From Polyangia bacterium (GTDB lineage Bacteria; Myxococcota_A; Polyangia; JAAYKL01), in contig JBNKCR010000018.1 in assembly GCA_050287845.1 (NCBI GenBank), forward strand, positions 10,834-74,833: a stretch of 64,000 nt of DNA. Reading direction: 5' to 3'. A program made the position numbers and the translations under genes. The notes beneath the pieces were generated by a model. It did no database searches and had not been told where the DNA came from. It worked only from the letters and a program-made list of their open reading frames with translations. Shown in pieces: positions 1 through 64,000 of this stretch (position 1 is its first letter; each line of letters starts with the position of its first letter).

Positions 1-2
1 AG

Positions 3-455
3 CTGATCATTCACAATGAAACCATTCACCCGCCGCACCTGAATCCGTCGTTATCTATCCGGTACTATTTCAATGTCAGCGAGTTCATTGAGAACGGCCA
101 GTCGGTTGATGACATTCGCATCCAGCTGACGTACGACGGTCGCAGTGTGGACAATGGCATGCTGAATTCCGGCGACGGCAAGCCCACCATTGTTACCGGA
201 CCTGTTCCGTACGACGAAGAGAATGGATTGTATTATTACGACTTCGCCTTTACCGGATGCAAATTCTACGGGTCCATCCCGCTTGAGTTTCAGATTGCGG
301 CCACCACAATTGGCTCGGATTTAAATTATTATATGGACGGCACCAACGACTACAGTGCACAGGGGCTTCCGGAAGGGAAGGATGCTGAGCATGTGGTGAC
401 CGAGAATGTGACCATGTACAGTGATGGTGAACTGATATGGGGAGTAGAACCATGA
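3..455 (+). CDS. 3' end of a gene running in from the window edge; C-terminal CBM3 (CBM3c-like) cellulose-binding module, probably of a GH9 cellulase
   Basis: The frame is open from base 3: LIIHNETIHPPHLNPSLSIRYYFNVSEFIENGQSVDDIRIQLTYD...TNDYSAQGL...ENVTMYSDGELIWGVEP. The RYYF, NDYS and terminal (L/I)WGxEP motifs are typical of CBM3. The catalytic domain is not in the window. Confidence 0.75.
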   Translation: MIIHNETIHPPHLNPSLSIRYYFNVSEFIENGQSVDDIRIQLTYDGRSVDNGMLNSGDGKPTIVTGPVPYDEENGLYYYDFAFTGCKFYGSIPLEFQIAATTIGSDLNYYMDGTNDYSAQGLPEGKDAEHVVTENVTMYSDGELIWGVEP

Positions 456-1630
456 TTCGATTTTGCTTTACACTTAACAGAAAACTTATGTTGTTATGGG
501 CTGTGCTCTGCACGGGAATGCTGCTGCTGCCAGCCTGTGAAAAGTCTCAGGCCGAAGAAGTGAGCGGTACACCAACCGATACCGGTGACGACATTCCAGA
601 CGAAACCGATACCGTCCCAACCGACACTGGCAAAAAGGATACGGGAACCGGGCGGGATACGGCACCGAAGGATACAGGAAGGTCGACTGAAACGGACACC
701 TGTGCCAATCTGGATTTGTCCCTCGAACGACAGCCCGCCACCATCATGCTGGTGATTGACCACTCCGCATCAATGGATTTGCAGATGGGCGATACCGATA
801 CCCGCTGGAGTGTGCTGGTGTATACCCTGATGGGTACCGTGGACAATCCGGAGAAGGGACTGGTCTGGAATCTGGAACAACGGGTTAATTTTGGTATGGT
901 GCTCTTTACGGCCAAACGCAATCAGCCTGAAACCTGTCCCATGCTGCAGACTGTGGCGCCAGCCCTCAATAACGGGGATGAAATTGGCGATATTTTCAAG
1001 GCCGATGACGAGACCTATAAAGGCGCATCCCCGGTTCCCGCGGGGATCGACGCTGCGGTTCAGCTGCTGAAGGAGATGGAGGGGCCCAGCAAGAAAGTGA
1101 TGTTGCTGGCCACTGATGGCGATCCCCAGACCTGTGATAATCTTGCAGTGAACGACGATGCGGCTGCGCAGGATGTTACAGTGAAAGCGGTTCAGGATGC
1201 CTATGCTGCCGGTATTACCACCTTTGTGATCGGACTTGATGATGCAACAGATGAACCCGCAGCGGCGTACCTGCAGCAGGTGGCGAATGCAGGTATTGGA
1301 CTGGACCCCAATGACAGTGAAAAAGCAGAGTTCCATCAGGGGTTGACCGAAAGCAGCCTGGTGGATGCCATCACGAATGTGATTGTTGAGGAAGCACAGA
1401 GTTGCGTTTACGAGCTCAACGGTAAAGGCGTCGCCGAAGGCCAGGAGTCCAAAGGTACCGTGACCCTCGATGGCAAAGAACTGGAGTTGAACAACACAGA
1501 ATACGGTTGGCGTCTGAAAAGTTCTTCTGAAATTGAATTGCTCGGCGGCGCCTGCGATGACATTCAGTTGGGAGAGCATCAGCTGACAGCGGATTTCCCC
1601 TGCGAAGCAATTGTTATCATCGTTGAATAG
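452..1630 (+). CDS. VWA-domain lipoprotein with Asp/Thr-rich linker
   Basis: Lipobox LPAC, DT-rich linker, MIDAS motif VIDHSASM, LATDG, TFVIG. The ATG at 452 overlaps the upstream stop (ATGA). Confidence 0.8.
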   Translation: MIRFCFTLNRKLMLLWAVLCTGMLLLPACEKSQAEEVSGTPTDTGDDIPDETDTVPTDTGKKDTGTGRDTAPKDTGRSTETDTCANLDLSLERQPATIMLVIDHSASMDLQMGDTDTRWSVLVYTLMGTVDNPEKGLVWNLEQRVNFGMVLFTAKRNQPETCPMLQTVAPALNNGDEIGDIFKADDETYKGASPVPAGIDAAVQLLKEMEGPSKKVMLLATDGDPQTCDNLAVNDDAAAQDVTVKAVQDAYAAGITTFVIGLDDATDEPAAAYLQQVANAGIGLDPNDSEKAEFHQGLTESSLVDAITNVIVEEAQSCVYELNGKGVAEGQESKGTVTLDGKELELNNTEYGWRLKSSSEIELLGGACDDIQLGEHQLTADFPCEAIVIIVE

Positions 1631-1666
1631 TCTCCTTCCCAGAGTCTCGGCGCTGTGCCGGGTTGC

Positions 1667-2170
1667 TCATTTTTTTCTCCATCCCGCACGGAATCGCTCT
1701 TTCACACAGGATTGAATTTTTTCTTTACTCATGTTTGGATAAGGGGCCTCTTCTTCGAGCATGCCGGTATCGATGAGGGCATTGGTTACTGCCAGCACCG
1801 GGTCTTTACGGATCTGACACTCCCAGATCACTCCGACAATCCAGCCCATCTCTTTCAGCGCTGTCTGATTCCGGTGGTCTCTCAACACATTTTCAGTAAA
1901 TTTCTGTTTCCAGAAAACCGCGTTCTTCGTTGGGGTCGTCGCATTGCTGCAACGCGGATGCCGATGCCAATAGCACCCGTGAACGAACAGGGCGGTTCGG
2001 TATTTGGGAAACACGATGTCCGGGGTACCGGGCAAATCTTTTCGATTCAGCCGAAAGCGAAATCCCATCCGATGCAGAATGCTGCGAACGGTCAGCTCCG
2101 GCTTTGTATCTTTCGCCCGGATGCGACTCATATTCCATGAACGTTTTTCTGAAGTGAGTCGATCGTTCAT
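1667..2170 (-). CDS. vsr: Very short patch repair endonuclease
   Basis: MNDRLTSEKRSWNMSRIRAKDTKPE, LPGTPDIVF, FVHGCYWHRH, FWKQKF..NVLRD, VIWEC. Confidence 0.93.
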   Translation of the reverse strand: MNDRLTSEKRSWNMSRIRAKDTKPELTVRSILHRMGFRFRLNRKDLPGTPDIVFPKYRTALFVHGCYWHRHPRCSNATTPTKNAVFWKQKFTENVLRDHRNQTALKEMGWIVGVIWECQIRKDPVLAVTNALIDTGMLEEEAPYPNMSKEKIQSCVKERFRAGWRKK

Positions 2171-2238
2171 AATTCGAGGACCAGACCCAGTCCATTGCAA
2201 CCAGCCACAAAAAAAACGGTCAGCACAGTTGTAATAAG

Positions 2239-2256
2239 ATGAGATAATAATCTCAT
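2239..2256. promoter_or_regulatory. Perfect 7-4-7 palindrome (ATGAGAT-AATA-ATCTCAT), candidate operator
   Basis: Inverted repeat in the AT-rich divergent intergenic region between vsr and the TetR gene. Confidence 0.4.
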
Positions 2257-2558
2257 AAACATTGTGTCCTCTGAAGCTCAGTTTCCTGTCTGGTCAAACG
2301 GGGATCCCGGCATTCGCCGGATTGCCCTGATGGGGTATAATACTGTGATTGTCGTGAAAATTGAAACTTTCTGCCGGGGACGACTATAAAAATTAAATCG
2401 ACAGAAGGACCATTGGCAGCCGCAATTCCTGTGGCAACCCCGGTATTGAATTAATTTGGTATCATTCGGCCTCCCCAAAAAACGTAGCTCGAGTATAGTA
2501 AACTGGCGTTACGTAGGATTGAACCGGAACAACAGGATGGCTCAGAAGACGGGGGAAC

Positions 2559-3179
2559 ATGACAAAACATCGGAATAAAGAAAAATGGATTGCCGCGATT
2601 CTGGAAGCGGCCAGCGTTGAAATCGATGAGAAAGGGTATGCTGACTTCAGCATGGAAGCCATTGTCCGCCGGACCGGATTCAGCAAAGGGGGCATTTACA
2701 GGTTCTTCAGCAACAAATCTGAAGTAGCGCTGCAACTGTTCATTCAGGCCTATGAAGCCCAACTGGCGTTCGATGCGGAAGAGTGTCTGAACTGGAATCT
2801 GCCAATGGATGAGACCGTTTTTCGCCTGTTCGTGCGATACAGAATCCCGGAAGAAGGCGCCAGGGCATTGGATCGAATCTGGATTCGATTATTGCCGGAG
2901 GTATTGAATGACAGCCGGTTCAGCGAGAAACGGGCAGAGTTGTTATCTGCCATCCGGGAAAAAATTGGAAATCTGTGTATCGCAATTGCCCATAGAGACA
3001 ACATTGCCGTTCCCGGGAACTTTGCCAGCCGGCTCGCCGATTCATTTGAGCTCAGTGCCGCATTGCTCGAAGGACTGTCTGTGCAAACTGCGTTGGGGGG
3101 GGCACTGTCCCATCAGCGGGTTCTGGTGCAATCATTTATCAGTCAGATCATTCGGAATCTGTTTGTCGAAAATGACTGA
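2559..3179 (+). CDS. TetR/AcrR family transcriptional regulator
   Basis: N-terminal HTH ILEAA...KGYADFSMEAIVRRTGFSKGGIYRFFSNK. Confidence 0.9.
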   Translation: MTKHRNKEKWIAAILEAASVEIDEKGYADFSMEAIVRRTGFSKGGIYRFFSNKSEVALQLFIQAYEAQLAFDAEECLNWNLPMDETVFRLFVRYRIPEEGARALDRIWIRLLPEVLNDSRFSEKRAELLSAIREKIGNLCIAIAHRDNIAVPGNFASRLADSFELSAALLEGLSVQTALGGALSHQRVLVQSFISQIIRNLFVEND

Positions 3180-3325
3180 TATTCATTTTTTAACCATGGG
3201 TGAAATCGAGGCGTTGTGCTCTTAGCACACATCCACCGCAACCGCGTGAATTACGTTATATTCTAGTGCTTTTTCCGATGTTTTTCGGTTATCCGCAGCA
3301 TTATCTGATGACAAACCAAATGGAT

Positions 3326-3340
3326 TGGCATATGAAATGC
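3326..3340 (+). promoter_or_regulatory. Candidate sigma54 -24/-12 promoter upstream of the serA-like gene
   Basis: TGGCAT-ATGAA-ATGC (GG-N10-GC spacing), about 80 nt before the ATG. Confidence 0.35.
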
Positions 3341-3419
3341 GGGTCATTCAATCAGGTGCGTTGGAGATGCGGGTGCATATTCATAGCGCTTACAGATAAT
3401 TCGCATATAGGAGGCATAG

Positions 3420-4343
3420 ATGTCGAAAACAGTGTTGGTCGCAACCGAAAAACCTTTTGCCAAGGCCGCCGTGGATGGTATCCGCGAGGTTCTGGACAGT
3501 GCCGGATATACCTTGAATCTGCTTGAAAACTACACGGATAAGTCCGAATTGCTGAATGCCATTTCCACCGTGGACGCAGTGATTATCCGCAGTGATAAAG
3601 TCACAGAAGACGTCATTGCAGCGGGAAAAAATCTCAAAATTGTTGTTCGCGCCGGTGCGGGATTTGACAATGTGGATTGTGCCGCAGCTACTGGCGCCGA
3701 TGTGACAGTGATGAACACCCCGGGGCAGAACTCCAATGCGGTAGCTGAGCTGGCATTTGGGATGATGCTGAATCTGGCGCGTAAGAATTACAGTGGTAAA
3801 GCTGGTACCGAACTCCGCGGGAAAACAATTGGCATTCATGCCTATGGCAATATCGGCAAAATTGTTGCGGTTATCGCCAAAGGATTCGGGATGTCCGTGA
3901 AAGCCTACGATCCGTTCGTGGACAACGCCATTATCGAAGCCGATGGGGTCGAGTCCGTGGATTCGATTGAAGCCCTGTACAGTAGCTGTGACTACATCTC
4001 CCTTCACATTCCGGCAACCGGACAGACGAAAAAATCCATTAACTATGATTTACTGTCATCCATGAAATCCGGCGCTGCCCTCATTAACACAGCGAGAAAA
4101 GAAGTGATTGATGAGGATGGTCTGGTGAAAGCCATGACGGAACGGACGGATTTGCTTTATGGTTCGGATTTGACGCCGGATTGTCTCTCGACACTGGTGA
4201 ATATAGCGGGCGAGCGGGTATTTGTGACCGCCAAAAAAATGGGCGCGCAGACAGCGGAAGCCAACATTAATGCGGGCATTGCCGCCGCCCGTCAAATTGT
4301 GGATTTCTTCGAAAACGGCGATGTGAAGTTCAAGGTGAACTGA
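3420..4343 (+). CDS. serA: D-3-phosphoglycerate dehydrogenase-like D-2-hydroxyacid dehydrogenase (short form, no ACT domain)
   Basis: [63 protein letters not shown] upstream. Confidence 0.8.
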
Positions 4344-4395
4344 GCAGCGCTCGCGCTCATGTCGGCACTTCATTTCCGTTCATGCCGGGTTTACA

Positions 4396-4588
4396 TTTTT
4401 CACCACCAAACCGGTGGGCAAGGGGACAGGGCCGGGACTTTCTATTTCGTATTCCATCATTGTGAAAGAACATAACTGGAAAATGCATTTTTGAAAGAGG
4501 TGCAGCGGGCGGTGCGAACTTTGTTATTGAACTGCCCGTGTGCGATTCGTTGAACGATGGCCCTACTGAATATACCGCCGATGGTTGA
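4396..4588 (+). pseudogene. Frameshifted remnant of a histidine-kinase ATPase (HATPase_c) C-terminus
   Basis: Hand translation: [32 protein letters not shown] (4396-4494), then after +1 T in a T-run ERGAAGGANFVIELPVCDS... (4493-4588). This matches the F/G2/G3 boxes FFTTKxxGxGTGLGLSIxxxIxxxHGG...GGxxFxIxLP. Confidence 0.8.
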
Positions 4589-4734
4589 TTCGGGCGTGGG
4601 AGACATCCTCCCATCCAGATGCAGTCTCGCGTATTTAAAGCAAATGATCCCTTGTACCGATTGATGTCTCGTTTTATAACGCCTCCCTGTTGATGGAATC
4701 CCGGCGGGAAGGCCGGTTGTGATGGAGTATATAT

Positions 4735-7356
4735 ATGGCAGCGAAGTATCAACCGAATGAAATCGAATCCAGGTGGCAGCAGTACTGGGAAAAAGAGCGT
4801 ACGTTCTACACCCGAGAGGAATCGGATGCCCCCAAATTCTACATGCTGGAAATGTTTCCCTATCCTTCCGGCAGACTGCATATGGGGCACGTTCGCAATT
4901 ACTCCATTGGCGATGTGGTGGCCCGCTACAAAGTGAAATGCGGTTACCACGTGATGCATCCGTTTGGTTGGGATGCATTCGGTTTACCTGCGGAAAACGC
5001 CGCTATAGAGCGGGGGGTTCACCCGGCCGGATGGACTTATGCAAATATTAAAGACATGCGGGGCCAGCTTCAGAAGCTCGGTCTGGGGTATGACTGGGAT
5101 CGCGAAATTGCCACGTGTCATCCCGATTATTACCGATGGGAACAGCTCATTTTTATACGGGCCTACGAAAAAGGGCTTGTTTACCGCAAAAAGGCGCTGG
5201 TGAACTGGTCAGAAAAAATGCAGACCGTGCTGGCCAATGAGCAGGTAATTGATGGGGTGGACTATCGCTATGGATTGCCGGTGATTCAGAAGGAGTTGAC
5301 CCAGTGGTTCTTTAAAACCACCGCATATGCCGAGGAATTGCTCGACGGTATCGACAATGTGCTGGAAGAAAACTGGCCCAGGCGGGTGGTACTGGAGCAG
5401 CGCTCCCGAATCGGAAAGAGCCACGGCGCCCGGGTGGAATTCAAGCTGGAAGAGCCGGTCGACGGGGAAACTTTGCTGCCGGTATTTACCACCCGCCCCG
5501 ATACCCTGTGGGGGGTTACATTCATGAGTCTTGCGGCGGAGCATCCAATGGCACTCAAACTCGCCGCCGGTACGGAACGGCAGGAAGTGGTGCATGGCTT
5601 TGTGCAGAAAGTGCTGGCTGAGGACAAGCGAAAGCGAGGGTCAGAGGATTATGAAAAGCAAGGGGTATTTACGGGAAAATATTGCATTAATCCGGTAAAT
5701 GGCGTTCGGGTTCCCGTGTATATCGCCAACTTTGTGCTGATGGACTACGGAACCGGGGCAGTGATGGCCGTACCAGCCCACGATCAGCGCGATTTTGAAT
5801 TCGCCCGGAAGTATGGTTTGCCGGTGGAGGCGGTTATTCAGCCGGATGCAAATACAGCACTCAATCCCGCTGACATGACTGAAGCGTACGTGGACGATGG
5901 CGTTATGGTGAATTCTGCGCAGTTCACTGGCCGCAATAATCGGGAAGCCATTGAATCCATTGCCGACTACCTGGCGGAAAAGGGATGGGGCGGAAAAACC
6001 ATCAATTACCGCCTCCGCGATTGGTGTGTATCCAGACAGCGATACTGGGGCGCGCCCATTCCGGTGGTGTACTGCGACAAATGTGATGTGGTGCCGGTTC
6101 CTGAAGACCAGCTTCCCGTGACGTTGCCCGAAGATGTGAAGTTCGAAGCAGAAGGGGGTTCGCCCCTTGCAAAGTGTGAGTCGTTCGTGCACACCGTCTG
6201 TCCCGGATGTGGTGGCCCGGCCAGAAGGGAAACCGATACGTTCGATACATTCATGGAATCATCGTGGTATCAGTTGCGATACGCATCTCCCAGATATGAA
6301 GGTGGTCCGGTGGATCCGGCAGCCATCGAAAAGTGGTTACCGGTAGATCAGTACATCGGTGGAATTGAACATGCGGTGGGCCATCTGATGTATAGCCGGT
6401 TTTACCATCGACTGATGCAGGATTTGGGCTTTTTTCCTGAAACGGTGTCGCCGGAACCATTTCACCGGCTGTTGACCCAGGGCATGGTATGCAAGGAAAC
6501 CCGGTTCACCCGGGACGAAAATGGCAATCCGGTGTGGCACACCGATGACGATATCGATGAAAACGGACTGAGTCGCAAGAATGGCAGGAAGGTGCTTACC
6601 GGGCGGGTGGAGAAAATGTCGAAGTCTAAATACAACGGCGTTGACCCCGAAGCCATCATGAAAAAGTATGGAGTGGATTCGGCGCGAATGTTTGTTCTGT
6701 TTGCAGCGCCGCCGGAAAATGATCTGGTGTGGAAGGATGAGGGCGTCGATGGCGTGCATCGGTTCCTTACCCGGGTGTGGAACATGGTACAACAGCGCAT
6801 GGACGAGCTGAAGAATGCTGCGGTGTTCGACGGAAATGCAGCCGCCCTGAGTGATGCCGGACAGGAACTTCGCAAGCTGACGCATCAGACCATCAAGGGA
6901 GTGACAGAAGATGTTCATGAACGATTCCATTTCAATACGGCAATTGCCAAAATCATGGAGTTCATGAACGCCATTTCGAAGTTCCGTGTGGACGGGAAAA
7001 ATGATGCGGACGCGGCGGTCCAGAAAGAAGCGGTGCTGGCCCTGACAAATCTGTTGTCTCCATTTGCCCCCCATATCTGTGAAGAAATATGGCAATTGCT
7101 GGGACAATCCGGCAATGTGGCCACAACGGCATGGCCCTCTTTTGATGAAGAAGCAATCAAAGAAAATACGATCACTATCGCCATTCAGGTGATGGGCAAG
7201 ATGCGGGGTACCGTTGAGGCGCCAGCCGGTTGCTCAAAAGAGGAGATGGAAAAACTCGCCCTTGCACACGAAAACATTCAAAAGCATATTGAAGGTAAGA
7301 CCATCCGGAAGGTCATTGTGGTCCCCGGCAAGCTGGTCAACATCGTTGCGAATTGA
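4735..7356 (+). CDS. leuS: Leucine--tRNA ligase
   Basis: EMFPYPSGRLHMGH (HIGH), FTTRPDT, GTGAVMAVPAHD (CP1 editing), SRQRYWG, KMSKS, C-terminal VPGKLVNIV. Confidence 0.98.
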   Translation: MAAKYQPNEIESRWQQYWEKERTFYTREESDAPKFYMLEMFPYPSGRLHMGHVRNYSIGDVVARYKVKCGYHVMHPFGWDAFGLPAENAAIERGVHPAGWTYANIKDMRGQLQKLGLGYDWDREIATCHPDYYRWEQLIFIRAYEKGLVYRKKALVNWSEKMQTVLANEQVIDGVDYRYGLPVIQKELTQWFFKTTAYAEELLDGIDNVLEENWPRRVVLEQRSRIGKSHGARVEFKLEEPVDGETLLPVFTTRPDTLWGVTFMSLAAEHPMALKLAAGTERQEVVHGFVQKVLAEDKRKRGSEDYEKQGVFTGKYCINPVNGVRVPVYIANFVLMDYGTGAVMAVPAHDQRDFEFARKYGLPVEAVIQPDANTALNPADMTEAYVDDGVMVNSAQFTGRNNREAIESIADYLAEKGWGGKTINYRLRDWCVSRQRYWGAPIPVVYCDKCDVVPVPEDQLPVTLPEDVKFEAEGGSPLAKCESFVHTVCPGCGGPARRETDTFDTFMESSWYQLRYASPRYEGGPVDPAAIEKWLPVDQYIGGIEHAVGHLMYSRFYHRLMQDLGFFPETVSPEPFHRLLTQGMVCKETRFTRDENGNPVWHTDDDIDENGLSRKNGRKVLTGRVEKMSKSKYNGVDPEAIMKKYGVDSARMFVLFAAPPENDLVWKDEGVDGVHRFLTRVWNMVQQRMDELKNAAVFDGNAAALSDAGQELRKLTHQTIKGVTEDVHERFHFNTAIAKIMEFMNAISKFRVDGKNDADAAVQKEAVLALTNLLSPFAPHICEEIWQLLGQSGNVATTAWPSFDEEAIKENTITIAIQVMGKMRGTVEAPAGCSKEEMEKLALAHENIQKHIEGKTIRKVIVVPGKLVNIVAN

Positions 7357-7378
7357 GCGCGGATAATACGGAGAATCA

Positions 7379-8164
7379 ATGTCGAACATTGTCATTAAAA
7401 GTGAAGCAGATCTGGTGGAAATGCGAAAGGCCTGCAAGCTGGCAGCCAGAACCCTGGTGGAAGCGGCCAAATTAATTGCACCAGGCGTTACGACAGACGA
7501 AATTAATCGATTTGTGCATGACTACACCATTAAACACAATGCCACGCCCGCCCCGCTGGGATATCGCGGATATCCCAAAAGTGTATGTACATCCGTCAAT
7601 GAGGTGATTTGCCACGGGATTCCCAGTGATCGAAAGCTGAATGAAGGCGACATCATCAACGTGGATGTGACGTCCATTCTGAACGGCTGGCACGGGGATG
7701 TCTCTGCCACATTTTATGTGGGCAACGTTTCTGATGAAGTGCGTAATCTGGTGGAAGTCACCCGGGAGTGTCTGAAAAGAGGCATAGAAAAAGTGAAGCC
7801 CAAAACCCGGCTGGGAGATATTGGCGCGGTGATTCAGCAATACGCGGAGTCCAACGGTTTTTCAGTGGTGCAGGATTTTGTGGGGCATGGCATTGGTCGC
7901 AATTTTCATGAAGGGCCGCAGGTGTTGCACTTTGGTAAGGCAGGCCGGGGACAGCGGCTGATTCAGGGAATGACTTTCACCATTGAGCCCATGATCAACC
8001 AGGGCGATTACCGTTCTGTCATTCTGGACGACGACTGGACGGCGGTCACCGTTGACGGCAAGTTGTCCGCGCAATTCGAGCATACCATTGCGGTGACGAA
8101 TGACGGCGTTGAAATTATGACGGCGTTCGACGAACCGCTCCTTAACAGCGAAGTTTTCAAGTAA
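7379..8164 (+). CDS. map: Methionine aminopeptidase type I
   Basis: CTSVNEVICHGIP, NVDVT, HGD, GHGIGRNFHE, TIEPMIN, SAQFEHT. Confidence 0.97.
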   Translation: MSNIVIKSEADLVEMRKACKLAARTLVEAAKLIAPGVTTDEINRFVHDYTIKHNATPAPLGYRGYPKSVCTSVNEVICHGIPSDRKLNEGDIINVDVTSILNGWHGDVSATFYVGNVSDEVRNLVEVTRECLKRGIEKVKPKTRLGDIGAVIQQYAESNGFSVVQDFVGHGIGRNFHEGPQVLHFGKAGRGQRLIQGMTFTIEPMINQGDYRSVILDDDWTAVTVDGKLSAQFEHTIAVTNDGVEIMTAFDEPLLNSEVFK

Positions 8165-8165
8165 T

Positions 8166-9335
8166 TCAATGGGCGCAGTGATGGTGCGCAATCACATCAT
8201 CGTAGATGGATTCCAGCTGTTTCACCCGCGAAACGATGTTGTACTCCGATTCCATTTTGATTCGTGCGGCAATGCCCATCTGCGCGCGGAGATCCCGATT
8301 GTTCAGCAGCGCAATCAGATGTTTTGCAATGGATGCTGCGTCACGTTCCGGCACCAGAAATCCCGTTTCGCCATGGTCGATAATATCCGGGATACCACCA
8401 TGCAGGGTGCCGATTCCCGGAACACCTGAGGCAGCGGCTTCCTTGAGGACAATGATGCCGGATTCCCGGTCTAGATTTTTCGCAATGACGCTCGGGGCCA
8501 TTACCACAAACGCCTGATTCATGAGATCCCGCACGTCATTGTGGGGAAGGGGGCCGGTGAAGCGCACGTGGGACGACAGGTTCAGCTCGGAAACCAACCG
8601 TTCGCATTCCATGCGCAGCGGTCCATCTCCCACCAGCACCAGCTTAAAGTTACACCCTGCATCCCGGGCCATGGCGGCAGCCCGGATGCCGTAGATATGA
8701 CCTTTTTTTTCTACAAATCTACCCACCATCAGTACGATGGGCGCCGTTCCGGCAAGGGGGGTGTTGGTGGGCTGAAACATGTCAAGGTCGATACCCAACG
8801 GATTGACAATCACTTTTTCGGCAGGACATCCAATCTGTTCCATCAGTTGCTTCAGTTCCGTGGATGCAGCAAGGAACAGATTGGCGTCGCGGAACAATGT
8901 CCGAAAACCGGAAAGGTATTTCCAGTACCCGGGATGAAACCGATCGTTGCCAAGCAGGATGGTGACGTCTCTGCCATGAAGGGAAACCACCAGCGGCAGC
9001 TTGAAGGCCCTGGCGTATGGAAGCGCGTACAGGCCATTGTGGCCAAAATGGGCGTGGAGAATATCCGGCTGCAGCTTATGGATTGATTCGAAAAACCGTT
9101 TGTTTCGTCCGGTCAGTCCATACCAGAGCGATGCCAGCGGGTGTCGCTCCTCTGGCAGTTTTTCCACATACTCCACCTGATGTCCCGGGAACTGTGCGTG
9201 GTTTTTCCACTGCCGGGTAAAAACCGTTGCCTCATATCGTTCGTGATGACGAAGCTCATCGTGAATGAAGGTTTCTGAATAGTGCAAAAATACATTGCGA
9301 AAGAGTCCAACATGTCGCTTCTCTGTGTCGGTCAC
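8166..9335 (-). CDS. GT4 glycosyltransferase (WcaL-like)
   Basis: SETFI, HAHFG, HGRD, VGRFVEKKG, ESGIIVLKEA, HGGIPD. Confidence 0.88.
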   Translation of the reverse strand: MTDTEKRHVGLFRNVFLHYSETFIHDELRHHERYEATVFTRQWKNHAQFPGHQVEYVEKLPEERHPLASLWYGLTGRNKRFFESIHKLQPDILHAHFGHNGLYALPYARAFKLPLVVSLHGRDVTILLGNDRFHPGYWKYLSGFRTLFRDANLFLAASTELKQLMEQIGCPAEKVIVNPLGIDLDMFQPTNTPLAGTAPIVLMVGRFVEKKGHIYGIRAAAMARDAGCNFKLVLVGDGPLRMECERLVSELNLSSHVRFTGPLPHNDVRDLMNQAFVVMAPSVIAKNLDRESGIIVLKEAAASGVPGIGTLHGGIPDIIDHGETGFLVPERDAASIAKHLIALLNNRDLRAQMGIAARIKMESEYNIVSRVKQLESIYDDVIAHHHCAH

Positions 9336-9478
9336 CCGTGGTTTCTCCTTCTCGGTTTAATTTCACCAGTCGCGTATTCAACCGGCACATTGGCACCTGG
9401 CTGCGGCTTTACCATATCCGGGCACAAAAGAGCAGGAGAATGTTCCGCCTCGAAAAATTTTTCATGGACCCCGGGACG

Positions 9479-9922
9479 TCACCCCGGCAACGTGCTCTCC
9501 ACCCACTGAACGATGCGGTTGGCGTCCATTGCGCCGGAGGCTCTGTTGACTTCCTTACCATCCCGGAACAACGCCATAGTGGGAATGGAGCGAATATTGT
9601 ACATGGCCGAAATCTGCGGTTCCTTTTCGGTGTTGAGCTTGAGGTACACAACTTTGCCTGAATGACGGCTGGCGGCGCCTTCGAATTGAGGCGCCATCAT
9701 CCGGCAGGGTCCACACCAGGGGGCCCAGAAATCGACAAGGACCGGCAGATTGCTTCGGGCGATAATCCGGGAAAATATTTCTCCATTCACTTCGCTGGGC
9801 TTCGGGGAAATCAACGGCAGGTGGCACTTTCCGCATTTGCCATCGATGACATCCTTTGTGGGTGGAATCGCGTTCGCGGCGCCACAGTGGGTACAGACAA
9901 CGAGTTTGTTGTTATCACTCAT
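9479..9922 (-). CDS. trxC: Thioredoxin 2 (Zn-binding TrxC)
   Basis: N-terminal CTHC/CGKC zinc site plus DFWAPWCGPC. GGAGG RBS before the ATG at 9922. Confidence 0.93.
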   Translation of the reverse strand: MSDNNKLVVCTHCGAANAIPPTKDVIDGKCGKCHLPLISPKPSEVNGEIFSRIIARSNLPVLVDFWAPWCGPCRMMAPQFEGAASRHSGKVVYLKLNTEKEPQISAMYNIRSIPTMALFRDGKEVNRASGAMDANRIVQWVESTLPG

Positions 9923-10205
9923 GTTTACCTCCCTCTCACAAACTTTATGCCCCAATCGGTGGCGGTCAAGGAGAAGTGATTTGGTTTGCACGCCATCCGT
10001 TTCATCGTTATAATTTCTGTGGAGGTTTGCCTGGCCCAAATGCGAAAAATCAGAAAAAGTCGTCGCCCAATCCGGTCTTCAATTCATCACATTCTCACTG
10101 TTTCAAATCACGACGAACCCATGGCGGCAATAGCGCCTCGACAATAGCGTGGCACGCCGTCCAACGTGTTGGCGGTAAACCGAATTAACAAAATGGAGGT
10201 TCGCA

Positions 10206-10811
10206 ATGGAGTATTATCCGGAACATCATTTTAAGTTGCCAACCAGTCAGGATCTGGCAGTGCGACAACCCAGAGTGAATACAGATCTGAATCGGTTCCA
10301 CGAATTTGTCTGTACAATGCCCGGTTTCCGAAAAAACTATTTTCGATACGATGTGTCTGATTTTGACCGGTGTCGCGATGAATTGAGCAGCTACAACGGA
10401 CACGAACGCTGGGCGCTCCTCGCCGAAATGGATGGTGATATTGTGGCAACCGGTTCCATCGATCGCCAACCGTTCGCATGGTCTCATCATGTGGCGGAAC
10501 TGCGCTGTACCGTCGCACCCCTGTTCAACCATCTGGGAATTGGCCGGATTCTGTTACATCAACTGGTGGAACTGGCCACGAACCAGGGAATTGAGCGCCT
10601 GTTTGTAGAAGTCCTCAAGGAACACCGGGGGGCACAGACCAAGCTGACCCGTGAAGGATTTTCCCGGGAAGCGGTTCGTCCCAAATATATCCGGGATGTG
10701 TACGGGAATCTCCACGACGTGGTTGTCATGTCCATTCATTTACAGGACGTCTGGGGCAGATTCGAAGAAATGCTCTATGAGATGGACTGCCATTTTTCCG
10801 CCGGATTGTAG
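10206..10811 (+). CDS. GNAT family N-acetyltransferase
   Basis: VAPLFNHLGIGRILL (motif A), GFSREA. GGAGG RBS. Confidence 0.8.
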   Translation: MEYYPEHHFKLPTSQDLAVRQPRVNTDLNRFHEFVCTMPGFRKNYFRYDVSDFDRCRDELSSYNGHERWALLAEMDGDIVATGSIDRQPFAWSHHVAELRCTVAPLFNHLGIGRILLHQLVELATNQGIERLFVEVLKEHRGAQTKLTREGFSREAVRPKYIRDVYGNLHDVVVMSIHLQDVWGRFEEMLYEMDCHFSAGL

Positions 10812-10901
10812 ATTGCATTCCATCGCACTGCCCCACCCGGTTCAGCGAGATCACGCCGTTTTTATTTTGTGATTTTTACAGACAGTAGTATTTGTATATG
10901 A

Positions 10902-11315
10902 ATGATAGATTCTCGCTGGACACAGAAGGACGAGTTAATCGACATACTGCTCGATTTAAAGCATGACCTCGGAAAATACCTGTTTCTCCATTTGTCCCAT
11001 CTGACCGTTGATTCCCCGCCGGATATGGTGAAAGAAGCGTTGAAGACTGCCCTTTTCGAGACCCGGAAAGTGGGGGGACGCGTGCAGACCGCGCGGGAAA
11101 TCTGGGATCGGTATCACAGTGAAATAGACGCTCTGAATTATGCGTTTTCAAGCTATGAGTTGTTGCGCGCAGCCATTGCAGAGGCATTGGAAATGCGGCG
11201 TTTCCTGGACGCCGAGGATAGCGCTCCCGCTCCCCACGTCGGGCAAATCCAGAAGATTGCCAGACAGGTGTCAGAAACCATTCAGCAGATTATTGGGGAG
11301 GAAAGCGATGAGTGA
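10902..11315 (+). CDS. Small helical protein with an H-box-like motif (LKHDLGKY); putative stand-alone phosphoacceptor
   Basis: Amphipathic helices with HDL near the N-terminus. Its 3' end overlaps the start of the sigma54 activator gene. Function is inferred. Confidence 0.6.
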   Translation: MIDSRWTQKDELIDILLDLKHDLGKYLFLHLSHLTVDSPPDMVKEALKTALFETRKVGGRVQTAREIWDRYHSEIDALNYAFSSYELLRAAIAEALEMRRFLDAEDSAPAPHVGQIQKIARQVSETIQQIIGEESDE

Positions 11316-12960
11316 TCGGATTCGTATACTGCTCGTGGACGATGGTGACACGTATGCGGAGCTTATCCACAGACACATGCCGGAATGTGAGCTGATTGTC
11401 GATAATCGGAAGGGGGATGCCCGCACCTGTATCGGAGATGGCCCATCTGCCATTTCATTTCTTGAGACCTACCGGGGCCCCCTTGATGCCGTGTTGCTGG
11501 ATATGCATTTTGACATTCCCGAGGACCGCCTGTTTACGCTGGATGAAGGAGCCAGTCTTCGCCGAACCAAACGATTTCAGGGGGTGGCTATTCTGCGGGA
11601 GATCCATGAGCGTTTTCCGGCGCTGCCAGTGGTCCTTCTGACGTCACTCGAAGATTTGTCCCTGGTGGATGCCGCCAAAGATCTGATTTCCCAATCCATG
11701 ACCTATGTTTTGGACGGCCAGGATTTGGATGCCCTGCGTGTTCGGATTGCGTCTGCCACCCGGCGATCCAGGGTGGAGGATGACAGTAGCCGGGTGTTGT
11801 GGGGAAACAACAGCGCCATGAAATCCATTCAGCGCCGACTGACGGTATTGGCCAGGGGGAGTATGCCGGTGATCCTGGAAGGGGAGACAGGTACCGGGAA
11901 ATCATGGCTGGCTGAACAGTTTGTACACTTGAACAGTCGGCGAACCGGCCCCTTCGTGGTGCTGGATCTCTCCACCATCCCGGAGAATCTGTTATCGGCG
12001 CATCTGTTTGGCGCGGTGAAAGGTGCATATACGGGAGCGGTGGAAAATCGCAAGGGCGTCTTCGAAATGGCAAATGAAGGGACGCTGTTTATCGATGAAA
12101 TCCAGAATGCGCCTTTAGAAGTGCAGAAGCAGTTGCTGCTGGTGCTCCAGGATCGAAAGGTGCGGCCGCTGGGCAGTCCACGGGAGATTCTCGTGGACGT
12201 GAAAGTGGTGGCGGCCAGCAACCGACCGCTGGATCAGGCAGTGGCCTCCGGTTCGTTTCGCCCGGATTTGTACATGCGCCTGTCTCCGGCCACCCGCGTT
12301 CAGATTCCGCCCCTGCGCCATCGACTGGAAGATTTGCATTATCTGGCTGATCGGTTTACCCGCCGCGCTATGCAGAACAACGACATCGCCGCAATGGTCA
12401 AAGAAGTGGCCGATGCTATCGGCAACAGAACCGTTTCGGATATTCGCCTGGTGGTCGGACGAAATTCGCGTCCCGGAGATGATGACGCTGTTCATCTGGT
12501 GGTGCCCAATCCGGTGTGGAAACTGCTCGAGAGTCACTCGTGGCCCGGAAACATCAGAGAACTTGAAATGCTCATTTACAATCTTATCACGTTCACGCTG
12601 GTTGATACTATCGATACACTTCGCCGGGGAATTCCGATTTCAACCAGCAATCTGCAGGTGGACGCCGGCCTTGTGGGCAATCTCATTCAGAGTGCGCGGG
12701 TGCTTCCGCTGCCGGATAGCCGGCAACCGGGACAAAACACAGACGACAATGCCATTTCGGTGACGCTGAAATCCGCCACCACCCTCAACGACGTGGCCAA
12801 CGATGTAGAACGCCAGTATTTTCTGTCGCTGTTTCGCTCCTGTAAACGGGATTTTTCCATGATGGCCCGCGTTCTTCTCGGGGATACGGCTAAAGCACGC
12901 GCGGTGCGGCTGCGATTTAACCAGCTGGGGTTGCGCGTCAGAGAAATCGAGCCGCGATGA
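11308..12960 (+). CDS. Sigma54-dependent enhancer-binding protein with an atypical N-terminal receiver domain
   Basis: ILLVDDG...LLDMHFD...LLTS (REC); GETGTGKS Walker A, GAYTGA loop, LFIDEI Walker B, FRPDLYMRL, WPGNIREL; divergent C-terminal helical/HTH region. Confidence 0.9.
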   Translation: MSDRIRILLVDDGDTYAELIHRHMPECELIVDNRKGDARTCIGDGPSAISFLETYRGPLDAVLLDMHFDIPEDRLFTLDEGASLRRTKRFQGVAILREIHERFPALPVVLLTSLEDLSLVDAAKDLISQSMTYVLDGQDLDALRVRIASATRRSRVEDDSSRVLWGNNSAMKSIQRRLTVLARGSMPVILEGETGTGKSWLAEQFVHLNSRRTGPFVVLDLSTIPENLLSAHLFGAVKGAYTGAVENRKGVFEMANEGTLFIDEIQNAPLEVQKQLLLVLQDRKVRPLGSPREILVDVKVVAASNRPLDQAVASGSFRPDLYMRLSPATRVQIPPLRHRLEDLHYLADRFTRRAMQNNDIAAMVKEVADAIGNRTVSDIRLVVGRNSRPGDDDAVHLVVPNPVWKLLESHSWPGNIRELEMLIYNLITFTLVDTIDTLRRGIPISTSNLQVDAGLVGNLIQSARVLPLPDSRQPGQNTDDNAISVTLKSATTLNDVANDVERQYFLSLFRSCKRDFSMMARVLLGDTAKARAVRLRFNQLGLRVREIEPR

Positions 12961-15830
12961 CACAGCTTTCGGCATATCTCCTGCTGATGATGCTGGCACA
13001 GAGCGCAGCACCTCTCGAAGACAACGACACCGATCAGGCTGCCGACGTGCCGGTTCCAATGATGCCGAACATTATGGCCCCGGCGGAGGGGATGGATTCT
13101 GAAGTCGCTGAAGATTTGAAGGCCGCGATTGCGAATCTGGCCAGAGAAAAGAATGAGCAGGGCAAGAAACTGCTGAAAAGATTCAAGTATCCCGAGGCAT
13201 TGGCATCGTTTCGGGAAGCCTATGAATTGGATCCGCAGAACGCCGAAGTGCTGAATAATTTTGGATATGCCCATGCGCTTCTGGGAAATTTTGAAGATGC
13301 GCAGAAATACTACGAAGAATCCATTCTGATCGCACCGGATCGCTCGGTGGTATACCTGAATTACAGTGATTTACTGGTAGAATTTTTCCCGGAAGATGAA
13401 AAGAGTCTGAGCAATGCGGCGGCACTGCTCATTAAAGCCAGGGAATTGCTCGGCAACAGCCCCCGGGTGATTATTCGCCAGGCCAGGCTGGAAGTTCTTC
13501 GCGGTCAGCTGCCCGAGGCGGAGCGATATTATCGCGAATATCTGGTACAGCGAAAACCGAACGACAAGCTTAAGATTGAGCTGGGCGACTTCTTTCGCGA
13601 TATGGGAAAAACAGATGAGGCGATACAATGGTATGAATCCGTAAAAGATGAACCGACACTGGCCATTGCCGAAGGGCGTCTCTGGGAGATGGAAGTGGCG
13701 GCGCAAAGTGTTCGGCTGGGGTGGCAGGGGGACAAGGTATCGCCGCAGTCGGAACGGTTGGCCGCCAGCGCGCAGAAACTGTTCAACGCCAAAAAATATG
13801 TTCAGTCAGAACGGTTGTATCGCCAGGTTCTCAAGGAATCCCCCATTTATGCCGGGGCCATGGCCGGCTTTGGCGATTTGCTGTACCGGACAGGAAGAGT
13901 GCATGATGCGGAGATGTACTGGCTGAGAGCGCTGGTTATCGACCGGGACAACCCGTCGCTGTACGCAAAACTGGCGCAAATGTATCTGGACCGAAAGAAC
14001 CGCGACCAGGCGTCATGGGCTGTGGTCTTTTTGTCCCGCGCACTGGAACTCCGTCCCCAATGGATCGATTTGGAGCTGGATTTGGCGGTGGCGTTGCGGG
14101 AAACCGGAGAGCCGCTGGGGGCGCTGTCCCACGTTAAACGCTATCTGAATCGTGCTGAAGCCGATGATGCCAAACGGCAGGACGCCATGAAATTGAAACG
14201 GGCCCTCGAAACCCTGATTCCCGCGGAGGCACTGATTGAGAGTGGTCTGGATGAAGCGGTGCAAATCGATGGCGATGAGCTGAGTCCCGCTCTGTCGGAG
14301 TCACTGCGCAAGGCAAAAGCTCATCTGAAACGGGGAAGTCTGAACGGTGCCATGGCGGCGCTGCGAAACCTGGATGAAAAAGATCGCGGGCCGGTGGTGC
14401 TGAATCTGGAGGCGCGGATTCTGATGGGGGCAGGCAAAATCAGGGATGCGCGGGATGTGATGATCGAGTCGCTGCAGAAGGTGGAAAGCCAGCCCATTAT
14501 TCATGAGCAGTTGGCCCGGGCCTACATCGAACTCGGCAATCCCCGAAGGGGACGGATTCACCTGCTGCGTGCGGAACAACTGGGATACACGGGTGCCACC
14601 TATCTGCTGGCCAAACTGGATGCCGGAGATTTGGGCGAAGATTTTATATCGATTCTGAAAGATTTGGCCCGACTTCGGCAACTGATGCTGGCGCAAAAGC
14701 GGATTCGGTCGTTTTTGCTGAACGATTCGGCCTCCATTTATCGGGCGGAAGCGCGGGCATTACGGGATAAACTCGCAGATCGTTTTGATGCGTTCAAATC
14801 CATGGCGGCATTGACGCTGCTCTCTCTGGCCCTGGTGCTGTTCATTCTGTTCCTGCGCATCTGGGGAGGTACGGATTTGCGGCGCCTCATTGCAAAGCAT
14901 CCGGACGCCGGCATTCAGATTCAACGCACGTTGTCGGCCATTCGACACGAGGTACTCAAGCACAATACCATGATGCTGGTTGGTCTGGTGGATGCCATCG
15001 AATCCGGAGAGGATGTGTCGGCACGGGTAGACCATTTTCACAAAAAAATGCTGGGCGAAAATGGCACCGGTGGGGTTCAGGCGCGCCTTCAGCACTATAT
15101 TTCGGAGTTGAAGCAGATTGGAGATGCCCATAAGAAACGGTTGAACCTGAAGCGGAAAGATGCCGTGACGTCTCCGCTGCTGCGGGGAATGAAACTGATA
15201 CAGCGAAACCGTTCAAGACTGCTCAGATACGGGCAACTTTCGAGTGCGTCAAAAACGGCGTTGAAAAAAGATTTGAAAGCCGCCTCTTCATTGCTCAACA
15301 TTGAAGGATATGAAGCGGTCCGGGATTTGTTGAATCAACTCCGAACCCTGGCAGTGAATGAGGCGCTCTTGCGTTCGGTATATGAACAGTGCATCATGGA
15401 ACCGGCATTTGCGGGTGTGCCATTCGCACCGCTGCGCATGACACTGGAAATCGCTGAAAACAGCGCAGTCAACGTGGCACTCCCCAGAGCTGCATTTGAA
15501 GATATAGTGACCAACCTGATTCGCAACGCCATTCAATCCTCGCTGATATATGGCGAAGCCTCCTCGAAGGTGGAAATTGCCCTGGCGCTCCAGACCGAAG
15601 TGGATATGGTAACGGGTATCGAGCGGGCAGTGCTCCTGGTGAAGGACAAGTCGCCCCGGGAGTTGACGGCCGAAATGTTGCGCGGGCGGTATATTGAAGA
15701 GGGGTTGGGGCTGACAGCGGATCTGGTGACGCGGTACGATGGGACGCTCGATGTGTTCAGCGGGGATGACCAATGGCAAAAAGCAGTGGCTGTAAAATTA
15801 CCCGTGGCCACCTATGGCGATGACACGTGA
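12957..15830 (+). CDS. Membrane sensor: signal peptide + TPR array + TM + histidine-kinase-like domain
   Basis: Hydrophobic N-terminus, many TPRs (e.g. ELDPQNAEVLNNFGYAHALLG), TM MAALTLLSLALVLFILFLRIWG, H-box-like AIRHEVLKHN, N-box TNLIRNAI, truncated G2 EEGLGL. Confidence 0.75.
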   Translation: MTQLSAYLLLMMLAQSAAPLEDNDTDQAADVPVPMMPNIMAPAEGMDSEVAEDLKAAIANLAREKNEQGKKLLKRFKYPEALASFREAYELDPQNAEVLNNFGYAHALLGNFEDAQKYYEESILIAPDRSVVYLNYSDLLVEFFPEDEKSLSNAAALLIKARELLGNSPRVIIRQARLEVLRGQLPEAERYYREYLVQRKPNDKLKIELGDFFRDMGKTDEAIQWYESVKDEPTLAIAEGRLWEMEVAAQSVRLGWQGDKVSPQSERLAASAQKLFNAKKYVQSERLYRQVLKESPIYAGAMAGFGDLLYRTGRVHDAEMYWLRALVIDRDNPSLYAKLAQMYLDRKNRDQASWAVVFLSRALELRPQWIDLELDLAVALRETGEPLGALSHVKRYLNRAEADDAKRQDAMKLKRALETLIPAEALIESGLDEAVQIDGDELSPALSESLRKAKAHLKRGSLNGAMAALRNLDEKDRGPVVLNLEARILMGAGKIRDARDVMIESLQKVESQPIIHEQLARAYIELGNPRRGRIHLLRAEQLGYTGATYLLAKLDAGDLGEDFISILKDLARLRQLMLAQKRIRSFLLNDSASIYRAEARALRDKLADRFDAFKSMAALTLLSLALVLFILFLRIWGGTDLRRLIAKHPDAGIQIQRTLSAIRHEVLKHNTMMLVGLVDAIESGEDVSARVDHFHKKMLGENGTGGVQARLQHYISELKQIGDAHKKRLNLKRKDAVTSPLLRGMKLIQRNRSRLLRYGQLSSASKTALKKDLKAASSLLNIEGYEAVRDLLNQLRTLAVNEALLRSVYEQCIMEPAFAGVPFAPLRMTLEIAENSAVNVALPRAAFEDIVTNLIRNAIQSSLIYGEASSKVEIALALQTEVDMVTGIERAVLLVKDKSPRELTAEMLRGRYIEEGLGLTADLVTRYDGTLDVFSGDDQWQKAVAVKLPVATYGDDT

Positions 15831-16312
15831 TGGAGGTGAACACGATGGACACGGTAGTACTGATAATTGAAGATGGGGATGAATACCTCGACAGTCTGAG
15901 TCAGTTCGTGCAGGGACCGGAATATCTGCAAGCCAAAAGTGGCGAACAGGCGGTGGAGATTCTCCAGACGCGAATGGTCGATTTGATTTACCTCGACATG
16001 CGGTTTGACCGGATTCCCATGACAGATTTGCTCGGTGATCATGTGAAGGCCACCCGGGAACATAACGGCGATCCGTTGCGGGCATTTAAATTTTTGCAGA
16101 ATAATCAGGGACTGTTTATTCTGGAAAAGCTGCGCAAGGAGAATCTGGTCCATATTCCGGTGATCCTGGCGTATGATTTTTCGAGGCAACAGAAACGGTA
16201 CGAGCATTTAAAACGGATACATCAGAGCCTTCGCTGGGTGCCGGATGCCGTCACACCGACCGAAATTCGAAACCTGATGAACGAATGCATTGTCGAACGG
16301 GCAGGGCGGTAA
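15827..16312 (+). CDS. Single-domain atypical response regulator
   Basis: VLIIEDG...IYLDMRFD...QGLFILEKLR...IPVILA. The conserved Lys is absent. Confidence 0.75.
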   Translation: MMEVNTMDTVVLIIEDGDEYLDSLSQFVQGPEYLQAKSGEQAVEILQTRMVDLIYLDMRFDRIPMTDLLGDHVKATREHNGDPLRAFKFLQNNQGLFILEKLRKENLVHIPVILAYDFSRQQKRYEHLKRIHQSLRWVPDAVTPTEIRNLMNECIVERAGR

Positions 16313-16313
16313 G

Positions 16314-17012
16314 ATGCCGGTACGTGGCGATCGTCTCGCATGGCCTTATGTCCCCTGTCTGCTGATGTGCATTCTGATTGTTCAGTCTCCATGCATTGCG
16401 AAAACCGATACCGAAGGTCCGCCACGGCCCACCACCTGCGACACTCTTTCCGGCGCCACCCGGGTCAAACTGCCTCTGGCGCGCATTGTTGCGTTGGATT
16501 TGGCCATGTACGCGGGGTTGGTGATTTTGTGGCCTTACGCGTTTTCGCCAAGTGAAGGCAGTATTGAGCAGTTCAGGGAGAGCTGGACCGAACGGCCATA
16601 CATGAACTACAGTAAAATCTTTTTTGAGCTGGATGACGATCCGTGGGCGATTAACACGGTCCTTCACGGACTGTACGGTTCAGAAGTGTATCTGGCAGGT
16701 CGCACCATCGGCCATTCCGGTCTGGTATCTTTTTTATATGCCATGTTCGCTTCCGTGACCTGGGAGTATCTGGTGGAGGGATGGTTTCATCAGCCGTCGG
16801 CCATCGATTTGGCCTGGACCCCCGTGGCCGGTGCGGTGATTGGCGAGCTGCGCTTTCAGCTACTCCGCATCATCATGATGCACGTGTCTTCCCGGATGCT
16901 GCGTAATATCCTCATGACCACCCTTGACCCCATCGGCCAACTGGAACGCGCCATCATGGGGTGCACCATCCGATGCGGCTACAGCTTGCGGAGATCGTCC
17001 AGTTCTTTCTGA
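16314..17012 (+). CDS. DUF3943-like membrane/exported protein
   Basis: DDDPWAINTVLHGLYGSEVYLAGR...SVTWEYLVEG...PSAIDLAWTPVAGAVIGE resembles the DUF3943 pattern. Its 3' end overlaps the convergent nadE. Confidence 0.65.
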   Translation: MPVRGDRLAWPYVPCLLMCILIVQSPCIAKTDTEGPPRPTTCDTLSGATRVKLPLARIVALDLAMYAGLVILWPYAFSPSEGSIEQFRESWTERPYMNYSKIFFELDDDPWAINTVLHGLYGSEVYLAGRTIGHSGLVSFLYAMFASVTWEYLVEGWFHQPSAIDLAWTPVAGAVIGELRFQLLRIIMMHVSSRMLRNILMTTLDPIGQLERAIMGCTIRCGYSLRRSSSSF

Positions 17013-18934
17013 AATCCGCCGCTGAGGATGGGGAAGCGGCACCAGGTTTTGGGATCGAGGTTTTCGTCATCCAGATGAAAGGAGGGCGCGTATCGCTCGC
17101 GTTTCCATTGATTCCGGGCCCACAGGGTGAAAAATCGAATAATCCAGTTTTTCAGCACATCGGTGGGGGCATCCAGTTCAATCTGTAGCAGTTGGAAGAT
17201 TTGAACCGGGCTCTTTCGGTCGCGAATGGCCAGCTTTTCAATGGACTCCAGTACGGTATAGGGCATCAAATCAGTTTCATCCGTCTGGGAGCGTTCCAGG
17301 GGACGGAGCTCCGCAGTGGGATTCTGTGCGGTAATAACGCTCAGGAACGGCAGGGGGGGCAATCCACAGACCCCTTTCAGTTCCACCTCGGACAGCCACT
17401 GGAGCAGATATGCCTTGTCGATACCGGCAATGGGGCTCAATCCACCACTGGTATCTCCATCCATGGTTGCATATCCCACTGCTGCTTCGGAGCGGTTACT
17501 GGTGGAAACCAGCAGGGCACCCCGGATATTGGCCAGCATCCACACCCCCGGTGCGCGCACCCGGGCCTGAATGTTCTGAAGCGCAAGGTCATCCTGTTCC
17601 CAGGAGAGCGGTCGGTTCAGGGCATGGCATAGCATATCGGTGTACGACGATACTAGACCATCCACATCCCATTGCATGAACCGCGCGCCGATGGACTGGG
17701 CCACCGTCCGTGCCGCAGCGAGGGTAATTTCTGAGCTGTTGCGGGTCCCCTGGTACACACAGGAGAGCAGCTCGTTGACTATCGCCGACGCAGTATCCGC
17801 TGCCCCGGTCAGAAACGATGCCCTGGCGCGAATTCCTTCAGGGCCAATCTCTTTGAGTGCCAACTCCACCATGATTCTTACGAGGACGGCCACTGCCCCG
17901 GAATCTGCCCCGCCGCTTAAGGACAGGACAAACCCTTTTGAATGGCTTTTGGTCATGTAATCCCACAGACCAAGACTGACCGCGCGAGCGAACTCATCGG
18001 ACTTTACGGACGCCATCTCCCGGATGGGCTTCTGGGGCAACGGTGTACGTGGCGCTTCAAAATGGGGCGCATCACACACCACCTCCGGGGTTCGCTCACC
18101 GGACGAGCCGGACGATCGTTGGGTTTTCTGCATGCGAGTGAATTCAATATCAACATCGTGGACCAGCAGGTCAACGTCCCGGAATGTGAAACGCGGCCCG
18201 CTGGCCACCATTTTGCCGGCGGACGCGATGAGTGCACCGCCATCATACACGATTCGGCCAGCTTCGTTACCCACCATGTTGGTGTAGATATATGTGGCGG
18301 CGAAGGCCCTGGACCCTTCACGAACAAAGGACTGACGGGTTTCGTACTTGCCGAAACTGAAATGACTGGCACTGGGATTGAGGATAATATCCACACCGCG
18401 TCTGGCCAGCCGGATACCGGGACGTTCGGCGACCCAGGCGTCTTCGCAGATTTCGAACCCGATGCGAACATTATTGATATTAAAGAACAAATCGCCAAAA
18501 GGAACCGGATTTCCATCTATGCGCAGCTCACCCCGCCGTCCGGCCTTCCATGGTTTGAACCAGCGTGGTTCATAGTGAATGCCATCGCCGGCCAGAAATT
18601 GCTTGGCCACTATCCCGCGAATCTGCCCGGTACTGATTAGTGCGGCAGCGTTATACAGCGCGCTTTCAAAGAATATCGGAAGCCCCACTGCCACAGTGAT
18701 ATCGGTGCAGTCCGCAGTACACGCCAACAGGGTGGAGAGTGCGGTGTCCTGCACGAAGGGTGAGAGAAAGGCATCTTCGCAGCCATATCCGGTGATAGCC
18801 ATTTCAGGCAGGCACAGGAGGGAGACCCGTTGTTCTTTTGCCAGCTGAATTGCCTTGCGGATGTTGTTGAGGTTCCGGCCCCAGTGGAGCGGTGTCTGGT
18901 TCAGGGTTGCGGCAGCGACGCGTAATGCCTTCAT
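16979..18934 (-). CDS. nadE: Glutamine-dependent NAD+ synthetase
   Basis: Nitrilase domain (LPEM, KQFL, EICED) plus SGGADS, QNIQAR, NRSE, PTAEL, NQWKR. Confidence 0.96.
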   Translation of the reverse strand: MKALRVAAATLNQTPLHWGRNLNNIRKAIQLAKEQRVSLLCLPEMAITGYGCEDAFLSPFVQDTALSTLLACTADCTDITVAVGLPIFFESALYNAAALISTGQIRGIVAKQFLAGDGIHYEPRWFKPWKAGRRGELRIDGNPVPFGDLFFNINNVRIGFEICEDAWVAERPGIRLARRGVDIILNPSASHFSFGKYETRQSFVREGSRAFAATYIYTNMVGNEAGRIVYDGGALIASAGKMVASGPRFTFRDVDLLVHDVDIEFTRMQKTQRSSGSSGERTPEVVCDAPHFEAPRTPLPQKPIREMASVKSDEFARAVSLGLWDYMTKSHSKGFVLSLSGGADSGAVAVLVRIMVELALKEIGPEGIRARASFLTGAADTASAIVNELLSCVYQGTRNSSEITLAAARTVAQSIGARFMQWDVDGLVSSYTDMLCHALNRPLSWEQDDLALQNIQARVRAPGVWMLANIRGALLVSTSNRSEAAVGYATMDGDTSGGLSPIAGIDKAYLLQWLSEVELKGVCGLPPLPFLSVITAQNPTAELRPLERSQTDETDLMPYTVLESIEKLAIRDRKSPVQIFQLLQIELDAPTDVLKNWIIRFFTLWARNQWKRERYAPSFHLDDENLDPKTWCRFPILSGGFQKELDDLRKL

Positions 18935-19034
18935 ATCTCACCCAAGTGCGCCGGAATATATTCCGGTCTGCTGATTTCATGGTTTTTCCAGACATGATTT
19001 GCATTATTATGAAACGGTGTAAAGGAAGAAAAGA

Positions 19035-19970
19035 ATGCAGGCTACCGGTTTCAATTTCAATTCGCTGTTCCTCATCAACGTGCTTTTGGGGGCCATTTCC
19101 CTGGTGGCGTTCGGCTGCGGAGACAGGGCTGCAACTGAATTGAATCCCGCTAGTGATTTCGACAACAACGGAACAGTCGCCGTATCGTCTGCGATGGTTC
19201 CCGCTGCGGAGAGCGACCTCAGAAGAGGGGGACAGAATTCCGGGCGCGCCGTTGTGGAAATTTCAGATTCAAACCCCCTGTATCCGCTGACAGAAAGCCC
19301 CGAGCGACTGAAAGTCCCCGGTTTCAACCATGCCGTGTTTGTCTCTCCATCGGCGCAATCCAACACTGCCAGACCGGTAGTGATCGTGCTGCATGGCAAT
19401 TTCGACCGACCGGAGTGGCAATGCGATATGTGGCAGTCGGTTGCATCCTGGTATGGCTGGATCCTGTGTCCGCGAGGCGTGAGAACCCCGTGGGCAACAG
19501 AGGCGGAAGATCGGTGGACGTATCGAGGTGGTGCGAAAACAGTAAGTAGCGAAATGATGGCAGCGCTGGCGGCTCTGGAATCCAGATTCCCCGGGGCAGT
19601 GACCCGGGAAGGCGCGGTTCTGGTTGGATTTTCCCTCGGGGCCATATTGATCCCGGAACTGATTCAATTGCATCCGGACTGGTTTGATACGGTATTTTTA
19701 ATAGAAGGTGGACTGAAACAACTTGATAGACACTTGCTGAGTATGAAACAAAGAGGAGTTGAACGGATTGGTCTGGCAATGAGCACTGCTGGCAACAGGC
19801 AAAAAACATCAGGAATTCAAGTGAAAATTAAGCGAAAAGGCCTTGTTTCCGTCTATGTTGATATGCGCGGCGCCGGTCACAATTATCGGCAGGATTTCCG
19901 TTCAACCGGCCAAAAGGCGTTGCGATATTTACTCGGGGACACTAACGATCTGACAGTGAGCAACAGATGA
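19035..19970 (+). CDS. Alpha/beta hydrolase lipoprotein (esterase-like)
   Basis: Lipobox AFGC, VLHG, GFSLG nucleophile elbow, GAGH. Confidence 0.75.
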   Translation: MQATGFNFNSLFLINVLLGAISLVAFGCGDRAATELNPASDFDNNGTVAVSSAMVPAAESDLRRGGQNSGRAVVEISDSNPLYPLTESPERLKVPGFNHAVFVSPSAQSNTARPVVIVLHGNFDRPEWQCDMWQSVASWYGWILCPRGVRTPWATEAEDRWTYRGGAKTVSSEMMAALAALESRFPGAVTREGAVLVGFSLGAILIPELIQLHPDWFDTVFLIEGGLKQLDRHLLSMKQRGVERIGLAMSTAGNRQKTSGIQVKIKRKGLVSVYVDMRGAGHNYRQDFRSTGQKALRYLLGDTNDLTVSNR

Positions 19971-20794
19971 ACTCAAAATCGGTTTTCCATCCGTTCCGGC
20001 TAATTTCCTGTGCGATACTCATACTGTGCGCAGCAGGATGCGCAAAACACTCGGATTCCTCGGATTCGGGGGCACGCTTTCATTTGAAGATTCAGGACTG
20101 GAACGACGACAGCGGTCAATTTTCGGCGTCTGATCTGGCTGTCCGGTTGGCGCCGATAATTCAGAAATTACCTGGACTGACAACCAAAGACACGCCCATG
20201 CTGTTTGTTCGCGGCAATATACATACCGATGAGACGGGAAGCGTGATGGTGCTCGAGGGGCGGTATCTCTTCAGAGTTTCCAATGCGTCTGCACATTTAC
20301 CCGTGAAAGTGGTTGTCATGGGCAGTATCGAAGGAACTACCGTAGCCCGACGGGAAAGTCTGGTGAAAGGTGTTCTTAAAGATCTGAAACAGGCGATCAG
20401 CGCGAATATCCGCATCTGCAATGGTTCAAAAAAAACGTGGATTGCCGCATTGAAGTCGCCGGAACCGGATGAGCAGATTCTTGCGCTTTCCATTCTCAGA
20501 GATCAGAAAGTTGCCGCCGCTGCCCCCGGTGTGATTGGCTTATTGGATGACCCCAGAACGGAAGTCGGACAGGCAGCTGCCGAAACCGCTGCCGTACTGG
20601 CCAGCCCCGAGCACGTGAGTCGCATCATTCGCATCGCGCAGAACGGTGGTCTTGAAGTGGAGGCAAGGTGTATTCAGGTGCTTTCCAGCATTGGCGGTCC
20701 GGATGCCATTGCGTGGCTTGAAATGCTTGCGCTTGGTCATCAGAATTCCCAACTGAGGGAGCTCAGCTTTAATGCATTAAAAAGATTGAAATAA
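19967..20794 (+). CDS. HEAT-repeat lipoprotein
   Basis: Lipobox AAGC and C-terminal HEAT-like repeats (LLDDPRTEVGQAAAETA; CIQVLSSIGGPDAIAWL). Confidence 0.65.
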   Translation: MNSKSVFHPFRLISCAILILCAAGCAKHSDSSDSGARFHLKIQDWNDDSGQFSASDLAVRLAPIIQKLPGLTTKDTPMLFVRGNIHTDETGSVMVLEGRYLFRVSNASAHLPVKVVVMGSIEGTTVARRESLVKGVLKDLKQAISANIRICNGSKKTWIAALKSPEPDEQILALSILRDQKVAAAAPGVIGLLDDPRTEVGQAAAETAAVLASPEHVSRIIRIAQNGGLEVEARCIQVLSSIGGPDAIAWLEMLALGHQNSQLRELSFNALKRLK

Positions 20795-20918
20795 TCGATA
20801 CGCCATTTTATAAACGATGACCCGTTGGCCACAAGGGAATGGATGCAGTAAAAGGTAGCATTGGTACTGCTTTTACCAACGGGAAGAATAGAAAATAGAA
20901 TATTATTGGAGTACATGG

Positions 20919-21953
20919 ATGCAACGGGTCGCTTTGGATTGGAAGAATTTGGGATTTACTTATCGGAAGACCGATTACAACATACGGTATACATGGAAAG
21001 ATGGCGTCTGGGGTGAGGGCGTACTCAGTTCTGATGAGTATATTCCAATGCACATGGCAGCGACTTGTCTTCACTATGGTCAGGAAGCCTTCGAAGGTCT
21101 GAAGGTTTACGAACAGCAGAACGGAGATGTAGTTGTCTTTCGCGATGTGGAAAACGCACTGCGCCTCAATCGTTCCTGTAAAAAAATCTTCATGCCGGAA
21201 GTTCCCGAAAAAATGTTTCAGGATGCCATCGATAGAGTTGTTCACGCCAACCGTCATTTTGTACCTCCGTTTGGCACCGGAGCAACCCTGTATGTGCGTC
21301 CGCTAATCATTGGTACCGGCGCGCGAATCGGCGTACGCCCTGCCGATGAGTACATGTTTATCGTGATGGTGACACCGGTGGGTCCATATTTCAAAGAAGG
21401 GTTCAAGCCGGTCACACTGGTTGTGGAAGAAGAGTTTGACCGAGCTGCGCCCAATGGGGTTGGGGACGTGAAAGTGGGCGGAAATTACGCTGCTGGACTG
21501 CGCGCAAGCTTTAAAGCCAAAATGGCAGGATATACCGAAGCCCTCTATCTCGACGCCCGGGAAAAGAAGTATCTGGATGAATCCGGTCCTGCGAATTTCT
21601 TCGGTGTAACGCGGAATGGTCAATATGTAACACCGGCCAGCAACTCGGTATTGCCATCGATTACCAACATGTCACTGATTCAGATTGCAGAAGATATGGG
21701 AATGCGACCCCAGCGACGCTCCATTGCCGTGGATGAGATATTTGATTTTGTGGATGCCGGATGTTGCGGTACTGCGGCAGTGATTACGCCGGTCAAATCG
21801 ATTACCTGGCGGGATAGAAAAGTGGAATACTGTCTGGACGACAAGCCCGGAGACTATTGCACCCGGTTATACAACCGGCTCGTCAACATTCAGTTGGGTC
21901 TGGAAGCCGACAAGTATGGCTGGATTCGAAAATTGCCTCTGTTCGAGGGATAA
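20919..21953 (+). CDS. ilvE: Branched-chain amino acid aminotransferase
   Basis: LHYGQEAFEGLK, LYVRP, KVGGNYA (PLP Lys), LPSIT, GTAAVITP. Confidence 0.96.
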   Translation: MQRVALDWKNLGFTYRKTDYNIRYTWKDGVWGEGVLSSDEYIPMHMAATCLHYGQEAFEGLKVYEQQNGDVVVFRDVENALRLNRSCKKIFMPEVPEKMFQDAIDRVVHANRHFVPPFGTGATLYVRPLIIGTGARIGVRPADEYMFIVMVTPVGPYFKEGFKPVTLVVEEEFDRAAPNGVGDVKVGGNYAAGLRASFKAKMAGYTEALYLDAREKKYLDESGPANFFGVTRNGQYVTPASNSVLPSITNMSLIQIAEDMGMRPQRRSIAVDEIFDFVDAGCCGTAAVITPVKSITWRDRKVEYCLDDKPGDYCTRLYNRLVNIQLGLEADKYGWIRKLPLFEG

Positions 21954-22056
21954 GCCCAGGCACTGTTCTGTTGGCGAAGAGGCGAGCTCACGGAGACCCT
22001 TTGAACGAGTGGGATAACGGGGCTTGTATAACAACTGAGAATTGCCGAGTTGTGAC

Positions 22057-22458
22057 TTATTTCTTTGCGGGCATTTTCAGAATTTCAACTTCAACTCTGA
22101 CAATTCCCTGACGAATCATATCCAGACGGTTGGCGGCTGCCCGTGACAAATCAATGATTCGTTTTCGATCGCCGAACGGCCCGCGATCATTGATTTTTAC
22201 AATGACTGTTTTCATATTCGCCAGATTGGTGACCTTGACCTTTGTACCAAATGGCAATGACTTGTGAGCGGCCGTCAATTTGTTCCGGTCATATACCTCA
22301 CCGCTGGCGGTCTTTCGGCCATGCAATTTGTCGGAGTAGTAAGACGCAATTCCAGTGAGACGGCTCCCCGGATGCATCCTGCCGGCACAGGCGGGAACGG
22401 TGAAGAATTGCAATGCGACTACCACATAGAGCAGCGTTCTGGTGCACGCCGGAGTCAT
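22057..22458 (-). CDS. rlpA: RlpA-family lytic transglycosylase (DPBB domain only)
   Basis: GIASYY...TASGE...[11 protein letters not shown]...INDRGPF...IIDLS. Confidence 0.92.
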
Positions 22459-22524
22459 GTTTCACTTATATCACAACACCGGATGTCTGAAACGATAAAG
22501 GAAGCGAAAAAGCAATCCGGGATT

Positions 22525-23400
22525 TCAGGGAATAATTTTATTGATGGGATATTCGATAATGCCTTCAGCGCCCGCTTCTTTCAGTTTGGGCAGCAGTGTT
22601 CGCACGATGGATTCTTCGACAATAATTTCAATCGCACGCCAACTTTCATCGCTGAGATACGAAACGGTGGGGTTATGCAGTGAGGGCAGTAGCGCGATGA
22701 TGGTATCCAACGTGTCCACGGAGCAATTCAATTTCAAACCAACAAAATTTCGCGCCCGGATGGCGGCTTCGAGCATAAGAGCGATTCTCGATATTTTGTT
22801 TCTCTTCCACGCATCTTTCATGGCGTCGCGATTGGCAATCAGTCGCGTGGTTGAAATTTGGATATCGTCAATGATTTTGAGGTTATTGGCGCGCAAGGAC
22901 GATCCGGTTTCGGTAATTTCCACAATGGCGTCGGCCAGCTTTGGGGGCTTGACCTCAGTGGCGCCCCATGAGAATTCAACCTTTGCGCTGACACCGTGTT
23001 TTTTCAGATATTCTCTGGTAAGATTCACTACTTCAGTGGCGATGGTCTTTCCTTCGAGATCTTTTGGGCCTTTTATATCAGAATCATTGGGGACGGCCAA
23101 AACCCATCGGACATTGCCGTAACTGGCTTTGGCGTATTCCAGCTCAGCGACCTGTTCAACATCTGAACCGTTTTCAACGATCCAGTCCAATCCGGTCAGT
23201 CCAATATCCAGAATCCCGTTCTCAACATATCGGGACATTTCCTGGGCACGAATCAGCATGCATTCGATTTCAACATCATCAATGGATGGATAATAACTTC
23301 TGGAACGAAAAGTAATATTGTAACCCGCTTTGGCGAACAATGCGGCGGTGCTTTCCTGCAAACTGCCTTTGGGAATTCCAAGTTTCAATTTCTGGCTCAT
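22525..23400 (-). CDS. hisG: ATP phosphoribosyltransferase (long form)
   Basis: [31 protein letters not shown]-terminal regulatory domain GAEGIIEYP. Confidence 0.96.
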
Positions 23401-23412
23401 AGCGACTCTCCC

Positions 23413-23808
23413 TTATTTTTTATATACCTGGCTCGGATCGAATACGATTTCCTCAACGATATTCAGCTCACCATCATCATCCAGCCGGCGATAAAAACAT
23501 GAATTATATCCCTTGTGACAAGCCGCGTTGCCGATTTGATTCACTTTCACCAGAACGGTGTCTTCATCACAATCCACGTAAATCTCTTTTACTTCCTGAA
23601 TATTTCCCGAACTCTCTCCTTTGACCCACAACTGATCACGGGATCGAGAATAAAAGGTGGCTTTCTTTGTTTTCACGGTATGCGCAAACGCTTCTTCGTT
23701 CATAAAGGCAACCATCAGAACTTTACCGGTTTCGTAGTCCTGAACAATTGCGGGCAATAGGCCGTTTCCAAGTTTGTCAAAGTTTAATTTCATTTTGAAT
23801 AGCTCCAT
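23413..23808 (-). CDS. hisI: Phosphoribosyl-AMP cyclohydrolase
   Basis: SRSR..LWVKGESSG, DCDED, ACHKGYNSCF. Confidence 0.96.
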   Translation of the reverse strand: MELFKMKLNFDKLGNGLLPAIVQDYETGKVLMVAFMNEEAFAHTVKTKKATFYSRSRDQLWVKGESSGNIQEVKEIYVDCDEDTVLVKVNQIGNAACHKGYNSCFYRRLDDDGELNIVEEIVFDPSQVYKK

Positions 23809-23915
23809 CAGTGGCTGGAATTATCGGGTGTTTGCGACCAGAGACAGGCGGATAATAGAGAATATTTTTTGTTTTGCAACGCCAGATTGTGTTTTTGGAA
23901 GAAAAAAGATGAATG

Positions 23916-23956
23916 AAAAAGATTCAGCGGGAAGAATCAGATGCGATTTCTGAATC
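23916..23956 (-). terminator. Possible intrinsic terminator after the FKBP gene
   Basis: Minus strand GATTCAG...CTGAATC stem followed by TTTTT. The loop is large. Confidence 0.3.
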
Positions 23957-23959
23957 GAA

Positions 23960-24847
23960 TTATTCAGCCGAGTTTTCTGCTGGTTTCGCTGCTGCTGCCG
24001 GCTTGGCTACCGCTGCTGGTTTAGCCGGTTTGGCCGCAGGCTTGGCCGCTTTAGCCGGTTTAGCCGCAGGCTTGGCCGCTGCTGCGTCCTGATTTTCTTC
24101 GTTGACGATTTCGAGCAGTTCGATTTCGAAAATAAGTGCGCTATTCGGACCAATTTTCGATCCAGCGCCGCGCTCCCCATAACCCAGATCCGGTGGAATA
24201 AACAGCGTCCATTTTGAACCGACTGGCATCAGTTGAAGCGCTTCGGTCCATCCTTTCACCACACGGCCAACGGGGAAAGTTGCCGGACGGTTGCGTTTGT
24301 AGGAGCTGTCAAACTCTGAACCGTCAATCAGCGTCCCTTTGTAGTGAACAGATACGCGATCTTCCGCAGTGGGTTTGGGACCATCGCCTTCTTTTTCGAT
24401 TTTATACTGAAGTCCGGATTCCGTTGTAACAACGCCTTCCTTCTTTTTATTTTCTTCAAGGAATTCATCGGCCTTCTTTTTATTTTCAGCGGCAGAAGCT
24501 TCACGCTCTTTGCGTTCTTCCTCTCGTCTGATTTTTGAATGCTCGCGTTTCACTTCGATGCGCGCTTTATCATCCAGAAGCCCCGCCTCGGGGTCGTCCT
24601 TGTCGGCCATACCATCAACAACGCCTTTCAGAAAGACGTCGTTTTTCAGTTCCATTCGATTGCGGGACGCGGAACGTCCCACATCATATCCGACCGCATA
24701 GTTCAATTTGTCGTTCAGGTCCTTCAGATCCTTTTTCGTGACTTCAGCTTTCTTGGGCGCCTCCGGTTCTTTACATTCGGGGCAGGGCTTATTATTGCAT
24801 GCAACAAACAGCAGAGTTACGGCACAGGTTGCAATCACTTTGTACAT
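23960..24847 (-). CDS. FKBP-type peptidyl-prolyl isomerase (FkpA/Mip-like lipoprotein) with KPAA-repeat tail
   Basis: Lipobox FVAC, YAVG, TESGLQY, VHYKGTLIDGSEFDSS, VVKGWTEAL, IPPDLGYG. Confidence 0.93.
   Translation of the reverse strand: MYKVIATCAVTLLFVACNNKPCPECKEPEAPKKAEVTKKDLKDLNDKLNYAVGYDVGRSASRNRMELKNDVFLKGVVDGMADKDDPEAGLLDDKARIEVKREHSKIRREEERKEREASAAENKKKADEFLEENKKKEGVVTTESGLQYKIEKEGDGPKPTAEDRVSVHYKGTLIDGSEFDSSYKRNRPATFPVGRVVKGWTEALQLMPVGSKWTLFIPPDLGYGERGAGSKIGPNSALIFEIELLEIVNEENQDAAAAKPAAKPAKAAKPAAKPAKPAAVAKPAAAAKPAENSAE
24021..24080. repeat. 30-bp tandem duplication encoding KPAA repeats
   Basis: TTAGCCGGTTT(G/A)GCCGCAGGCTTGGCCGCT x2, one mismatch. Confidence 0.9.
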
Positions 24848-25050
24848 GGCTTTCTCCTTTTCATTATTGAATCTAATCAAATAACGTATGTCTCACCGGG
24901 GACCATATTGCGGTGTTTCTGATTTTCATCGCAGAATTCCGTATTCTTCGTTCAATCAGACATCCACCGATGTGGTCCAGTGAACGGGATATTTTCAGTT
25001 CGATCGCATTCCGTCAATCCCGAAAACTGTTTTTTTTAATGACAGTAAGA

Positions 25051-27150
25051 TTATTTACGAAATATCACTCGCTGCATTTTCTTGCGAACACCGAGATATT
25101 TCTGCACAAGAGTCCTATATTCCGTAGAAATCTTTCCTGTCGGATTGTAAATATTATTCATTTCTCTTCGATCCTTTTTCAGATTGAAAAGTTCATAGTA
25201 TTTTGATGCGAAATCATAGTGAATGCGCAAATCACCTTTTTGCAATGCCACCTCTGACCGTTTCACACCAAGCAGTTCAACAATAACCGCGTTATCCGTA
25301 TTCTTCATCATCGGACCGAAATCATTTCTGATCCGGTTGGCAGCAGCTGCGAACAGCGGTTTGGGACCTTTGAGGAATAGCCATGGGAACAGATACATGG
25401 TCGACGTGGGTTCGGAAATGATGTGTCCATTGACACCGGGAATACGGATGATCAGGGCGACATTTGATCCTTCCACGTAGATGCAGTTGTGTCCATCCCG
25501 ACCGTGTTCTTTGAATTCTTCCCCATGGTCACCCATGACGATGACAATTGTTGATTTGTCCAGCTGTTGTTTCTTCAGATGTGCAAGTATTCTGGAAAGT
25601 TGCTCGTCTGAATAGCGGATTTCCTGCCGAAAGCGCTGTATATCAGTTTCATCGGGCATGTCCTTATAATGAGTCAGATAGCTGGCATGCGGCGCACTGA
25701 GGAACACCCAACCGAAAAATGGCTTCTTGTCTTCCAGTGAATGGTCAATTTCCTGAATGGCTTTATCGGCAATAAGGCGATCGCATTTGCTGCTTTTCGT
25801 GCTTCGACAAATCAGATGGTTCCGCTCGAATCCCTGTTCGAAACCGTGATTCAGCTTTGAAAATACTCTGGCAAAATTGTGCGAAACCCGGAATGTCTGA
25901 TATCCGGCTTTTTGCAGAAGCTCGGCAACGGTGATTTCAGATTCTTCCAAACTTCCAAATGCCGGATTCCGGCTCAGTCGAAGTCTGGTGAACGAAGGGT
26001 ATGTCATGGACATGAGCGATGAAAGGGAAACCATTGTCTTCATTGATGATGAAAATGCGAACTCGAACGAGTAGGCCCCGTCTTTTCGCATTTTTTCAAG
26101 TGTCGGAGTGTTTCGCCATTTCCTGTTGTACAGCGAGGTCTGATCGTAACGAAGTGATTCCACTGTGACCAGTAAGATGTTGTAGTCCTTAAGAGAAAAA
26201 GTCGGGGGGAGGGTCGGGAACTGAGTCGCTTTGAGGAAATCATGCTGATGCAGTTTTCCAGCAGCAAGATTCACCGTTGTATCCGCTTCGGGGGCGACAA
26301 TATCACGATCGATCATATTGGCCTGTCCCAGAAGGGTATACCGCTCATACAGAGGGGTTGTCGTGGAAAACTGATTCGCAGATGAAAAGTGCGGAACCAG
26401 AAAGAAAACGTGGGCAAAAATGAGTAGCCAGATGCTCTGGAACACACGGAATCCCCGCGACTGAGATGTGAGTCGGGAGAGCAACAATCCGAGTCCGAGG
26501 GTAAACAGGATGAAGGTGAACGACAGTATACTCAGATGCAGGGTGGGATAGACATCCGGATAGAGAATAAAATTGAGATAGTGCAATATAGCGGCCGCTG
26601 CGATTACCACAGACGGCGGCAGAAATTTACGCATCATGTGTTGCCGGCGATGCTTCCATGTGTCTGAGACAGGCGCCAACATCTCGAGATATATCACTGA
26701 AAGGAATATTCCCCCCAGAACAAATACGACGGCAAACAGCCAGTATCCCTGAAAGCGTATATAACTCGTTAAACAGTTATATATCATCAAGGTGATCAGC
26801 ACACACCATGCGAGGCCAATACATGCAATGACAGGCCGGTGCCCTGGCACCCGTTGATATGCGTAAAGAGTCAGTGCGATTTGTCCCAGATAAATGATGT
26901 CGTATCGCAAGTGATGCAGTGCGCCGTTCAATGACAAGGTGAGCACATGAAACCAGCGACCGGGTTTCAGCAGCAGCATATCTCCTGGGATATGCAATAT
27001 TTCCAGCGCAGCCAGCAGTATCAGCGCTATTGAAAACGCAAAGAATATGTGAAGAATGCCCGGTGGGGAAAGCTGCTCGGGGGGAAAGAAAAACTTTCCT
27101 GATAATGTTGAGAGATATCGACGGAAATTGGATTGTGAAAGCATTGACAC
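25051..27150 (-). CDS. Multi-TM sulfatase/alkaline-phosphatase-superfamily hydrolase or transferase
   Basis: Hydrophobic N-terminal third; NILLVTVESLRYD, APH, MGDHGEEF..H..H. No C/S-x-P-x-R motif. Start uncertain. Confidence 0.75.
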   Translation of the reverse strand: MSMLSQSNFRRYLSTLSGKFFFPPEQLSPPGILHIFFAFSIALILLAALEILHIPGDMLLLKPGRWFHVLTLSLNGALHHLRYDIIYLGQIALTLYAYQRVPGHRPVIACIGLAWCVLITLMIYNCLTSYIRFQGYWLFAVVFVLGGIFLSVIYLEMLAPVSDTWKHRRQHMMRKFLPPSVVIAAAAILHYLNFILYPDVYPTLHLSILSFTFILFTLGLGLLLSRLTSQSRGFRVFQSIWLLIFAHVFFLVPHFSSANQFSTTTPLYERYTLLGQANMIDRDIVAPEADTTVNLAAGKLHQHDFLKATQFPTLPPTFSLKDYNILLVTVESLRYDQTSLYNRKWRNTPTLEKMRKDGAYSFEFAFSSSMKTMVSLSSLMSMTYPSFTRLRLSRNPAFGSLEESEITVAELLQKAGYQTFRVSHNFARVFSKLNHGFEQGFERNHLICRSTKSSKCDRLIADKAIQEIDHSLEDKKPFFGWVFLSAPHASYLTHYKDMPDETDIQRFRQEIRYSDEQLSRILAHLKKQQLDKSTIVIVMGDHGEEFKEHGRDGHNCIYVEGSNVALIIRIPGVNGHIISEPTSTMYLFPWLFLKGPKPLFAAAANRIRNDFGPMMKNTDNAVIVELLGVKRSEVALQKGDLRIHYDFASKYYELFNLKKDRREMNNIYNPTGKISTEYRTLVQKYLGVRKKMQRVIFRK

Positions 27151-27275
27151 CGACCCGTGAGCTTTTCACCATGGCGAAAAGGGCATTCGTGTTGAAAAAC
27201 CGGTTATAGAAGCATAGGGCTCAAAATCAAGTGCATTTTGCAATGGTGGGAACAAATGTCGCTGTCTGAGCACAC

Positions 27276-27899
27276 TCACATTCGACGATAAACGCCCATG
27301 ACCACCCCCAGCAATTGCATGGGGAGAAAATCCTGGCGACGTACCATCACAGGAGCACAATTGCTGTTTGCGGGAACAAACCGGATATGATCACGCTCGG
27401 GATGATAGTACCGAACCGCTGCGTTGTCGCCGAGCAGCGCCACAACGACATCGCCTTTTTCGGCAAACATCTGTTTTTTCACAAAAATAAAATCGCCGTT
27501 GTGAATTCCGGCCTGAAGCATGGCATCGCCGTTTACCCACATGCCAAAAACTTCTTTGGTGTTGCCAAGAAGGAATCGGTCAACCGTAATGTAGTCTTCA
27601 ATATTCTGTTCGGCCAGAACAGGTTGTCCGGCTGTGACCCGACTCACAACAGGAATCTTCACGGTATCCACCTGCTTTTTTTCTTCCATGTTCACAGGTC
27701 GGAGTGCCCGGGATTTCATATCTTCCCGTTTGAGATACCCCTTTCGTTCCAATGCGCGGAGATGATCGTTCACGCCATTGGTTGAACGAATCCCCATGTG
27801 ACGTCCAATTTCTCTCAGTGTTGGGGGATAGCCACGATCTGCAATGGAACTGGTGATATAATCGAGAACTTTTTCCTGTCTCTTGGTCAATCCTTGCAT
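27276..27899 (-). CDS. lexA: LexA repressor with substituted catalytic dyad
   Basis: LTKRQ..., GYPPTLREIG, HLRALERKGY, SRAL, RVTAGQP. S24 domain reads GDAM and AAVRY. GGAG RBS. Confidence 0.92.
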   Translation of the reverse strand: MQGLTKRQEKVLDYITSSIADRGYPPTLREIGRHMGIRSTNGVNDHLRALERKGYLKREDMKSRALRPVNMEEKKQVDTVKIPVVSRVTAGQPVLAEQNIEDYITVDRFLLGNTKEVFGMWVNGDAMLQAGIHNGDFIFVKKQMFAEKGDVVVALLGDNAAVRYYHPERDHIRFVPANSNCAPVMVRRQDFLPMQLLGVVMGVYRRM

Positions 27900-27955
27900 A
27901 TAAAATACTCCTCCACAAAAAGACAACCTGTTATTTGGTGCAGTAATTGATTGTT

Positions 27956-27985
27956 ATACTACTGAACAGCCGGTTACGGAGTCAA
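27956..27985 (-). promoter_or_regulatory. Candidate sigma70 promoter of lexA with a possible LexA operator in the spacer
   Basis: Minus strand TTGACT-N18-TAGTAT. The spacer contains GTAACCGGCTGTTCAG, whose GTTCAG half matches the Myxococcus xanthus LexA box (CTRHAMRYBYGTTCAGS). Confidence 0.45.
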
Positions 27986-28031
27986 ATAAGTGACCATTTT
28001 AGGTGAATTTCATGAAAATATCTGATGGATA

Positions 28032-31000
28032 CTAACGGATATCAATTTGTCCACTGTTCATATGTTCGGTTGTCCGCAGGAATTGCTGATAATCGGAATA
28101 GTGTTCCGGAGAAACGCGGTCGATGTGAATATCAGCGGTCATCTCCACCGTTAATTGTTGATTCCCTTGCGAAAACTGCTGACAGTAGCCGGCTTGCGGC
28201 GTTGTGATACGGATGCATGCATCCTGGGGAGTCTTTTTCACTTTCATTGATGATGGCAGTGATATGTGCACGATTCGACGTGTTTTCTGGTAGGCAGCCA
28301 GCACCAGCGGCAGCATTCTCGAGGATTCGCCGCTGGAAAACTGCGTGAAATCCACCGACAGTGGCAGGTTTAAATGTTGCCCATCATCCGTGAACTGTAC
28401 TATATCAGGTACGTCTATATTACATTCAACAATGAGCGGTTCCTGAAGTGCCGACTCATTACGTATGGTGTACGTATTGAGAACCGCTTCGGGAAAGTAG
28501 CCGCTGAGCAGATGGGTTTCAATCAGTTTTCGCCGTTGTGACGAGGGTTTCTGCAGTTCTTCGCGAAGATATGCCGCCTCGTCTCCCTTGAGTGACAGGG
28601 TAACAGTACCGGTCGCATTGCCATCAACCGAAACCTTCAGTGATGCGTCCACTGTTGTTTCGTCTTCTGGAATCTGTCCCTTATCCATTTTTTCAATACT
28701 GCAACTTTGTGGAAGCAAAGTGGATTGATTTCGCAGGTGGGTGGGTATCAGACCAATTGGTCCGTATTTCTGATCGAGACTTATCCATCGGTTGTCTGAA
28801 AGCTTCACAACGGGAACGGTGTATCGGTTCAATTGGGCAACATTTGCCTGGGTGCTGTCGTCCCATGGGGTACTCGCGATGCCCAATTCGGCTGTCAGAC
28901 CTGAAAGCCTGGCCATATATACAAAAAGTCGCGCTCTGTTTCCCCGTCGTCGACTGAATATATGGGAGGCTGGCTCAAACCACTGCATATCATCTGCTAT
29001 GTTCGTCATAATCCAGTTGTATATTGCCGCTGCCTTTGCATCAGGATCCGGGCCTACATCTCTGAGAATATGGGTGTTGATAAACCGGATAATCTCCGGG
29101 TCCGGCTGGGATTTGCCATGAAGCTGTCTGTTCAGCCATTGGCAATATTCATTCATGGATGCATTGGCGGTGACACGCACGGATGGCAGATACTCCACCG
29201 GATCCGGTGCACTCGGTTCGCTGGATAAAGGGGGAATATTCCTGGCCCGAAAGGTGACAGTCTGTATTCCATCGAAATGGTTTTCTTCCGGTTGAGGTGC
29301 ATTTCCCCGAATATCGTATTGCATTCGCGCCCCTGCCGGCGCGACAACAATCAGTTCAGAACGAACGAAGGTGGACTGAAAATCCCGGAAGAAAAAAGGT
29401 TCCGTGTCAAAACCACCGGGAAAGATTGAATGGGGCGGCGCATGGGTGAGGCTTTCAAACTCGATGAAATCTCCAACCGCCAGATGGGGCAGGGAGATAC
29501 TGGATTTATACTCAACAGAAGTGGGATACAGAATTTCGAGATTGGGTTTGATCACTCGGGCCGTCAGGATTTCCGCCCCTGGCGGTACGTCCAGTTCACC
29601 GTGGGTATCCACCGCATCTACGGAGTTCACTTTTCCAATCCAATGGGTCAGCTGCATGCCCGAACCGAAATCATCCACGAGATACACCATCCGGTCGAGA
29701 ATCCACGCAAAATCGGTGGATACATCGGGATTCTCCGCAAGGTGCGCGCGGATGGTCTGAAGGCCGTCGATACGATAGGATTCAATTGCTGATTTTCCGG
29801 TGACGAGTTCGCATGTGTTAAAAAAGTCCGGATTCATTGGCCAGAGTGTCATTCTCCCACAGATTTTCCTGGCCTTTTTCACTTCTCCCGCTGCCAGGTA
29901 GGCATCAAGAAGCAGGATTTGGGTTTGAATGTCCAGAGGGAATTTCGATGCGGTTTCTTCAAGCTTGGAAATACTTTTCTGCAGGTGGCCGGCGTTTGAC
30001 AATGTGCTGGCCACATTCAATTGCAAATCAAGGTTGTCGGGCTGCAAGGCCGCGATTTGGCGAATCCGGTTGGCCGCTTCGCTGAACTTTCCGTTCCGAG
30101 CCAATTCCGTGGCAAAAACCGATGATGCGGCCGCGCATTGAGAAATGTTTCTGGAAGCGCGTTCTGCAAGATCGTAGTTCTCATCGCCAAGGGCAAGGGC
30201 ATATTCCCAGTTATGCACTGCACAGTTGGCGCCCACCAGTTTCTTCAATTCATCCAGTGTGTGGTGTGCAGATTTCTTCCATTGATTGTCACGATAGTAA
30301 TCCAGCAGGGTGAAATACAGGATCGGCTCCGTGGGCACCGTCGCAATCGCTTGTTCCAGCATCGCAATGGCATCTGCTGTTCTGCCATTCCGTTGTTCGT
30401 GCTCCGCGAGAAACACTGCGGCTCTGGCAAAATGGGCATTCTGTTCCAGGGCACCCCGATACAGCGAGCGCGCATTTTCCATACCGGTTTCAAACGCATT
30501 GAAGGGTGTCATCAGCTCGTATTCCGCACGACGCAACTGTAGCCGGGCAACGACGTGTTTACGAGGCACACGCGGATTGAGCCATGACACAGGGTCGACA
30601 TTCCAGATATCGTATTGCATTTTGGCCAACGTGGCAGATTCGGTCTGCGGTACGGGAACCGGCATTGTATGAGTGGCGCCCGGCGCGGTATGATGGGCAG
30701 AGAGGCGCCAGACTGTACCCGAAGCGACAGCTTCCATCCCGTCGGTGAGCACAGAGAGGGAAAACGCCGGGGTATATTCCGGAGAATACGCTTCAATCCG
30801 TACTTCGTGGACCCCCTGTATCAATGGAACAGAAAACCACCTGTTCTCTGGAAGCCACCGGGCCTCAGACCTCTGTGCCCACGCCTCATGGCCATTAATC
30901 CATACGCGCATGTCCGCGGTGCCATGAAGACGAAAATAGAAGGTGCCGGACTGGTCTGCCCGAATGGTTGTTCTGGCCACCACTGTGCCGGAAAACTGAT

Positions 31001-31685
31001 TCATCGGCGGGTCAGCGGTGATGTGACATACGGAATACTCTCTGTCATGCACTGGCAATGAGGGGCGACCACCGCCACCTTCCAGCGCTTGGGGCCAGAC
31101 ATCCAGACGCCTCAGCGCTTCAACAGATTGCTGTCCCTTTCTATCCGCACCAAATGTTCCCGCGATGGTCCAGGAGGTGATGCAGCCGGTACTTGCCAGT
31201 ACTGCAGCAGATTCCCCGGGATTCCCGCTGTTCTGGAGAAATGAAAAATGCAGGGTTTTCAGTTGAAACACGGCTTCTGGCGCCAACTCGCCAGGACGGT
31301 TGGACCAGCTGGTGAGCCATGGTGTGAGGCGGTCTTCGAAATCCCGGACCCTGTTGCGGATTTCCACAATCGCCACAGCCGCCGCCAGACCTTCCCAATG
31401 AAGCGCCCTGGATTTTCGCGCCGCTTCCACCGTCTCGATATAGCGCTCCAGTGCCAACTCCGGTCGGCCGGTGTCATTATATACAGTGGCGAGCAGAAAC
31501 CGGTCTCCGGGGGTGTCGCGTTTTATCAGCTTCTGTTCGAGGTCGGCATCCTCTATGTCTGAGAAATACAGCGGCAAGACTTTTTCAGACAACGTTTTTG
31601 AATGCTTCAACCCTGATGCGCACCCGCAACAGAGCAGAAGGGGGGAAAGAATTATCCATACTGATTTCAGAGTTTGTTTCATCAT
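28032..31685 (-). CDS. TPR + DUF3857 + degenerate transglutaminase-like lipoprotein
   Basis: Lipobox CCGC, TPR-like helices, LPHLAVGDFIEF (DUF3857-like), AIYNWIMTNI. RRRGNR replaces the GDC motif. Confidence 0.7.
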   Translation of the reverse strand: MMKQTLKSVWIILSPLLLCCGCASGLKHSKTLSEKVLPLYFSDIEDADLEQKLIKRDTPGDRFLLATVYNDTGRPELALERYIETVEAARKSRALHWEGLAAAVAIVEIRNRVRDFEDRLTPWLTSWSNRPGELAPEAVFQLKTLHFSFLQNSGNPGESAAVLASTGCITSWTIAGTFGADRKGQQSVEALRRLDVWPQALEGGGGRPSLPVHDREYSVCHITADPPMNQFSGTVVARTTIRADQSGTFYFRLHGTADMRVWINGHEAWAQRSEARWLPENRWFSVPLIQGVHEVRIEAYSPEYTPAFSLSVLTDGMEAVASGTVWRLSAHHTAPGATHTMPVPVPQTESATLAKMQYDIWNVDPVSWLNPRVPRKHVVARLQLRRAEYELMTPFNAFETGMENARSLYRGALEQNAHFARAAVFLAEHEQRNGRTADAIAMLEQAIATVPTEPILYFTLLDYYRDNQWKKSAHHTLDELKKLVGANCAVHNWEYALALGDENYDLAERASRNISQCAAASSVFATELARNGKFSEAANRIRQIAALQPDNLDLQLNVASTLSNAGHLQKSISKLEETASKFPLDIQTQILLLDAYLAAGEVKKARKICGRMTLWPMNPDFFNTCELVTGKSAIESYRIDGLQTIRAHLAENPDVSTDFAWILDRMVYLVDDFGSGMQLTHWIGKVNSVDAVDTHGELDVPPGAEILTARVIKPNLEILYPTSVEYKSSISLPHLAVGDFIEFESLTHAPPHSIFPGGFDTEPFFFRDFQSTFVRSELIVVAPAGARMQYDIRGNAPQPEENHFDGIQTVTFRARNIPPLSSEPSAPDPVEYLPSVRVTANASMNEYCQWLNRQLHGKSQPDPEIIRFINTHILRDVGPDPDAKAAAIYNWIMTNIADDMQWFEPASHIFSRRRGNRARLFVYMARLSGLTAELGIASTPWDDSTQANVAQLNRYTVPVVKLSDNRWISLDQKYGPIGLIPTHLRNQSTLLPQSCSIEKMDKGQIPEDETTVDASLKVSVDGNATGTVTLSLKGDEAAYLREELQKPSSQRRKLIETHLLSGYFPEAVLNTYTIRNESALQEPLIVECNIDVPDIVQFTDDGQHLNLPLSVDFTQFSSGESSRMLPLVLAAYQKTRRIVHISLPSSMKVKKTPQDACIRITTPQAGYCQQFSQGNQQLTVEMTADIHIDRVSPEHYSDYQQFLRTTEHMNSGQIDIR

Positions 31686-34600
31686 GGCCGTTCATTCCGG
31701 AGATGGAGAGTAATCTGTCGGCGTTCCATGGCATCGATTTTCAGAATAAAATCCATAAATGCATTGTACTGCTCTGGCAGCACAACCTGTTGCCTGAAAA
31801 TCAAGGAACGGGTCACCGCAGCGCCTTCCGGGGTGGCACGGACGATTCGGCGATAAACGCCAAACTCGGATTCCATCACCAATTCACCAACTGGAATTCT
31901 GGCTGTCATTTCTTTGGGAACAACGTATTGCACGTCGAGCGAACTCGTTCTGGCCGGTCCGAGAACAAGAGGATGAACCCGCTTTTTCAGTTGAGCATAC
32001 TTGCGTTTCAGATAGAGCGGCGGAAGCAGGCGAAAGGTGGCGACATTTTTATTGATGTGGCAGAAATTTGCGACCGATGCGTCAAAATGGATTTCCGGGG
32101 GCGCCTCCAGGTCATTCATCAAACGGAAATCCGCACGATCCACATGAAGTCCAGGATACTTTTCAGTGAACTGTTCCTCCAGTATATCGCGGTTCTGAGC
32201 CGTGGAATAATTTTTGCGCAGCCATGGCGCAAACAATGGGCCACGAGCGATGATGTCTGTCGTCATTTTCATGCTGCAGTCCGATTCAATCCGCAGCACT
32301 GACGATTCGTTGAAAACCGACTGGGTTTCGCCGGTCACTGGCGTTTTACGCAGCGCCACTTCAGTGGTTCCGATAACCAGCGCACTGATACCCTGATCTT
32401 CAAATGGCAAATCTCCGGTTCCGTGAAACGTTGCGGTGCCATCCAGCCACAAATCATCATCCGGCAAGTAGGCAATGGCATGATTGAACAATGCCAGCGA
32501 CGGATACTTCATCTTGAGTTCTCCGGCGGAACGCGTTCGAACCAGAGCGAGATGAGCTCTGATGCCTGCTTCCCTCAACATGGCTACCAGAAGAGAGGCG
32601 GTATCTTTGCAGTCTCCGAATCCCCGGGCAAGCACCCGGGGGGTACTGTAGGGTTTGTACCCATGAATGCCGAATTCCAGTCCCACATACCGGATGTTGG
32701 TGGTGACCCAGTTGTAAATAGCCGCTATCTTCTGTTTTTTACTTTTCAGTTTTGCGGTGAGTTCCCTGACCAGTTGCTGAACCGCGTCTCCTCCCAGCAG
32801 TTGTGGGCGAATCAGATCTCGATACCACCGTTCCATATCGGTGAAGGATTCCCAGGACGTTGCATGAATCACCTTTACCAGTGACATGCTTCCCGGTATA
32901 CCGGGCTCTTCGGGGATGGCTGGCAGGTCGCTGGCAGTATATACATTTGTGACAGTGCTGCTATTTTGTATCACCCGTGGCGGCGCAAGGAAATCCGCTT
33001 CAATCCGAATATTGAAATCCGCAGGACGTATCAGTACAAACTGAAACTGCTCCACCGGCATGTCTCCATTGACTGGCACAATCGCACCGAAGTACCGGCC
33101 GAACATGCGCTCTCTCCGGATGTCATCAATCCGAAACTGATACTCCACAACGTCACCAATTGCAGGTTTGGGCACTTCAATCACTTCGGCGTCAATATCG
33201 TAGTACAGACGATACCAGGGTTCTGAAACCGGGAATGTACCGCGTGCTGTGGCTTCAAGTGTCCGTCCATCCGCGCGGTACAGTCGTGCTTTCTGAATAC
33301 GGACAGACTGATCTGATGAAAACTGCTCACTGTATTGTTGCCATTGTCGCGCTCCATCTTCAGTGGCAATAGCCACCGCCACCTGGGTCACGGTGGAGGA
33401 CAACCCGGATGCATGGACCCGCGTGATGGTATTGTTCACCAGGTAGCAGTCCTTCCGTTGCTGCAGACAGCGTTCCTTCCGCTTTTTCAACTCCGTTTCC
33501 CCGATGAGATACGGCGTGTCAAAAGAATCAGAAGGACGTAGATGTTCAAGCAGGTCGCGCAGTGCTTTATCGCCCGGATTCTGCTGAAGTGCTTCGCGGT
33601 AATGACGGATTGCCAGTGCTTCATTGGTTTTGAGGTAGTATTCTCCCGCAAGTTTCCGGAACTCACTTACTCCCGGCGCCTCCAGGAGTAGAGCACTCAA
33701 TAATTTTTCCTGTGCGTGACCAGGAGCCGCCATTCGCAGACGCAACAGCTCAGTCAGCATCTCCACGGGGGGAGCGCCAATTTTTTTCCACTGCGCCAGA
33801 ACAGCCCGGGATCTGGATTCCATTCCTTTGCCTGTGATGTGAAGTTTGCGCAAATGAATGCTGAAGTCTGAATACGCCGATTCGATGGCGTTTGAAAAAA
33901 TTTGCGTTGAGTAGATGTCAGCAACTGTTCCCACCAAACTTTCGGCTGCACATTGTTTTTCCATGGGGGTCGCGTCCGGTCGACTCAATTCATTTCGCAG
34001 TTTCCGGGCCGATTCCGGCAGGGTATGGGCGTACAGCCCGAGCAGTGCACAGCGGGCTTCTGGCTGGGATGGATTCTTTTTCAATATCTTCTGGAGCCGC
34101 ACGATATTCTCCCGGTCGGGTCGGGTATCCAGACTCAACAGCAACAGTTGTATCGCCGCGACGTTCCGGGAGGCGTCATCTATGTTCACTTGACGGTACG
34201 CCTGTCTTTTTTCGTTTACATCATCGGAGAGGGACGCCCATGTTTTGCATGGGGAGAGGGTTCCCAACGTTTCACACGCGGTCTGGGCGGCATCTTTTAC
34301 TTCGGTATCTTTACCAACGCTTCCTGTAAGTTGCGCGTATTCAGCATAATTGCCCAGATGGGTGGGGCGCACATTTCTTTTCCCGGGACGGGGACGCAAC
34401 ATGTCGAGCAATGTACGATGTGGTACGATGGCTGTCCGGATGTGGTCGTAGGTTCTGAATCCCTGTGCCTGCGATGAAACCGAATGCAGGGGCTCGCCCG
34501 ATGGCGAGAGAATTCGAGCGAAGAATTCTGACGTTCCCGATTCATTGCTGCAAATCTTTACCGTGAGAAGATTTTCTCCAGCAGGCAGATTCAATGGGAC

Positions 34601-35287
34601 GTCGTGACGATTGATGTCAGCCCGATACCAGTTTGTATCTTCGAGTATCAGGGTGTCGTTCAAGAAAACCCGGGCCTGACCGCCCGCACCGAACAACAGG
34701 TGATGACGACCGCCCCGGGGGGATGCCACGGTGGTCTGCGCCATGACACAGATATTTTCTGTTGCTGAGAACACCGACTCAAATGTTACTTTCCCCAGTC
34801 GTCGCGTCAGCCAGCTCGATGGAAATACACATGGTGCATCGATTTCAGATGGTACGCAATTGGGCGATATTTCCGGTTGGCTCATATGATAAGCGCTGGA
34901 AAGAAACTTCTCGGTCAGTCCGATGGATGACTCATTGGGAAACGGACCTGTGATTTGCCAATCGGTTAAAAAACCCATATCCGCAACCGCGGCATTGGCT
35001 TTTGCTGGGTGGCCGGTGAGCAGATTCAGTTTGGCCAACAAGTATTGGATGCGCGTCCTGGCAGCCGGATGCAGTCCTTTCAGTTGCATTGTTCCTGTCA
35101 GCACCTGATGGATCATGTCTTTTCCAACTATTGGATATTCTTCGAAAATTTTCAAAACGTACAGGTCAGCGAATCGGGACCCGGGGGAGAGTGCAAGCAT
35201 TTCAGCGGGGCGGGATTCCCCGCGAGCCGACGCGACACTGCCGACGAACGGGATGAGTATGATCAGAAAAATAATAAAATGTTTCAT
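31682..35287 (-). CDS. Exported DUF3857 + transglutaminase-like protein with TPRs
   Basis: Signal peptide MKHFIIFLII, IGDVVEY, IYNWVTTNIRYVGLEFG, triad GDCKD / FNHAI / WLDGT. Confidence 0.85.
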   Translation of the reverse strand: MKHFIIFLIILIPFVGSVASARGESRPAEMLALSPGSRFADLYVLKIFEEYPIVGKDMIHQVLTGTMQLKGLHPAARTRIQYLLAKLNLLTGHPAKANAAVADMGFLTDWQITGPFPNESSIGLTEKFLSSAYHMSQPEISPNCVPSEIDAPCVFPSSWLTRRLGKVTFESVFSATENICVMAQTTVASPRGGRHHLLFGAGGQARVFLNDTLILEDTNWYRADINRHDVPLNLPAGENLLTVKICSNESGTSEFFARILSPSGEPLHSVSSQAQGFRTYDHIRTAIVPHRTLLDMLRPRPGKRNVRPTHLGNYAEYAQLTGSVGKDTEVKDAAQTACETLGTLSPCKTWASLSDDVNEKRQAYRQVNIDDASRNVAAIQLLLLSLDTRPDRENIVRLQKILKKNPSQPEARCALLGLYAHTLPESARKLRNELSRPDATPMEKQCAAESLVGTVADIYSTQIFSNAIESAYSDFSIHLRKLHITGKGMESRSRAVLAQWKKIGAPPVEMLTELLRLRMAAPGHAQEKLLSALLLEAPGVSEFRKLAGEYYLKTNEALAIRHYREALQQNPGDKALRDLLEHLRPSDSFDTPYLIGETELKKRKERCLQQRKDCYLVNNTITRVHASGLSSTVTQVAVAIATEDGARQWQQYSEQFSSDQSVRIQKARLYRADGRTLEATARGTFPVSEPWYRLYYDIDAEVIEVPKPAIGDVVEYQFRIDDIRRERMFGRYFGAIVPVNGDMPVEQFQFVLIRPADFNIRIEADFLAPPRVIQNSSTVTNVYTASDLPAIPEEPGIPGSMSLVKVIHATSWESFTDMERWYRDLIRPQLLGGDAVQQLVRELTAKLKSKKQKIAAIYNWVTTNIRYVGLEFGIHGYKPYSTPRVLARGFGDCKDTASLLVAMLREAGIRAHLALVRTRSAGELKMKYPSLALFNHAIAYLPDDDLWLDGTATFHGTGDLPFEDQGISALVIGTTEVALRKTPVTGETQSVFNESSVLRIESDCSMKMTTDIIARGPLFAPWLRKNYSTAQNRDILEEQFTEKYPGLHVDRADFRLMNDLEAPPEIHFDASVANFCHINKNVATFRLLPPLYLKRKYAQLKKRVHPLVLGPARTSSLDVQYVVPKEMTARIPVGELVMESEFGVYRRIVRATPEGAAVTRSLIFRQQVVLPEQYNAFMDFILKIDAMERRQITLHLRNERP

Positions 35288-35573
35288 TGCTGGCAAGTAT
35301 ATGAGGCTGCTGTTGAAAAGCAAATTGCATCTGCTGCAGACAATGGCGAATGATGTGATTTTGACGGGTATATCCCATTTCTTTTTTCTGCAATGCATTC
35401 TATTCTGATGACATCCGGCGACGACCGAAGTTCCCGAGCAACCGCTGGATTGCGAAACGCCTGAGACTGACACATTGAAATTCCCGCTATTCAAACCACC
35501 CCGGCAGGTTGAATTTCGGGGAAACAATGTGGTAGGACCGGTTCGATAAATTCTCGAAAAAAAGGAATCCCCC

Positions 35574-36263
35574 ATGAAACCATGGATTAAAATCGATGAA
35601 AAGCAGACTGCCGATGGCATGCTTCAGCTGATGCGCCGGGGAAAAAAGGATTTCATTATCAAACTGGATAACCAGATTCTGATGAACAGCCATCTCAGTT
35701 TGACTGAGCAGGCGCTGGCGACCAGTGCTGTCGGTCGATTGCAGAATCCGAACGGTGCGCGGATTCTGATTAGCGGGCTGGGAATGGGGTACACGCTTAA
35801 GTCGGCATTAGATGTATTACCATCAAGGTGCAGCGTTACCGTAGCGGAACTCAATCCCATTGTTGTTGAGTGGTGCAGGGGAGAACTGGGATCACTGACG
35901 GAATACCCGCTGAATGACCATCGGGTGAGGGTAGTCACCGGCGATGTGAAGGAAGTTATCATGGATGCTGCCTATCTCGCCCAAAATCCGTTCGACGCCA
36001 TTATTCTGGACCTCTACGAAGGAACTTCGGAAGCCAATTTCGATGATATGCACGACCACTACGGTCTGGAAGCATTGCAGCGAACAAAGGACGCCCTGAA
36101 AAACAACGGTGTGCTGGCGGTGTGGACCGAGGGCGAGGACCGGGGATTTGAAAGACGCCTTGGACGCGCCGGGTTTACTGTTGAACAGACCCGTCCCGGC
36201 AAGGGTGGACCGCGTCATGTGGTCTATGTTGCGGCAAAGAAATCGAACCGTCGGGGCAAATGA
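35574..36263 (+). CDS. Spermidine-synthase-like SAM-dependent transferase
   Basis: ILMNS, ILISGLGMGYT, VAELNP, FDAIILD, GVLAVW. Confidence 0.8.
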   Translation: MKPWIKIDEKQTADGMLQLMRRGKKDFIIKLDNQILMNSHLSLTEQALATSAVGRLQNPNGARILISGLGMGYTLKSALDVLPSRCSVTVAELNPIVVEWCRGELGSLTEYPLNDHRVRVVTGDVKEVIMDAAYLAQNPFDAIILDLYEGTSEANFDDMHDHYGLEALQRTKDALKNNGVLAVWTEGEDRGFERRLGRAGFTVEQTRPGKGGPRHVVYVAAKKSNRRGK

Positions 36264-36422
36264 ATCTCACCGGCAACGTGTTGTATATATTTAACTTATG
36301 ACCACCTCTTACAAGTTGAGTGTCGGTTTTTTTTGTGGCGTGTTTATTTTTTCGCTTTAAATAAAAGTTGAATAACACAAATACATCGTTTGCTATTGAA
36401 CAACATAGGAAAGGGCAGCATC

Positions 36423-37109
36423 ATGTCACACGATCTGAGTCTCCAGTCAATGCCTTTGGTTTTTGCATTTATTCTACTTGTCAGTTGTTCCGCAGTGCGC
36501 TCTCCCATTCAACAGGTGCCGGTCAAAAGTCGTCAAACGATAGAAGAGACAGATGGCCGTGCTGTGGCCGTTCGCCTGACACAGGCGACCACCGTGGCAG
36601 GCATTTCTGTGCCCGCGGGATCAATCATGCGACAGACCAGCGATACGCAGTGCAGTGTATTTCCGGCGGAGACAGTATTGATTGGCAACGTACAGATTCC
36701 GGCGGCGTCAGAAATTGAACTGGTGTTGTCCGGAGATGTGTATGCGTGGAATGGTATGGTGAAGGTGGGGGACACCACAACGTATCATGAACTAAACCTG
36801 GCGGCAGGCGATACAATACGTTTTACTGGAGATTTGGCGGTTCAACCCATTCTGGCGCAGCTACGTCTGGGGTCGCACAGGGAATTTGCGGGTCAGTGGT
36901 ATCCTGCACAGACCGTTATTCATCTGGATGCAAACCGAAAAGTCGTGCAGATATCGCCCTCTTTGCCTCTGGATGCGCTGACGACGCAACAGGAATCGTA
37001 CTGGAAACAGAAAGCAGAGCACGAATCGCGGTGCGTTGAGATCTGTGCCAACCATAAAAAGAAATCTCCCGAGCACAAGAGCTGCATGGAATATTGCATG
37101 AACCGATAA
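36423..37109 (+). CDS. Hypothetical lipoprotein with beta-rich internal repeats
   Basis: Lipobox LVSC; repeated G-x-x-x-P-A-G-S/T-like units; C-terminal CxxxC...CxxxC. Confidence 0.55.
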   Translation: MSHDLSLQSMPLVFAFILLVSCSAVRSPIQQVPVKSRQTIEETDGRAVAVRLTQATTVAGISVPAGSIMRQTSDTQCSVFPAETVLIGNVQIPAASEIELVLSGDVYAWNGMVKVGDTTTYHELNLAAGDTIRFTGDLAVQPILAQLRLGSHREFAGQWYPAQTVIHLDANRKVVQISPSLPLDALTTQQESYWKQKAEHESRCVEICANHKKKSPEHKSCMEYCMNR

Positions 37110-37208
37110 TTCATGGACGGACCAGCTTTGTCAACGAAGACGCTACAGGTATATTGACCAGTGATTCTGGCAATTTTCGAGTTACAACCAAAAAAAGAAG
37201 CGCCCCGC

Positions 37209-37235
37209 TCAAGAACCCATCCGGAATGCCGACAT
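37209..37235 (+). promoter_or_regulatory. Sigma28 (FliA)-type promoter of the flaG-fliD-fliS operon
   Basis: TCAAG-N14-GCCGACAT upstream of late flagellar genes (consensus TAAA/TCAAG...GCCGATAA). Confidence 0.6.
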
Positions 37236-37392
37236 AACAAGTGTAGTCATGGAAGATAAATTCAGGCTGCACAGTGTACGAATATCTGACGCCTCTTCCA
37301 TGTATTGCCGTTGACAACAATTGGCGCGGGAACAGGATGAACATTCCACCGCGCCGACTATCCGGACGGAACCGGATAAGTGAGGTGGTAAG

Positions 37393-37740
37393 ATGCCAAA
37401 TACAAAAACGATTGCGGGAATCCAGCGCGGGCCGGACTTTGAACGGGAAGTTCACGAAGTTCATCATGTGAAACGGCTTGATAACGAGGTGAAGAACAAC
37501 TCTAAAGCGGAGGTGAATGAGCCACTTATCAAGGCAGCGGTAGACGCGGGAAAGGAGGTTGCGTCTTCGATGGGACAATGGGTGGACGTGACCTATGACC
37601 GGGAGAATGAGATGATCATCATGAAAATCCGAGATATTAACGGAGACGAAGTGGTGCGTCAGATTCCCCCGGAGGAAATGATTCGAACCGCTCAGAGAGT
37701 CAAACAGCAGCAGTCGCAGTTTCTGAACAGTGTGGTTTGA
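37393..37740 (+). CDS. flaG: Flagellar protein FlaG
   Basis: GDEVVRQIPPEEM motif; directly upstream of fliD. Confidence 0.88.
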   Translation: MPNTKTIAGIQRGPDFEREVHEVHHVKRLDNEVKNNSKAEVNEPLIKAAVDAGKEVASSMGQWVDVTYDRENEMIIMKIRDINGDEVVRQIPPEEMIRTAQRVKQQQSQFLNSVV

Positions 37741-37769
37741 AGACGTTTTACAGATAAGGAGCAGCTAAC

Positions 37770-39071
37770 ATGGGAATCACATTCTCGGGAATCGCTTCCG
37801 GTATTGATACCGGCGCCATCGTTGAGTCGTTTGTTTATTCGGAACGGGCGCCGATCCGTGCCATGGAAGCGCAGAAAAAGGACTACAACAGTCAGCTGGA
37901 TAATGTTCGTACGCTGAACTCCAGGATGCAGGCGCTTCAGAAGACCATGCAGGGACTGAGCAGCATCGGCGATTTTCTGTCTTTTTCTGCGGAATACTCG
38001 GAGAAAGATGCCATGTCGGTGTCAGCCAATGGCGACGCATCACCCGGTGTGTACACCGTCAACGTGGACCGGCTGGCTAGAGCGGAAAGAGACTATTCCA
38101 CCGCAACCTTCAGCAGCAAGGACACGAAGGGAGTCGCCGGTACCGGGACGCTTTCAATCACAGTTGGCGCCAATGACGCCGTGGATATTGATGTTACCGA
38201 TTCGATGACACTTGAAGATATTGTTAATAAGATCAACGGATCGGAAGCCGAGGTGTCCGCAAGTCTCGTATTCGATGGCAGTGAATATCACGTGCAGATT
38301 TCAGGGTCAAAGACCGGAACAGTGGCTGAGGCCGGCATTTCATTCGGTGAAAGTGGCACCTTGAACTTCGGATTTGCGGAGTACCAGGGGGCGCAGGACG
38401 CCCAGATGACCATTGATGGGATTACTGTCAGCAGTTCAACCAATACGTTCGAGGATGTCCTCACCGGAGTCACTATTAATATTAATGAAGAGACGACGGA
38501 TTCATTTCAGATGGAAATCAAGGCGGACAACTCCAGCATCAAAGAAACGTTGGAGGGCTTTGTCGACAGTTATAATGAAATTCTGGGGCTGGTGAAAAAG
38601 GATACCACATCGAATTCAACGTTGCGTTCACTGCGATTACAGATGGGGACAATGATTGCCAATGCGCTTGGGGATGTGGGGGGCACCTACACCGCTTTAT
38701 CTCAAATTGGAATTTCGACCAACAATGACGGCACTTTGAAGCTGGATGGGTCTGATTTGGAAGACGCCCTTGCCCGGGATACGCGAGGTGTGGCTCAACT
38801 TTTCTCCGGAAGTGACGATGGTACTGTCGATGGGATGGGGGATTTGCTCGATGAGTTTATCGATCGGTATGTGTCCAGTGTGGATGGCGTGCTGAAAACT
38901 CAGGAAAGTGGTCTGCAGAGAATGATCACCAATATCGACGATTCCATATTGCAGGCAGAAGATCGGGTGACGGCTTACGAGCAGGGTCTTACGACCAAAT
39001 TCACTGCGATGGAAATCAGTATGAACGAGCTGCAGTCTCAGATGAGCTATATGAACATGATGGGCTTTTAA
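37770..39071 (+). CDS. fliD: Flagellar filament cap protein
   Basis: FSGIASGIDTGAIV, AQDA..TIDG, LSQIGI...DGTLKLD, KFTAME. Confidence 0.95.
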   Translation: MGITFSGIASGIDTGAIVESFVYSERAPIRAMEAQKKDYNSQLDNVRTLNSRMQALQKTMQGLSSIGDFLSFSAEYSEKDAMSVSANGDASPGVYTVNVDRLARAERDYSTATFSSKDTKGVAGTGTLSITVGANDAVDIDVTDSMTLEDIVNKINGSEAEVSASLVFDGSEYHVQISGSKTGTVAEAGISFGESGTLNFGFAEYQGAQDAQMTIDGITVSSSTNTFEDVLTGVTININEETTDSFQMEIKADNSSIKETLEGFVDSYNEILGLVKKDTTSNSTLRSLRLQMGTMIANALGDVGGTYTALSQIGISTNNDGTLKLDGSDLEDALARDTRGVAQLFSGSDDGTVDGMGDLLDEFIDRYVSSVDGVLKTQESGLQRMITNIDDSILQAEDRVTAYEQGLTTKFTAMEISMNELQSQMSYMNMMGF

Positions 39072-39096
39072 CTGAATTTCGACGAGGAGATGCTGT

Positions 39097-39522
39097 ATGC
39101 AAAATCTAATGGGGTATCGGCAACAGGCGTACAAGAAAGTGCATGTGGAGACCGCCAATCCGGGACGCGTTCTGCTTCAATTGTACGATGCCGCAATTCG
39201 CTTTGTTGAACAGGCGCAGGTTCAGATTGATTCAGGTCAGGCAGGCCCCAAAGGAGAAAGTCTACGAAAGGCCCATGCAATTGTTGCAGAGTTCATTAAT
39301 GCGCTCGATCATCAGATGTCTCCGCAACTGTGCTCCAATCTGGAGCAGATTTATGGTTTCATGCTGGAGAAGATGGCAGAGGCAAATGTGAACATGGATT
39401 CCGGCGCGCTGGTGCCGGTTCTCAAGCATTTGCGGGAAATGCGCGGCACCTGGCAAATCGCAGTGGATCAGTCCGTGGCGGAGTCATCTGCAAACACGGG
39501 CGGCATCGGAAGCGCACTATGA
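39097..39522 (+). CDS. fliS: Flagellin export chaperone
   Basis: VETANP..LLQLYDAAI, KAHAIV.E...ALD, NLEQIY.FM, MRGTW. Confidence 0.92.
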   Translation: MQNLMGYRQQAYKKVHVETANPGRVLLQLYDAAIRFVEQAQVQIDSGQAGPKGESLRKAHAIVAEFINALDHQMSPQLCSNLEQIYGFMLEKMAEANVNMDSGALVPVLKHLREMRGTWQIAVDQSVAESSANTGGIGSAL

Positions 39523-39944
39523 ACCAGCACGCCATATTAAAAACATTAAAAGACTGGCTGGCCAATCTTGAGTCGATGAACCGACTTCCCGTCCGCTTTT
39601 CGGAGGATCAACAAACTATTGACGCCCGTCTCGCTGAGCGTCAACAAATTATTGACTCCCTTCAGCTTCTTGACGGTAAGCTGACGGAAATCCGAGCTCT
39701 CCGGGCATCCAAATGGACTGATTTTTCCCCTTCAACAGTAAAAAAATTTGAACGTTTGATTCAAAAAGGCAATGTGATTTTAGCTACTTGCGCAGCGAGA
39801 GACAAGGAAAGCCTTGATATTGCAACGAATTTGCGAAAAGAGGTTTCCGGCAACATATCTAACCTACGAAAATCAAAGGGATATCTCGTAACATCCCACG
39901 TGGTCAAAAAGTCCTCCTCGGTCATCGTCGACAGTCACGCATAA
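39519..39944 (+). CDS. Helical protein in the FliT position (FliT/FlgN-like)
   Basis: ATGA overlap with fliS; LAERQQIIDSLQ helix. Call rests mainly on synteny. Confidence 0.55.
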   Translation: MNQHAILKTLKDWLANLESMNRLPVRFSEDQQTIDARLAERQQIIDSLQLLDGKLTEIRALRASKWTDFSPSTVKKFERLIQKGNVILATCAARDKESLDIATNLRKEVSGNISNLRKSKGYLVTSHVVKKSSSVIVDSHA

Positions 39945-39947
39945 AAC

Positions 39948-39962
39948 TGGCATCGCTTTTGC
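39948..39962 (+). promoter_or_regulatory. Sigma54 -24/-12 promoter upstream of flagellin
   Basis: TGGCAT-CGCTT-TTGC, near-consensus (TGGCAC-N5-TTGC), just after the upstream stop codon. Confidence 0.65.
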
Positions 39963-40276
39963 GATAACACCTGTCAGGCCAATGAATGGCAGGTGAAAAG
40001 TGACTGAAACTCAATTAGCAAAAAAAGAAAATAGAAAGAAAGCGGACGTTGTTCTCAAAGAGAGATTCATTCGCAGGGACAACCGTGAGTATCCCGGCAA
40101 CAGTGTCTTTCTCGCGGATCCTGATGAGATAATCGCTCAACTGTCCGCTCACTTCATGCTGAACAGGCTGAACAGTTGCGTCCTGCCCGCTGGCGTTGAT
40201 GACGCAGAGTCAGACGATTTGCCGCGTTTCCAACAATCGCATAGGGACGGGCTTCAAGTACCCAAGGAGGGATAAG

Positions 40277-41107
40277 ATGGGACTGGTAATTAATACCAAT
40301 ATTGCTTCTATGAACGCTCAACGGAATTTGAGCAGGACTGAAGATTCACTCAACACCAGTATGGCGCGATTGTCTTCGGGAATGCGTATTACGGCATCCA
40401 AGGATGATGCGGCGGGGTTGGCAATTTCAGAAAAATTACGAGCCCAGATTCGTGGTCTGGCCCAGGCGGAACGGAATTCCCATGACGGAATCTCCCTGGT
40501 CCAGGTCGCAGAGGGTGCTTTGAACGAGGTGGGCAACATCCTTATCCGACTTCGGGAACTGGCAGTGCAGTCAGCAACGGGAACACTCGGCTCAGAGGAA
40601 CGCGGTTATCTCAATAACGAATTGAATGAATTGATGGAAGAGATGGACCGTATCGCCGGCGTCACAGACTTTAACGGCATGCAGCTGCTGGACGGCAGCG
40701 CGTCTTTCGATTTGCAGGTGGGGATTCGGAATCACCCGGATGATCGGATTCAGGTGGTGATCAGCACGATGAGTACGGTGGGTATCGGACTGGAGGGGGT
40801 TCAGATTGATGGCGCTACGGGTTCAAATGCGCGACTGGCGCTGGATGCCATTGACGTTGCCATCAATAGCGTGTCTGAGATTCGAGGTGAACTGGGTGCC
40901 ATTCAGAATCGACTGGCAAGTACCATTAAGAACCTTGCGACACAGCGCGAAAATCTTTCAGCCGCAAACAGCCGAATCCGGGATGTGGATGTGGCGGACG
41001 AGACAGTGCGGCAGACCCGGGCACAGATTCTGATGCAGGCAGGCATTTCAGTACTGTCTCAGGCAAATCAGTTGCCACAGATGGCCTTGCAGCTGATTGG
41101 CGGCTAG
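40277..41107 (+). CDS. fliC: Flagellin (276 aa, essentially D0/D1 only)
   Basis: INTNIASMNAQRNL, RLSSGMRI..KDDAAGLAISE, RGELGAIQNRL, SRIRDVDVA, QANQLP. AAGGAGG RBS. Confidence 0.97.
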   Translation: MGLVINTNIASMNAQRNLSRTEDSLNTSMARLSSGMRITASKDDAAGLAISEKLRAQIRGLAQAERNSHDGISLVQVAEGALNEVGNILIRLRELAVQSATGTLGSEERGYLNNELNELMEEMDRIAGVTDFNGMQLLDGSASFDLQVGIRNHPDDRIQVVISTMSTVGIGLEGVQIDGATGSNARLALDAIDVAINSVSEIRGELGAIQNRLASTIKNLATQRENLSAANSRIRDVDVADETVRQTRAQILMQAGISVLSQANQLPQMALQLIGG

Positions 41108-41174
41108 ACCGAATAAATTCTGAGAAGAACGACAACCGGACTGTGTTGTCCTGACAAACAACGGAGAGAAATAA

Positions 41175-41585
41175 ATGTTGCATGAACACCTGAATGTTGA
41201 GCAGACGCCTGTTGTGCAGGTGCCGGAAGAAGTGGATCGAAAAGAACTTCTTGTAGCGCTTTACGCCAGTGCGATTCGGAATGTCCAGCAGGCGAAAGAG
41301 GAAATTGATGCCGGTGCAAAGAAGGCGGAAGAGCTGCTGACCCTCGGAAAAGCGTATTGGATCGTTGAGTATTTCATTGATTCACTCGACTTTGAAGTTG
41401 CGCCGGAACTCTGTGCCGACCTCCAGTCATTGTATCATTCCATGATGGAGAAAATGACCGAGGCCTATCAGACAATGAAGAGTGAGCCTCTGATACCGGT
41501 TATCGCGGCATTGAAAGAACTGCACATGACCTGGCAGGAAGCGGTTGCCATTGTCTCCGGTGAACAGACCATTGGTCAGGCGTAA
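41175..41585 (+). CDS. Second FliS-like chaperone
   Basis: LLVALYASAI, KAYWIVE.FIDSLDFEVAPELCADLQSLY, ELHMTW; clearly similar to the FliS at 39097. Confidence 0.8.
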   Translation: MLHEHLNVEQTPVVQVPEEVDRKELLVALYASAIRNVQQAKEEIDAGAKKAEELLTLGKAYWIVEYFIDSLDFEVAPELCADLQSLYHSMMEKMTEAYQTMKSEPLIPVIAALKELHMTWQEAVAIVSGEQTIGQA

Positions 41586-41686
41586 CAGGCAGTATTAACA
41601 ATTCAGTAGACGTCGCACCGTGACGCCGACCATGAAAAATCATGACCGACGAACGGGGCGGTGCGCAAAAAAAAGGGGTCGATACC

Positions 41687-42430
41687 ATGACGCTTAAAAC
41701 CATCACCATCAATACTTCAACAACAATCGCATCCCCTGAGATCAGGTTGGCGGAGGTTCCGTATGCCGGAATCTGGCAGTACGTGGGGAGTTGTATCGAC
41801 TACTCGACCGACGCTACCAGTGGGGTTATCAGGGATTTGAATCACGCGACGCAGGCAGCGGCGAATCGGCTTGCCAAAAAGTTGTCTCTCCGCAACATCT
41901 CAATAGAGGTCGTGATCGATCCACTGATTCCGCCCACCAGTCTGTCCTTTGCACAGATGGTTCCACTGATTGAGGAAATCGGCGAAAACGCATCTGCATC
42001 TGTTGAGCCGGGACCGGGGACTGTGGTGTTGAGAACCTGGTGGCGCGGCGGGTATGCGGGGGTGGACGCCATCGGCAGAGACGCCACCGTTCCGGACGTG
42101 ATCAAACAGAACCTGATGATGCCCGGCTTTTCGACCAAGGCAGGAGAATGGGATACGGGCTTTGGCCTGCACTCTGCTTCTCAACGGGCGAAAGCCCTCA
42201 ACGGCATGATCGAATTCTTTGACAGTGAGGATGAAGGTCCTGCTTTCCGATTTGCGATTCCGGTAAAAATGGCGTCATCCGCGGGTTCGCCGGAAGCCCG
42301 GGTGGAAGTACCGGAATACGCGGTCCGGGAAGTACCTGCCGCGATTGATTTTAACTGGTATTTTCCCGCCGTTGGGGATTCTGCCGAAATAACCGGAAAT
42401 ACAACCGAAGCACGTCTGTTCAAGGCCTGA
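41687..42430 (+). CDS. Stand-alone degenerate HATPase_c (kinase catalytic domain without DHp)
   Basis: DLN..., IGENA (N-box-like), PGFSTK..DTGFGL (F/G2), GPAFRFAIP. No DxGxG and no H-box. Start may be 41642. Confidence 0.65.
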   Translation: MTLKTITINTSTTIASPEIRLAEVPYAGIWQYVGSCIDYSTDATSGVIRDLNHATQAAANRLAKKLSLRNISIEVVIDPLIPPTSLSFAQMVPLIEEIGENASASVEPGPGTVVLRTWWRGGYAGVDAIGRDATVPDVIKQNLMMPGFSTKAGEWDTGFGLHSASQRAKALNGMIEFFDSEDEGPAFRFAIPVKMASSAGSPEARVEVPEYAVREVPAAIDFNWYFPAVGDSAEITGNTTEARLFKA

Positions 42431-42456
42431 TTCAAAACTGAGCGTGAGATGGTGAT

Positions 42457-43500
42457 ATGTTACGTCTGGAAATGATAAACAAGGTGGCGGATGTCAAAGG
42501 TACGGTCGTGGAAGTGCTATCCTGGCCCAATGGTGAACCGGCGGGATATCACTGGGACAATGGCCGGGACTTTGCGAATGGCGGCGCACCGGTCGCATTT
42601 GATTTCAGGAAGTCCAGTAGCGAGCTGCCCTGGAAGGATAAAATTCACGCTGTGATTTGGTTCTTCGGACCGTCGAAAGTGAAATCTCCGCAATCTGTTC
42701 TCGCATGGCTGCATGCACGCATGTCCGATGATGGTATGATTCATCTGACAAACGAGATTCCATGGCATGGTAAGACGTCGCAGACTCAGGAGTTTGCCCT
42801 GTACAATAATGAGGAAATTCACGCACTGCTGGTGCGCAATGGTTTTAATTGCATTGAGCACCTCGAAGAAGGGCTGTATTTCAGACATTGGCGCGCCCGC
42901 AAATCCACCAACGTTGTGCCAGAGCGCTTTATGAAAGTGGAAACCGAACTCACAAACGGCGATTGGCAGGCAGCGGTGGCGGCATTGGGGAAATTGGACG
43001 ATCAGTTGGATTCGCTTCCCGCGGTGAGAGAATATGCATTGCTGCTGGCGGCCTGTCATGATTTGGCGGGTAACACGGCACGCAGCTATGCGGCGTTGAC
43101 CGAAGCGCTCCGACTGGACCCCCGTTGCGGCCGTGCGTTGTGCGGGTTGGGCAGGTTGGCAGCGCTGAATGACGATTTGGATGGCGCATTGCTGTTTTTT
43201 GATTCTGCGTTGAGAAAATCGCCGTATCTGGTTGCTGCGCTGGAAGGCCGGGCAACCGTAAACGAAATGTTGGGGAATTACCGTTCGGCATATGAAGACC
43301 TGCTGGATGCCACCAGTTTTCGTCCCGGAGACAGAGAATTGCTTCTGGATGTGATTCGGGTGGGAAATCAGCTGGGGTTGCACGAAGAAGTTACTTCGTT
43401 GCTCTTTACCCGAGCGGACACGGGTACGGACTGGGACAGTTTTCAACTCACGCCGGAACATACAGCCGACGACCCGCGCATCGAGCATGTGATCGGCTGA
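42457..43500 (+). CDS. TPR protein with a methyltransferase-like N-terminal remnant
   Basis: C-terminal TPRs (EALRLDPRCGRALCGLG). N-terminal PQSVLAWLHARMSDDGMIHL resembles the class I SAM-MTase C-terminal half. Confidence 0.55.
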   Translation: MLRLEMINKVADVKGTVVEVLSWPNGEPAGYHWDNGRDFANGGAPVAFDFRKSSSELPWKDKIHAVIWFFGPSKVKSPQSVLAWLHARMSDDGMIHLTNEIPWHGKTSQTQEFALYNNEEIHALLVRNGFNCIEHLEEGLYFRHWRARKSTNVVPERFMKVETELTNGDWQAAVAALGKLDDQLDSLPAVREYALLLAACHDLAGNTARSYAALTEALRLDPRCGRALCGLGRLAALNDDLDGALLFFDSALRKSPYLVAALEGRATVNEMLGNYRSAYEDLLDATSFRPGDRELLLDVIRVGNQLGLHEEVTSLLFTRADTGTDWDSFQLTPEHTADDPRIEHVIG

Positions 43501-43713
43501 TACCGCGATCATTGGGTTGCCCACTTCGCGAATCATTCATTTCAGCACAACAATATTCATTGAGATAACCGGTCCGGGACTGGACGCAGAGGGTGTTTGA
43601 CGCTATGCTTTTTCCTGCGATTCTGACCATCCACTTCGGCGGAAAACGATTTTTGAAGCTGGGAAAAAGGATTTATGACAGTTCCATTGGTGCACTTTTA
43701 TACTGGTTACCGA

Positions 43714-44397
43714 ATGAAAACTTTCGAAAAAATCTTCCCGTTTTTATTCCCCACTTTTTTCATCTTCGCATGCCAGACCAGTCCGCTTGATTTTGAATTG
43801 GCCGACTCCGCCTCTGCGACGGCAACAACAGATACAGATACGGGAACGGCTAATTATGTGATGGATTCAGATTCACACATTGTCGATTGGCAATACGATA
43901 CAGGCGACGGAACAGGGGGACAGGATGAATCATGTTACCTGCGTACGGGAAGCGATGGACCGGTTGCCTGGTGCGATTCACCGGATTTGCATGCGCAGGC
44001 TTGCGATACCTTTGAGTCGAAGTGCTGTTGTCGGCTGGCGTGCTCTCCAGCGATATGTGCAAGCGGAGTGGACTTCAATACGCCGTGTCAATACTTCGAT
44101 GTTGTCGAAAAGAACGGATATTGCAGTCACCCTGCGGATAATATTCCTGTGGACTACACATGCATGGGCCAATGTACGCCGCGCAGCGACTGCAGTCAGG
44201 TGGATGACGACGGCAGCTGCATGGACACCGATGCACCGAAGTCAGGTATGTGTCTGATTTATGACACAGAAAACAATCCGGTATTCTGTCAGAAAAACTG
44301 TGAGATGACATTCTGCGACACATCCCATATGTGTGCTCCTCTTTTTGATTCCGCTGGGCAATTCAGTCAAAAAGGCGCTTGCGTTCCGGTGAATTGA
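43714..44397 (+). CDS. Cysteine-rich lipoprotein
   Basis: Lipobox IFAC, D/T linker, 20 further Cys. Confidence 0.7.
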   Translation: MKTFEKIFPFLFPTFFIFACQTSPLDFELADSASATATTDTDTGTANYVMDSDSHIVDWQYDTGDGTGGQDESCYLRTGSDGPVAWCDSPDLHAQACDTFESKCCCRLACSPAICASGVDFNTPCQYFDVVEKNGYCSHPADNIPVDYTCMGQCTPRSDCSQVDDDGSCMDTDAPKSGMCLIYDTENNPVFCQKNCEMTFCDTSHMCAPLFDSAGQFSQKGACVPVN

Positions 44398-44653
44398 CTG
44401 GCAAAGTAACTATCCGTAATTTCAGAGTAAATCATTGGTGTTTCACTCCCCATGAGTGGGTCGTGAACGCGCATTCTGAAAGCATATTTTTATGACAATA
44501 TTGTGACAGATATTTGCTAGAGCGAATCCTGTCAGCGTTGATTGTAAAGCGAAATGGATATGTGAGCGTTTCAGTTGGACAGAACGTTCGGAGTCGGGCA
44601 ACCGGGAATGGTGTGAGTCCAGCACCGATAAGATTTAAAGACACGATTGAAAT

Positions 44654-45466
44654 ATGCATTCTGGAAAAACAGAAGTGAACATCACGATCAAAGACGGGCT
44701 GAAAGTCGCGGGCACTACCAGTACCGGTGGATTCATTGTTCCCCCGCGCCCCCTGAACATCATTGTGGGGGCGTTTGGCAGTGGCAAAACAGAAGTCGCT
44801 GTGAACTGGTCCATTGCGCTGGCCAGAGACGGATATGGCGTTCGACTGGCCGATTTGGATGTTGCGAATCCGTATTTCCGCTCACGGGAAGCGCAGGGGG
44901 AATTGCGACAGAATGGCGTGGAACCGGTAATTCCGGCGGGAGAAGTGCAGTTTTCAGATTTACCCGTGCTCATTCCTCAGATTAAAGGGATGCTGCAGCG
45001 GGAAACCGGGGATTTTTCTTTTTTTGATGTGGGCGGTGATGAAGCCGGCGCCAAAGTTCTGGCTTCCCTTCGCAACGCATTCCCCAATACGCCATACGCC
45101 CTGTATCAGGTCATCAACAGCCGACGACCGTTCACCGACAGCGTTGCCGGGTGCATTGAAATGAAAAAAGCGCTTGAACGAACCTCGGGGCTGCGAATTA
45201 CTTCGTATATCATTAATTCCCATCTGATGTCGTTGACTACCCTGGATGTTGTGGCCGAAGGGATGGATTTCGGCGAAAAATTGGAAGCCGAAACCGGGGT
45301 TCCGGTGTCATTTGTCACCGTCATGCACGATGCGGTGGATGTTACAAAGTTGAAAAAAATCGCAAGGTATCCTATTGCTGAGATGACACGACGGATGCTG
45401 CCTCCCTGGTTAACGAGAAATGCTGCCCAGGCCTGGCCGCTTTCCGCCGGGGACAGACGAGGTTGA
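44654..45466 (+). CDS. P-loop NTPase associated with 2-oxoacid oxidoreductase operons
   Basis: GAFGSGKT, DLDVANPYFRSRE, DVGGD..GA, INSRRPFT, NSHL. Confidence 0.8.
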   Translation: MHSGKTEVNITIKDGLKVAGTTSTGGFIVPPRPLNIIVGAFGSGKTEVAVNWSIALARDGYGVRLADLDVANPYFRSREAQGELRQNGVEPVIPAGEVQFSDLPVLIPQIKGMLQRETGDFSFFDVGGDEAGAKVLASLRNAFPNTPYALYQVINSRRPFTDSVAGCIEMKKALERTSGLRITSYIINSHLMSLTTLDVVAEGMDFGEKLEAETGVPVSFVTVMHDAVDVTKLKKIARYPIAEMTRRMLPPWLTRNAAQAWPLSAGDRRG

Positions 45467-45468
45467 AC

Positions 45469-45723
45469 ATGCCGCTGATAAAAGTAGAGAACGACAAATG
45501 CAAGGGATGTGAACTGTGTATCAGCGCATGTCCGCAGCAAATTATCAAACTGTCGGATGACATTAACTCGCAGGGATTTCGCTTTGCGGTGGTGGATGAT
45601 AAATCCCGTTGTATTGGTTGTAAACTGTGCGCCATATCCTGCCCCGATCTGGCTATCGAGGTATTTGCGGAAGGCTGCTATTATCAATTTTATCCATACG
45701 AAGTCCTGGAAAAACGCTCATGA
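45469..45723 (+). CDS. 2x[4Fe-4S] ferredoxin, delta subunit of the oxidoreductase
   Basis: CKGCELCISACP and CIGCKLCAISCP. Confidence 0.9.
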   Translation: MPLIKVENDKCKGCELCISACPQQIIKLSDDINSQGFRFAVVDDKSRCIGCKLCAISCPDLAIEVFAEGCYYQFYPYEVLEKRS

Positions 45724-46793
45724 CGAAAATTCTGATGAAAGGCAATGAAGCAATTGGCGAAGCCGCTATCAAGGCGGGTTGTCTTCATTTTTTCGGATAT
45801 CCGATCACGCCTCAGAACGAATTGCCCGAATATCTGTCACGGCGGTTACCGCAAGTGGGGGGGCGGTACGTTCAGACCGAAAGCGAAGTGGCCACCAGCA
45901 ATATGATATTCGGCGCTGCGGGCGTCGGGGTCCGGGTGATGACGTCATCATCGTCTCCGGGCATCAGTTTAATGTCCGAGGGATTGTCTTATCTCGCCGG
46001 TGCGGATTTACCCGTGGTGGTGGTGAATATGATGCGTGCCGGTCCCGGATTGGCCGGAATTTTGCCCGCGCAGAGCGATTATGCCCACGCAACCCGGGGC
46101 ACGGCACATGGTGATTTTAAATTATTGGTCCTGGCACCGGCATCTGTTCAGGAAGCCGTGGATTTGACCATGCTCAGCTTTGAACTGGCCGACCGATACC
46201 GCATGCCGGTGATGCTGCTGGGCGATGGAATGATTGGTCAGATGATGGAGCCGGTATCGTTTCCGGACGTGGAAGTGGGGCCTCCCATGGACGCATCGGA
46301 TTGGGCGCTCACCGGATGTCGGGGCAGGGAACCGCGTCTGGTCAGTTCCCTTTTTCTTGATCCGGTGGAACTCAACGAAAAGAATCACGAACGTTTTCGA
46401 AGATATGATATAGTCGCACAGAACGAAACGCGATTTGAGCTGTATAACTGTGATGAACCATACGATATTCTGATTACTGCCTTCGGGGTGATGAGTCGGG
46501 TGTGCAAATCAGCGATCACGGAATTGACCAACCAGGGTATCCGGGTTGGTCTGTTTCGGCCCATCACGGTGAGCCCATTTCCCGCTGATGCGTTGTCCAG
46601 GGCAATTTTCAGTGCAAAGCGCGTTCTCGATGTAGAAATGAACATGGGCCAAATGCTTGTGGATGTCCAACTGGCAGCAAAGGGTAGAGTGGAAGTGGAT
46701 TTTCTCGGTAAGTGCGGTGGTCTCACACCATCCATCGAGGACATTGTGGACGGGGTAATGGAAAGTGTGGCCCGGGCACAGGGGGTAATGTGA
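45720..46793 (+). CDS. 2-oxoacid:ferredoxin oxidoreductase alpha subunit (VorB-like)
   Basis: MKGNEA, GYPITP, ESE, TSSSSPGISL, GQMMEP, EMNMGQ. Confidence 0.9.
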   Translation: MTKILMKGNEAIGEAAIKAGCLHFFGYPITPQNELPEYLSRRLPQVGGRYVQTESEVATSNMIFGAAGVGVRVMTSSSSPGISLMSEGLSYLAGADLPVVVVNMMRAGPGLAGILPAQSDYAHATRGTAHGDFKLLVLAPASVQEAVDLTMLSFELADRYRMPVMLLGDGMIGQMMEPVSFPDVEVGPPMDASDWALTGCRGREPRLVSSLFLDPVELNEKNHERFRRYDIVAQNETRFELYNCDEPYDILITAFGVMSRVCKSAITELTNQGIRVGLFRPITVSPFPADALSRAIFSAKRVLDVEMNMGQMLVDVQLAAKGRVEVDFLGKCGGLTPSIEDIVDGVMESVARAQGVM

Positions 46794-47548
46794 AAAGGAT
46801 ATTCGCACATACCGAAGGCATGATTACCGATCCGATGCATTATTGCCCCGGATGCACCCACGGCATTATTCATCGTCTGGTAGGCGAAACGCTCATTGAA
46901 CTCGGCATTCGCGAGCAGGCGGTAGGGATCTCTCCGGTTGGATGTTCGGTATTTACCTACAAGTATTTCCGCTGCGATATGTTTCAGGCTTCCCATGGCC
47001 GGGCGCCGGCGGTAGCCACAGGGGCCAAACGATGTCGCCCCGATTTGATTGTGTTCTGCTATCAGGGAGATGGCGATTTGGCGGCAATTGGTACATCGGA
47101 AATCATTCACGCGGCCAATCGGGGCGAAAAGATCACATGCATTTTTGTAAATAACGCTATCTATGGAATGACCGGTGGTCAGATGGCGCCAACGACAGTT
47201 CCCGGCCAGCGTACGTCGACAACACCAGGCGGCCGAAAAGTGGAAGAAGACGGTTTTCCGTTGAAAATGTCAGAAATTCTGGCTCAACTTCAGACTCCGG
47301 GGTATATTGCCCGGGTTTCCATGCATTCACCAGCTGAAATAATCAGGGCAAGGCAAATTGTCCGCAAAGCGTTTGAATACCAGGTGAATAATACCTGTTT
47401 CAGTTTTGTCGAGTTCCTCTCGACATGTCCGACGAACTGGGGACTTTCTCCAGTGGATTCACTGAACTGGATTAAAAACAATATGCTGCCTTATTATCCG
47501 CTTGGAGAACATAAAGTTCCTGAGCAGGAAACGGGAGGTGTTCAATGA
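46790..47548 (+). CDS. 2-oxoacid:ferredoxin oxidoreductase beta (TPP-binding) subunit
   Basis: YCPGCTHG, PVGCS, HGRA, QGDGD...NNAIYGMTGGQ, CPTNW. Confidence 0.92.
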   Translation: MKRIFAHTEGMITDPMHYCPGCTHGIIHRLVGETLIELGIREQAVGISPVGCSVFTYKYFRCDMFQASHGRAPAVATGAKRCRPDLIVFCYQGDGDLAAIGTSEIIHAANRGEKITCIFVNNAIYGMTGGQMAPTTVPGQRTSTTPGGRKVEEDGFPLKMSEILAQLQTPGYIARVSMHSPAEIIRARQIVRKAFEYQVNNTCFSFVEFLSTCPTNWGLSPVDSLNWIKNNMLPYYPLGEHKVPEQETGGVQ

Positions 47549-48168
47549 GGTGTACGGATGTGCTGTTTGCCGGCTTCGGTGGCCACGGGATGTTGATGGC
47601 CGGAAAGCTTTTGGCTCAATCCATGATCAAACAGGGACGGCAAGTTTCATGGCTTCCTGCCTACGGTGCGGAAATGCGAGGGGGAACCGCAAACGTGACA
47701 GTCTGCATTTCAGATGGAGAGGTCATGTCGCCGTATATTGAACGGCCCAACGCGCTGGTCGTTATGAATACGCCATCACTGAACAAGTTTGGTCCCCGCG
47801 TGAAACCGGGCGGTTTGATTCTACTGAACTCCACATTGATCAGAGAACCGTTCGAGCGGTTGGATTGTCCGGTGATGAGCCTGCCTGCCAGTCGAATTGC
47901 CATGGATATGGGAAATGCAAAAGCGACAAATCTGATTTTACTGGGCGCATATGCAGGCATTACACAAATCACAACACAGAGCGAAATGACCGAAGTGATT
48001 CAGGAAACATTTACCCGAAAGCCCAAATTCATTCCAATAAATGTGTCCGCCTTTGTTGCCGGATGGAAAGAGGGAAATCGCCTGCGTCAGGAATTCGGTT
48101 TTGAGATCACCGCGGATGAAGAAGATGAAAATGAGTTGAATTCTTCGTATGCGTATTCAAACGGATAA
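47545..48168 (+). CDS. 2-oxoacid:ferredoxin oxidoreductase gamma subunit
   Basis: AGFGGHG, PAYGAEMRGG, N.ILLGA. Confidence 0.9.
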   Translation: MRCTDVLFAGFGGHGMLMAGKLLAQSMIKQGRQVSWLPAYGAEMRGGTANVTVCISDGEVMSPYIERPNALVVMNTPSLNKFGPRVKPGGLILLNSTLIREPFERLDCPVMSLPASRIAMDMGNAKATNLILLGAYAGITQITTQSEMTEVIQETFTRKPKFIPINVSAFVAGWKEGNRLRQEFGFEITADEEDENELNSSYAYSNG

Positions 48169-48234
48169 CCAGACTGGCACGCAGATGATGCCATTCTGTC
48201 AAGTTGATGGAATACCCGATTTTATGATTGAGTT

Positions 48235-48999
48235 ATGTACATTCGTATAGATGGAAAGCAAGTAGAAGCAAAAAAATGGGATACCGTACTCACCGCAGCC
48301 CGTCGGGCCGGTATCGACATCCCATCGTTGTGTTATCATCCGGCACTGGAAACCGCTGCCGCCTGTCGCATGTGTGTGGTGGAGGTATTTCACGTTGGAT
48401 GGTCCGATCCCCAGATAGTAGCTTCATGCGATTATAAAGTCTCTGAAGGACTTGAAGTATCGACACACACCGAAAAGATACAGAAATTGCGACAGTCCAC
48501 CATCGAGTTGCTGCTGGCCCGTGCTCCCGCAAGCCCGGCACTTCAGAGATTGGCGGAAGATTTCAATTTATCACCCCGGTCACTGCCTCTGGTTCCCGAT
48601 GCCGGAAATTGCATTCTCTGTCTGTTGTGCACCCGGGTATGTGAGCAAATGGGATGCCATGCGATTTCTGTGGCTGGCCGAGGTGAGAAGCGATTTATAT
48701 CAACGCCATACAACGGCCCCGCTGACACATGCATCGGTTGTGGCGCATGTGCGCGAATCTGCCCCACCAATTGCATTGAAATGACAGAAACGTCGACCAC
48801 GATTACCATCTGGGGAAAAGAATTTGAGAGAGTTCAGTGTGACGCCTGTGGCTCTCCCCTTATTTCAAAGGCCTATCGCGAATATGCCATTGCCAGCCGC
48901 GAATTGTCCGATGATTATTATTCGCAGTGCCCTGAATGCAAGCGAAATGAAACCGCGCAGAAATTTTCGGGTCTTCTGTTGAAGGTGCACCATGGATAA
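48235..48999 (+). CDS. [2Fe-2S]+2x[4Fe-4S] protein resembling the NuoG/HydA N-terminus
   Basis: IPSLCY..ACRMCVV..ASC; CILCLLC, CIGCGAC..CP; C-terminal CxxC...CxxC. Confidence 0.85.
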   Translation: MYIRIDGKQVEAKKWDTVLTAARRAGIDIPSLCYHPALETAAACRMCVVEVFHVGWSDPQIVASCDYKVSEGLEVSTHTEKIQKLRQSTIELLLARAPASPALQRLAEDFNLSPRSLPLVPDAGNCILCLLCTRVCEQMGCHAISVAGRGEKRFISTPYNGPADTCIGCGACARICPTNCIEMTETSTTITIWGKEFERVQCDACGSPLISKAYREYAIASRELSDDYYSQCPECKRNETAQKFSGLLLKVHHG

Positions 49000-49393
49000 G
49001 TCGCTGGTTGTCATCCCGTCAAGATGTGTTGGTTGCGGCACCTGTAAACTGGCCTGTTCTATGGTGAAGGGAAAAGGGGAGGGAATTGCCCGGCACAGAA
49101 TTCATATTTACACCTCTTCTCCGGATACCCATGTGCAGGTTGCCTGTTTGCAATGTGTTGAAGCGGCCTGTATGAAAGTGTGTACTTCGGGCGCGCTGGT
49201 ACGAAATCCCGATACGGGCGCGATCGAAGTAAACGAAAGCAGATGCATTGGCTGCGGGCTGTGTGAAATTGCCTGCCCATTTGGACATATGCATTTTTCC
49301 ACACAACGGCAGAAACCTGAAAAATGTGACCTTTGCGCCGGCGACCCTGCCTGCGTCCGGTTCTGTCCACACGGTGCACTCGAATACCGATAA
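48992..49393 (+). CDS. 4x[4Fe-4S] CooF/DmsB-like electron-transfer protein
   Basis: CVGCGTCKLAC, CLQC..AC..VC, CIGCGLCEIACP, KCDLC..PACVRFCP. Confidence 0.88.
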   Translation: MDKSLVVIPSRCVGCGTCKLACSMVKGKGEGIARHRIHIYTSSPDTHVQVACLQCVEAACMKVCTSGALVRNPDTGAIEVNESRCIGCGLCEIACPFGHMHFSTQRQKPEKCDLCAGDPACVRFCPHGALEYR

Positions 49394-49442
49394 TTCGAAT
49401 CAATATCGAAACAATCATGTGATAGAAACAATAAGGTAATAG

Positions 49443-50663
49443 ATGATGAAAAAAGCGCTGATTTATTTTCGCAGATGGTCGTTCTGGGCATTGAGTCGCC
49501 TGTTCAGTTTTGTGTATCTGCGTCCAAAATTCCGTCTGGAAATACGCGACAAGGACAAGCGAATTCCCAAACGCCCGTTTATCATGGTCTCCAATCATGG
49601 CACTTTTTTCGATCCATGGCTGATTGGACATTTGAGTCCATATCCACTGTCCATCATGATGAATGAGGAAGGATTCAAAGCGCCGTCCTTCACTCAATGG
49701 TACCTGAAAAATATCGGTGCCTTCCCCAAGAAAAAAGGGGAATCGGACATCGCGGCCATGAAGTATACACTGAAAACTCTCAAGGAAGGCTATCCGGTGC
49801 TGATTTTCCCGGAGGGGCAAACCACGTGGGATGGAAAAACCCAACCGATTTATGGTGGCATCGAAAGTATTATCAAGCGTTCCAAACTGCCATTGGTGAT
49901 GATGCGGATTACCGGGAATTTTATCAGCAAACCCTGGTGGTCCGAAGCGTTCCGGAAGGGCAGGGTTATCATTCACAGAGATATTCTGTACCCCGAGCAG
50001 CTTGCGCAGATGAGTAAAAGTGAAATTCGAGACACCATCATTGGCTTCATTGCCAATAACGACCTTGAAGATGAAGACATGAAACAGACAACGTTTGTCG
50101 GTCCGCCGGCAACGGAAGGCATCAACCGTTTTGTCTGGATGTGTCCAGCCTGTGGCGTGGAAGATCACATGACAGGAATAGAAGACCAGGTGAGCTGCAC
50201 CGGTTGTTCAGCATCATGGAAAATGGATTCCCACTTCAGGCTGGCACCGTCGAATGACAAAGCGACGCCGGTTGGAAGTCTGCTGGACTGGGCTAATTGG
50301 CATAAAAAACAGGTCAAAGAAAAAATTGCAGGCACAAAAGACAGCGAATGTCTGACATCAAACGAGCAGGTCCACTATTGCGATGTGACTGATCATGGTG
50401 AATACCCCACCATCTCTGTCGGAAGGCTGTCATTAACCCCCCATACGCTTTCGTTTGTACCAACGGATGCCGCCATTGCCCCCTTTGAACTGCCGGTAGA
50501 AAAAATCAATGATTACGTTTTTCAGATGAAAACCATTTTTGAATGCCGCTCAGAAGGCAAATTGTACAAGTTTCGTTTCGAAGACGACAGCCCCATGAAA
50601 TGGGTGTACTATTTCAGATATCTCAATAACTACGCGGAATGCGAAGAACGCGGATATATCTGA
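49443..50663 (+). CDS. Lysophospholipid acyltransferase (PlsC family) with C-terminal CxxC extension
   Basis: SNHGTFFD (NHx4D), IFPEG, CPAC/CTGC. Confidence 0.88.
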   Translation: MMKKALIYFRRWSFWALSRLFSFVYLRPKFRLEIRDKDKRIPKRPFIMVSNHGTFFDPWLIGHLSPYPLSIMMNEEGFKAPSFTQWYLKNIGAFPKKKGESDIAAMKYTLKTLKEGYPVLIFPEGQTTWDGKTQPIYGGIESIIKRSKLPLVMMRITGNFISKPWWSEAFRKGRVIIHRDILYPEQLAQMSKSEIRDTIIGFIANNDLEDEDMKQTTFVGPPATEGINRFVWMCPACGVEDHMTGIEDQVSCTGCSASWKMDSHFRLAPSNDKATPVGSLLDWANWHKKQVKEKIAGTKDSECLTSNEQVHYCDVTDHGEYPTISVGRLSLTPHTLSFVPTDAAIAPFELPVEKINDYVFQMKTIFECRSEGKLYKFRFEDDSPMKWVYYFRYLNNYAECEERGYI

Positions 50664-50706
50664 ACAGAATCCACACCGCATTGGCAACCGAACATTGACT
50701 CCGGGG

Positions 50707-52509
50707 TTACAGCAGTGTTTCCAACTGATCAATGAGGGAATCCAGTCGCTTTATGAGGGCCACAATCGGCGCCGGAGTGGAGAGATCGGCACCGGCTCGC
50801 TGAAGAAGTTCCAATGGAAATAGAGATGATCCGGACTTTAGGAAATTGAGATACGCATCGCGCTGCGCTTTGTTCCCATGGAGTACTTTCTGACTCAATG
50901 CCGTGGCGGCAGCGAGTCCGGTTGCATATTTATACACGTAAAATGCGCTGTAAAAATGGGGAATTCTCGCCCATTCCATGGAAAGCAATTCATCGAAAAC
51001 CAGGGTCGGACCAAAGTATGCTTTCACCAGTTCTGAATATTCGGCCTTCAGCCGTTCCACTGTCAGTGCCTCTCCGGATTCTATGATTTCGTGGGAAATC
51101 TTTTCAAACTCGGCAAACATCGTCTGTCTGATCACGGTTGCCCTCAGTTGATTGATTTCCCTGTCGATAATGTATGCCTTCATCTGGTCATCCGTGGCGG
51201 TTTTCAGCAGATGGTCAGTAAGCAGCTGTTCGTTGAAGGTGGAGGCAACCTCGGCAACGAAAATCGTATAATCATAATTTGCGAAGTGTTGATTCCGGGC
51301 ACTGAACCAGGTATGCATCGAATGTCCGGCTTCGTGAGCCAGGGTATACAGGCTCAGCAGCGAATCCGTTTTGTAATTCATCAGAATGTACGGTGGCACA
51401 TCGTAACCACCGGCCGAAAAGGCGCCGCTTCTTTTTCCCCTGTTCTCATATCGGTCCACCCAGCGATCGCTGGTCAGCCCTTTTTTCAGGATTTTAAGAT
51501 ATCCGGATCCCAGGGGAACAAGGGCCTCTCCAATGATGTCAACGGCTTCATCATAACCGCACTTCCAGTTCACCGATGAAATCAACGGCACATAGGTATC
51601 GAAAAAATGGAGTTCCCGCAGTTTCAGATGTTTTTTATGCAACTGCAGGTATCGATGATTGGTGTGCAAGTGCTCCCGCACAGTGTGAATCAGATTGTCG
51701 TACACCGATATCGGTACATCGTCTGCAAATAGCGAACGCTCTCTGGCGGAGGCGAAATTTCGGACCCTGGCCTGATACACATCCTGCTGTACTGACGCAC
51801 TATAGGTTTCTGCCAAAGTGTTTTCGAATTCAGCGTATCTGGTAAACAGCTGTTGAAACGCGGCTTTTCGAACTGCGCGGTGGGGATTTTCCAACAACAG
51901 TCCGTAGCTGCTCTGAGTGAGCGTTACCGATTTGCCATCCACTTTCACGTCGCCGAATTTAAAGTCAGTATCGTTTAACTTTCGAAAGATATCTCCGGCG
52001 CTTCCGGATATTTCTCCCTGCATCGCGAGAATCCGCTCTTCCTTGTGACTCAGAATATGACGTTTCTGCCGCAGTATTTTTTGTATGGTGATTACGTAAT
52101 CGGCCAGACACTCACTTTTGAGGAACTGTTCAATTTTACGTCCGGGAATGGCCAATATCGCCGGCGTAATAAAACTCGACGCCTCTTCGATTCGGGTCGC
52201 CAGACGCGTGTACTGCGCTACCAGTTCCTGGCTTTCGCTGCTCGCGAGATCCACTGACTGGGTCAGAAACGCATAAGAACCCAGACGCTCGAGCCGACGT
52301 CCGATCTCCACATCAAAATCGAGCAACGCTGCCAGTTTCTGAGCGTCCCGGGTCATTGATTTCTGATGTTCGGCATACTGGGGATACAAATTTTCCAGCT
52401 TGGTGAATGCCCGTTTCCATGCAGCGCGTGTCTTAAAAATCTTTTCGAGATTCCATGTGTCCGCGGTGGGAATCTCTGCCCGGGGTTCAACCTGTTGTTT
52501 TCTGGCCAT
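50707..52509 (-). CDS. pepF: Oligoendopeptidase F (M3B)
   Basis: TWNL, GKRSGAFS, LAHEAGHSMH, AEVAS, RQTMFAEFE, HFY..FYVYKY. Confidence 0.95.
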   Translation of the reverse strand: MARKQQVEPRAEIPTADTWNLEKIFKTRAAWKRAFTKLENLYPQYAEHQKSMTRDAQKLAALLDFDVEIGRRLERLGSYAFLTQSVDLASSESQELVAQYTRLATRIEEASSFITPAILAIPGRKIEQFLKSECLADYVITIQKILRQKRHILSHKEERILAMQGEISGSAGDIFRKLNDTDFKFGDVKVDGKSVTLTQSSYGLLLENPHRAVRKAAFQQLFTRYAEFENTLAETYSASVQQDVYQARVRNFASARERSLFADDVPISVYDNLIHTVREHLHTNHRYLQLHKKHLKLRELHFFDTYVPLISSVNWKCGYDEAVDIIGEALVPLGSGYLKILKKGLTSDRWVDRYENRGKRSGAFSAGGYDVPPYILMNYKTDSLLSLYTLAHEAGHSMHTWFSARNQHFANYDYTIFVAEVASTFNEQLLTDHLLKTATDDQMKAYIIDREINQLRATVIRQTMFAEFEKISHEIIESGEALTVERLKAEYSELVKAYFGPTLVFDELLSMEWARIPHFYSAFYVYKYATGLAAATALSQKVLHGNKAQRDAYLNFLKSGSSLFPLELLQRAGADLSTPAPIVALIKRLDSLIDQLETLL

Positions 52510-52538
52510 GAGGCTTCCTTCCATTTTCTTCGTTGAAA

Positions 52539-54266
52539 TCAGTCGAGGGGTATCAGACTGTCCCGACTGGCTTGTATATAAATTGAAAATACGGTTTCTT
52601 TGCCAGGGTCAGATGCTACATCCACTGAACCGCCATGGGCAAAGGCAATATTATAGACCATCGACAGGCCGATGCCCGTGCCCTGATCTTTTTCCTTGGT
52701 CGTAAAAAATGGGTCAAATATTTTTTGCAGAGTCGCCGGATTCATTCCCGGTCCATCGTCTTTCACCCGAATGCAGATATAATCCTGGCCCTTGTCAGTG
52801 CTCAGGTCTTCGGGAATCCGATCTTTTTTAACCGGTGAAGCGGAAAGTTCAATCGTGCCCTCGTTGGTACCAATGGCGTCCCGAGCATTGATGCACAGAT
52901 TCAGAAGCGCCTGGGTCAGGGAGGTCCGGTCCGCTTTCACGGTCAGGGGGGTTGTATCGCGGATGTGAATGCGGATATTGTCGGGGAGTGTATTCCGCAT
53001 GATAGATACCGTGTCGTTCAATATTTCAAGCAAATCTATCGCCGACGTTTCCACCAGCGCACTTCGTGAGAAAGTACTCAACCGGTCCAGAATATGAGAT
53101 GCGGTCTGTCCGCAATCCGATATAGTGTCCAGATAGGTGGCGATAGACCGGATGTCTCTGGTTTCTCCGTTTCTTTCGAGACGTTGAATGGAGCGCCGCA
53201 TCAGAGACACACCACCAAAAATTCCGGCTAGAATATTGTTGAAATCATGAGCCAGGCCACCCGCCAGTTTCCCGACGGTCTGCATTTTGTGTGATCGCGC
53301 AAGGGCCAGCTCAAGCTCATACCGTTCACTCATGTCCCGGACACTGAGCTCAAGACATTTCTGCCCGTTCCAGTCGATGGGGGTCTGGGTGACATGCACC
53401 GGCAGACTGCCCCCCGCCCCGTGCAGACGCGAAAAGGGACTTTCGTCGAACCGGTCGGCGTTCAGCCGCAAAGAAAATGTTGAGGCATCTCCCGCAAAGA
53501 AATGCTGCAGGGGTTTGCCCACAATATCCACTGTTTCAATGCCGACCATTTCCTGGAATTTCCGATTGATGGCAAGAATGCACATTCGCGATGAAACAAT
53601 CACAACTCCGTCTGGAATGCCGTTGAACAGGGCGAGATAGTGGTTTTCTGATTCAATGAGTTCCCGGGTTGCCAAACCAACCAGGTAACCGAACAGAGCC
53701 ATTCCCAGGGAAATGATCACATCGTTTGCGATTTGCCATGTCAGCGGAAGGGATGCCGCGTTGTGCAGTTCGAATGAAGGCGGGATATCCTGAAAAATGT
53801 AACATCCCCCGACAATTGAAATGTGCACAGCGGCGCAAAGGATGCCGGTCAATAGAACCAGACGCGCATTGTGTCGCAATGATGCCGTAGCAATAATCAT
53901 GAAATATAATGCCACCAGTGGTCCGGAAACGAAATTGAGCGGGGATTGCCGCAATACCGCGAGATCGAGAGACGCTATAAATAGGATGTCCAGCAACATG
54001 GTCGTTGCAGCGACAACGGGAACCCATCGGCTTTGCCGCACTGTCAACAGCACCACAATATTGACCATTGACCATGTTACAAAAACGACAGTGACACGAA
54101 TCAGCATGGGATAGAAATCGTATGACTTTTCTTTCAGCCACAGAAGGGTAACAATAGTACCCAGGCACGCGATGCCGATTTTAATCAGGGCAATATGACG
54201 CTCATTCTGTACATCCGCCGGATACTCGGTTCCTGAAAAGAACGACCTGAATTTACGGGAAATCAC
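52539..54266 (-). CDS. Multi-TM PAS histidine kinase
   Basis: TM helices, PAS (LFNGIPDG), GGLAHDFNN, NLCINARDA, DDGPG, FFTTK, GTGIGL. Confidence 0.92.
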   Translation of the reverse strand: MISRKFRSFFSGTEYPADVQNERHIALIKIGIACLGTIVTLLWLKEKSYDFYPMLIRVTVVFVTWSMVNIVVLLTVRQSRWVPVVAATTMLLDILFIASLDLAVLRQSPLNFVSGPLVALYFMIIATASLRHNARLVLLTGILCAAVHISIVGGCYIFQDIPPSFELHNAASLPLTWQIANDVIISLGMALFGYLVGLATRELIESENHYLALFNGIPDGVVIVSSRMCILAINRKFQEMVGIETVDIVGKPLQHFFAGDASTFSLRLNADRFDESPFSRLHGAGGSLPVHVTQTPIDWNGQKCLELSVRDMSERYELELALARSHKMQTVGKLAGGLAHDFNNILAGIFGGVSLMRRSIQRLERNGETRDIRSIATYLDTISDCGQTASHILDRLSTFSRSALVETSAIDLLEILNDTVSIMRNTLPDNIRIHIRDTTPLTVKADRTSLTQALLNLCINARDAIGTNEGTIELSASPVKKDRIPEDLSTDKGQDYICIRVKDDGPGMNPATLQKIFDPFFTTKEKDQGTGIGLSMVYNIAFAHGGSVDVASDPGKETVFSIYIQASRDSLIPLD

Positions 54267-55978
54267 AACGGACGCTCCATGAAATTTGAAAATGGTAAAT
54301 ACACCGACACGCTGGTTCCGCGATCTCTACTGGACGTTATATTCATGGATCCATTGTGGTGTCTGATAATGGTATGCGCAATCGACAGTCCAAGACCGGC
54401 TCCCCGCCGGGTGGTTTCCTTGGTGGAGAAAAACGGTTCCATGCAGCGCAGGAGAACGCGGGGTTCCATCCCATGTCCATGATCCGAAATGGTGATGGAT
54501 AAAAAACGGATATCCGCCATATCTGTGGCGAGCCGCATATACGGTGGCAACTCAACCAGTTCGGACGCCGGGGGCGTCTGGGCCTGGATTGTGATTTCGC
54601 CACCGTCGCTCATGGCTTCTTTGGCATTCAGACAGATATTGAGTAATGCCTGAAAAATATTGGCTTCATCACCTTCAATCAATATGGGGGTGTCTAGGGA
54701 CAACGTCAGTTGAATTCTATGCATTTCCCCAAATGTTTTACGTGTAAAATTCTGCAGCTCCTTGAGCAATTTTCGAATTTCAAAACTGCTGGTGCTTCTT
54801 CCCTGAGCCCTGGACAGTGCCAGTAGACTCTTCAGTACGTCTCGTGCGTTTTCTGCACACTCCTGTATCACTTTTGCGTTCCGATGCAACTTGGTGTACT
54901 CAATGGATTCCGGTGCCCGATAAAGGCGGTTGCGAATGAGGGATACAGCGCCAAGGATCCCCCCCAGCAGATTGTTGAAATCATGCGCCATACCACGGGC
55001 AATCTGACCAAGTGCCTCGGTTTTCTGCGCCAGAAAAATTTGTTCCCGCAGCCCCTCCTGTTCGGACATATTCCGGACACTGAGGATTTTTTTAGGAATC
55101 GGTTTGTCTGATTCAAGCAGCGATTCGGTGATACTGACCGGAATCTTCGTTTCAGTGGTTCGCTGGGTAACGATTCTGTTGTCGGCGTTTGCCCTGTACT
55201 CAGACTCAAATATACCGCTGATGGATCGGTCGATAATATCGGGAAGCGCTTGCTGCAGCATATCGGCAAATGACTGATTTACCGTTTCGATTTTTCCCGC
55301 TGTTCCGGTGAGCACAATCCCATCAGGAACATTGTTGAAGAGAGTGGCGTAATTTTTACGGGCGGCTCTGATTCTGGAGGTCACATGCCCCACGGTCCAT
55401 GCAACCACAGCCAGGGCCAGCGATTTGGCCAGTTGGTTGAGCTCGGCGATTTCACCCACGCGTCTTGCTCCCATGTAAAGAGCATCACATGAGGTCTCGT
55501 GCAGGGTCTGTTGAAAATAGTAGCTTAACAGCAGATAGCTGATTGCAGATGATAGGCCGACCGTATAGACCATCCACACATTCTTTCGGACAGCTGCCAG
55601 TGCAATGGCAATGAAGTACAGTGAAAAAACGAGATTGTCGGAATAATTAAGGGCACACAGATACTGCGACGCGAAAACCAGTCCAGTGACGGTACTGACA
55701 TCCGCCAGGGCTGACGCTACCGACATCCAGTGAGAATATCTGTAAAGAAAAAAGACCAGGCGCAACACTACATTGAACAGAAGCCATCCTGTGGCCACCA
55801 GGAACATGGGCGCCAGAACGAAAACGGATGTATTTTTAAGCCATATGTGAAAAATCCCGAAATAGGCGATAAACACCAGATAAATTAAAATTCTGATGCT
55901 GCAAATCCGCTTTTCACACCAGAGCGCTGATTCCATGCGTGGCAACGGATTGCTTTTTTCATGCATTGTATCCCCCAT
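54263..55978 (-). CDS. Multi-TM PAS histidine kinase (paralog of the neighbour)
   Basis: LFNNVPDG, GMAHDFNN, NICLNAKEA, DHGHG, FFSTK, GAGLGL. Confidence 0.92.
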   Translation of the reverse strand: MGDTMHEKSNPLPRMESALWCEKRICSIRILIYLVFIAYFGIFHIWLKNTSVFVLAPMFLVATGWLLFNVVLRLVFFLYRYSHWMSVASALADVSTVTGLVFASQYLCALNYSDNLVFSLYFIAIALAAVRKNVWMVYTVGLSSAISYLLLSYYFQQTLHETSCDALYMGARRVGEIAELNQLAKSLALAVVAWTVGHVTSRIRAARKNYATLFNNVPDGIVLTGTAGKIETVNQSFADMLQQALPDIIDRSISGIFESEYRANADNRIVTQRTTETKIPVSITESLLESDKPIPKKILSVRNMSEQEGLREQIFLAQKTEALGQIARGMAHDFNNLLGGILGAVSLIRNRLYRAPESIEYTKLHRNAKVIQECAENARDVLKSLLALSRAQGRSTSSFEIRKLLKELQNFTRKTFGEMHRIQLTLSLDTPILIEGDEANIFQALLNICLNAKEAMSDGGEITIQAQTPPASELVELPPYMRLATDMADIRFLSITISDHGHGMEPRVLLRCMEPFFSTKETTRRGAGLGLSIAHTIIRHHNGSMNITSSRDRGTSVSVYLPFSNFMERPL

Positions 55979-55985
55979 TTCGAAT

Positions 55986-57152
55986 TCAACTCCGTGCCAG
56001 CTTCTCTTTCACGAATGCAATTACCTGTGCAGCTCTTCCATCCCAGGTGTATTGCGTGGCATCCTGTCTGGCGTTGTTGCTCAACTGCCTTGCAAGTGAC
56101 GGAGAGGATAAAATGCTCCGGATAGCGACGGCGGTCGCCGAAGGCATATCGGGTGGTACGGTCAGACAGTTGCGTTCATGAATGAGCACGCCACGGGTAT
56201 CCGGCTGTTCCGGCGCGACAATCGGCTTGCCGGCGGCCATGTAAGTGAATGTTTTCATCGGCAACACGGTTGCAGACTTCAACGGCAATGACGAAGGGGG
56301 CAGGATGAGAATATCCGCAGCCGCCAGGTACGTTGGGACTTCGCGAATGGGGACCTGGCTGACCAGTCGAACATTCGATAACTGCCGCTGCGCTGCCATC
56401 TTCTGCAATTCAGCAACCTCCGACACGGAGCCGCCCACAATCAGCATTGTCGTTTCCGGGCAGACTTGAGCTGTGTCCAGCAACGCGTCCACTCCCTTAT
56501 CAGGGCGAATCTGCCCTGTATACGCAATGATCTTCTCGTCCGCCGTAAGGTTCAGGATACTTCGTGCCGCATCTTTGTCCGGCAACTGCGCATGCTCCCG
56601 GGGATCGTAGCCGTTGGGAATGGTTTTAATTTTCTCAGCGGCGATGCCATTGTCCACCATCACTTGTCTGGCATACTCTGAATGGGTTGAAAGCCCAATG
56701 AACCCACGCTTCAGCGATGCCTTTTTCACAATGCGAAATATCTTCGGATTGGTATCCGGCAGGGCCCGATACGTTTCAAACAGGGTCGGCACACCCAATC
56801 GCGAAGTTAGAAACAGCGGAATGATATTTCGTGTGTACACTGCGTCGTAGTTGCCCATCAGTGCTTTCACCGGGGCGAGAATGCCATGAAACAGTTTTTC
56901 GGCCCGCAAATCAGATGCGGGCCAGAAAGGAATATCCCGTATCTGGAAATGACCTTCAATATTATAATATTCGCAGATGTCCCGCATACGGGCATCATTC
57001 GATTTTCCCCAATGCTGCCACTTGCGCGGTTGAATTAAATCCACATGGGAGCCGGCTCTGCCCAGCGCATCAATGGTTTTCATGACCTGTTGGGTGTCCG
57101 TGTGTATCGACGGAAATCTTTCATCGGAAATATAGGCTATTTTTAAACTCAC
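55986..57152 (-). CDS. GT4 glycosyltransferase
   Basis: IPNG, YTGQIRPDKG, PMKTFTYMAAGKPIV, YTW..RA. GTG start inferred. Confidence 0.85.
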   Translation of the reverse strand: MSLKIAYISDERFPSIHTDTQQVMKTIDALGRAGSHVDLIQPRKWQHWGKSNDARMRDICEYYNIEGHFQIRDIPFWPASDLRAEKLFHGILAPVKALMGNYDAVYTRNIIPLFLTSRLGVPTLFETYRALPDTNPKIFRIVKKASLKRGFIGLSTHSEYARQVMVDNGIAAEKIKTIPNGYDPREHAQLPDKDAARSILNLTADEKIIAYTGQIRPDKGVDALLDTAQVCPETTMLIVGGSVSEVAELQKMAAQRQLSNVRLVSQVPIREVPTYLAAADILILPPSSLPLKSATVLPMKTFTYMAAGKPIVAPEQPDTRGVLIHERNCLTVPPDMPSATAVAIRSILSSPSLARQLSNNARQDATQYTWDGRAAQVIAFVKEKLARS

Positions 57153-57281
57153 TTTATTCGCTTTCTCCCACCTGACAGAAGGTCTATCAGAATGTAGAAC
57201 ACAATCAACCGAATTCCTGTACTGAAATCCGCGATACCGACGAACAATCAACCGGACACTGATTTGGTGTGGTTTGGCGCA

Positions 57282-58952
57282 CTACGCACTGGGAAAGATA
57301 TTCTTTTCGAGGGCATTCAGCAGTTGGGAAAATGCGTAGGGTTTGGGAATGCAATTCTGAATGCCCAGTCGCTGGCACCTGGCTCGCACATTCAGATCAC
57401 AGATAGCCGACATAGCGATAATGGGGATGTGATGATTTTTTACCGCTGAAATGGGGCTGCGAATCACGCCTGCGGTTTCCAGCCCACCCATTTCCCCCAA
57501 ATCCAGATCGAGTAGCAGTACGTCGAAATTCTCCTCTTCCAGAAATTCCAGAACCTGGGTGCTTGTCATCGCGGTTTTATACAGGCATCCGAGTCGCTTT
57601 AAAAAGGCGGTCCCCACCAGCTGTGCATCGCGATTCTTGTCTGCCAGCAGAATTCTGAGGATGCCGGATGGCGGATGGGAAATTGCGGCAGGCAGTCGGC
57701 CGAATTCGGTATCGTCCAGCATTTGCTGGGGTGGTTGTTTGTACAGTTTAACAGTGAACCAGAAAGTGGATCCTTTCCCCACCGCGCTGTTGACGCCGAT
57801 TTGGCCGTCCATCATCAAGGTAATCTGTTTGGCCAGCGCCAGGCCCAGACCAATTCCGGAATACGCACCGGCAAAGTCATCTGCCTGGGTGAACGCATCG
57901 AACAGGCTTGCCAGAGATTCCCTGCTGATTCCGATTCCAGTGTCGGAAATCATGACCTTCAGAGGCAGGGTGGTGTCCGTCTCATCACCTTTCGCAACCA
58001 CCACGGCAATGGTACCGTTGCGTGTGAATTTATAGGCATTTTCGAGCAGTATGTAGAGCAGCTGCCCCAGACGCCACGGATCCCCCTGCAGATACAGCGG
58101 AATTCCCTGTTCCAGGCGTTTCTCAAACATCACATCAGTGTTGTTTTTGTTTGTATATCGAAACTGAACTCTGGAAATCACGTCGTCAATCAATGTCTGC
58201 AGATTGAAATTCACTTTTTCCAAATCAAGTGTACCGGTTTCAATTCGAGAGTAGTCGAGCAGCTCCGTAAGGGAATTGCTCAGGCTCAGAATATTGGACT
58301 GAATCACACGGGCGTAATGGTGCTGATCTTCCGTCAACTCTGTATCCAGTAAAATATCGATCATTGATTCCACACCCAGGGCTGGAATACGCAATTCGTT
58401 GGTCATTTTTTTGAGAAATTCACTTTTCGCCTTATTGGCTTTTTCGGCGACCAGTCGCGCTTCGGTGGCCTCTGCAACGGCCGTCCGCAGTTTGGCATTC
58501 GCTGCTGTCAATTGCGTCAGATGCATCTGATTTTCTTTTTCCAGACGCATTTTGCCAAACGCCCGATCCACCACATGTCGCAATATGTCCAGATCGAGCA
58601 CGGGCTTTTTCAGATAATCCCATGCGCCGTGCCGAATGGCATTCACCGCATCGTCAATGCTACCCATTCCGGAAATCATGACCACTGGAACCTGGCTGTT
58701 TCTATCGTTGATAAATTTGAGAACATCGATACCGTCCGCTTTTCCGGGAATCCGAATATCCAGCAACACCACATCCGGCTGAATTTCATCAAACGTCTCC
58801 ATCGCTTTCGCGCCATCCTGACAGGTGGTCACTTCATAGTTGCAATCTCTCAAATAGATGGCAAACGAATCGCAAATCATGCGGTCGTCATCCACAATCA
58901 GCACTTTGCCCGGCGGCGAAAAGCTCACTGGTATATCGGTAATATCATTCAT
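57282..58952 (-). CDS. REC-kinase-REC hybrid lacking the phosphoacceptor His
   Basis: Intact N-terminal REC (VDDD/LLDI/KKP); H-box reads KSEFLKKMTNELRIP; ENAYKFT, DTGIGI, GIGLGL; C-terminal REC. Confidence 0.88.
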   Translation of the reverse strand: MNDITDIPVSFSPPGKVLIVDDDRMICDSFAIYLRDCNYEVTTCQDGAKAMETFDEIQPDVVLLDIRIPGKADGIDVLKFINDRNSQVPVVMISGMGSIDDAVNAIRHGAWDYLKKPVLDLDILRHVVDRAFGKMRLEKENQMHLTQLTAANAKLRTAVAEATEARLVAEKANKAKSEFLKKMTNELRIPALGVESMIDILLDTELTEDQHHYARVIQSNILSLSNSLTELLDYSRIETGTLDLEKVNFNLQTLIDDVISRVQFRYTNKNNTDVMFEKRLEQGIPLYLQGDPWRLGQLLYILLENAYKFTRNGTIAVVVAKGDETDTTLPLKVMISDTGIGISRESLASLFDAFTQADDFAGAYSGIGLGLALAKQITLMMDGQIGVNSAVGKGSTFWFTVKLYKQPPQQMLDDTEFGRLPAAISHPPSGILRILLADKNRDAQLVGTAFLKRLGCLYKTAMTSTQVLEFLEEENFDVLLLDLDLGEMGGLETAGVIRSPISAVKNHHIPIIAMSAICDLNVRARCQRLGIQNCIPKPYAFSQLLNALEKNIFPSA

Positions 58953-59094
58953 GCTTCGGAGCCCCCTGAAGAATACGTCTGAAGATATCAGTACTTTTTT
59001 ACAACGAAGATACCGGCACAAATTTAAGTGGAAAAGCACACACGGGCAAGGTGGGGCGCAATATATATCAACGGATCCTTTTCTGACAACCGAA

Positions 59095-61521
59095 TCAGAG
59101 TTGGGAAATGAGCACTTCCCTTTTGTTTACACCGTTGGCAGGCCCGACCACACCTTCCTTCTCCATAATCTCCACGATTCGTGCGGAACGATTGTAGCCG
59201 ATTCGAAGCTTTCTTTGCAACATGGAAATGGAACAGGTTTGCGCTTCTGCCACGATGGCCACCGCCTGATCGTACATCTCGTCTTTTTCTTCGTCATCAA
59301 TATCGCTGCCACCCTCATCATCACGGGGTTTCAGGATTTCTTCGTCGTATTGCGGGAGAGCCTGTTTTTTCAGAAAACCAACCACGTCCGTTACTTCTTC
59401 CTCACTGACAAACGCTCCCTGCACCCGTATCGCATCCGATGTACCCGGAGGAATAATCAGCATATCCCCGTTGCCCAGAAGATGCTCCGCACCGTTGGTT
59501 CCCAGAATGGTCCGGGAATCGATACCACACGACACCTGGCAGCTCAATCGCGCCGGGAAGTTCGCCTTGATGAGCCCCGTAACCACGTCCGTGGAGGGAC
59601 GCTGGGTCGCCACGATGAGATGGATACCCGAAGCCCTGGCTTTCTGCGCAAGGCGGGCAATTGAATTTTCGACATCTTTGGCCGCCACCATCATGAGGTC
59701 CGCCAACTCATCAATACAAATCACGATGAGCGGCAATTTCTCGGGCAGTTTCTCCGGGGGAACAGTTCGTTCCGCTTCACCGAATTCCACCACATGACCG
59801 TCTTCTGTGACAGCCGTCATTGCCGGGTCGGGATTGTCCGCCTTTTCTTTGGCCAGCTGCAATATTTTTTCCACTCGCCGATTGTACGATTCGAGATTTT
59901 TGGACCCCATGTCCGCGAACAACTGATACCGGCGTTCCATTTCATCCACCCCCCATTTCAGCGCCAGACACGCCTGGCTCATATCTGTCACCACCGGCAA
60001 CAACAGGTGAGGGATGTGGTTGTACGGCTGGAACTCAATCATTTTCGGGTCAATCAGCAGCAGTCGCAGCTCTTCGGGCGTATGGGTATACAGAAAGCTG
60101 AGCAGCATGGTATTGACCGATACCGATTTCCCCGAGCCGGTAGTACCGGCCATCAGCAGGTGCGGCATTTTGGCCAGGTCCACGCAATACGGTGCGCCGG
60201 AAATATCTTTTCCCAACGCCATTGGCAGTTTCGCACGGGTCCGGGTGAAACAATCATCTTCAAATATTTCGCGCAACCGAACCATTTCGCGTTCTTTGTT
60301 GGGCAATTCAAATCCCACCGCATTCTTGCCGGGAATCGGCGCCACAATGCGCACGCGTGTGACTTCAAGCGCCATGGCGATTTCATTTGAAAGACCGCCA
60401 ATTTTCGACAACTTGGTGCCGGAACGGGGTTGAAATTCAAACATGGTCACCACCGGTCCGGGATGGATTTCCTTCACTTCCCCGGTAATACCGAAGTCGG
60501 ACAGCACTTCCATCAGTTTGACCGCATTCTGCTGAAGATATGTTTCGTCCACATTGGCAGTTGATATTTCCGGCGCTTCCAGCATTGAAAGTGGCGGAAG
60601 CATAAAATTCCCTTTGGCCTGCTGTTCGATGGGGGGCAGTTCGGATGCCGGCGATGCAGAGGCGGCGGGTTTATTTTTTTTCACAATCCGAGGCTGAACC
60701 GCCAAAGCATCCGACGAGTTCTCTGAAACATCAACGGCAACATTCAGCTCGTCAGGCGGAGGAGACACAACCTCTTCGCTTGACGATTTATTTGTTCCCG
60801 TTCCGGATCTTTTTTGTTTTTTTACAACATCAGTCGTATTTGATGGAGCCGCGTCGGCCAGGTCGATTTCCTCATCTTCGGGCAATTCCTTTCTCCATGC
60901 TTCAATAACACGCCAGAAAAATGTGCCGATAATCTGCAGTCCCGACAGGAACAACAGACTGATGGAACGACCGACCAGAAAGAGGGAGATATCGGTAATC
61001 ACCAGAAGCGTGAGAACAATGGCGCCCAGGGAAACGATGAATGTCCCCGCGCGGGACAGTATGGAGTTGAGTAATTCTCCCAGCACACCGCCCAGTGCAC
61101 CGCCACTGGGATGCCCGCCAGCCACCGGTTCGCTCAGAATCATATGCAGCATAACCGCAGAGAACACCACAATCACCAGACAGCCAGCCGTGCCTTTAAC
61201 GGTGACCTTATGCGCATAACCGGTAAACAGACAGCCTGCATACACCCATAGGCATAGATTCACCATGTACGCCGCTGCGCCAAAGGCGCTGAACGTGAAA
61301 TACGCCAGCCATGTTCCGAACGGACCAACGATGTTGCCGCCGGCAACGGGGCCACCATCCACTGTCAGACCGTCGTAGGAGAACAGCGCCAGCGCCATCA
61401 CCAGTGCCGTCAGGGTGACCAGTACGCCGACAACCTCGTGTCGTCGGGAGGGCACATCCAGTACGGTGTCATCGGGCAGCTCAAATTCTTCTGAAACCGG
61501 GGTCGCGCTACGTTTACTCAT
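59095..61521 (-). CDS. ftsK: DNA translocase FtsK (4TM + motor + gamma)
   Basis: GPVVT, GTTGSGKS, IDELADLM, ATQRPS, GAEHLLGNGDM, LQRKLRIGYNR. Confidence 0.97.
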   Translation of the reverse strand: MSKRSATPVSEEFELPDDTVLDVPSRRHEVVGVLVTLTALVMALALFSYDGLTVDGGPVAGGNIVGPFGTWLAYFTFSAFGAAAYMVNLCLWVYAGCLFTGYAHKVTVKGTAGCLVIVVFSAVMLHMILSEPVAGGHPSGGALGGVLGELLNSILSRAGTFIVSLGAIVLTLLVITDISLFLVGRSISLLFLSGLQIIGTFFWRVIEAWRKELPEDEEIDLADAAPSNTTDVVKKQKRSGTGTNKSSSEEVVSPPPDELNVAVDVSENSSDALAVQPRIVKKNKPAASASPASELPPIEQQAKGNFMLPPLSMLEAPEISTANVDETYLQQNAVKLMEVLSDFGITGEVKEIHPGPVVTMFEFQPRSGTKLSKIGGLSNEIAMALEVTRVRIVAPIPGKNAVGFELPNKEREMVRLREIFEDDCFTRTRAKLPMALGKDISGAPYCVDLAKMPHLLMAGTTGSGKSVSVNTMLLSFLYTHTPEELRLLLIDPKMIEFQPYNHIPHLLLPVVTDMSQACLALKWGVDEMERRYQLFADMGSKNLESYNRRVEKILQLAKEKADNPDPAMTAVTEDGHVVEFGEAERTVPPEKLPEKLPLIVICIDELADLMMVAAKDVENSIARLAQKARASGIHLIVATQRPSTDVVTGLIKANFPARLSCQVSCGIDSRTILGTNGAEHLLGNGDMLIIPPGTSDAIRVQGAFVSEEEVTDVVGFLKKQALPQYDEEILKPRDDEGGSDIDDEEKDEMYDQAVAIVAEAQTCSISMLQRKLRIGYNRSARIVEIMEKEGVVGPANGVNKREVLISQL

Positions 61522-61767
61522 TTTTTTTCTCCTATATCAGAGACAAAATAACGACCAACGAGCATCGAAGTCAAAAAAACGGACGTACGTGTCGGAATAT
61601 GTATTAAAATATCACACTGAAACCCACACAGGGACCGAAGTGAATGATCAAGGGAGCGATTTCCCCATTTATATTTTCTGTGTCGCAGAAGATATATTAT
61701 GTCAACTGAAATGGAGAGCGAAAAAGTTAAGTGGACGCTTTATCCCTGATAACCTATCTGTCCGATT

Positions 61768-62748
61768 TTATTTGAATATTGAGAACAGCTCAAAACTGAC
61801 GAGACCGCCAATAATGAATTCATCCCGTTCGTCATGACGTGTCCAGTCGCTGTACACGGAAATTCGAAATTCCCGGGAAATATGAAACAGATGCTCTCCC
61901 AATTCCAGACCGATTGACAATCCGGTCATGAAGCCCGGATCGATACCCACGTTACTGGATACGGTTTTTCGGGAACTTTGAATGAGCGTTGTTTCAATGC
62001 TGTACACCATGAACCCGGCACCCATCTGTGCGTTCACAAAAAATGCTTTGCGATAAAATTCAGCGAAAGCCATGCAATGGAGTCGATTTTTTTTCGACAG
62101 GACCTTGATCACGGCGCTTTTTCGGGTGTTTTCACTTGAAAAATACACATACCCCAGATTCAACCCGAATCTGAATGAACTCAGTTCAACAACGCGAGTC
62201 ATCAGCCCCAGGCCCAGTGAAACACCCGTATCAAACGTGTTGCGCACATCGGCTTTCTCATGAAAACCACCCCCAATCAATGCATTGGCCGCCAATGCTA
62301 TTCCCAGTACCGAACTCGACCGGGGTTCCTGTGCCGTAGCCACCGTTTCGGTCTGACTGCCCGGGTCAGAAGCTTCTGCGGAGACAGCCGTTGGCACTGG
62401 CGGACTGGTGTCTGAAGCAGGAACCTCGCTCTGGACAATTGTTTCCGAATCGGTATCCGGCTCCTCCGAATTCACCGGAGACAACGCTGATTCATCGGTG
62501 GATGCAGTATCAGTGACAGATGCGGTATCTGCTTCGGATGCCTCTGGAGATATACCGGATTGCAACTCGCCTTCACCATTCTGAGTATTTATATCGTCTT
62601 TTGAAGCGGTGACGCCTGCATCTGATGTCGCTGCATCATCTCCCTCTGTCAAACGGGATCCATCTTCGGTCTGTGCCATGGCAACGAAAGGAGAACTCAG
62701 AATAATAATTAATAATGGCAATAAATTACAGGGTAAATTCACAGGCAC
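61768..62748 (-). CDS. Exported protein with acidic low-complexity N-terminus and probable outer-membrane beta-barrel
   Basis: Signal peptide, S/T/E/D/P-rich region, alternating beta-strand pattern in the C-terminal half. Confidence 0.55.
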   Translation of the reverse strand: MPVNLPCNLLPLLIIILSSPFVAMAQTEDGSRLTEGDDAATSDAGVTASKDDINTQNGEGELQSGISPEASEADTASVTDTASTDESALSPVNSEEPDTDSETIVQSEVPASDTSPPVPTAVSAEASDPGSQTETVATAQEPRSSSVLGIALAANALIGGGFHEKADVRNTFDTGVSLGLGLMTRVVELSSFRFGLNLGYVYFSSENTRKSAVIKVLSKKNRLHCMAFAEFYRKAFFVNAQMGAGFMVYSIETTLIQSSRKTVSSNVGIDPGFMTGLSIGLELGEHLFHISREFRISVYSDWTRHDERDEFIIGGLVSFELFSIFK

Positions 62749-63908
62749 CCTTCCACTTCGTCGTAATGAATCGCAAAACGTTCAAGCAAAACATCGCAGG
62801 CGATTTGTTTTTGTGCAGGAGTAAGCTGGATCATTAATTCGCTGAAGAAATCCGCCGGTTCAAAAAACTTGACCGTCCCGGCCCCCAGCTGAAACAGCGC
62901 GTTGTAAGTGAATCGGGCCATGGCTTTACGCATGGCGGGACCGGGAATTGCGGAGCCATTCGGATCAAACCCCTGAAACCGACGCCCTATTTCATATACC
63001 GCCGCCGAAATAAACGCACCGATTTCGTATGGATCCAGAGATCCGCCCCATACTGTGTTCATAATGTTCTCATCAAATGATGCGGTATAGAGGATTACTT
63101 CAGATGCATCCCGGGTGACCGCCCAGTGCTGGATGGACGACGTGATGAAATCCGGATCGCCGGTCAGCGCCACCGCAAAAATATCCGCGATTCCTTCGTT
63201 CAACGCCCACAGATAATTATCGTATATTGTTGTCTGGTTCGTTGTGGCCGGTGGCATTTTATCGTAAATCAACTCCTGGAAAACCGCATGGGAGTACTCA
63301 TGGGCAATCACCCCCGGATTCATTGACAGGGGGACACCATCCACCAGCGCGTAGGACAGGTCGAACGGCAGTACGTAGAATCCCCGGTCCGTTTCGGATA
63401 TGGGGAGGTAAAACGCGTTATCCACGCTTTTTTCATTTTGTGTCCAATCATCACTGTATATTTCAAGAACATCGGCCCGATAATAGGTATCAAGGTCGCC
63501 GAGGGCTCCCTTCGGCATACCGATGGATTCGAAAAACAGCATGGATTGCTCAATGTTATAATACACCGACACCATCGCCAGCGAATCGAAATCCACCGGA
63601 TAATACACATTATCCGCCTGTATGGCGTTGAATGCCACCGGCGTTCCGACGCGGTTCCAGCGGACCATTCCCGAGAGATAGTCGAGCTCAATGGACACGC
63701 CGCCGAGCAATGTTGTCGCCCTGCCTTCGAGCTTTCCGACATTTTCCAGGGTGTGAATGGTTTCAACCTTCAGCACCATCTCATCGGACACCGGATCGTA
63801 GGACAGAATTTCAACCTTGTATGGTGTTTCGTCGCAGGACAGTTGCCACAGTGCCAATACAATGAATGAAAAAGCATGTAATATGGTATGTAGGCTCATC
63901 AGTTTCAT
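62739..63908 (-). CDS. Zinc metalloprotease lipoprotein (gluzincin, M4/M36-like)
   Basis: Lipobox QLSC, DNAFY, HEYSH, downstream NEGIAD. Confidence 0.8.
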   Translation of the reverse strand: MKLMSLHTILHAFSFIVLALWQLSCDETPYKVEILSYDPVSDEMVLKVETIHTLENVGKLEGRATTLLGGVSIELDYLSGMVRWNRVGTPVAFNAIQADNVYYPVDFDSLAMVSVYYNIEQSMLFFESIGMPKGALGDLDTYYRADVLEIYSDDWTQNEKSVDNAFYLPISETDRGFYVLPFDLSYALVDGVPLSMNPGVIAHEYSHAVFQELIYDKMPPATTNQTTIYDNYLWALNEGIADIFAVALTGDPDFITSSIQHWAVTRDASEVILYTASFDENIMNTVWGGSLDPYEIGAFISAAVYEIGRRFQGFDPNGSAIPGPAMRKAMARFTYNALFQLGAGTVKFFEPADFFSELMIQLTPAQKQIACDVLLERFAIHYDEVEGCL

Positions 63909-64000
63909 AGTAAGTATTTCCTAATCCAATTTCTCGAATATGAAAACGAAAAGGTGCTTTTCCTTCACTAATTAATTTACATTCGAGTCGCCATGACTAA

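Follow-up and report, generated by a model that had tools for sequence, protein, structure and literature searches.

In the sporulation phosphorelay of Bacillus subtilis, the signal passes from KinA to Spo0F, Spo0B and finally Spo0A, and the quorum-sensing relay of Vibrio runs from LuxN, LuxQ or CqsS through LuxU to LuxO. The intermediary receivers of known relays still keep their Ser/Thr and Lys residues, according to the part of the literature drawn on here (PMC9981736). Pseudo-receivers are defined in PMC12632262, whose available text calls their mechanisms unknown and states that substitution at the DD, T or K positions need not abolish phosphorylation.

The locus considered here lies in a window of 64,000 nucleotides (the whole stretch of DNA that was analysed) from a Polyangia bacterium. 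It holds a four-gene cassette, g1 to g4, that is a real conserved signalling unit of uncultured Myxococcota. Its proteins carry only the source labels ‘TPR repeat protein’, ‘TadD’ or ‘hypothetical protein’. The four products are proposed, with a probability of about 0.5, to form a split His-Asp-His-Asp phosphorelay, g3 -> g4 -> g1 -> g2, ending on a sigma-54 activator.

Gene order and conservation of the cassette

An earlier note on this DNA had described five + strand genes between 10902 and 17012 whose successive stop and start codons overlap or abut, and all the open reading frames and junctions are as it claimed. The features are as follows.

10902..11315, + strand: g1, a 137-aa standalone helical-bundle protein with an HDLGKY motif (open reading frame and translation)
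10962-10964, + strand: codon of g1 His21, inside the invariant HDLGKY motif
11308..12960, + strand: g2, a 550-aa sigma-54 activator with an atypical receiver, an AAA+ domain and an HTH-like C-terminal end
11500-11502, + strand: codon of Asp65 in the g2 receiver, which also has DD at 11-12, an insertion, Thr112, and Asp136 at the Lys position
12022-12039, + strand: GAYTGA loop of the g2 AAA+ domain
12957..15830, + strand: g3, a 957-aa TPR sensor kinase (predicted)
About aa 66-560 of g3, + strand: TPR region with Pfam TPR matches, predicted periplasmic and preceded by a hydrophobic N-terminal leader
14784-14879, + strand: single strong predicted transmembrane segment of g3 (aa 610-641)
14943-14966, + strand: H-box RHEVLKHN of g3 (aa 663-670)
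15513-15527, + strand: N-box of g3 (N853/R856/N857)
15645-15647, + strand: G1 Asp897 of g3
15702-15710, + strand: G2 glycines of g3 (G916/G918)
15827..16312, + strand: g4, a 160/161-aa single-domain receiver-like protein
15995-15997, + strand: codon of g4 Asp57; g4 also has E15 D16, an insertion of ~30 aa past beta3, Tyr116 and Asp140
16314..17012, + strand: g5, a 232-aa DUF3943 (YfiM-Griddle Lipocone) membrane or exported protein

The ATG of g2 (11308) precedes the stop codon of g1 (11313-11315), and that of g3 (12957) the stop codon of g2 (12958-12960). At the next junction the stop codon of g3 occupies 15828-15830; g4 can begin at GTG 15827 or at an alternative in-frame ATG at 15830, the latter being the likelier start. 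The stop codon of g4 (16310-16312) is followed by the ATG of g5 at 16314. The motifs named earlier are present as well (LKHDLGKY in g1, GAYTGA in g2, and RHEVLKHN with DKSP replacing DxGxG in g3), and the TPR repeats of g3 do lie between an N-terminal hydrophobic stretch and one transmembrane segment. The insertion reported before sensor II of g2 also stands, as Pfam AAA_lid_14 covers only residues 403-436.

Synteny was surveyed by tblastn and HMM searches over 80 related loci, with adjacency counted in testable loci only. In 72 of 76 such loci g4 adjoins g3, g2 lies upstream in 65 of 68, and g1 adjoins g2 in 59 of 64. Because these adjacencies recur in related loci, the arrangement of g1-g4 goes beyond chance. 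Three loci (L008, L030 and L041) have no g1 beside g2, though g1 occurs elsewhere in the same genomes, and this counts against the relay. Of 401 genomes sampled from the phylum Myxococcota, 85 have g4, 81 have g1 and 86 have the C-terminus of g3; g1, g3 and g4 occur jointly in 76, at least one of them in 89, and none in 312. The cassette genes thus co-occur, as 76 joint occurrences against 89 genomes with any of the three attest.

Five genomes (G400, G360, G355, G240 and G220) carry a distant variant of the cassette in which g4-g1-g2 are contiguous. In four of them g3 is upstream on the same stretch, giving the order g3-g4-g1-g2, which is the order of the proposed relay; in G220 g3 lies on a separate contig. 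The motifs LRHE[FL]LKH, HD[VIL]GKY, EDGxEY and DLRFER are retained in this variant. One 9.4-Mb single-contig genome has its g3-g4 genes at 0.93 Mb and its g1-g2 genes at 3.30 Mb, and this separation reveals two tight pairs, one of kinase and receiver (g3g4) and the other of His protein and activator (g1g2).

Fusion proteins tying the parts together, whether g3-g4 or g1 with another protein, were sought and none was found, which speaks against the relay; nor was a fused g1 found among longer proteins, which is weak evidence. An apparent g1-g2 fusion in L052 was rejected as a frameshift, its frame becoming nonsense ~50 residues into g1, and L020 likewise has a frameshifted g1. Long joined g3-g4 frames were also dismissed, the two genes being in different frames.

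The fifth gene is a different matter. Its product matches Pfam DUF3943 (5.2e-26) and has hydrophobic segments; the portion of PMC12419801 consulted places this family in the YfiM-Griddle Lipocone. It follows g4 in only four of 72 testable loci (L001, L002, L003 and L007), and g5 is a lineage-specific local passenger outside the conserved cassette. The five-gene unit of the earlier note therefore shrinks to g1-g4, and its suggestion that the DUF3943 product is a core part or a likely ligand of the TPR array does not hold at this frequency.

The four conserved proteins

The largest protein, g3, itself has TPR matches in Pfam but neither HisKA nor HATPase_c. Its C-terminal part contains RHEVLKHN, an N-box NLIRNA, DKSP in place of DxGxG, and GLGL. 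Residues R663-N670, N853, R856, N857, D897, G916 and G918 are invariant in 26/26 full-length and 77/77 C-terminal sequences, and R663-H664-E665, invariant in the same two sets, lies in a model helix spanning 651-682. A reading of the kinase as devoid of an ATP site is not supported, the G1 Asp, N-box and G2 box all being invariant. A structure model of aa 625-957 (pLDDT 93.4) retrieves histidine kinases by Foldseek with probability 1.0 (LvrB 8vc9 at E 1.6e-8, the 4kp4 kinase entry, ZraS and HK853), and on this model the g3 C-terminus has a histidine-kinase fold and is a predicted kinase. Within the family, 46 of 77 members match HATPase_c at E<=0.1, none of the 77 matches a HisKA family at the same threshold, and a profile alignment with the catalytic domain of NtrB reaches E 0.0056. 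The G1 glycines are missing (DKSP), the ATP lid is short, and in the model ~80 extra helical residues separate the His helix from the long helix that follows it.

The receiver-like protein g4 matches Response_reg at 2.5e-6 (28.1 bits, under the cut-off of 30.2) over beta1-beta3 only. In an alignment of 70 sequences (A4), E15, D16 and D57 are invariant (70/70). Together with the receiver of g2, with which it shares 24% identity (E 1e-4), it aligns to the PDB receivers AdeR, NtrC1 and Spo0F over beta1-beta3; in its own genome the g2 receiver is the sole other match to the g4 profile that reaches past beta3. Tyr116 of g4 aligns with the Thr of AdeR in a low-scoring second segment, and Asp140, present in at least 90% of sequences, aligns with the Lys of AdeR, in a region that has no conserved Lys. 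The corresponding region of g2 also has no conserved Lys, and Asp136, at the receiver Lys position, aligns with g4 Asp140. As the conserved Lys is missing, both domains are, by their sequences, pseudo-receivers under the definition given in the consulted text of PMC12632262, in the subset that keeps the Asp. Unlike most described pseudo-receivers, they share a cassette with a free His protein and a kinase that keeps its His and ATP site, and they have a family-specific insertion after beta3 and the Lys-to-Asp change.

The activator, g2, is clearly recognised by Sigma54_activat (PF00158, 4.1e-53), and by Response_reg only at E 0.076 (13.6 bits, under the gathering cut-off). Across its family, Sigma54_activat is matched by 62/62 members and Response_reg by 57/62 at E<=0.01; HTH_8 is absent from the families matched by the 62 members at that threshold. 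D11, D12 and D65 are invariant in all 62 sequences of alignment A5, and Thr112, at the Ser/Thr position after beta4, is present in at least 90%. The Walker A and B motifs (GETGTGKS and D263 E264) are invariant in the family, the GAFTGA loop reads GAYTGA with Tyr in at least 90%, and a C-terminal motif, LLGD...RLRFNQLGL, is highly conserved. The genome encodes rpoN (TIGR02395, 449 bits, above the cut-off, contig C111). A scan of the window for sigma-54 promoters gave 29 matches against 39 expected, none near the cassette, and a scan for sigma-70 promoters and terminators gave nothing exceeding shuffles. A link of the cassette to SPFH genes is not seen in this genome: its seven Band_7 matches are on other contigs, and a scan of four stretches of ~3.5 kb surrounding them gave no sigma-54-like motif.

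The smallest protein, g1, has no match in Pfam or NCBIfam. The conservation of its His, on which the earlier note had staked its proposal, is complete: H21 is present in 47/47 sequences of alignment A3, accompanied by D22 in 46/47, G24 in 45/47 and K25 in 46/47. The structure model (pLDDT 94.6) is a helical bundle of five helices. L12, L16, L19, L23 and L27 form a hydrophobic stripe, with His21, Asp18 and Lys25 on the opposite face and Gly at +3, and this helix periodicity suggests that His21 is solvent-exposed. A profile search recovered 499 representative clusters, and among the 150 matches listed all are 105-240 aa. No family member matches Pfam Hpt (0/47), a profile search of the PDB gave no match, and Foldseek with the model found none in the PDB at E<=0.001. 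A wide structural search returned generic bundles, and the homologue P0125 likewise yielded no usable feature match, only generic helical neighbours. The HDLGK motif might recall an HD-phosphohydrolase, a reading that was rejected because the motif lies 20 residues from the N-terminus and g1 has no conserved upstream His or downstream Asp for such a site. The protein is proposed to be the phosphotransfer (H2) component, either HPt or Spo0B-like.

The proposed relay and its alternatives

In the proposed relay, the membrane kinase g3 would sense a periplasmic signal via its TPR array and autophosphorylate on His664, within the RHEVLKHN helix, by means of a GHKL ATP site that is divergent yet intact. 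The phosphoryl group would then pass to Asp57 of the single-domain receiver g4, in the manner of Spo0F, from there to the presumably exposed His21 of g1, and lastly to Asp65 of the g2 receiver, upon which the AAA+ domain of g2 would remodel the sigma-54 holoenzyme at the promoters of its putative regulon. All four putative phospho-sites are invariant. Weighing against the relay are the absence of Lys from both receivers and of Ser/Thr from g4, the lack of an HPt sequence match for g1, and in g3 the missing G1 glycines, the short ATP lid, the extra helices and a near-equal match to pyruvate dehydrogenase kinases (PDK). The search around the cassette for a sigma-54 promoter or target genes, which yielded neither, also counts against it.

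No characterised system was matched by the cassette in Pfam, NCBIfam or PADLOC, and no description was found in the literature searched; the earlier note's failure to recognise a described system is borne out. Because PADLOC returned only a generic match of the g2 AAA+ domain to RtcR-type models and a weak match of g4, identity as a defence system was rejected. The dedicated relay envisaged earlier, made up of a kinase with a periplasmic TPR sensor, a free His protein, an odd receiver and a sigma-54 activator, withstands all three refuting conditions set for it, as the genes co-occur, the His is invariant and no characterised system matches; the five-gene set and the role given to DUF3943 fall away.

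A possible, if somewhat unlikely, reading is that g3 and g2 form an ordinary divergent two-component pair in which g3 phosphorylates the g2 receiver directly, g4 acts as a phosphate sink or modulator, and g1 is a non-phosphate accessory that tunes g2 or g3, much like an anti-activator or connector. Such a pair would suit the retention of four of the five receiver active-site residues in g2, including Thr112, and of only three in g4. It would also suit a g1 that matches no HPt model, is linked to g2 by translational coupling and remains its neighbour where the two blocks have come apart, as expected of a binding partner. However, an accessory binder has no need of an invariant, putatively exposed His followed by Asp (+1), Gly (+3) and Lys (+4), which is kept in the deepest variants; the His helix of the kinase has the same local pattern (H-E-V-L-K), and the gene order of the distant variant places g4 and g1 between kinase and activator. 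It is very improbable that g3 is instead a PDK/BCK-like or anti-sigma-like GHKL protein kinase acting on Ser/Thr of a partner and not on its own His. The Foldseek matches to PDK (~2e-7), which are Ser kinases, are nearly as good as those to histidine kinases and longer (337-369 columns versus 220-300), and the extra helices that separate the catalytic domain from the His helix fit such an enzyme.

Unlikely too is phosphorylation-independent partner switching, in which the receivers would be genuine pseudo-receivers and g3 a pseudokinase or a scaffold that binds ATP, with regulated binding to release or retain the AAA+ activator. The replacement of Lys by Asp in both receivers, the Thr-to-Tyr change in g4 and the degenerate G1 box of g3 (DKSP) all point in this direction. 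Loss of function usually lets catalytic residues drift. Yet the His-Glu pair, N-box Asn, G1 Asp, G2 glycines, acidic pairs and both Asp sites are invariant over 26-77 aligned homologues per protein, taken from related genomes. The pseudo-receiver definition in PMC12632262, and the mechanisms that its consulted text calls unknown, leave room for switching of this kind, but the same text holds that DD, T or K substitutions can be compatible with phosphorylation.

A speculative and rather improbable extension of the relay proposal is that the Lys-to-Asp receivers are completed in trans by the Lys at His+4 of their donors (H-E-V-L-K in g3, H-D-L-G-K in g1). This Lys is invariant or nearly so in both proteins and is kept in the distant variant. 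Were it true, the receivers could gain or lose a phosphoryl group only in the docked state, bound to their own His partners, and the relay would be chemically insulated from other kinases, phosphatases and small-molecule phosphodonors in a genome rich in two-component systems. This would constitute a new means of pathway specificity in His-Asp signalling.

Significance and comparison with known systems

Judged by joint occurrence of g1, g3 and g4 (76/401), roughly one in five of the Myxococcota genomes sampled carries the cassette. It offers a test case for a question raised in the consulted text of PMC12632262, namely whether Asp-keeping receivers that lack Lys or Thr can take part in phosphotransfer and how they are switched. 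Its pseudo-receivers are locked into one gene set with the kinase g3 and the free His protein g1, whose catalytic residues are invariant, and the four proteins are therefore testable directly in vitro. As a proposed relay, it would add to the few multistep relays known to feed a sigma-54 activator, and it would contribute a large periplasmic TPR array as a putative sensor module for a kinase.

The likeness of the proposed relay to the B. subtilis Spo0 relay lies in the use of four separate proteins as H1, D1, H2 and D2: the first acceptor is a receiver of a single domain, the shuttle is a small His protein, and a receiver-bearing transcription factor comes last. In contrast to Spo0, the genes g1-g4 are all together and the relay would end on a sigma-54 AAA+ activator. 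The g1 protein is a monomer-sized helical bundle that lacks the pseudo-catalytic domain of Spo0B, g3 would sense through a TPR region predicted to be periplasmic and does not match HisKA in Pfam, and both cassette receivers are without the conserved Lys.

The Vibrio LuxU-LuxO branch resembles the proposed relay in that a free protein of HPt size hands on phosphate to a sigma-54 activator built of receiver, AAA+ domain and HTH (HTH-like in g2), and in that the shuttle gene adjoins the activator gene. The first receiver of the Vibrio relay is fused to the kinase, forming a hybrid kinase, whereas in the cassette it is the separate protein g4. LuxU is a recognisable HPt, while g1 matches no HPt model (0/47), and the receiver of LuxO is canonical, unlike those of the cassette, which are pseudo-receivers by definition.

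Gene organization and conservation

Five plus-strand open reading frames (ORFs) occupy positions 10902-17012 of the window:

10902-11315, +, g1, small His protein, 137 aa
11308-12960, +, g2, sigma-54 activator (predicted), 550 aa
12957-15830, +, g3, TPR sensor kinase (predicted), 957 aa
15827 or 15830-16312, +, g4, single-domain receiver-like protein, 161 or 160 aa
16314-17012, +, g5, DUF3943 protein, 232 aa

The g2 ATG (11308) precedes the g1 stop (11313-11315), an ATGA at 12957-12960 is common to the g2 end and the g3 start, and the g3 stop (15828-15830) overlaps the candidate g4 starts, GTG at 15827 and an in-frame ATG at 15830. A single base separates the g4 stop from the g5 ATG. These junctions bear out the coupled same-strand genes described in an earlier note. 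The flanks are housekeeping genes: leucyl-tRNA synthetase (LeuRS), methionine aminopeptidase, glycosyltransferase, thioredoxin and GNAT upstream, and a convergent NAD synthetase downstream. The latter (16979-18934, minus) overlaps the 3' end of g5 by 34 bases, 3' to 3' (16979-17012). Further on, a 311-aa ORF without any Pfam match (19035-19970, plus) is followed, with a stop/start overlap, by a HEAT-repeat protein (19967-20794).

Relatives were collected with a kinase-motif scan of one genome per species, which returned 145 stretches, 132 of them encoding relatives; the analysis went on with the best 80 loci. Every one comes from a metagenome-assembled genome (MAG), and the labels are mostly Myxococcota, Polyangia, Bradymonadia or 'Deltaproteobacteria'. 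Titles naming Klebsiella pneumoniae, Bifidobacterium breve, Enterobacterales or Enterobacteriaceae MAGs (cassette contigs of loci L042, L073, L077, L033 and L062-L069) look like wrong taxonomic labels. The loci were searched by tblastn and with HMMs from the analysis's own alignments, which are circular for the sequences that built them; 13 g1 detections are new. Of the testable loci, 72 of 76 have g4 directly 3' of g3, 65 of 68 have g2 upstream of g3, and 59 of 64 have g1 directly 5' of g2. Among the five exceptions for g1, three loci without it (L008, L030, L041) have it on other contigs of the same genomes, L058 has it 0.7 kb away, and the copy of L020 (5912-6319) is frameshifted. An apparent g1-g2 fusion frame in L052 (5871-7914) was rejected as a false product of a g1 frameshift.

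Among 401 genomes evenly sampling the phylum, 85 carry g4, 81 g1 and 86 the g3 C-terminus, each single-copy in nearly every genome; 76 have all three, 89 at least one and 312 none. One 9.4-Mb single-contig genome has its g3-g4 pair at 0.93 Mb and its g1-g2 pair at 3.30 Mb. Six genomes with g3 and g4 and seemingly without g1 represent a distant variant. The five examined do have g1, which is recognised weakly (E 4e-7 to 1e-3 against a small set) and stands in a contiguous g4-g1-g2 block. On the same stretch, g3 lies upstream in four of the five, giving the order g3-g4-g1-g2, and is on another contig in the fifth (G220). A FIST-domain gene and a gene for a 527-aa protein without a Pfam match stand between g3 and g4 in G240 (L088, G240:C1 6820-9682, minus; a 9.07-Mb single-contig genome). 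The variant has a shorter kinase whose periplasmic part is small, and it retains the motifs LRHE[FL]LKH, HD[VIL]GKY, EDGxEY, DLRFER, QQG and HDF.

Synteny, co-occurrence, the distant variant and the split genome therefore identify a real and conserved four-gene cassette made of two tight pairs, kinase/receiver and His protein/activator. No gene beyond g1-g4 with consistent linkage was found among the related loci. The product of g5 matches DUF3943 (Pfam, 5.2e-26), a family that excerpts of PMC12419801 place as 'YfiM-Griddle' within the Lipocone superfamily and predict to act on outer-membrane lipid head groups. It follows g4 in 4 of 72 testable loci, all closest relatives, and the earlier suggestion that the TPR array binds this product did not hold up.

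Seven of the 80 loci carry a canonical PAS-HisKA-HATPase_c-receiver hybrid kinase, either next to the cassette or inside it between g2 and g3, and four have a VIT-VWA protein within a few kb downstream (Pfam was run on two representatives of each). Kinases of the hybrid type depend on a His shuttle, so those found here may feed g1 as a shared one, an arrangement that is not frequent.

Genes near the cassette in related loci
Hybrid kinases: L013:7561-9267, L023:6006-7592, L030:5747-7807, L031:36-2141, L032:3448-5652, L033:1776-3881, L038:3955-5706
VIT-VWA proteins: L040:11243-12904, L046:11232-13865, L052:15005-16675, L054:12456-15059

Predicted properties of the four proteins

In g3, a short hydrophobic leader precedes TPR matches from about residue 66 to 560 (Pfam) and one strong transmembrane segment (610-641). 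The C-terminal third has no Pfam match in g3 itself and defines a family in uncultured Myxococcota with at least 137 members of ~950 aa, named in databases only 'TPR repeat protein' or 'TadD'; among the matches listed, 1 of 120 carries a precomputed HATPase_c. Comparison of 26 full-length and 77 C-terminal sequences shows residues R663-H-E-V-L-K-H-N670, N853, R856, N857, D897, G916, G918 and K942 to be invariant. Residues 625-957 were modelled from the 77 sequences (pLDDT 93.4), and the model matches histidine kinases in Foldseek (LvrB, the 4kp4 kinase entry, ZraS, HK853, CpxA and KinB; E 1.6e-8 to 6e-7) and also pyruvate dehydrogenase kinases (about 2e-7 to 5e-7). At E<=0.1, HATPase_c is found in 46 of the 77 family members (best 2e-8) and HisKA in none. 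In a family-profile alignment, N..RNA, D..P and GLGL fall on the corresponding boxes of the NtrB catalytic domain (E 0.0056). The G1 box keeps its Asp and has lost its glycines, the ATP lid is short, and in the model ~80 extra helical residues (688-699, 707-724 and 738-756) separate the His helix (651-682) from the long helix that follows (763-796). The invariant residues and the Foldseek, HATPase_c and NtrB-profile matches argue for a membrane sensor kinase of a very divergent histidine-kinase type.

No Pfam or NCBIfam model matches g1. Its 47 relatives have L.DL.HDLGKY in common (His21 47/47, Asp22 46/47, Gly24 45/47, Lys25 46/47), and the model (pLDDT 94.6) shows five helices in a bundle plus a small hairpin. 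Conserved hydrophobic positions 12, 16, 19, 23 and 27 form a single stripe on helix 1; His21, Asp18 and Lys25 face the opposite side, so His21 is most likely exposed at the surface. Searching 1.84 billion representatives with a g1 profile returned 499 clusters, and the 150 listed are all 105-240 aa, which argues for a standalone protein; a search for longer, fused forms found none.

The g4 protein is a single-domain relative of receivers. Pfam Response_reg covers beta1-beta3 only (28.1 bits against a cut-off of 30.2), and the family profile matches the PDB receivers AdeR, NtrC1 and Spo0F across the first half. The 70 relatives are highly alike (mean column identity 51%), with E15, D16, G17, E19, Y20, D57, M58, F60, D61, R62, L68, G70, D71, Q94, G95, D117, F118 and R124 invariant. 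Past the Asp, an insertion of about 30 residues precedes the Gly that opens helix 3; in a weaker second profile segment, Tyr116 is aligned with the Thr of the receivers and Asp140 with their Lys. Within its own genome the g4 profile has three matches: g4, the g2 receiver, the only other to extend past beta3, and a weak beta1-beta3 match in a kinase-sized frame.

As a predicted sigma-54 activator, g2 matches Sigma54_activat (4.1e-53), its Walker A, Walker B and GAYTGA loop are conserved across 62 relatives, and its C-terminal end is strongly conserved. The lid domain carries an insertion, AAA_lid_14 covering residues 403-436 only. The genome encodes rpoN; a sigma-54 motif scan within the window gave no hit that stands out. 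The N-terminal receiver is barely recognised in g2 itself (Response_reg, E 0.076) and reaches E<=0.01 in 57/62 relatives. It has DD at 11-12, LLDMHFD with Asp65, an insertion shorter than that of g4, and then QG. It is of the same subtype as g4 (24% identity, E 1e-4; Asp136 opposite g4 Asp140) and keeps Thr112.

A putative phosphorelay and its alternatives

The components of the cassette are those of a multistep relay, in which a kinase carries the first His, a free-standing receiver the first Asp, a separate protein the second His, and the receiver of a transcription factor the last Asp. Phosphate would pass from g3 His664 to g4 Asp57, then to g1 His21 and on to g2 Asp65, and g2 would act on sigma-54 promoters. 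This reading is favoured, at a probability of about 0.5, because of this set of components, the invariance of all four candidate sites and the gene order of the distant variant, which matches the proposed order of transfer. The earlier note's interpretation is supported in part, as the relay it proposed has withstood the refuting conditions set there. A simpler two-component reading, in which g3 acts on g2, g4 serves as a sink and g1 as a binding partner, agrees less readily with those sites and that order and is doubtful. The pyruvate dehydrogenase kinase matches of the g3 model would suit a Ser kinase of that kind, a reading that is very improbable.

The main doubt about the relay is chemical, as both receivers have Asp in place of Lys and g4 also Tyr in place of Ser/Thr. 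By the definition in excerpts of PMC12632262, both are pseudo-receivers retaining the Asp site, and such substitutions do not necessarily abolish phosphorylation (PMC12632262, same excerpts). Intermediary receivers in known relays keep Ser/Thr and Lys (PMC9981736, in part), and the present receivers are thus a real departure. The substitutions could also fit a binding switch without phosphorylation, which is unlikely given the invariant phospho-sites. For the relay, invariant Arg59, Arg62 and Arg124 of g4 are possible substitutes for the missing residues. The motif H-[D/E]-[L/V]-x-K is common to the His sites of g3 and g1; more speculatively, the donor helix might supply the Lys in trans to the receivers.

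Comparison with known phosphorelays

The Bacillus Spo0 relay and the Vibrio LuxU-LuxO system are phosphorelays, and the logic proposed for the cassette would be closest to theirs. A literature search found no published description of the cassette itself. In contrast to both systems, a single cassette encodes the putative relay, the kinase would sense through a large, predicted periplasmic TPR array, no HPt model matches the His protein, and both receivers are pseudo-receivers.
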